A DNA stretch of 64,000 nt from Rhina ancylostomus (taxonomy: Eukaryota), in assembly GCA_030265395.1 (NCBI GenBank), contig JARFYF010000001.1, positions 45,347,506-45,411,505 on the forward strand, written 5' to 3'. A model generated the notes under the pieces. The model did no database searches. It saw only the letters and a list, made by a program, of their open reading frames with translations, and was not told the origin of the DNA. Shown in pieces: positions 1 to 64,000 of this stretch; the first letter of the stretch is position 1; every line of letters starts with the position of its first letter. The translations under genes and the position numbers were made by a program.

Positions 1-470
1 TTTTTCAATATAAAAACACTGCATGGCCGGCCTGGTTCTACATTGAAGTAAAGTAGACCGCGCACAATGGACTCCCTTTCGATTTCCAAAACTACAAAAG
101 GTACCAGAAGTCTGCTCTGCATTCGTTACATTGCAAGGAGGTTTACGATTCCCAGGAATCAGAAATTGCTGCAATTAATTTTTGGCGATCGACTTCTTTG
201 TTGCTGTATTTTTGTTTAAATGCTGTTGCACTTCTAGTAAACAGAATAAAATTCGAGTGTTGGTTATTTTCCTGTTGATGGCAGGGATATTTCTTTGCAT
301 TGAAGGATTTTAGTCGGGCTCTGTGCACAGATTACAATGAACAGGAGCGGGCGCCGCTTTGGAATTAGTTTTGTAGGTGTCGCTGTTGTCCACAGTTAAG
401 ATCAAATTCAACTGCCTGTCGATCATGTGATGTTACGGGGAGGTAGTGCTTCAAGGCCACTTTCAAATTC

Positions 471-491
471 CATTGGCTCAGTAGTCATGTG
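471..491 (+). promoter_or_regulatory. HoxD10 proximal promoter: inverted CCAAT box plus E-box
   Basis: CATTGG at 471-476 and CATGTG at 486-491, about 100 nt upstream of the ATG. Confidence 0.6.
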
Positions 492-587
492 GCTGTACAG
501 AGGCTTCCACAATTACATAGGGAATGTTTTGTTAGAGATGTCAGCTTACAAAGGACATCCTCTGCTTTCTTCAAATTGCTCTCCAAA

Positions 588-1326
588 ATGTCCTGTCCCA
601 ATAGCTCTCCCGCTACTAACTCGTTTTTAGTAGATTCCCTGATTAGTGCTTGCAGGGGTGACAGCTTCTATTCAAACAGCTCCCTTTACATGCCATCGAG
701 CACGGATATGGGAACTTACGGAATGCAGACCTGTGGACTGCTCCCGACTATGACTAAACGAGGAGAGATTACCCATCAAAATATGAGCATGAGCGTCCAT
801 CCGTATTTATCTCAGGTAGACGGTTGGGCTGACCCTTCGAGACCATGCCGAATTGAGCAACCTGTTACTCCACAGATGCCCACGTGTTCTTTTCCTACTA
901 GCATAAAGGAAGAAAGCACTTGCTGCATGTATAATTCTGATAAGCGAGCCAAACTCAATCCTGCCGCAGTTCCCACCTACCCCAGGCTGGTGTCTGAAAG
1001 CTGTTCAATTGAGAACCCTGAAATTCCCATCCCGGGATATTTCAGACTCTGCCAGGCGTACCCACTAGAGAAAAGTGTGGACTATAATCACGCTGGAGAG
1101 ATCAGTTCAAATGTAGTGCCGCACTCAAGCCCTGGGTGCATCAGTAAACTTCAGGTGCCCAACCAGTCTCCAGCGGAAACGAAAATAAACGAGAAGCCAA
1201 ACGCACAGGAATCCATTAAGGGAATATATGTGGAAAGTCCTGAGCCAAAGCCGAGTTTACTGGAGGCCAGTGCAACCGCTAAAGAAGGCGAGTCTGGCTC
1301 GGAACTGTCGGACAAAGAGGCTGAAG
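588..1326 (+). CDS. HOXD10: HoxD10 coding exon 1; CDS join(588..1326,2401..2672), 336 aa
   Basis: ATG at 588 opens [23 protein letters not shown], the HoxD10-type N-terminus. Donor G|GTGAG at 1326/1327, phase 1. Confidence 0.95.
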
Positions 1327-2400
1327 GTGAGCATTTGAAAGATTTAATGTGAACATGGCAGTAATTGTAAGGCTGATACAAAAACTTACATTGCCATTAT
1401 AATGCGGAACTTTATCATGGCAATATATTTGGAAGGTTGTGCATACTTTCGTTCAATTATTCTCTTTTAAGAAACGGCATATTGAATATGAAGAAGAGCT
1501 GTTGGAAATTTTGCTCAATAATGATCGGGCAATTGTGAATGACATAATAAAGACCAATAGAGACAGTAAAATGCCTACGGTATTATACGAACCTTTCTGT
1601 ACCAGAGACGACACTTATTAAGAACAAATATTCATATATTGATTCTACAGACGCAACTTAAATTGTACGCGTTTTATTAGGGAATGTAAATCACTTGCAA
1701 CATTTCTGACTTGGAAGGTTTGAACGGGAGTGTTGGCCTCTGTTAGAATTGTCAGGTGGTCCGAAATACTTTACATTAAATATATAGCATATTATTATAG
1801 CCTGTGGGAAAACGTTCCATTCAAATATTTCGAAATATTGTTAGCCATTTATAATCATAAGTTCGAATTGAGCCGGGTTCTAAGAGCCAGCGATGATACG
1901 GGTAATATGAAGATTCACCTCAGAATTACTGCCAGCATATTTGTATTGTCGGCATTATAGAATTACTAAATTTAGTTATGTGAAAAATGACCTATTGGTG
2001 GAAAAACGTATCGGTGCAAAGTAACCTAAAGCATTGTATTTAGTTCGCAAATCCAATGTTTTCTCTTGATTTAGATATTTATTTGAAGTTTCACAAATCT
2101 CTGCTAAATGGTGCATATTAATAAACATATGTTGTAATACTATTTGCCAATTTCCAAAAAATATATTTTCAGTTATCTTATTCTACTAAAGCAGTTTTAT
2201 TTCGGAGTTGTAACAATTTGTGCCGATATTGTTTTAATAATTTGCCAGTAAGTAATTAACGTCTTAAGTTGCTACAATCAGCATACAACTAACGGTGTTG
2301 TTTTTTTGCGTTTAATCCTATCAGCTGAGATGTAACTGCATTGCATTGAGTAAGAGGAATATTTGCTGGATTCTCATTTCTTGTTTCTTACTTCTGATAG

Positions 2401-2672
2401 ATGAGACCAAAACTCCGATAAGCAACTGGCTAACAGCAAATAGTGGAAGGAAAAAGAGATGTCCTTATACAAAACATCAAACACTGGAATTAGAGAAAGA
2501 ATTTTTATTTAATATGTATCTGACTCGTGAGCGCCGTCTAGAGATAAGTAAGAGCGTGAATCTGACCGACAGACAAGTGAAAATCTGGTTTCAAAATCGT
2601 AGAATGAAGCTGAAGAAAATGAGCAGAGAAAACCGAATTCGAGAACTGACCACTAACCTGACCTTCTCGTGA
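2401..2672 (+). CDS. HOXD10: HoxD10 coding exon 2 (Abd-B class homeodomain)
   Basis: Pyrimidine tract then AG at 2399-2400. Encodes [82 protein letters not shown], a paralogue group (PG) 10 homeodomain with a D10-type tail. Confidence 0.96.
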
Positions 2673-5584
2673 GCGTGAAACACGGATTCAATGTGACCCA
2701 ACGCATTTGATAATGTAGTAGCTGACTGGGGATTGTGGAATAAGTCTGTTTATCCACTCTGGGATATTATCGATAATTTTGATCTCAATGTTTTAGCGTT
2801 ATGGTTGTCTGAAAGTACAATTGCACGTTTGCCTTAGCAAGAATATTTTCTTTTAAGAATGTTCTATTGAATGTAAGGCTAATAATTTACTTTGCTTAGC
2901 AGGTAAAGCTTAAGTTATTTGACATGATACGATTTTCGTGCAATTTGAGAAAAGTGTTCTGTTTACCAGAACACGATTTGAAGCGTTAGTTACCGTTACA
3001 CTTAACCCATAGTCCTATAAATACAATGTTTAGGTCTATAGACGAAACTCTTTTGGTCGGTTTCTGAAAAGTGCGATGCAGTCGTAATGTAAATTTTCGT
3101 TTATTTATATGCATGTGCCTGTCCTAAATTATATTTCAACTTCTTTAACCCCCTTTTCAAGTAAGGGAGTTTTCGCTAATAGCCATAGGCAGAATTGCTA
3201 AGTTAATAGTGGGCAATATAATCAAAATGTTTTAACTACGATAAATACTTCTTCGGTTTAATAAATTGAATGTAATAATGCAATTCGAATATTAATTTCA
3301 TCTCATTTCCTAAAGCATCAAAAAAACAAAGCACAGTTGTGTGTCAAGTGGCCTACATAAAATCCGCAGGGCAGTTTTCTCTAATTAAATTAAACAAACC
3401 AAAGAGCAGGATTAAACCGGAGAGTCTACCCCGTTTGGTAAAGGACACATAATTTGTAAATGTACGCATTTATTTATCAAAATATTATTTAATTTTTCCT
3501 CCCGAAATATGTTTTCAATAAATACGGATTTCTTAATATTTATTAGTATAACCCCTCTACCAGAATGTAAGATGGTAGTATCTCAATCGATGTTTTGGAA
3601 ATGAAGTGCAAGAAGCCCTTTGCTGCAGAAATATGTACATAATGTATTAATCTGCTTTATTAATTAAGAAAAGGTTCACGGTTAGTTTTCTTTATTTGAG
3701 TTTGACTTTAACCACGGTATGGAAAATATTTTTTGTTGAGTTCCTAGTACTGATAAACATATCTGGCATGTCTAAGACGGGATAGTTCGACGTTTTCAAT
3801 TTAAATGGCAATTCCTTTGCTCATTTTTTTATTATCCGGTCGGAAATAACCTGAGACTATTTGGTTGCAGTCAGGATCAAATATTATGAAATATTTTCGT
3901 TTCTTCTGACGAATAACAGTTGCATCCTGTGATTATTATCCGCTACAACCAAAATAAAAGAATAATTTTAGTGGCACGGTTAGACTCCTTGATACTTCTA
4001 ACGCATGGTTTTATGATGAAAATACAATGATGAAATAGAATGTCTCAAAAGACTTAAAAACAAATCAAACTGTAAATCAAAGTGGACAAAAGGGAACGGC
4101 GGGATAAAAGTTTAGTTCGTTGCATTCTTTTTGACAAAAAAAGTCCAATCCAATCAATAAAGCGCTTCAAGAGACAAGTTAACATATAGGTTTATAGATG
4201 TGCATCATTTTTAAATAATGGAATTTCACTTCAATAGGGCCGCACAGTCTATATCATTAAAACGCAGAGATCTATGATTTTAGTTTGAAATCGAAATTAC
4301 AATAATTCTTCGATAAAACGTGGGTGCCATAAACATTATAAAATTGTTCAATTGAACAAAATAGCGTTGCTGCATGCATTTATGGCACTTGAGAACAAAA
4401 CTGCGAAACATTTAAAATTGCAATGTATACAAGGGCAGCACTAAGATATAGTACAAGAATTGAAACCAAATCAAACTCATCAATCTGATCAATCATGAAC
4501 TGTGAAAGAAAATATTGTTTTAAGATAATTTGAACCAAAATCTGAACATTTACTGTGCTTGTTTAGCATAACACTTATTTCGACATACATTCCCACTAAT
4601 GCTAAATATATTACTGTCACTCAGTTTGTTCTACATGAGAGGACAAGAAAAAGTCTCCAATTTGTTACTTAATGGCTGACTTTCTATGTTCAAATGGAGA
4701 AATAAACAAAATTGTGTTCTTTTAGTAAGTTTGAACTTATTAACAGTCGAATTTAGTTAATTTTCCTCCATAATAACTAGATTTTTAGTAGTGATAGACT
4801 AGTTGGGTTTTGTAGAATCCTGGTGGTGTAAGGTTATAAACTATTTAACAGTACTGCTTCTGTTCTCGTATTACAGCATAACACCGACCCGAGTGTTTAT
4901 CTCTAAGGTATTATTCTTCGAGTGGTAATGCATTGACTTAACTACTTTAACTCTTTAGAAAATAAAGTTTTACTTGGCGTGCAACAAAATGGCAGCTAAC
5001 GAAAAAAATGCTCTTGAACTAAAGTAATTGCAGGAACTACAAAAAAATTACAAATATGAGTGTGATAGAACATTAACTACATTTAAAGTTTGTTTTAAAT
5101 AACTCTAAGCGAAAACAATTTTAATCCACGCTTCAGGCACAGACAATGCTACATTTATCTATATGCACACTCAATGTCTAATTCTTAAAGTCACGCCAGA
5201 AAAGGAATAAGCCGTATTTTCATTTTGCAAATTGCATAGATCAGCAGCATTGAATAAATTAGCGCGCAGTAAACAAGTGACACCTTGGAAAAAAAACTCG
5301 ATCAGTTAACCACCTCAATGTACATAATTGCCCACTGCCTATATTCGGCAAGATGATTATTTCTTAATGTTAACTGGCAGCCTGGAGTGGCAAACGTAAA
5401 ATCAAAGTTAGCTCTTCTTTAGTGATCATGAATTTCTTAAAGGTTCTTCAGTGCATAAGGTGTGCCATGTGAAGTAATACAATATAACGGTTCAAACTGG
5501 AGAAGATTTTGGTCTTTTGCTATGATCTATAAGACTTTTTTTCGCTTGTAATGAACAAATATTAAGCAATAACGCCCCGCTCAT

Positions 5585-5632
5585 AAACACACGCACAGGC
5601 ACACGCAATACACACACACACACACACACACA
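5585..5632. repeat. Imperfect (CA)n microsatellite
   Basis: acacacgcacaggcacacgcaatacacacacacacacacacacaca. Confidence 0.85.
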
Positions 5633-6899
5633 GAGGAACAAACGATACAGCTGCTGTTTTTCTCCCAGCGAAGTCTATTTTCATTTCTGAAACCTCCCGA
5701 GGTTGGTTGTGCTACTGGCTGTAAACTAATTGTGGCGAATGCCAAGATTGCTGAGCCATTCCTGGCCATTCAAACAAAAACAAAGTTCAACGCGAAACAT
5801 GAAGAAGTAACTTGGGAATAAAGCATCTGAAATGTAAATCTAAAGATCCTCACTTTTATCATTAATGAAATCTCGCCCATTTTTTTGTCATGGAGGACGG
5901 TCACTGAGTGCGTTTTCGGTAGAAATGCGCAGTCCCTCTACAACAGTTTAATCCCTGTCATCTTTAAAAACTCCGAGCTCAATCTTGCCGACCTTTACTC
6001 ATCGACTCGTTCCAATTTCTCTATTGTATCACTCAGCGAGAGCCATGAAACATGGCACTGGAACTGGTGATACGCGTTTATGTTTTAAACATATATTCTC
6101 CTCTTTTGTATACGATGGTACACTGAACCGCTATTAACAGGCGATGTACCAGAAGCACATTTATAAGCAGGAATATTGCACCTTTGTGGGAATATTTCGG
6201 CGCCCAGTGTTGATTAAACATACTTTACAATGCCAAAGGAGGCCTGTTTTATTAAAGACACATTAATGTATAATCAAATACACCTCATAAAATTTTTATT
6301 GATAGACATAAAAACATTTATGGTGGCTTCTGAGTATAGACTATAAAGCAGGGGAGGAGCCGTTTACTTCAAAATGTGGTGATATTTAAAACAAATGAAA
6401 CTATCAGACGAAGAATCGAAATGGGGGAAATAAAACAGCTCGTTCGTGTACTCAAGACTTTTTAAGGGAAATGTTCAAATCCTTCATCTTACAGCATGTC
6501 GTTTACTCCTTTTATGGGAAACGTTAGTCAATGATCTGTAAACGCTCTCATCTAAACAGGGTATATACACAATATAGAAACACCAACGTACCTCGAAGGT
6601 GTTTTCTTGCCGCTTTATTGCACTAAGCTAACAGATATTTGCTCTTGACATAGATCATGGACTATTCGCTGCTGATTATGAAATGAGTGACAGACATTAA
6701 TTAGCTTACGGGGGGAAAATAGTCCCCAGTTTCTCCAGAAGCTTTTTTTTCACTGCACTTGGAGAGTTTGTTCTTCTGACCCCAGAAGAAAGTTCCCAAT
6801 GTTCTTAATCGAGTGATCTTTTTTGTTCCACTGACGATACAATATTTTATTTCTCATAAAGCTGGTCTAGGCCCATATGTGGTCACACTGATGAGCGGA

Positions 6900-6951
6900 T
6901 TGATTTACTCACTGTATTGGTAAATACAATCACGTGAGTCGCGCAACCAAT
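6900..6951 (+). promoter_or_regulatory. HoxD9 proximal promoter: Pbx/Hox-like site, ATTGG, E-box, CCAAT
   Basis: TGATTTAC 6901-6908, ATTGG 6916-6920, CACGTG 6931-6936 and CCAAT 6947-6951, 100-150 nt before the ATG. Confidence 0.65.
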
Positions 6952-7051
6952 AGCTGCAGCTGTAGTCGGCAAAATACTATGATTGTTCTGAGTGAAGGTA
7001 TCAGATACACTTCCCAGTGTAACCTTTTCTATGAAAGCGAGAGAGCCTAAA

Positions 7052-7607
7052 ATGTCGACCGGTGGCACCATACACAATTATTATGTTGATTCTTTGATAG
7101 GACAGGAGACTGAGGACTTGTACGCGGCGAGGTATGCACAAGGAGCCCACAGCACAGCTTCAAGGCCATCAGGTGTAACAGACAGTTCAGATTTCTCCTC
7201 CTGCAGTTTTACCCCCAAATCAACCGTGTTTTCCAATCCCTGGTCTCCCGTTCATCCACCATCCTCTGGCGCCGTTGCAGGGATCTATCATCCTTATATG
7301 CACCAGTCGCACCTTGGAGCTGCAGATTCCAGATACCCACGCTCATGGTTAGAACCCCTCTCCACTTCAGTCTCTTTCCCCGGATTCCATCCCAACGGCC
7401 GGCATTACGGAATCAAGCCAGAAACTCTGGCGGCCAAGAGGACTGAGTGCTCTTCCTATGAGCTGCAAACCCTCAGCCTGCCCGAATTCACGTGCAGCTC
7501 CTACCCAGAGAGCAGGGAGAAGCTTCCCAAGGAGCTTGGCTGCACCAGCTCCGAGACTACGAACAGCAGTGAGCACAAGGAGGAGAAACCCCGGCAACTT
7601 GACCCAA
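7052..7607 (+). CDS. HOXD9: HoxD9 coding exon 1; CDS join(7052..7607,8141..8382), 265 aa (an in-frame ATG at 7031 would add 7 aa)
   Basis: Hox9 activation region MSTGGTIHNYYVDSLIG...SSCSF...RSWLEP...HYGIKPE. Donor A|GTAAGT at 7607/7608. Confidence 0.94.
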
Positions 7608-8140
7608 GTAAGTGTAAGAATTGCAGCTTGATTTACAACCCGAACCTGTAGACCCGAGTGTGCAAAGCTGATGGTTTTACAAACCTATAAAAATGTCTAG
7701 ACGCCTGCCCAAGTCTGAAAAGCCACAGCCAGCAGTAAAAAGTTTATATTGTTTACAGAGTATTTTTACACACAAATTTGCGCGAGACTATAAAACCTTA
7801 TTTTCAAGTTGATGCACTACTTCTCGCTAAATTTGACAGGGTTTTCCGAAAATTGAAGATAAAATGTACTGGTTTTTTACTAACTTAAAGTAATTGTGTT
7901 TTTTTTCACTACTCCCATCATGGCGTTTTGTTTATTTTTGATAGTAAGCCACCTCCAGATATGCTCGAATCTACTGAAGGCAAATAGTCATTCAATTTCT
8001 GAATATATCGTCCTGAACTTGACAAGACAAATAGCACTGTAACTATTGAGCGTGTGGGAATTTTTGAGAGAGTCTGAAATTCCACGAAAGGTGTACAGAA
8101 GCTAACCACAATTTAATTCGTGATTATTTCTTACTTCCAG

Positions 8141-8382
8141 ATCACCCAGCAATAAATTGGATCCACGCTCGCTCTACCAGGAAGAAACGTTGCCCCTACA
8201 CCAAGTACCAGACCCTTGAATTGGAAAAGGAGTTTTTATTTAATATGTATCTTACCAGAGACCGCCGTTATGAAGTTGCTAGAATTTTAAATCTTACGGA
8301 GCGGCAAGTAAAAATTTGGTTTCAAAACAGAAGAATGAAAATGAAAAAGATGAACAAAGTGAAAAACAATGAAGAACCGTGA
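8141..8382 (+). CDS. HOXD9: HoxD9 coding exon 2 (homeodomain; missing from the ORF track)
   Basis: ttacttccag acceptor at 8139-8140. My translation: (N)[82 protein letters not shown] at 8380-8382. Confidence 0.95.
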
Positions 8383-11300
8383 TTGCCCGTCCGTTTCCTA
8401 ACGATAGATCTGAAAACCGTACAGACTTTGTAAAAAGTGTTTTGTCCATCTGGTGGTGCTTGGTCTATTCGAAGCACGGTCTATGTTCCCAGTGTTGTAC
8501 TGTTTCAGAACAATCCTGTGTTTAAACAACTGCCTTTTATCTAGTGACTCTCCCTGATTTGCTGCTATGGGTTACATTAAACAAAATTTAAACTGATGTC
8601 AGCACGTTAGTTGTATTACGTTAGAACTTTGACGACATTATTAAGATATACTTGTTTTATATAGACATAAACACGCACATTTGAACAGTTTGTTTATGTG
8701 CAACGTGTATAATTCCGTGTTTCTGCTGTATTGCTAGAATAATGTTTAGATATAAATTTAGAGGGAAACAATACAATGCCATTTTATGCAGTTTTAATGC
8801 CAGTTCTCTGTGGAATGTAATGCAAACGTTGTACATCATTGTTAATTTCCGATGGAATGAGACTATCACTGTGCTGATAAAGGCAATGTAATATTTATTT
8901 ATAATGTTTCAGGTTAACTTCGCGAAGCATCACGGTCACTCTGGAAAGACGTCTAGTCCTCGAATAACTTAAAAGTGTCATTGAACAGTAGGCATTTTGA
9001 CTAAAGAACACAAATAAATAGAAATTGTTTAAATTTTGTTACTTTTCCTGTGACTGTGGGAATCTTTTTTTACTGCGTTTGGGACAATCTGAAGCAAGTT
9101 TATTTTAGCGACGTGAATAAGAACTGCTTTAATGCGGAGCTAATGGCGTCTATGTGAATACTCTTATAAAGAGCTAGTGACTTGGGTCATTACATAAGTC
9201 AAATCCATTGTATTTAATAAGAGAATATAATTTCACCGTAGTTTCTGATTTACTCCCGATCCTCTACGTTATTTAATAGCTACCACAGATGTGACAATAA
9301 AAATTATACTGTGCTACAAAAGTCAAAATGCTATAAATAAAAGAGGAATGTTCCACTTATGTACGCTGTTTTGTACCTCACTTTTGGTCAATAAGGTAAC
9401 AATGAAATGTTTATGAACATTTCAGGTTTGCTGCCAGGGCAAAAAGTCATTCATTATTCGATAAACGCTCTGAGGATGCAGACAGCCGAGCATAGAATGA
9501 GGACCTGCATATTCCGTTAGTTTGACTTTTCACCTTGTTTTAGTTTTACATTGAAAACAGTCGCTATTGTTGATTAGATGGCATTATCAAGATGGTACAA
9601 AAACGATTTCCTTCAGATTACCCGAAAAGCACTCTTATTTTAGCGTCTGATGGAAATGGACAGTTTGCTAGCATTAATTATAAACCCGCTTGTGAAATTT
9701 TTGGATGTGGCAGTTAGAAGCTATCAACGATACGCATGCTGGTGCACTTTAATTTTGTAGATGAAGTTGCTCATCGGTTTTAATCAATTCACTTTATATA
9801 TATCTAGGGTACACGAACTGGTGTTTGCTTGAAGTCAGTTGCCCGTCTCTTAAGCAAATCTTTACCCACTGTTGATATATTTTCAATAATTTCTCCCTTT
9901 CTGTTTGAGCAGTTTGTTTTTTTATATAAATGTTATTCATCTGTAAGACCTAATCGCACTTTGGGAAAGTTCATTGTCACAGATACATATGTTGCATTGG
10001 TCAAGTAAGGATAGAAACACAAACTACCGCAGTATTATTGGGAAGACATTGTATACGGAGGAGGTATAATCGACCCATAAATGGCCACAAAGCACAAACA
10101 GTTCGAAAGCTTGTTTTTATTTCACGTCACTATCTCAGTTAGATATTCCACTGGAAACAACGGCGTGAATTTCTCAAATTAGAACCGTGTTCTTTTTGGA
10201 GAAGTTCCCTGAAAACGTGTCGTGTCCAGAGGTGTTGAATTGCAACGCCATCTATTGCCACAATTTTGTGTACAGTACTTTAAAACAGGAAGGAACGGGA
10301 TACGATAAACCCCACAACTGGCTAGACGTCTTAATGGCTTTATGGGTTTCTTCGTGTAATTACGGTCTTCTTTGAAATCAACCAGTTCAATGTTTTTGTC
10401 TGTTGGTGACAAATAAAATGCAGACACTAGTTAAAGAGACGAAGACAATTAATTCCGCCTTGTCACTTAAATCTGGACAAACCGGTAACTATTCCCAAGC
10501 ATATATGCAAGAAAATCAGCGCAGTACACTCGGTATAAAGTAGATTTACATAAAATATTGGTCAGTGTGTCCAATTAAATAAACATAACGAGGAATCTGC
10601 AAGTTTAATTAACGGAAGGCCCTGTAATAGAAAACACACACACAAAGATATTTATCTCTACTGCAACACATTTTGTTATGCAAAATGCAAATGAATTATA
10701 CTGGAATTTTGCTAACAAATAGTGTACAGCGAGTCAAAACAAAATTGAACAAAACTAAATTCTCTTAATTAGGTCTCACGTTCCATGATCTTTTTCTTCA
10801 CAATTTGCAACTTAAGATAAACGCTCCCGACTTCTCGCGCAAACGTTCACAACAATTCACGAATTCGGAGAAGGTTCTGATAGCAGCAGCGAAGCGCACC
10901 AATGACGCGGCATCGCAGCCTATAGACGAACATATTTAGATGTTACCAGATTTTCATAGTCCCTAATAGGGTTCCCTTATGCCTCTATGTTTATTTCATT
11001 GTCTGCGTATACATGTGCAATCACATACATCTCCCTACACCCACCGCTTTCTTCACCCCAATTTTCCATTCGTATGCCGACATAAATATATTTTCTACTT
11101 TAGAAAATATATATGGAAAATTAGCGGAAAATTTGTTTTAGACAGCCATATCAGTCAAATATATACAGTTGCCGAAAACGTTCTGGCCAATAACAACCAA
11201 ATGAAGTTGCAAATAATCAACTAACTTTTCGAGCTTCAGTTGTTTTCAGTTGTAAATTCATGAAAGCCGACGTCTAATAAGGTGCAGAGCAGAAGAAATT

Positions 11301-12395
11301 CGGAGTTTCAGTGAAAATTCTGATTCAATTCACATGGAACTATTTCTAGCACCCATTGAGATCTATTGCAGCTGTTTTTATATTTCATTTCTTCAACATT
11401 TTAATTTATTCTCAAGTGATTCGTCTAGAAAAGGAACAAAAGTAGCCCGTGTTCCGACTTAGTTGTAATGCATACAATTGACCACCGGGGAGCGCCGTCG
11501 CTCCATTTTACCAAATTGGAAACTTGGGGTGATAACAGAAAGATATTAAAAAAGGTTAAAAGCCAAGCACTCTATTTTTTCATAAGACTTTTTTTCCAAA
11601 TTTGGAAAACAGTAAGATCTTAACCCTGATTTTTCACTGGAGTTTCAAAATAAATTTCCCATCACAGTTATAGACTCACAAAAATAGTTGAAAATTAAAC
11701 ACGTGTGAACATGTGCTCGCTTGAACATTAAGGAATCTAAATAACTTCATGGAAATGTATCATTAAATAATTACATTACAGGAGATTTCCATATCAAAAT
11801 ATTTGTAAGAATAAAATTGACTGATTTTTCAGAACAATACACACCTGTTGCAAGTAATAGGAATTTCAATTTTCTCACAAAAATCCCCATTAATTGCGGC
11901 TGCTCTCGCCTTTGTTCTAATGATGTTCATTCGCCGAAATTCTAAAAAGTGATCTTTCTGCAATGGACCCAGGCTTATATTACGGACAAAGTCGGCACGA
12001 TAGATGTCAAATACACTGGTGTGAGAGTCGAGAAAAAGAATCAATCAGACTTTTTGTTCTTTTTCAATTTTAATAAATTACGTTAGTTATGAAGAAAACT
12101 GAAAATGCATTAACCGGTGCAGCATTATTACAATAAATGGCGCATCGTTCGAGCTATCTTACTAACATTTATAAATAACAGTTGTTACAATTATTTCTGA
12201 TTTTTTTCGTGTATTTCAGCCGTTAAAGAGTACAACAAATAGAGCCAGTTCCACGATTTTTTTTACTATTTGCTTGACGGCAAATTTTACATTTTTCCAA
12301 CAAAAATACTTCTTCCAAAAAATGTAGAAGTTCTCCACATATTTCTGAAACATTTTAAAGCGTTCTGAAGCAGATGTATGATTTTAAAGTGAAAT

Positions 12396-12441
12396 AGAAT
12401 AAACCACATCACACTCACAGAATAAACCACATCACACTCAC
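12396..12441. repeat. Perfect 23-bp tandem duplication
   Basis: agaataaaccacatcacactcac at 12396-12418 and 12419-12441. Confidence 0.9.
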
Positions 12442-14149
12442 AGATTGAATGTCGCACGGTCTTGACGCGGGGACGTGTCTCGGAATAAACCGACTTCAAT
12501 TACAATACTGTTGAGCGTGACAAAGGGGGAATAAAATATTCAGATGCATTTTAAATTACAACGTCCGTTTGGAAATGAATTTTCAACAAAAAAGTCCTTT
12601 CCTAAGATTCGGACTGAGACGCTTGCGCTTGATTACCTTTTCCAAAAAAAAGATGCATTATCTTAAAAACATACCCAGCAATATTGTATAATTGCAGATA
12701 ATTATATTTTCTATTTGTTTATCGCTGATAATTGGGAGAATTATTCAATTCTCCCAATTAGTATTAATTTCTACTTTTCGGCTTTCTGACGTACCGTCTT
12801 TTGATTAAAAGTGGCTTTGCAATCGTTTTTGGAAAACAAAAAAAGATGTAAAATGGTTAAAATTAAACTAATTGCGTATGCATTTACGCTTTGCAGCCTG
12901 AGGGGGCCTGAATTCTAAAATATTAACATAACTTGAATAGTTTATATAAAAAGAGCGCCAGAAAAAAATAATTGAATTTACTTTTCAAATAACTTTGCTT
13001 AAGCGAAGCGAACATTGCGGTAATTCAGATATCTTGTCGAAAATCAAATGTATACACGCAAATATGTGCGGAACAAAATTAATATGCAGTATATTTTGTA
13101 TAACAAATTAATATAAATACCGAAGATTTACCGAAGACTTTAACTGTGGCTGTGTCTGAGTGTTTCTCGTCCACAATAGAGTTAAAATTGGGCAAAATAT
13201 CGCGTTTTGGCCTATTTCTATCTTTAAAAGTGGAAATGTTTTGTTATAATTACGCGAAGAATCGTGTTGAAAATTGCGAATTATCAGCTGAGTTTTTGGT
13301 TTATACAAATAAATGAAAAAATGCAGAAAAATAATATAGTTGCAGTGGTCCATTAAATAATCGACTTAAAATGACTGATTGTGTCCACTTTGAACGAACA
13401 TACAGTGCATGCATTGAGGAAGAACTTGAATTCTTTTGGTTAACAGTTAGTGAAAACATTGCTAATTTTATTTCCCTGCAGCATTCTGTGGGTTGAGACG
13501 ACCACCGGAGCGTGAGGAACAAAGTTCACTGGTGAATTCAAGTTTCACCAGATCAAGCAGTCTTTTCGATTAAACTTTAAGCGCAGTGATTTGAATTGGG
13601 GAAGGGGGGAGCGGGGGTGGGGGGGGGTGGCTGGTGAGGAATGGGATTCGGCGTATTCCTGNNNNNNNNNNNNNNNNNNNNNNNNNNNNNNNNNNNNNNN
13701 NNNNNNNNNNNNNNNNNNNNNNNNNNNNNNNNNNNNNNNNNNNNNNNNNNNNNNNNNNNNNNNNNNNNNNNNNNNNNNNNNNNNNNNNNNNNNNNNNNNN
13801 NNNNNNNNNNNNNNNNTGAAATGATGGAAATTGTATTCACAAGCATGATTTTCATTAGCTAGCAATTAACCTCCAAGTTTCAGTCAAGCGAGCATATTTT
13901 TTTTATCTGAGGCAAGGATTGCTCTTTCTTCCCGTTCTTCGTAGACACATTGTTCCACTAAGCATATTAATGCTAGTTGATAAAATGGTTTACTTTAAAC
14001 GGGCATCATTTTTTGTGCATCTGCTTCCTATCTAGACCTAATAATAGTAATAACTATTGCCGACTCACATCAGTTTATACGTAAACGACAGGTATCAGTG
14101 CGCCAGTACCTATATAAATATAATACAGAAAAGTCACATTTTTATATAT

Positions 14150-14185
14150 ATGTGTGTGTGTCTATGTGTGTGTGTTTACGTGTGC

Positions 14186-14229
<44 letters not shown>
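14150..14229. repeat. (TG)n microsatellite
   Basis: Interrupted and then pure TG run upstream of HoxD8. Confidence 0.92.
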
Positions 14230-14231
<2 letters not shown>

Positions 14232-14886
14232 GCTAAGTAGTCAGACAGAGTGACAGGCGCAAGCAGATTCTACAAGATTTACAGAAAGAGCCAGCACCAA
14301 ATAATCCCTAATGTTAATTCTAACTTTAGCCTTTTAGCCCTCCAGCCTCCCCCATCCCCCATTCCCCATTTTTGACTATGTCTTGACCTTGAGACCAGTC
14401 TCACCTTGTTGTGTTCTGAAATCTAATTGCTGTGCTGTAACCGGGCCAGCTTCATTTCTCTTCAGCTGAGTGGCGCACGTATTTCATGTTTTCTGTGATG
14501 CGGCCCGCCTAATTGTAATGAGAGGGTGCTGAATATATTAATCCGCATGTTATCTTTTTTCCCCGATCTGTATGCCCTCTACTTTTTAAAAAATATCATT
14601 TCTCAGCACAGACGTGTTGTCCGCGAAGGCAGTTACTGTAAACGGCAATCAAAGATCTCTTCAGCTGGCTTGCAACTGAGCTGCGGTTTCAAAGTGAAGC
14701 AGTCAAAGCAGTGAGGCAGTGGTGCACCTACAGTATTAGCGAGTATGTTCCACGGGGCATCAGTGCACACTGGACCTGCATTGCCATCATGAACACTGTG
14801 TAGACCGGGCAAACCAATAACATCACTCCAGTACTGTTTAACATTTATTTTGTTTATATTCATTGGCCATTCTAGAGTCTGCACAG

Positions 14887-15313
14887 ATGAGTTCATATTT
14901 TGTAAATCCATTCTACTCCAAGTACAAGCCAGGAGAAGCCCTAAGTCCCACTTACTACGACTGCCGGTTTCCACAGGACGTGACTAGCCGACACGCTGTG
15001 GTCTATGGTCCCAGCAGCGGCGCGAGCTTCCAGCACCCAGCTCAAGTTCAAGAATTTTACCATCATGGGACACCAGCACTTCCTAATACTGGCTTTCAAC
15101 AGAATCCTTGTGGAATTACGTGTCATGGTGACCCCTCTAAATTTTACGGATACGATAACTTACAAAGACAGCAAATTTTTACGACACAGCAAGAGGCCGA
15201 TCTGCTACAATATCCTGACTGTAAATCGTCTAGCAGTAATATTGGCGAAGAACCAGAGCACTTAAATCAGAACTCGTCTCCTACTCAAATGTTTCCCTGG
15301 ATGAGACCTCAAG
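14887..15313 (+). CDS. HOXD8: HoxD8 coding exon 1; CDS join(14887..15313,15537..15832), 240 aa
   Basis: MSSYFVNPFYSKYK N-terminus and PG8 hexapeptide QMFPWMRPQ. Donor G|GT at 15313/15314. Confidence 0.94.
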
Positions 15314-15536
15314 GTTGGATATATTAAAATTAGCTTCCATCTCACGTTTTACTGCTCAGTTCTGCCGCCAAGGTGTTTAATGCTATCTATAATAGTTAGC
15401 TTTAATAGGAACACTTTCTTTCTGTAACATGACCGACCAAAGCAAAAATCGTTGCCCTTGTGGCTAGTCTGTCGTTACTTGATTGTGTACATTTGACCCA
15501 ATCTTTATTGTCTTTTGTGTTTCTCGTGTTATTTAG

Positions 15537-15832
15537 CAGCGCCTGGTAGACGCAGAGGGAGACAAACTTACAGCCGATTCCAAACCCTGGAGCTGGAAAA
15601 GGAATTCCTGTTCAATCCGTATCTGACGCGAAAGCGAAGGATCGAAGTTTCTCATGCTCTGGGACTGACTGAGAGACAGGTGAAGATTTGGTTTCAAAAC
15701 AGGAGAATGAAATGGAAAAAAGAAAACAACAAGGACAAATTCCCAACCTCTCGGAACGACGATGAGGGGGAAGAGGTCAAGAAAGAACAGGAAGAGCCTG
15801 AGCAGGACACAACAGAGAAGGAGACCAAGTAA
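15537..15832 (+). CDS. HOXD8: HoxD8 coding exon 2 (homeodomain)
   Basis: Acceptor TAG|CAG. Encodes [70 protein letters not shown]; the YSRFQ motif is D8-like. Confidence 0.95.
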
Positions 15833-16217
15833 CTTTACCCCTTTGGCCTCAGAGAAGAACGCCATTCAGATTGTGCCAATTCCACTGTTATACGTGTTGA
15901 TCAGATTGAATCCTCCAGCACATTGATGGTTAGTTTGGTGTAAACAGTCCACCAGCTTTTGAAGTTCTTTCGAGCCTTAATTCAACATTATTTCAAATGA
16001 GGTCTGTGTGCATCATTTTAACCTTTTCGATCACACCCTGGCAGACATAGTATCAACTGTCCTATAGAATTTTGCAACTCCCTTTAAAAGTGGAAGTTGC
16101 AATATCCCAGAAGAAATAGCCATTTTGAATAAAGATTTTATTGCTTTTAATAGGAAAATATAAAATGAAATCGTGATTAATTTAGTTTGTTGATTTTATT
16201 TAGCATTTGTGATTACA

Positions 16218-16238
16218 CCCAACAACATGAACTGCCTA
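16218..16238 (+). promoter_or_regulatory. miR-196 target site in the HoxD8 3'UTR
   Basis: CCCAACAACATGAACTGCCTA compared with the reverse complement of miR-196a, CCCAACAACATGAAACTACCTA: one G:U pair and one missing A. Confidence 0.9.
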
Positions 16239-16857
16239 ATAGAATGGATTATTTGGAATGTATTGCGAACACACTTAATTAATGATAGAAACAAAACAGT
16301 GCACTTGCGATGTGTCTTAATTACTGTGCGTGTAAACTAATTGGTGGTGTATTGCGGCTGGAAATTCTCAACAATTACCTATTCTCTGAAATGCAGTTAA
16401 TAAACATAAGCAAAAAAATACAAGGTATTCCGCAGCAATAGTCACTTTTTATGATGGCCGAATGTGATTAAATTAATAAATGTTGATTAAATTTAACCGT
16501 GTACTTGTTTCATTTTACGACCAGTGTCCCAAAGAAAATAAAAGTAACGTGTGCTTGATAGAGAATCATTATGGCTTGATTGAGACAATCAGTTGAGATC
16601 GCTGCAATTATCATTTAGCCAGCGTTCTGTGGCTGTTTCGAGTAGTTCCTGCAAGATTAAATCGAATGTACTTTATTTTTGTTTACCTCTGCGGTCACAA
16701 GGTGTCCGTCTGCCATGCAGCACGGCAGTTCTGATCAGAGGATGAAAAAGACTGAAGATGGTGTATTTTTTTATATGTAGTTATACAAGTTAATGATAGA
16801 GCTGATGAGTAGAATATTAGTTTATCTATGCCCTATGTTAAATGTCCTTCGGGTGGT

Positions 16858-17970
16858 CATTGGCTAGTCAGATCACATGCCTGGCTCATGTGTGGCTAAA
16901 ACGACGCTGTAAAAGTTAGTGTTTTGTGTAAAGCTGCGGTCTACTGTACACGTATATCAGCAAATCTCGTAAAACCGACAATAAAATTCTAATACTACAA
17001 ATCACTCGGCAAACTGAGGACTTCTAGGTTCCAATTTATTCTTTTCCGCTTTACAGGCTGGAGGCGAAAGTAGAATCTCCAGTTGTTGAACAGCCTTCCA
17101 TTTTGCCATTAAACTTTACATAACCAGCGATCAAACCACATTTAAACTTTAACAGGATCAGAGCGCAAGCCCCATATACATCCTTAGTACCGGAATAGAC
17201 GATTTTCGATGTCCACCTTTATGCACAAGTTACAATGTCATGGTAGGGCTGAACAAAACAAAACAATGAGAGCAAACAGGAAACGATTCTAAGGAGGGGG
17301 AGGAAAAACATACCTGCTACCAATGTTATACAAACAACTAAAAAGAGCGGTATAAAATTATGAGTAGCGGAGTTCAAAATCCACGCTGAAAACGCAACGA
17401 TGTTAAGATACATTCATAAACAGCTCTCAGATATGTAATCGAATTTACTTATATATTGCACAATTAGGCGTTATACTTTTACAATGCCCTTATCCTGCCA
17501 GGTACAGTTGCCAACTTAAACATCAATTAACCATTTCGAAATGAGAAGAGACAAATTTGCAAACTGCAGTTTTGCTGTTAAGGTTTATAGAATATGTTCC
17601 ATGTATCCAATAAAAAAACTGGCTTCATGCTTTATGTTAAAGCAAACGCATTTCATCGGATTCATACAATATCAGAAAGGTCCCAATTGACCAAGTAGAT
17701 AAATGATTTCAGAAATAAATCAATGATTTAAGAAGTGATATCAAGATTTCATTTTCATGTTTGTTTTCTCCAGTCGGCGGAATATTCTTAGCACGATTTA
17801 TTTCACCAGTTTTTCAAAACTTATTCTCACAATCTAATCAAATTTCCCCACAATCGTATGCACAATTGTGTTTTCCCAATAGTGTTCCTGATATGAGTTT
17901 CCTTTAATAAAGAACGCTTATCTGAAAAATGCACAATCTCTATAATCAAATTCCAAACCAAATTATGAAA
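16858..17970 (+). pseudogene. Putative fossil HoxD7 (promoter/5'UTR retained, coding sequence decayed)
   Basis: CATTGG-N10-CACATG; TTTTGTGTAAA..TATATCA..CTCGTAAAACCGACA..ACAAATCA resembles the HOXA7/HOXB7 5'UTRs as I recall them; AGG ACT TCT sits where ATG AGT TCT is expected; correct collinear slot. Confidence 0.6.
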
Positions 17971-19588
17971 CAGAGCTATTTTGCCTTTGCTGTATTTTAG
18001 TGGATCAATTATTTGTCTTCGTTGCATTGGAAGCACCGACGGGTTGCACAATGGCAATAGGTCTGAATCTTAGTAATGATCTTATTAGATGATAGAAATC
18101 TCACTGGAGGGTTTCACTGGAGGAATGAATGATGCAAACAACCAGGAGGCTTTTTGAGTGGATTTAATCTGTGAAGGCGGGCCTTAAATTTCATAATTTC
18201 ATCGATTATTTTTTTAAAATAACAATGATATCCAAAAATTCCCCGACCTTTAGAGATACGAGTTGAAACAGCCTTTGTGAATCCGTACAAGTGGATTCTT
18301 CGTTTTTTTTCAATCCATTCGCTGTTTTAAGAAGCAGTCTTCTGCAGAAAACTTCCCAGCCCATCCTGCGTATATTCCAACCTCCCCACCCCACTCCAGA
18401 AAAAGAATTTTTGGATTAAGAGCTAATGGAATTTCAAAGGTTTAACATTTTATTCATGTTGCTTTGTATTTTAATTTCGCATCCCCACCAGTTTTGTGGA
18501 TATCGTCAGTTACGTTTGAGAAATGGGTGTTTAGCCGTTTAGCTTCTAGCGGGCTGTTGTGTATTATTTCCGTAAAATTATTTTGAAGCATGAGTCCAGA
18601 CACAATCTGCCTTCAACATACGTAACCCTGCGGGAAACGTGAGACAAGGGAGAAAGGTGGATACCAAATATCTACCAAGCATCTTCTCCCCTAATGAATT
18701 TGCTGTGTAGCATTGTGACATTGGCTGCCGAGCTCCCTCGCCAGCAGCGAGGAGAACAATTGCGGTTCAAACTGATTCAAACATTTTGCATTTTTCATTG
18801 GCGTTAAAAATATTTGCACGGAACGGAGCTATTTTTATCAATTTAACCTAAGTTGTTGTGAACACTGGGATGTGTTATTTCATTTTATTTTCTCTCCTAC
18901 AATGAAAATAGGAGGGGCATAATGAAATATTCCGCAGTGATTAGAAATGGAGGCTCGATATGTACCAAGATAGTCCCACATACTCAAAATCAGCTTCCTC
19001 TTTCTCACCTGTGTAGAATGCACCTTGGAACATTTATTGTAAGTTGTCACTCTGTTTACATTATTGCTTTTTATTGTTTGAATGAAAGCAGTCGCCATGG
19101 TGCAGATTTTAACTCAGTGGCCAAGCGTGTTTCAGATTCGCTTGTTTCTTATTCTTAACCCAGCCAAATAGAAAGGGCTCAGGAAATCATGTCAAAGCAA
19201 AATCCGGAAGCCCGTCTGATTCATAATAGCTAACATTGGGAAATGTGAATCATACCAGCTTCATTATTTGCAGGAGTTATTTATTCTCGAGAAAACAAAA
19301 TGTTATACTTGGCGCGTTGAAAACATGGACTAAAAGGCCCTAGATTATCAAATCGCACGGGTTTGGTTGCTGTGGTGTGAAGTACCCACTGTAGAAAGAG
19401 TTATTCCACTTTATGTTTACGTTGTTGCTGCACTTCCGCCTGTGCAGTTGGTTGGAAGGTTCGTTACAATGCATGTTATATAACAAATAGCTGTAGCAAA
19501 GAACTCGTTAAAGGAAACATGGCGCTTGCGAGCTGTACTTGCGAAATCCGCAAGGAATTGCTGCGAATTCCTTTTTGTTTGAAGAAAA

Positions 19589-20057
19589 TTTACAACTTTG
19601 TAATGGACCTTTTACGAGGGAGTCCGCGCTCCCATTGGCTAGTTTTGGTCATGTGAATCAAGTAACTGCGTTCATGGCCTTTTCATGATTTCCCTTGTGA
19701 ATATTTCACTGCATTCCGCTGCTAACTCGTCTCAAACCGTCTTTTCTGTCAGTATCTCCCCTTCCCTGCTTTTGTCGTTGGTATTTGGCGCCAGCTGCTT
19801 GGGAAAAAAGGAAGACTTTCCGCTCTATTCGCGGTGTTCAATCCTTTTCTGTATAACTATGAGGAAGTCATTCGACTCATGCTGGGATTTAGCAATCTGA
19901 TCTCTCTCACAGACCTCTGACGTCTGCTTACAGTCTTTTCATTTACCCTTCAATTCGCTTTACCTATTTTAAGTTATTTTGATAATCGAAACTGTACAAA
20001 TGGAATACAAAATCCATCTGGTTCCTATTCTGGGGCAGCGGCATGAAACCGGTAAGT
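19589..20057 (+). promoter_or_regulatory. Orphan Hox-type promoter with a probable non-coding first exon (donor at 20052)
   Basis: TTTACAAC 19589, TTTTACGAG 19610, CATTGG 19633, GGTCATGTG 19647-19655; perfect donor CCG|GTAAGT at 20051/20052; no Hox CDS follows. Confidence 0.55.
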
Positions 20058-22849
20058 CTTTTTGCTCTTGCCTGCTCGGCTGTTGCAGATAGCAGTGTTG
20101 TAATGGGAGGCAACGACGTTGTCTTCGCTGGTTGAGTTCTCGGCAGCTGTTTGGCAGGTCGAGGAATGCTCGACATAAATTAATAAACAGCAAGACTGAT
20201 TTTCAAACGGCGTATTCTAACCAGGTCCAGGTGGTCGATTGAGTACAAACGGTGGCTGTGCAGCAGATTCATTAGATATTTATTTTCCGCAATGTGACCG
20301 AGAGTTGCGAATCTTGCCTATCTTTGAGATGATAACCTTACTACAAGCCAGCTGACATTTGTGGAGATTGGTCGGATTGCCTAGTTCAATTGAGATTTAA
20401 TTTGTAAAAAATATATTTTTGTTACTTTTAGTACTGATGGCTCTCTGGTTCTGGTTAATTTGCGGGAGGGTTGCCCGGTGAACTGCCTCAGTGATTGGCG
20501 GCTTCAGTCTGTTTTTGCTGATCTGTGGTATTCCATGCTATTTTCTATCTCGCAGCCGAGGGTGGGAAGGCTGGGCTCTTTTGCTCTGTCAAATGAAAAG
20601 TTGGAGCAATGAATGATGGATTTGTGTTAATGATCTTAATAAGTCTGTGAAGCAATCACTGGCTTTAGAAACATCGAGAGCTATGGGATTTGGGGGGAAA
20701 TGCTTAGCTAACATTTTGATGATATTTTACCACGTGACAGTAGTTTGCGCAAATGAGCAGTACTCTTAGAATAATTTTCCCGCGGTCAACATCAGACATG
20801 TTTTCAATATGTTAATGACGAATAGAGGGTCATAGATATTTCTAATATTTTGTCGTTGTGCAAATAATTTTGGTTTGTACATTTGGTGAATTGTTTCTGA
20901 ACATGATATATCGAGTTGTGATTGTTCATACATTTATATTGCATATAAAAACAAGAATCTCTCCATTCTGGGAAATGTTTTTGATTTGATGTAAACAGCT
21001 GCAACTTCATATTAGTAACTTCATAATGTAACACAAGGATTGCAATCTTTTATTCTATTCTTATTTCTCAATGTTAATTATTAATTGCAAGAGTCTGTTG
21101 GGGAAATATAGCAATGGGAAATATGTAACGGACAACATATGATCATGTGTTATTGTAAGCAGAAAAGTAATGTGAATATTTCTATAATTGATTTCTTTTT
21201 CTTAGCCAATTGTTTGTATTTCCGCTGATTAAATGTTCGAAAAGAATTGCTCCTCAGAGATGTAGGAAGAAGTTTCCAGTTGCATGCACTTGAAAGTCAA
21301 TATTATTCCACTATAAACTGATTCATCTTTCAGATTCCAGATTATTTACAGGAAACGAATAAAAATATATCAGCTTGACCCATGTAGTGTATGATTATAC
21401 AGATATTTATTCGGCGCTGACCACTGGTATCTGTTTGCAAATGACATAATTAAAACCCCATTTTCTAACCGAGTCTGTTGGACAGACCGACAGGTATATT
21501 GTTGAAATGAAACACCGGACACTAATAATTAGGTCACAACGTTTTGCTGGAACCAAATAAACGTCTCGTGACATTGTTGCTATTCTTCTATCGCAACATA
21601 AAAACTTAAATATTAATTGTCTACTTCAGGCATAACTGCCAAGAAAAATATGATATTTAAATCATATCAGATCGCGACCGTGAAGTGCATAATATTTTGC
21701 TTTATGGAGAATGCGCCTTGATTTTTAAGCAGTGATTGGCTTTAATCATATTCCGCATTGTGTTTCCATATACTTTTCAATGCATCTGCGATCGCTACGA
21801 TTTGTGGAACAGGAAAATATCATGCAGCAGTTTTTAATTAAGATCTTTTATCTCAGTTTAAAAAGTGAACAAGTTAAATATTTGTTAGATTTTTTCTCAT
21901 TAAACTAAATCTGTTTTGCATTAAGTACACACGGTCAGTTTTTNNNNNNNNNNCCTAATGAGACATAATTTGGGTTAAAAAAAATCTCGGAACAAAAAAA
22001 GTAAATCTTCATTATAAGTATAATTAGCAAGTGCATATTTCCAAATCACGATTCCTCTGACAATATTAAGGTGGGACTATTTATTTTCTTCAAGGCAAGC
22101 CAACAAAATATTCCATGATTTCTAAGTGGTAAATATGTATATCGTTTCGTGTGTGTGCTGTTTAGTTAATATGCAGAATTATATTTGGAAGCTTAAATCT
22201 GAAGGATTTTGCGCAGGATGCACTTTCTATAGTAGACCAACAATGCTCATATGTAATTATCAATCAATTTCAGTACAGCATTCAAAATTTCTTTTTTAAT
22301 GGACACATTTTAGTTCATCTGTGACAAAATGTGATCTGACTCTTCGCAACGTCGAATATCTTTTAATTCATAATGTTCTTTTTCATTTTTAATAAATATT
22401 TGTAAACGTAAACAACTCCCAGTACGGATCCTGCATAATTAATCTAAGTGCCTCGCAGGAATTAATTCATTGCGATCCTAGAAAATTGCTCACTCTTTAC
22501 AGGACTGATAAACGAATTTCCAGATCGCGATCTTCTCCCGAATTTATTAGAAGGGCCAACGCGCTGCAAAAGGAAAAATCAACAGAAAAAAATAATTAGC
22601 ATGTGGTGCGAGAACTGGTTTCTTTATTCCACAGTATGAACGGGGATTCCAGTCACGTCTAGTGGAAGGTTAATTACAAGCTATTTTGCGTCAAAAGTTT
22701 CAAGGACATAGAGCGGTGGTCTGGATTTCTTTTTTAATTTAGCTGCACTCAGAACTGGAAACCAAACGCTCAACTGTTCTTTAAGAACAGCTGATTAGTA
22801 CAGAGCAAATATAATTTCTTCCATCCACTGTCAGGCGGTTGCTGCAATG

Positions 22850-23860
22850 TTAGATTTACGAGTGCTCGAGTGCTAGACGGTTGGATTGTAGCAACTATGA
22901 TCCTAGCCCAGAATTATAAAAGAAAAACACAAATCAAAATTCCCCAACGATAAATGAAACCAATCCCTATATTATGACATTTAATCTAAAGTATACGTTA
23001 GCATGTTATTTTTTTTCTTTTTCCGTTTAAATGTAATTCATCTTAAGTTATAAATTGCTCATCTCTTTAATATCATATTTCGGTTTAGAACACCTTCAAT
23101 CCAGGCCCCATGCGGCACTACTACGAAACCTTAATCCTGAAAAGATTCCAATAACTCGGAGATCTGTGCAATTTCAGACAACAATGGACGGTGGGCCCAG
23201 CTACCGACTGCGTACTATTTCTTGCATCAGGCATGAATTATTTCGCAATACTTTAGCTCCATTCTCTCAAGTACCTGCTGACAAGAATCAGGCAGAGGAG
23301 CACAAAGAGTCCGATTTGCCCACACTACAAGACAATCCTGTAAACACTGTAAATATATTTCTACCGCGTCCAATAAATCAAACTCTGTCCAAACTAAAAA
23401 TTGCGCACGCGCGCGTGTTTGTGTAAGGGGTGCAGTGACCAAATAAACTGATGATCCTATTTCATCAATTCACTTACTTACCCAGGTAGTTCGGGGAACA
23501 CCCAATTTTACCCCCCCCCCCCAAAAAAAGCGCCCAGGAACAGATAACTGAAACCCACGTGCGTTAAATATTACTGCCACAATGGGCGGATCTTTGCCAA
23601 ATTCTTCAGACTCAGATTAATGCAGTCAGTGTTTTGACATCGTTTCATTGCCTTCATTAGTTGTGCCGTTCCGGATCACAACCAAGCATTTATAATTCCC
23701 CTATTAATCAAGGAGGAAAAGGCAAACGGTGTTTTTAAATATTACATTTATTGCTGTCGCAGTTTTCCTGTATTTGTGGCCAACTGGAATTGATTCGATG
23801 TGTCTCTAAGAGTGCTGCACCGCGAAACAATCTGTCCGAAGAAAGACAACGGCCTGAAAG
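22850..23860 (+). pseudogene. Possible fossil HoxD6 (weak)
   Basis: GGATTG..CTATGA..CTAG..TATAAA..ACAAATCA followed 17 nt later by ATG at 22954; faint Hox6-like codon fragments; correct slot about 2.4 kb before HoxD5. Confidence 0.3.
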
Positions 23861-25139
23861 TGCGGTCCTTGTAATCTGCACTATTCGTTTTCGATAGCTT
23901 ACCATATCGGTTCAGGAACTGCCTCAGTACCCATATTGATCAGATCTTGCAACGGATCTAATAGAAATATTCTGACCCACTGTAGCTTAAAATGCAAGAA
24001 AAACCACCGTACAGCTGAATTGCACAAAGGGAAAAAGTGCAGAGTGCACTTCGCCTTGGGTTTTCGGTTATGTCGTGAGTGGCCTCGACTTAACCAGTCA
24101 CAACATAAAATAATTTATAAAATAATATAGATTCTTAATCCTTTTTTATTTCTTTAACCAATGTTCGATGAAAATAGAAAGCAAATACTCATCTAGAATC
24201 CTGACTTTAGTGCTCAAAAGACAGTAAACGATGAATCACGTGCTTGTAAGTTTTAAAAAAAACTAACTGCAAACTTTGTGAAGTCGTTTTTCCGTAAAGG
24301 TATATGATTTAACAATCTAAGGTAAACAATCGAAGTTCAGTATTCTACGAAAATAATACTGCGGTGTTAGTAAGCTTTAGTGATATGTGCAATGTGCACA
24401 AATGTGAATCGTACATTAAGGGTTTTACCGAACAGAATAATTTCCCCGGCGTCTTTTAGCACCAGGAACAGATTCTACAAACTCCAATCCGTTGAAGTAA
24501 AGATTGCAATAAGAATTGCGAAGTAATAATAATTACTGGAAATATTTAGGATTTTTTTCCTATCAAGCTCTTCGTCGTGAATCTAATTATTTACTTACAG
24601 AAAGCACCAAATTTTGGGGTAGAGTGCATAGTTAATACAAAGTAGACGCGTTCTGATTCAACACAGTAATTCTAGTTCAAACGACGTGACTTGTGCAATA
24701 AAACATGTTGAATTATTTGGAAGCAATTTCAGGTATTAAGATTATCGTATGACATTTTGAGTCTCGGGGTAATGTTATTTTACATCACAGCTTACGATAA
24801 CTGCAATTTTAAATGAACGCGTACACTCAGTTTGTATTTATATAATCGCTTTGCATGTGCTCACCTATAGATGCCTCCAATGTGTAACTGATCATTGTAG
24901 ATAAAAAAGACTTCATAAGTTAACGATTATCCTAAATGGCGAACCATGTTAAAAGCTGAAACCAGTGTGGAAAAAATACATACAAACCCCTTTACGCATC
25001 AGTCTCTTTCAATTTTGCTTTGTAGATATGAGCCTGGCTTTCTCCATGTTTGTCAGAAGGAGGCGCTGTAGGACAAGGCTCGCTAAATCACAGCAAGCAT
25101 TCTCACTGCATGAATTACCCCCAGGGTCAGGCACAAGAA

Positions 25140-25311
25140 TTTACGACTGGTCAACAAAAGCACGTGATCTAAACTTGTGTCCCATATTTGGTTGCATACG
25201 TAGGAGGCAGAGAAATGACATGTGCCTTTTATTTCCATATTTCATTATATATCGCGCGTTCTGGTGGCGAATAAACGTCTAAGAACCACAAATCAATCCC
25301 CTAAAAGGCAG
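25140..25311 (+). promoter_or_regulatory. Conserved Hox5 promoter/5'UTR element
   Basis: TTTACGACTGGTCAACAAAAGCACGTGAT..CCCATATTTGG..TACGTAGGAGG..ATTTCCATA..ACAAATCA resembles the highly conserved HoxA5/B5/C5 leader (from memory). Confidence 0.75.
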
Positions 25312-25819
25312 ATGAGTTCCTACTTTTTAAACTCTTTCTCAGGTCGCTTTCAAAATGGCCACGATTTTCAGTTGCAGAGTTATGGGAATGCCTCGTCTGT
25401 GGGCGAGCATTTTAGGGAATCGACGATGCTTTCCGCCAGGTATGGCTATGATTACACTGGGATAGACCTCAGCATGACTCGTTCTAACTCAAATCTTCGT
25501 GGAGACAGTGAAAGGTCTACTAACTGCATGCAGACAGCCAGTAACACCTTTCATAGTTCCTCTGGTGCGAGAACTAAGTCTCCTGATCCTGCGTTCTGCT
25601 CAGGATCTTTAATAAGCCCATCAGACAGCACTATTAAAACGGGGGCTGCAATCACAGGGCCAAGTCATTCATACCGCGGTGGTCAGGACACATCACCGGT
25701 AACCGATGAGCATCTTAAGGGAACGAACAGCCCCAAACCAGAAAGTGGGCAACTAGACAAGGATTCAGCACAGCAGATGCAGATATACCCATGGATGAAA
25801 AAGCTTCACCTTAATCAAG
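25312..25819 (+). CDS. HOXD5: HoxD5 coding exon 1; CDS join(25312..25819,26169..26410), 249 aa
   Basis: [21 protein letters not shown]...[12 protein letters not shown] is a PG5 N-terminus; hexapeptide [10 protein letters not shown]. Donor G|GTACG at 25819/25820. Confidence 0.92.
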
Positions 25820-26167
25820 GTACGCTCAATGCCGTCATTCTGCCTTTTGATATACATTTTAATTTTGGTCGAAGTAATTTTTAGACTGAGAAACAAAGTA
25901 ACTTAAAATTAATAAAGCATAATATTTGTAAAAGAACAACGGTTTGAATAAAATAGAAATATAAGCTGTTGCTTTGAACAGTTATACCAATTGTGCCAGG
26001 AACTACAGCATTTTATGCATCATCGATTTCCGTTAAAATTTATATCATTTAACTACTCCAACTACATAACGGAAAACTTATTTTGTTCTGCACTTATTTG
26101 TCTGAAACTGTATAATTTAATATTTTGCACTAATGCGTGTAATAATTCATCTTTAACTTTTTATTAA

Positions 26168-26410
<243 letters not shown>

Positions 26411-27869
26411 CTGGTTACACCTAACTGGCTATAATATTATTGTCCTTTACGTTGCAATGGGAAAGGTTGCTTGGCCACATAAAATACTATGATATCGTGT
26501 GGGTTCAACGTCTTGTCATCAATACACTTCATCAGTTATCATCAACAGATGTTAAAATCTTTTTTAAAAATATATATTTATAATATCTATGCCTAAATTT
26601 AGATCAGAAGAGAGAACAATAAAGAGGTCAGCCAGCGTAATGCAGCCAAGCAAACCGTTTGCCACCGAGAGCAGAATGAAGTTGTTCCGTGTCTGGTTGC
26701 TGAACAAACCAATCTTCTACCGGATGATAGTTTCATTAAAACTATGATTTGATCATGTTTTGAAAAGCTAGATAAATATTGTTGCTTTCATCTTTTTTTA
26801 CAACAACGGTGATTTTTTTTTGTTTGATTAATGCTGGGAATTGTTGCTGTGATCCCAGGTATATCTTGTGATGTATATTCTGTACATATATAATGTTTAA
26901 ATGTCTGACTTTGTGCTATATAAATGAAATGAGTGGTGTTTTTGTCTACAACATTGAAATAAACCCAGTTTTACCAAAAAAGAATATTTTCATCTATTGT
27001 TTTTAGCTCTAATGCATGTACAGAAGTACTGGCAACTGGCCACTTGTGAAAGAACCAATGCGATTATTCGCACTTTGCTTCTATTCACCCGACTCATGAC
27101 TTCTTCGAATTTCATAAGAAGTCCTGGAACTGAGCTCGCCTCGAATGTTTTCTGTCACATATTGTTCTTGGCCAGAATTCTTGGCGGACCTGACAACTGT
27201 TCGATATTTTAGTTTATTTAAGGGAAACATGCCTTCGTTCAGAAACTTCATCATCGAGATTCCAGACATGTTCATTTACATAAAACAATTTGATAATCTG
27301 TTGTCTAGTGGTGGAACAATACAAGATGATTTTCTTTTAATTGATGGCTACTAACATTAAATAATTTGAAAATGTATAAATCCATTGGTGGGACTTAACT
27401 GGAAGAGCTTTGGGAACCATGGAGTTCTCTTTTAGTTTCCATAGCACTGAATAAGTTTAGCATGAGAAACTGAGATGAGGATTTAAACTCTGTATTTAAC
27501 TCTAAAGCAGGATGAAATAGCAGATGACTGAAGCAATCGTAACAGGAAAACAATGTCATAGGAAACTCGTAATGTCAAAAAGGAATTCTTGTTTGCATTC
27601 CTAATCGACTCAGTTGTATTTCACTGTAGCTCACAAGCTATCGGTCACGGATACACACGGTGTATTTGCACTTACCACATCTAATAGATCGCCGTGGCTG
27701 CATTGGAAATGCCCAAATTGCGCCTTAAAATAAAGAAAACTTATTCTCCAAGGCACTGGTCCTCTGGGTACTCAGATATTTAGCTTTATATTACTGAGAG
27801 AACATTTCAATGAACATGGCTGTCTTTAATGAATAAAAGTTTTAAAGTTTAAGGGTTATTTATATGGAC

Positions 27870-27970
27870 GCCTCAGAACCAGGTCCTGACTGGTTGTACA
27901 GGGGCACGTGACGCCATTAAACTTTGTTTTATGGTTAGGGGAGTTGACAAGCCAAAATATAATTCACATC
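27870..27970 (+). promoter_or_regulatory. Candidate conserved enhancer or promoter downstream of HoxD5
   Basis: Degenerate DR5 GCCTCAgaaccAGGTCC, ACTGG-N11-CACGTG, CATTAA..TTTTATGG (Hox/Cdx) and GAGTTGACAA. Confidence 0.5.
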
Positions 27971-30900
27971 ATATATTAGGTTAAGAGCAGACAAGTGCAG
28001 ATGGTTAGTGTTTTCGAGAAGGTCTGTGGAAAGTGACACCAAGAAGCTAGCTGTCCTGTTCCGCCGCTATGCATTTTAAGTGTCCAAGTGACTTCTACCT
28101 TAACGCTGGAAAAGCAGCAAGTAAGTTCTTTCTAGTCGGTAACAAGGGCTGGTGGACGCATGACACCTGATGTCATTCGAGACTCTTGGGCGCATGTACT
28201 GTTTCTTGGCTAGCCAAAAATATAGTCCAGCGTGAATTATTTCAACAGCCAACTGCAATAATGGCTGTACGTAATGAATAAGTACGAAATTAATATCGCA
28301 ATGAACTAATCAAATAAATATTGCATATGATATTCTATTTTAATTACAATTATAAATTGAGCAATGAAGTTTGTCATGATTGGTTAAGCATTCCTTTAAG
28401 GAAAAATAGAAACAAAATAAACATTATCTTAGATTATAAGCAAGTTTGAGTAGAATTCTTTACTAAATTACAGAGACCATGTTGCATTGAGCATTGGAAA
28501 TGGCATTATAATGAAAAAAATACTCAATACTTCCTAATTGTTGTAGGATTTATATAAAAATAGAGCTTGGCGGGGAAATGCTATGCACGGAATACCAAAT
28601 ACCTCCTTTTATCTGCGAAGCTATCTAAAATATACCTGGGAGATCGGAAATATTTTTTAAAAGCAAATCTGCACGTTATACAATCAAATCTTCGTAACCT
28701 TTATTGAACCCCATATTAATTTGCTGATATTGTATAACATTGTTAAATAATCTCCTTAGTTATAGATGCCAAGGTTTTTATTCACTGTCCCGAGGGTTTT
28801 GTAATCGATCACATTCGTTGCAATTTGCATAAGAAATATAGAACAATGACGAACAAGGTGCTGCTTAACGTATAAAATAGTGAGCTTTCATTTTTTACAA
28901 TTGTCTTCTGAAAGGAAACACTAATTGTTAAAGGTTCTGTAAGAGCGTTCCCTGCAAATTGCGCGATATTATTTGATTTTTTTCTTCACTGAACATCGTA
29001 ATATAATAGCAAGTGAACAAACCTTATGGCCTTATTTACTGTTACGCTTTGACATTATAAAGAGAAAGAGGGAAGATGATGATATCATAAACTATGTAAG
29101 CCGGGATCCAACTATCGCACCCCCTCCCCTCCCATATTTACAGCAATAAAGTGTGAATAAATATCAAACATCACACTAAACTTGCACAATTCGAAAAGCT
29201 GAAATGAAAATTGCCCGCCCAGAGAACTGAAAGAAGAGTAATGCGCAGTTTTGCAAAAAAATATGGCGCTTTGGTACTTCTTTCGTCACCTTAAAGAAGT
29301 TAATGGAAAACTCTAAAGCTATACTTTAACAATAGACAGGAATGAAGATTTTGAAATTCTTCGAGGTTAATGAGGTGGATCATCAAAACGAGTGAAAGCT
29401 TTATCTGCTATAAATGTTCAACGTCACTTGCACTGACAAAACAATGATTAGAACACATCGAGGAAACATCGAGAAACACGTTGAAAATATATTTTAAGGG
29501 CGAATTATAGCGGAAGGATGATTTTATTTACTATCCAGTGTATCATTATAAATTGATGTTTTATTCATATATAACTTCTTTTGAGATAATAAGTAAATAA
29601 TATTTTCCTTAATTGAAGAGAGATTAGAAAGAGTACATCAGACAATATTAATGACGACAATAATCTAAAGGAATTGTTGAAAGAATAATTTATGTGAACT
29701 ATACCTCATTTTACGTTCTTCCTATATTTAAGTAAAGGAATAAAAACTAGCATGATCGGATCAATTAGCAGGTCAAAGCATAAATTACCGAATTTCTATT
29801 TTCAATCCTGCACTATAAAAAACGCGGGCTCGTAATTCCACTAAAATTACAGATCACAATGAAATGTTTGACTTTGCAAGGAAAATGTCCACCTCGCTCC
29901 GCAGTTAACAATATTCCGGTTACTTTATAAAATCCAGCTGTTCTCATATTTTGCATTGAATGCTATATTATGTGATTTACTTACATATATTGTTTTTTTT
30001 GTTTTATTTCAGACCTGATAGAATGGAGGAAGCACGGCAGTAAGTAGCAATGAATTATTTCTTAATCATGTGGCGAATGGCTGGAAACAGTTTGCTGTTG
30101 TGAATGTGGAATTTATGGAAACTGAATATGTTGTTGCATTGTGAGTCTAAGAGGAGTAGTAACTTGGATTCTGAAATGATTCCAGTGATAATTGTTATGA
30201 ACACTTGCATTCTTTGTGATATTCTAATTGTGATAACGATGTTTGAGTCATCTTGTAATGACATTCTATTTCTTTGAAAGGGATAGAATTGTTATTGTAC
30301 AAAGTGCGTTTAAAACATGATTATCTTTAAATCTAATTACCAATGACAGTATGGTGCACAAGCAGATTTAACTGGCTTGTTATTATGAAGCGGCAATGCG
30401 GCACAGCGCCTCCCAGTGCAAGGCTGCATTTTTAAAAGGTCATTTGGAGGAAAGTTATTGTTCCGGTTTCAACATCTGCAAAAACGATTTGGCAAATGAC
30501 GTGGTTATAATTAAAGTAGATGTTTAAAGTTTACTCTTAATGAGCTAACAGAGGCGTGTAGGATAAATCAAATGTTAAAGCTGCCCAGATATCATAGCCG
30601 TTGTGTACATGTAGGCCAAACATCGAGCCTTGTGCTTGCGAACATATAAGATGCAGTATTCGTTTAACTAAAAGATAATACTTCTTTACTTGAATGATCT
30701 CTTCGCCAGGCTTGTCTGTTTAAAATGTCGCGGGCAGTTTGTACATGTTGATCAGCTCGTTGGTGGAATAATTAATAATTAAAGACTCAATGCTTATAAA
30801 ATTCTACTTTCTAAAATAGAAATGCGATACTGTACCTTTTCTAGTTTGTTAACGTAGTAACAGGATCACGGGGATAATTTTACCCTATCGTTTTAAAATT

Positions 30901-31863
30901 GTACATTTAAGCGAAATAGTATCAGCATTCGTATAACAAAAAAAAACCTGAGGATTTTACTCGTCCAATTAGACAGATTCGACCCTCATATTTCAAAGGG
31001 ACTGTGTAACATCCAGTTGGATTAGAATTTGGTCACCATAAAACAATAATACAATATTCAAATTCTATCTTATTTACACCAGGGATAGTATATGTTTCGC
31101 TTCACCTTTGGTCTACTATTGCTCCTTCACTTAATAATCTCTACCAGGATATCAAATTCAAATTTTACAGAAGCTAACCTCTCTACACGCGATATTCGAC
31201 ACAACCACTCTTCAAGCAACAGCATAGTTTTACCGCTAGATAAACGTTGAGCAACGACTCACTTTAAATAGGTCCAGATAATGNNNNNNNNNNNNNNNNN
31301 NNNNNNNNNNNNNNNNNNNNNNNNNNNNNNNNNNNNNNNNNNNNNNNNNNNNNNNNNNNNNNNNNNNNNNNNNNNNNNNNNNNGATAATGTTTAACGGGG
31401 ATTCGCAAAGCAATGGCCCAGCGCCATGGATCCATCGTTTCAGCACTAGTTTTACAATGTGAATCTTTAGGCGTTGATAAATAATGAAGGACAATTGGTG
31501 CTGAAAAGCAAAACAGTCTTGCTTATGCTGAACCGTCCTCTGCAAGAAAATGGCTTTCTGGGTCAGTAGAAAGGTGAACTTTTTAAAAATTCAATTTTGT
31601 TTTTAAAATCGGTGTACTTATACATAGGAAAGCTCTTAGCAGGCTGTTGACAATAATAGCTTTCATTGAACCACTGAATCTATGAATAAATATAGGGTTC
31701 ACTTCCCAAACACTTACTTTGCATTGACATTCTCTAGGTCAAAATCTGCTAGATCAAAAGTCGCAGCACTTGTGTGGGCAGTTAAAAAAAAGAGGTGAAT
31801 TTTAATCGGGTTTGTTCATCAATAACTCTTTGGCATTGACCTGTCTGAACGAGTCGAGCAGTA

Positions 31864-31880
31864 AGGTGAAATGCAGGTCA
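31864..31880 (+). promoter_or_regulatory. DR5 RARE, 5' HoxD4 element
   Basis: AGGTGA aatgc AGGTCA, matching the known HoxD4 upstream RARE, about 3 kb before HoxD4. Confidence 0.88.
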
Positions 31881-33499
31881 CAGCGTCTAACAAATATTAA
31901 AATGTGTAGCACCAATCAGCTTCACAATGTGCGATAATCAGAACTATAAAGAGATTTGTCTTTCGAATTATCGGATGATGTAATGATATCTGGTATTTTC
32001 TGTGCAAAAAGGCTTTTAAAAGCAGAATTCACTGCTGGTGCTTTCGTTGGCGCCATTGGTTGTTGAAAACTGTTTAGCTCTTTTCTTTCCTCATCCACTG
32101 GGTAAATGAAAAAAAATCACAGGTAAATAAGATCAGCGACGTGATGTTTTTTTTACAAAGGTAAAATATTTGCAGTAACATTCTGAGTTATTAAACAAAA
32201 ACTGGAGCATTTGTGAAGGAGTAGTTAGGCTGTTCTGCCACAGAGCGTAGATAAACCGAAACCTTTGTTGTAGAGGGAAAGGACGGAGGAATACACAAGT
32301 GAAGATACAGTTCACAGTCAGAAAGTTCAGCTTCAGTGCTACATTGTTATCCATACATCTCAGAGCATTTAAGTGCATTTTTGTACTGATGAACGCACTT
32401 ATTCTTTTTCGTTAGCGTGGTTTTACAATTGTTCTCAGCCTGCCACTCGCGTGCCTAGCTTTTTAACCAGAAATGCAAGGACAGGATTACAGTCAGTTTA
32501 GCTGAGCAGTTAGTTCGAAAAGACTCACACACTTTGAAAAGGTCATGCGTTAGGCTGTAGCTAAAGTGAAAATAATAATGCAACTTTGCGATGTGTTTGC
32601 AAATGATTTCAGTCTGACCCCGTGCCCTTCAGCCTTTAACACGCAACGTGGTGGCACTACAGGCACAGTGGGGACAGCCAAGAAAGGAACCTGTAATGCA
32701 CTAGAGTTTAGAAAACACCTTAGATATATTTGAACCAAATGGAATCTGATAAACTATCGGATCAAATTCTATATTTTTCCCTGCATGCGGCCATCCAATT
32801 GGCTTGAGTTTTCGCCAGATTTTGAAGCATACTGTCGGCAGCATTTTTGATCATGCTCCCTGGAAATGAGAGAGATTAAGAACAGAACAAACAATTCCCA
32901 TTTTCCTGGGATGCTCTCATTTTGTGAAAGTGGCAATGAGTGGCAAACNNNNNNNNNNNNNNNNNNNNNNNNNNNNNNNNNNNNNNNNNNNNNNNNNNNN
33001 NNNNNNNNNNNNNNNNNNNNNNNNNNNNNNNNNNNNNNNNNNNNNNNNNNNNNNNNNNNNNNNNNNNNNNNNNNNNNNNNNNNNNNNNNNNNNNNNNNNN
33101 NNNNNNNNNNNNNNNNNNNNNNNNNNNNNNNNNNNNNNNNNNNNNNNNNNNNNNNNNNNNNNNNNNNNNNNNNNNNNNNNNNNNNNNNNNNNNNNNNNNN
33201 NNNNNNNNNNNNNNNNNNNNNNNNNNNNNNNNNNNNNNNNNNNNNNNNNNNNNNNNNNNNNNNNNACTGCCGAACAATGCAAATATAAATGTTTGCTCAC
33301 CCTTGTTACCAAATTTAAAGGATCAGTTTGTAGTATTTTTCAATGGCTAAAAAACTACGTGATTTAACAAGAACTGCGCTTGATTTTAATTTCTTATTTA
33401 TTAATATTGCACGTCATTAACTCCTTGGGGATCGTTTTCCACTGCAGTCTTTTAAACTATTTTATCATTGTGTAATTGGTCACCGAATTTGTTTGTAAC

Positions 33500-33585
33500 C
33501 CGTCGTCTATATATACCCTGTAGAACCGAATTTGTGTGATGTTTCGGTCACAGATTCGTTTCTAGGGGAGTATATGGTCGATGCC
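33500..33585 (+). ncRNA. MIR10B: mir-10b precursor (5p 33514-33536, 3p about 33550-33571)
   Basis: TACCCTGTAGAACCGAATTTGTG is mature miR-10b-5p; complementary arm ACAGATTCGTTTCTAGGGGAGT; canonical position upstream of Hox4. Confidence 0.97.
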
Positions 33586-34835
33586 AACACTACGAAAATC
33601 AGCAATTTGCACTTCGTGGCTTTTACTACTTAGACTGATTTAGTTCTAAGTAATACTCAATGATTTGGAATAACCTTTTTTTAAAAAAATGAACCCACTC
33701 TTCAATGTTGCTTTTAAATTTCGCCGCTCAGAATTAAATGGCTTATTTCGGCTACCCTATACAAAATAAATATGATGCTCAATGTGTTGATTTACTGACA
33801 ATTATTCAGAAAACAGTCGATTCTAAACTTCTGGGGTTATTCTCCGGAAATATATGATTATTGAAACTTAAGTATTTCTTTCTGAATACTACCCGTTTCC
33901 ATGGCGATGGCGATAAATTATCTGCAAAGACTGGCTTACAATTTTGTACCGCGTTTGACCAATTTACGATGCTTCTGAATTACATCGAACCAGATAACGT
34001 CTTTGGTTAAAACTTAAAAACCGAATCATACATATTGCAGATAAAGGAGTTAGAAATGCGTTACTGCGTTAGTTTAAGAAAGATAATAGGTGGTAAGATG
34101 TGAGAAGAAGAAAACGAATTGTCAAGATATTAAAGCAAAAACGCTTGTTAGTGAGGCAAGGTCATCAAATACAAAACTAGTTAAAACTTATATTCTACTC
34201 TACCAAATTATTGAACGTTCAGAGCGAAGTGTTTTGACCTTACAATGTCCTTAAGCAACACGTGTAAAGTGTTCTACGTGATACTGAAAGCCTTGTTCTG
34301 ACTTTATCGGGAGTAGACCATGTTTGCCTTTGAATAACTTTGACTAAAAGTCCTTCGTGCATCTGTAATGGCTGTAATTATTTTCCTCAGCTCCGTTATT
34401 CCTTTTTTTTGGCTAACTGGATGCTTCCTTTGTCACCCTGCGTACGTTGGATTGCCTGCCGTTTCTTCAAGTACCCTCGCTATTGTCATACTGCTCTCGG
34501 GCGAAAACAACAACAACAAATGCGAGCACGCCGAATGCCTGGTCTATCCTTGATTTATATGGAAAGCGACAAGGAATGGTCGAAAATTCTCTTTGGACAA
34601 AAGAGCAAATTACCTGAGCATTTTTCGGGCGCTCAGTGAATGATCATTATTCTCTCCAATGGAAACCGCTATTATATGCATTTTCCGGAAACTATTTCAA
34701 ATACTTAGTGGCTGCTGGAAAAACAATAAAGACGATGCAGAATTTATTTTATTTTTTAAATCAAGATTTTCTGGACGAAGTTTGTAAAATTTGTCATTAG
34801 CTGTTTCCTTATCCGGGAATCGGGCCCAGCCCAGC

Positions 34836-34957
34836 CATTGGCTCTCACAGTCACATGGGTGACTAACTTTATTCAGTTGACAGCAAGTAGGAGGGCTTTA
34901 TGGAACGGGAAAAAAGACAACTCGAGAAAAATTAGTATTTTCCACCTTCAGAAATTA
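34836..34957 (+). promoter_or_regulatory. Conserved Hox4 proximal promoter/5'UTR
   Basis: CATTGG-N10-CACATG followed by TAACTTTATTCAGTTGACAGCAAGTAGGAGGGCTTTATGG and CAGAAATTAATG, typical of Hox4 leaders. Confidence 0.75.
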
Positions 34958-35369
34958 ATGACCATGAGTTCGTATTTGATGAACTCTAAATATGTGGATC
35001 CCAAATTTCCTCCTTGCGAGGAATACTCGCAAAATAACTACATACCTGACCACTGCTCAGAGTATTACAGCCAGCCGCAGGACACTGATTTTCAGCACCA
35101 AGGAGTCTATCCACGGTCAAACTACAGCGGCCAGTCGTACAGCTGCAGCAACGCTCGGGGCTCTCCAGTGCAGCAGAGGGGTCATGTGCAGGCACAGCCC
35201 GCTCCTCAGAACCACCTCACAGGACAGGGGGAGCCCGTTGCACCGCTCCAAGTGTCCATAGCTCGGCCTTGCAGCCAGCAGCAACACAATACAAAGAATC
35301 AAAACGGCACAGCAACCAAACAGCCAGCAGTGGTTTATCCTTGGATGAAGAAAATCCACGTTAACACGG
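34958..35369 (+). CDS. HOXD4: HoxD4 coding exon 1; CDS join(34958..35369,35791..36101), 240 aa
   Basis: [23 protein letters not shown]...[17 protein letters not shown]. Donor G|GTAAG at 35369/35370. Confidence 0.95.
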
Positions 35370-35790
35370 GTAAGGTCCACTTTTTAGTTCCCCCCCCCCA
35401 CCCCCACCCCCTCCGCCATCGCCACCCCTAGNNNNNNNNNNNNNNNNNNNNNNNNNNNNNNNNNNNNNNNNNNNNNNNNNNNNNNNNNNNNNNNNNNNNN
35501 NNNNNNNNNNNNNNNNNNNNNNNNNNNNNNNNNNNNNNNNNNNNNNNNNNNNNNNNNNNNNNNNNNNNNNNNNNNNNNNNNNNNNNNNNNNNNNNNNNNN
35601 NNNNNNNNNNNNNNNNNNNNNNNNNNNNNNNNNNNNNNNNNNNNNNNNNNNNNNNNNNNNNNNNNNNNNNNNNNNNNNNNNNNNNNNNNNNNNNNNNNNN
35701 NNNNNNNNNNNNNNNNNNNNNNNNNNNNNNNNNNNNNNNNNNNNNNNNNNNNNNNNNNNNNNNNNNNNNNNNNNNNNNNNNNNNNNNCAG

Positions 35791-36101
35791 TGAATCCTAG
35801 TTACACTGGAGGGGAACCAAAACGTTCACGAACTGCCTATACAAGGCAGCAGGTTTTAGAACTGGAAAAGGAATTCCATTTTAACAGGTATCTGACAAGA
35901 CGACGTCGTATTGAAATAGCCCACACTTTATGTCTTTCCGAACGCCAGATCAAAATTTGGTTTCAGAACCGAAGGATGAAGTGGAAAAAAGATCACAAAT
36001 TGCCAAACACTAAGACCAGATCGTCTAGTTCTTCCTCTGCTTCCAGTCAACAGTCACAAACTGTTTCCAAGGACCAACAAACAGACCTCACAAGTTTATA
36101 G
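35791..36101 (+). CDS. HOXD4: HoxD4 coding exon 2 (homeodomain)
   Basis: CAG acceptor at the end of an N gap. Encodes [75 protein letters not shown]...TDLTSL*. Confidence 0.95.
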
Positions 36102-63200: not shown

Positions 63201-64000
63201 CCCTAAAGTATAAAACACACTATATTTTATTTACAACCTTCCGTTTCCTCTTGTCGATTCACAGCACAGTTAATGAAAAACTAATATAATTGTTGTTTCT
63301 GTCGGAGAAGTACAATGACTGGAAGAGAACCGAGACTTCTGTTTTTGGTGTTTAATAAAGAAGGAAGGTAGGATCGCTAATTTCAATCGCCCCAAACAAA
63401 AAAGCAGAACTATTTGAGGGACAATATTGAGATTCATGACAAGAAGCTGCAAAACGCAAAACAATGCCCAAGTGAATGCTTATATTTCCAAACTGATCTT
63501 TTCACCTCCAGGTGCCGGTCGCTCGCCCTCCACCCCCCCCCCCCCACCCCACCAACAACCCCAACTCCGCCCCATATGGTTACAGCGTTAAAATGGAAGC
63601 TAACCTCGTACATATCGAGGTTTTTATTGGAAAGCGTGGGAAAATTGCTGACATAGTTATTTTATCATAAAAGCCCATTACCAACTGAGTAGGTAATGTG
63701 TACTTGCGGAACTTTTATCTCCAAATCGTTGGCCAAGTACTGCGAAGCCACATCCTCTGCGTCAGACGCTTAGCTGTCTAGCATCTAGTGAATCGATATG
63801 CTTAACTGCCGTGAATATGAAAAAGGGCGCCATTCTTTAAATCTATATGTGCACTTTGATTTGGGATTCGTCCAATACAATGTCGTAGTGTGAGTATAAT
63901 CTGTGATAAAATAAGTGTGTACGCTGCTTCTGAGTGTTACACAATACCATCTTCAGTCATTTTCGCCGAATACTACCCGAATCAAATGATCTGCTTTCAG

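Follow-up and report, generated by a model that had tools for sequence, protein, structure and literature searches.

The group-7 position of the HoxD cluster raises the question of whether a gene that is no longer there has left anything behind. To our knowledge, HoxD7 is absent from every known jawed-vertebrate HoxD cluster, and a group-7 gene in HoxD has until now been inferred solely from duplication history. The window analysed here is the whole 64,000 nt stretch of Rhina ancylostomus DNA at 45,347,506-45,411,505 on the forward strand of JARFYF010000001.1 (assembly GCA_030265395.1). Six-frame translation locates Hox10, 9, 8, 5, 4, 3 and 2 within the window, with Hox13, 12 and 11 upstream and Hox1 downstream. 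The gene order is 13-12-11-10-9-8-(element)-5-miR-10-4-3-2-1, and the element under study, window positions 16858-17025 (~170 nt, ~1.2 kb 3′ of the HoxD8 stop), occupies the group-7 position. Clusters are named according to gene content; from that content we infer a HoxD cluster of cartilaginous-fish type, which includes HoxD5 and HoxD2.

A homeodomain search of the same genome placed HoxA on C84, HoxB on C58 and a HoxC-like cluster with gaps on C81. The four clusters, 464 kb in total, were compared with the element, the reference genes being HoxA7 (G000:C84, ATG at 104782321, minus strand) and HoxB7 (G000:C58, ATG at 3076164, minus strand). Contig G000:C81 is gappy and repeat-rich, carries Hox10-, 9-, 8- and 6-like genes and is probably the HoxC cluster, which older work reported as lost in elasmobranchs. 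For the question of a HoxC7 remnant, 56,549 of the 90,000 fetched bases of C81 read N. The far end of the window holds a separate relic: ~2.8 kb past the HoxD2 homeobox, at 62590-62954, a CCAAT/E-box promoter of Hox2 type is accompanied by part of Hox2 exon 1, which carries a frameshift and is ~70% identical to HoxA2 and HoxB2 (E 2e-14 and 5e-14). Where the 5′ portion of HoxD2 should lie, at 58530-59027, the sequence is N; a tandem copy that has decayed, a rearrangement of HoxD2 or a fault in the assembly could each account for the relic. Features of the locus are collected in Table 1.

Table 1. Features of the element and its surroundings (window coordinates)
Feature	Position	Strand	Remark
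HoxD8 stop and 3′ region under X11 contigs	15830..16979	+	probable RNA run, other species; reaches into the remnant
Reverse CCAAT box CATTGG	16858-16863	+	promoter module of the remnant
E-box CACATG	16874-16879	+	10 nt after CATTGG
Second E-box	16887-16892	+	promoter module 16858..16892
Homologue of Hox7 start region and 5′ leader	16920..17016	+	blocks TGTAAA, TATATCA, CTCGTAAAACCGACA, ACAAATCAC
TATATCA	16953	+	quoted motif confirmed
CTCGTAAAACCGACA	16966	+	quoted motif confirmed
AATAAA	16980..16985	+	D copy only; candidate distal HoxD8 poly(A) signal
ACAAATCA	16997	+	quoted motif confirmed
AGG ACT TCT	17017..17025	+	opposite ATG AGT TC; last detectable homology
Pyrimidine/U-rich tract ending in AG	17035..17056	+	candidate poly(A) downstream element or splice acceptor
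Second paralogous element	19515..19732	+	matches ~4 kb behind HoxA7 and HoxB7 start codons; downstream anchor
mir-10	33507-33578		sole Rfam match in the window

In blastn comparisons of 16600-17600 with the four clusters, the HoxA7 leader aligned over 160 nt at 67% identity (E 1.3e-12) and the HoxB7 leader over 104 nt at 69% (E 2.5e-8). These were the only two significant non-self matches, and both end in the first codons. A profile of the two leaders recovered the element at E 5.6e-15, with the runner-up at E 1.4. The assembly holds only two Hox7 first exons, two of four matches being strong and the other two at E 0.33 and 1.4. When 29 real Hox leaders were scored against the element, HoxA7 and HoxB7 reached 120.5 and 102 and the next leader 45.5. 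Likewise, among 3671 windows of 400 nt on both strands of the four clusters (mean 33.6, sd 6.0), the HoxA7 and HoxB7 leaders were the top two, at 124.5 and 107, with the best unrelated window at 62.5. The 2.2-Gb assembly contains three copies of a core 13-mer, those of the element, HoxA7 and HoxB7, and no fourth. The distances are also comparable, 1187 nt from the HoxD8 stop to the AGG and 1576 nt from the HoxB8 stop to the HoxB7 ATG. Weak similarity extends upstream of the element, where random starts did as well in 9 of 300 and 0 of 300 trials. The element is almost certainly the HoxD-cluster paralogue of the Hox7 promoter and 5′ leader, as judged from these alignments.

Broader searches were less discriminating. 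A genome-wide DNA search with 16800-17150 returned only the element itself, since the method is too insensitive for 62% identity, and a 10-mer pattern with 726 matches was uninformative. A pattern scan of metagenomes gave two matches in unrelated, non-Hox DNA, and these were dismissed as chance.

Common Hox promoter motifs might have clustered here independently, or a cis-element shared between clusters might merely overlap the Hox7 leader, and the CCAAT/E-box module and ACAAATCA do recur at many Hox promoters. Against this, the match is collinear over 170 nt, ends at codon 3 and preserves the spacing to the start codon. The window scan, the 29 leader scores and the 13-mer count, with its three sites genome-wide, largely refute such an origin, which we regard as highly improbable. 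Core identities are 120/168 between HoxA7 and HoxB7, 108/173 between HoxA7 and the D copy and 99/162 between HoxB7 and the D copy. HoxA7 and HoxB7 disagree at 46 columns, and at 34 of these the D copy has the letter of one or the other (binomial test with one half as expectation, p 0.0008, approximate given that the alignment was optimised), which argues for descent of the D copy rather than shared motifs.

The initial annotation had read the element as the ghost of a HoxD7 gene and had set in advance a check by alignment, which the element passed, being collinear with and significantly similar to the Hox7 leaders while other Hox leaders stayed at or below 45.5. The motifs that it quoted, CATTGG, CACATG, TATATCA, CTCGTAAAACCGACA, ACAAATCA and AGG ACT TCT, all lie where it placed them, and the HoxA7/HoxB7 leader that it gave was tested against the real leaders on C84 and C58. 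Its spacings for ACAAATCA are likewise correct: 12 nt separate the motif from the AGG, and 16 nt lie between it and the start codon of HoxD5. The motif alone is not specific to Hox7, being present in 7 of the 29 leaders (A5, A6, A7, B5, B6, B7 and D5), all of groups 5-7. Only its distance to the start, 12 nt in the D copy, 12 in HoxA7 and 11 in HoxB7, points to group 7.

The AGG at 17017, 12 nt after ACAAATCAC, aligns with the ATG of HoxA7 and HoxB7, and to this extent the proposed ghost holds. The proposed cause, loss of coding function through ATG>AGG, is not supported in that form, as no coding body is found past codon 3. In the D8-D5 interval tblastn gave no match below E 0.1 for a coding remnant. 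Searches with nhmmer for exon 1, the intron ends and the 3′UTR found nothing significant in D, and a homeobox remnant was likewise absent between HoxD8 and HoxD5. Anchored extension from codon 4 was at chance, random starts being as good in 110 of 300 and 71 of 300 trials. A codon-like match beyond codon 3 was discarded, since 24 of 300 and 17 of 300 random starts equalled it when counted from the start codon.

The interval to the downstream anchor, the second paralogous element, is shortened. This element is common to HoxA and HoxB (E 5e-22 and 3e-23) and lies 2617 nt from the former start codon in D, compared with 4177 nt in A and 4059 nt in B. HoxA7 measures ~1.6 kb from start to stop and the D interval is ~1.5 kb short, an argument to be read knowing that intergenic lengths vary anyway. 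The absence of homology past codon 3 and the shortened interval suggest that the HoxD7 coding body was likely deleted, and that the ATG>AGG change was probably secondary to the loss. Since no recognisable decayed coding sequence was found, the element does not qualify as a conventional pseudogene and is a promoter/leader remnant. The anchor itself also carries a CCAAT/E-box promoter module, is a promising candidate for the start of long transcripts and is, we presume, the known H8/7-6 ‘four-cluster sequence’.

What the remnant may do is suggested by its promoter module. Within the fetched clusters, the plus strand matches the pattern ATTGG-N9-12-E-box 18 times, and 13 of these matches precede a Hox start codon by 97-205 nt. 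The other five comprise three in the second paralogous element, one in a HoxA2 intron and the one in the remnant, which sits 158 nt before the AGG and thus at promoter distance. The two E-boxes are spaced 7 nt apart in HoxA7, HoxB7 and the D copy alike. In the sections available of a study of NF-Y sites, E-boxes are fixed 11-12 bp from CCAAT, with USF1/MAX (PMC3730095). The CCAAT box and E-box of that module, at 10-11 nt apart, resemble those of the remnant; the module is generic, and the likeness tells what the remnant works like and not where it came from, binding being a prediction (PMC3730095, as far as available). Polycistronic Hox transcripts that arise from a common upstream promoter, such as HOXC6-5-4 and HOXD4-3, are also described in the part consulted of PMC1831499. 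By that likeness, a promoter located between Hox8 and the genes after it, and lacking a gene of its own, could drive long transcripts. The HoxD7 remnant differs in being known here from sequence, and HoxD8 and HoxD7 go unmentioned in that part of PMC1831499.

Because the module is typical of Hox promoters, and given the NF-Y/E-box precedent and the known shared Hox promoters, we propose that the remnant is a retained promoter-type cis-element. The HoxD7 coding body would have been deleted, leaving promoter and leader at the empty group-7 position, and selection would have retained them in this capacity. NF-Y and USF/MAX-type factors would be recruited by the CCAAT box and the E-boxes, and a posterior Hox/Cdx-type homeodomain factor by the CTCGTAAA block, which we take to be a site of that type. 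The remnant would thereby influence the transcription of nearby HoxD genes: it might provide a weak start for non-coding or long RNAs heading to HoxD5/miR-10/HoxD4, or it might affect HoxD8 in the manner of an enhancer. This mechanism, taken whole, has in our judgement about an even chance of being right.

Several features sit uneasily with a promoter. The AATAAA inside the leader, where HoxA7 and HoxB7 both have ACTGAA, would cut short upstream transcripts and is odd in a 5′ leader; CGGCC, five letters common to HoxA7 and HoxB7, is mostly lost in the D copy. CpG density is ordinary, being equalled or exceeded in 21 of 57 windows of the interval, and a simple pattern scan found no strong splice donor within ~480 nt downstream. 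Apart from these features, the tract at 17035-17056, 40 nt 3′ of the dead start codon, is a strong splice-acceptor-like sequence, with pyrimidines at 16 of 19 positions, a value equalled by 3 of the 258 YAG sites in the D8-D5 interval.

The persistence of the leader might owe nothing to selection. One gene-body deletion, with the leader readable only through slow genome change in cartilaginous fishes, would leave a neutral fossil. The shortened start-to-anchor distance, set against the length of HoxA7, agrees with such a deletion, and slow evolution in cartilaginous fishes is stated, in the part consulted of PMC2746220, to complicate footprinting. The decayed Hox2-type promoter with its broken exon 1, at ~70% identity, is also still visible in the same cluster. 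A single deletion of the gene body would make the missing coding remnants uninformative on whether the leader was selected.

Other comparisons point away from neutrality. By leader score the element ranks third of eight A-D pairs and second of six B-D pairs (A5 and B4 partly masked). In a three-way comparison the D branch is 0.35, within the range of the four living D leaders (0.09, 0.28, 0.49 and 0.61). The D copy retains 63 of 82 columns inside the motif blocks compared with 17 of 29 outside, and a block of 15 nt is identical in HoxA7, HoxB7 and D. No similar remnant of other missing paralogues was found with the 28 of 32 leaders that could be scored (four were too masked), the next candidate scoring 63. 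Unlike group 7, HoxD6 left no leader trace in 19800-25100 when HoxA6 and HoxB6 leaders were used. Retention of the CCAAT/E-box module and a divergence no greater than that of living HoxD leaders suggest that the element was likely kept under selection, and a neutral fossil is unlikely.

Selection need not have acted on a promoter. The remnant may owe its retention chiefly to a place at the distal end of an extended HoxD8 3′UTR, where its gained AATAAA would direct distal polyadenylation or termination, a function that can coexist with that of a promoter. The sequence features of a candidate poly(A) site are present, namely the D-specific AATAAA, preceded at 30-70 nt by TGTA words and followed by a U-rich tract. 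Contigs of four sequencing runs were compared over 15900-19500, with none of the listed runs on record as RNA and X11, from another species, taken as RNA by guess. Within the stretches covered, X1, from another organism, shows no difference over 16864-17014, and X11 shows no indel in 16790-16979, a comparison that lists indels and not substitutions. X11 covers the HoxD8 3′ region at depths of 840-1440 up to about 16250, followed by a single 763-nt contig over 16220-16979 (mean depth 380) that stops at the base before the AATAAA. No X11 contig covers 16980-17426, and contigs can be removed by a filter. Yet this evidence comes from one run of four, X2 and X7 being without contigs there. Cleavage would be expected ~20 nt beyond the end of the contig, which has no poly(A) loose end. 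Its depth is a flat mean, and earlier AATAAA signals at 16399, 16475 and 16537 could carry most of it. The two 151-nt X1 records, 16864-17014 and 17027-17177, flank the predicted cleavage zone on both sides, and the intact CCAAT box and both E-boxes would be left unexplained. We consider it rather doubtful that 3′ end formation is the main reason for retention; the remnant may nevertheless have a second role in distal polyadenylation of HoxD8. It is also conceivable, if unlikely, that the HoxD7 promoter and leader outlived their gene by >400 million years through double re-use, the CCAAT/E-box module as a live cis-element and the leader with its AATAAA as the distal HoxD8 3′ end. If this were true, the start of a dead gene would have become the stop of its neighbour.

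Further upstream in the HoxD8 3′UTR, 16218-16238 is a near-perfect miR-196 site (duplex -33 kcal/mol with the species’ own miR-196; -36.8 for the HoxB8 site), and X11 contig depth steps down around it.

Matsunami et al. (2010) reportedly described paralogous conserved non-coding sequences in vertebrate Hox clusters. Such sequences are also known from the part consulted of PMC3595034. Like them, the remnant is conserved between paralogous clusters, here A, B and D, since the genome duplications; it differs in being a proximal promoter and leader that ends at a start codon, in a cluster that lost that gene. Traces of lost Hox genes are on record, as far as the sources were available, in psi-HoxD12 of a caecilian (PMC4470032), the HoxA14/HoxB14 pseudogenes of the elephant shark (PMC3707753) and hoxb7a of a cichlid (PMC2080641). 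Each leaves, as here, a readable trace at its cluster position, but in those accounts the traces are gene or coding remnants, whereas for HoxD7 only promoter and leader remain and coding sequence is undetectable. No description of a HoxD7 remnant was found in the literature searched, a set with the main Hox footprinting papers outside its scope, nor in the available parts of PMC6158797 and PMC8293171, and the remnant may already be catalogued as an unnamed footprint.

The remnant provides direct sequence evidence that HoxD once had a group-7 gene and shows precisely where that gene lay. It also offers a 170-nt, testable case of regulatory DNA surviving its gene, which is one proposed reason for the compactness and intactness of Hox clusters. 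Additionally, it serves as a warning that a conserved block read as ‘HoxD8 3′UTR’ can be a fossil promoter.
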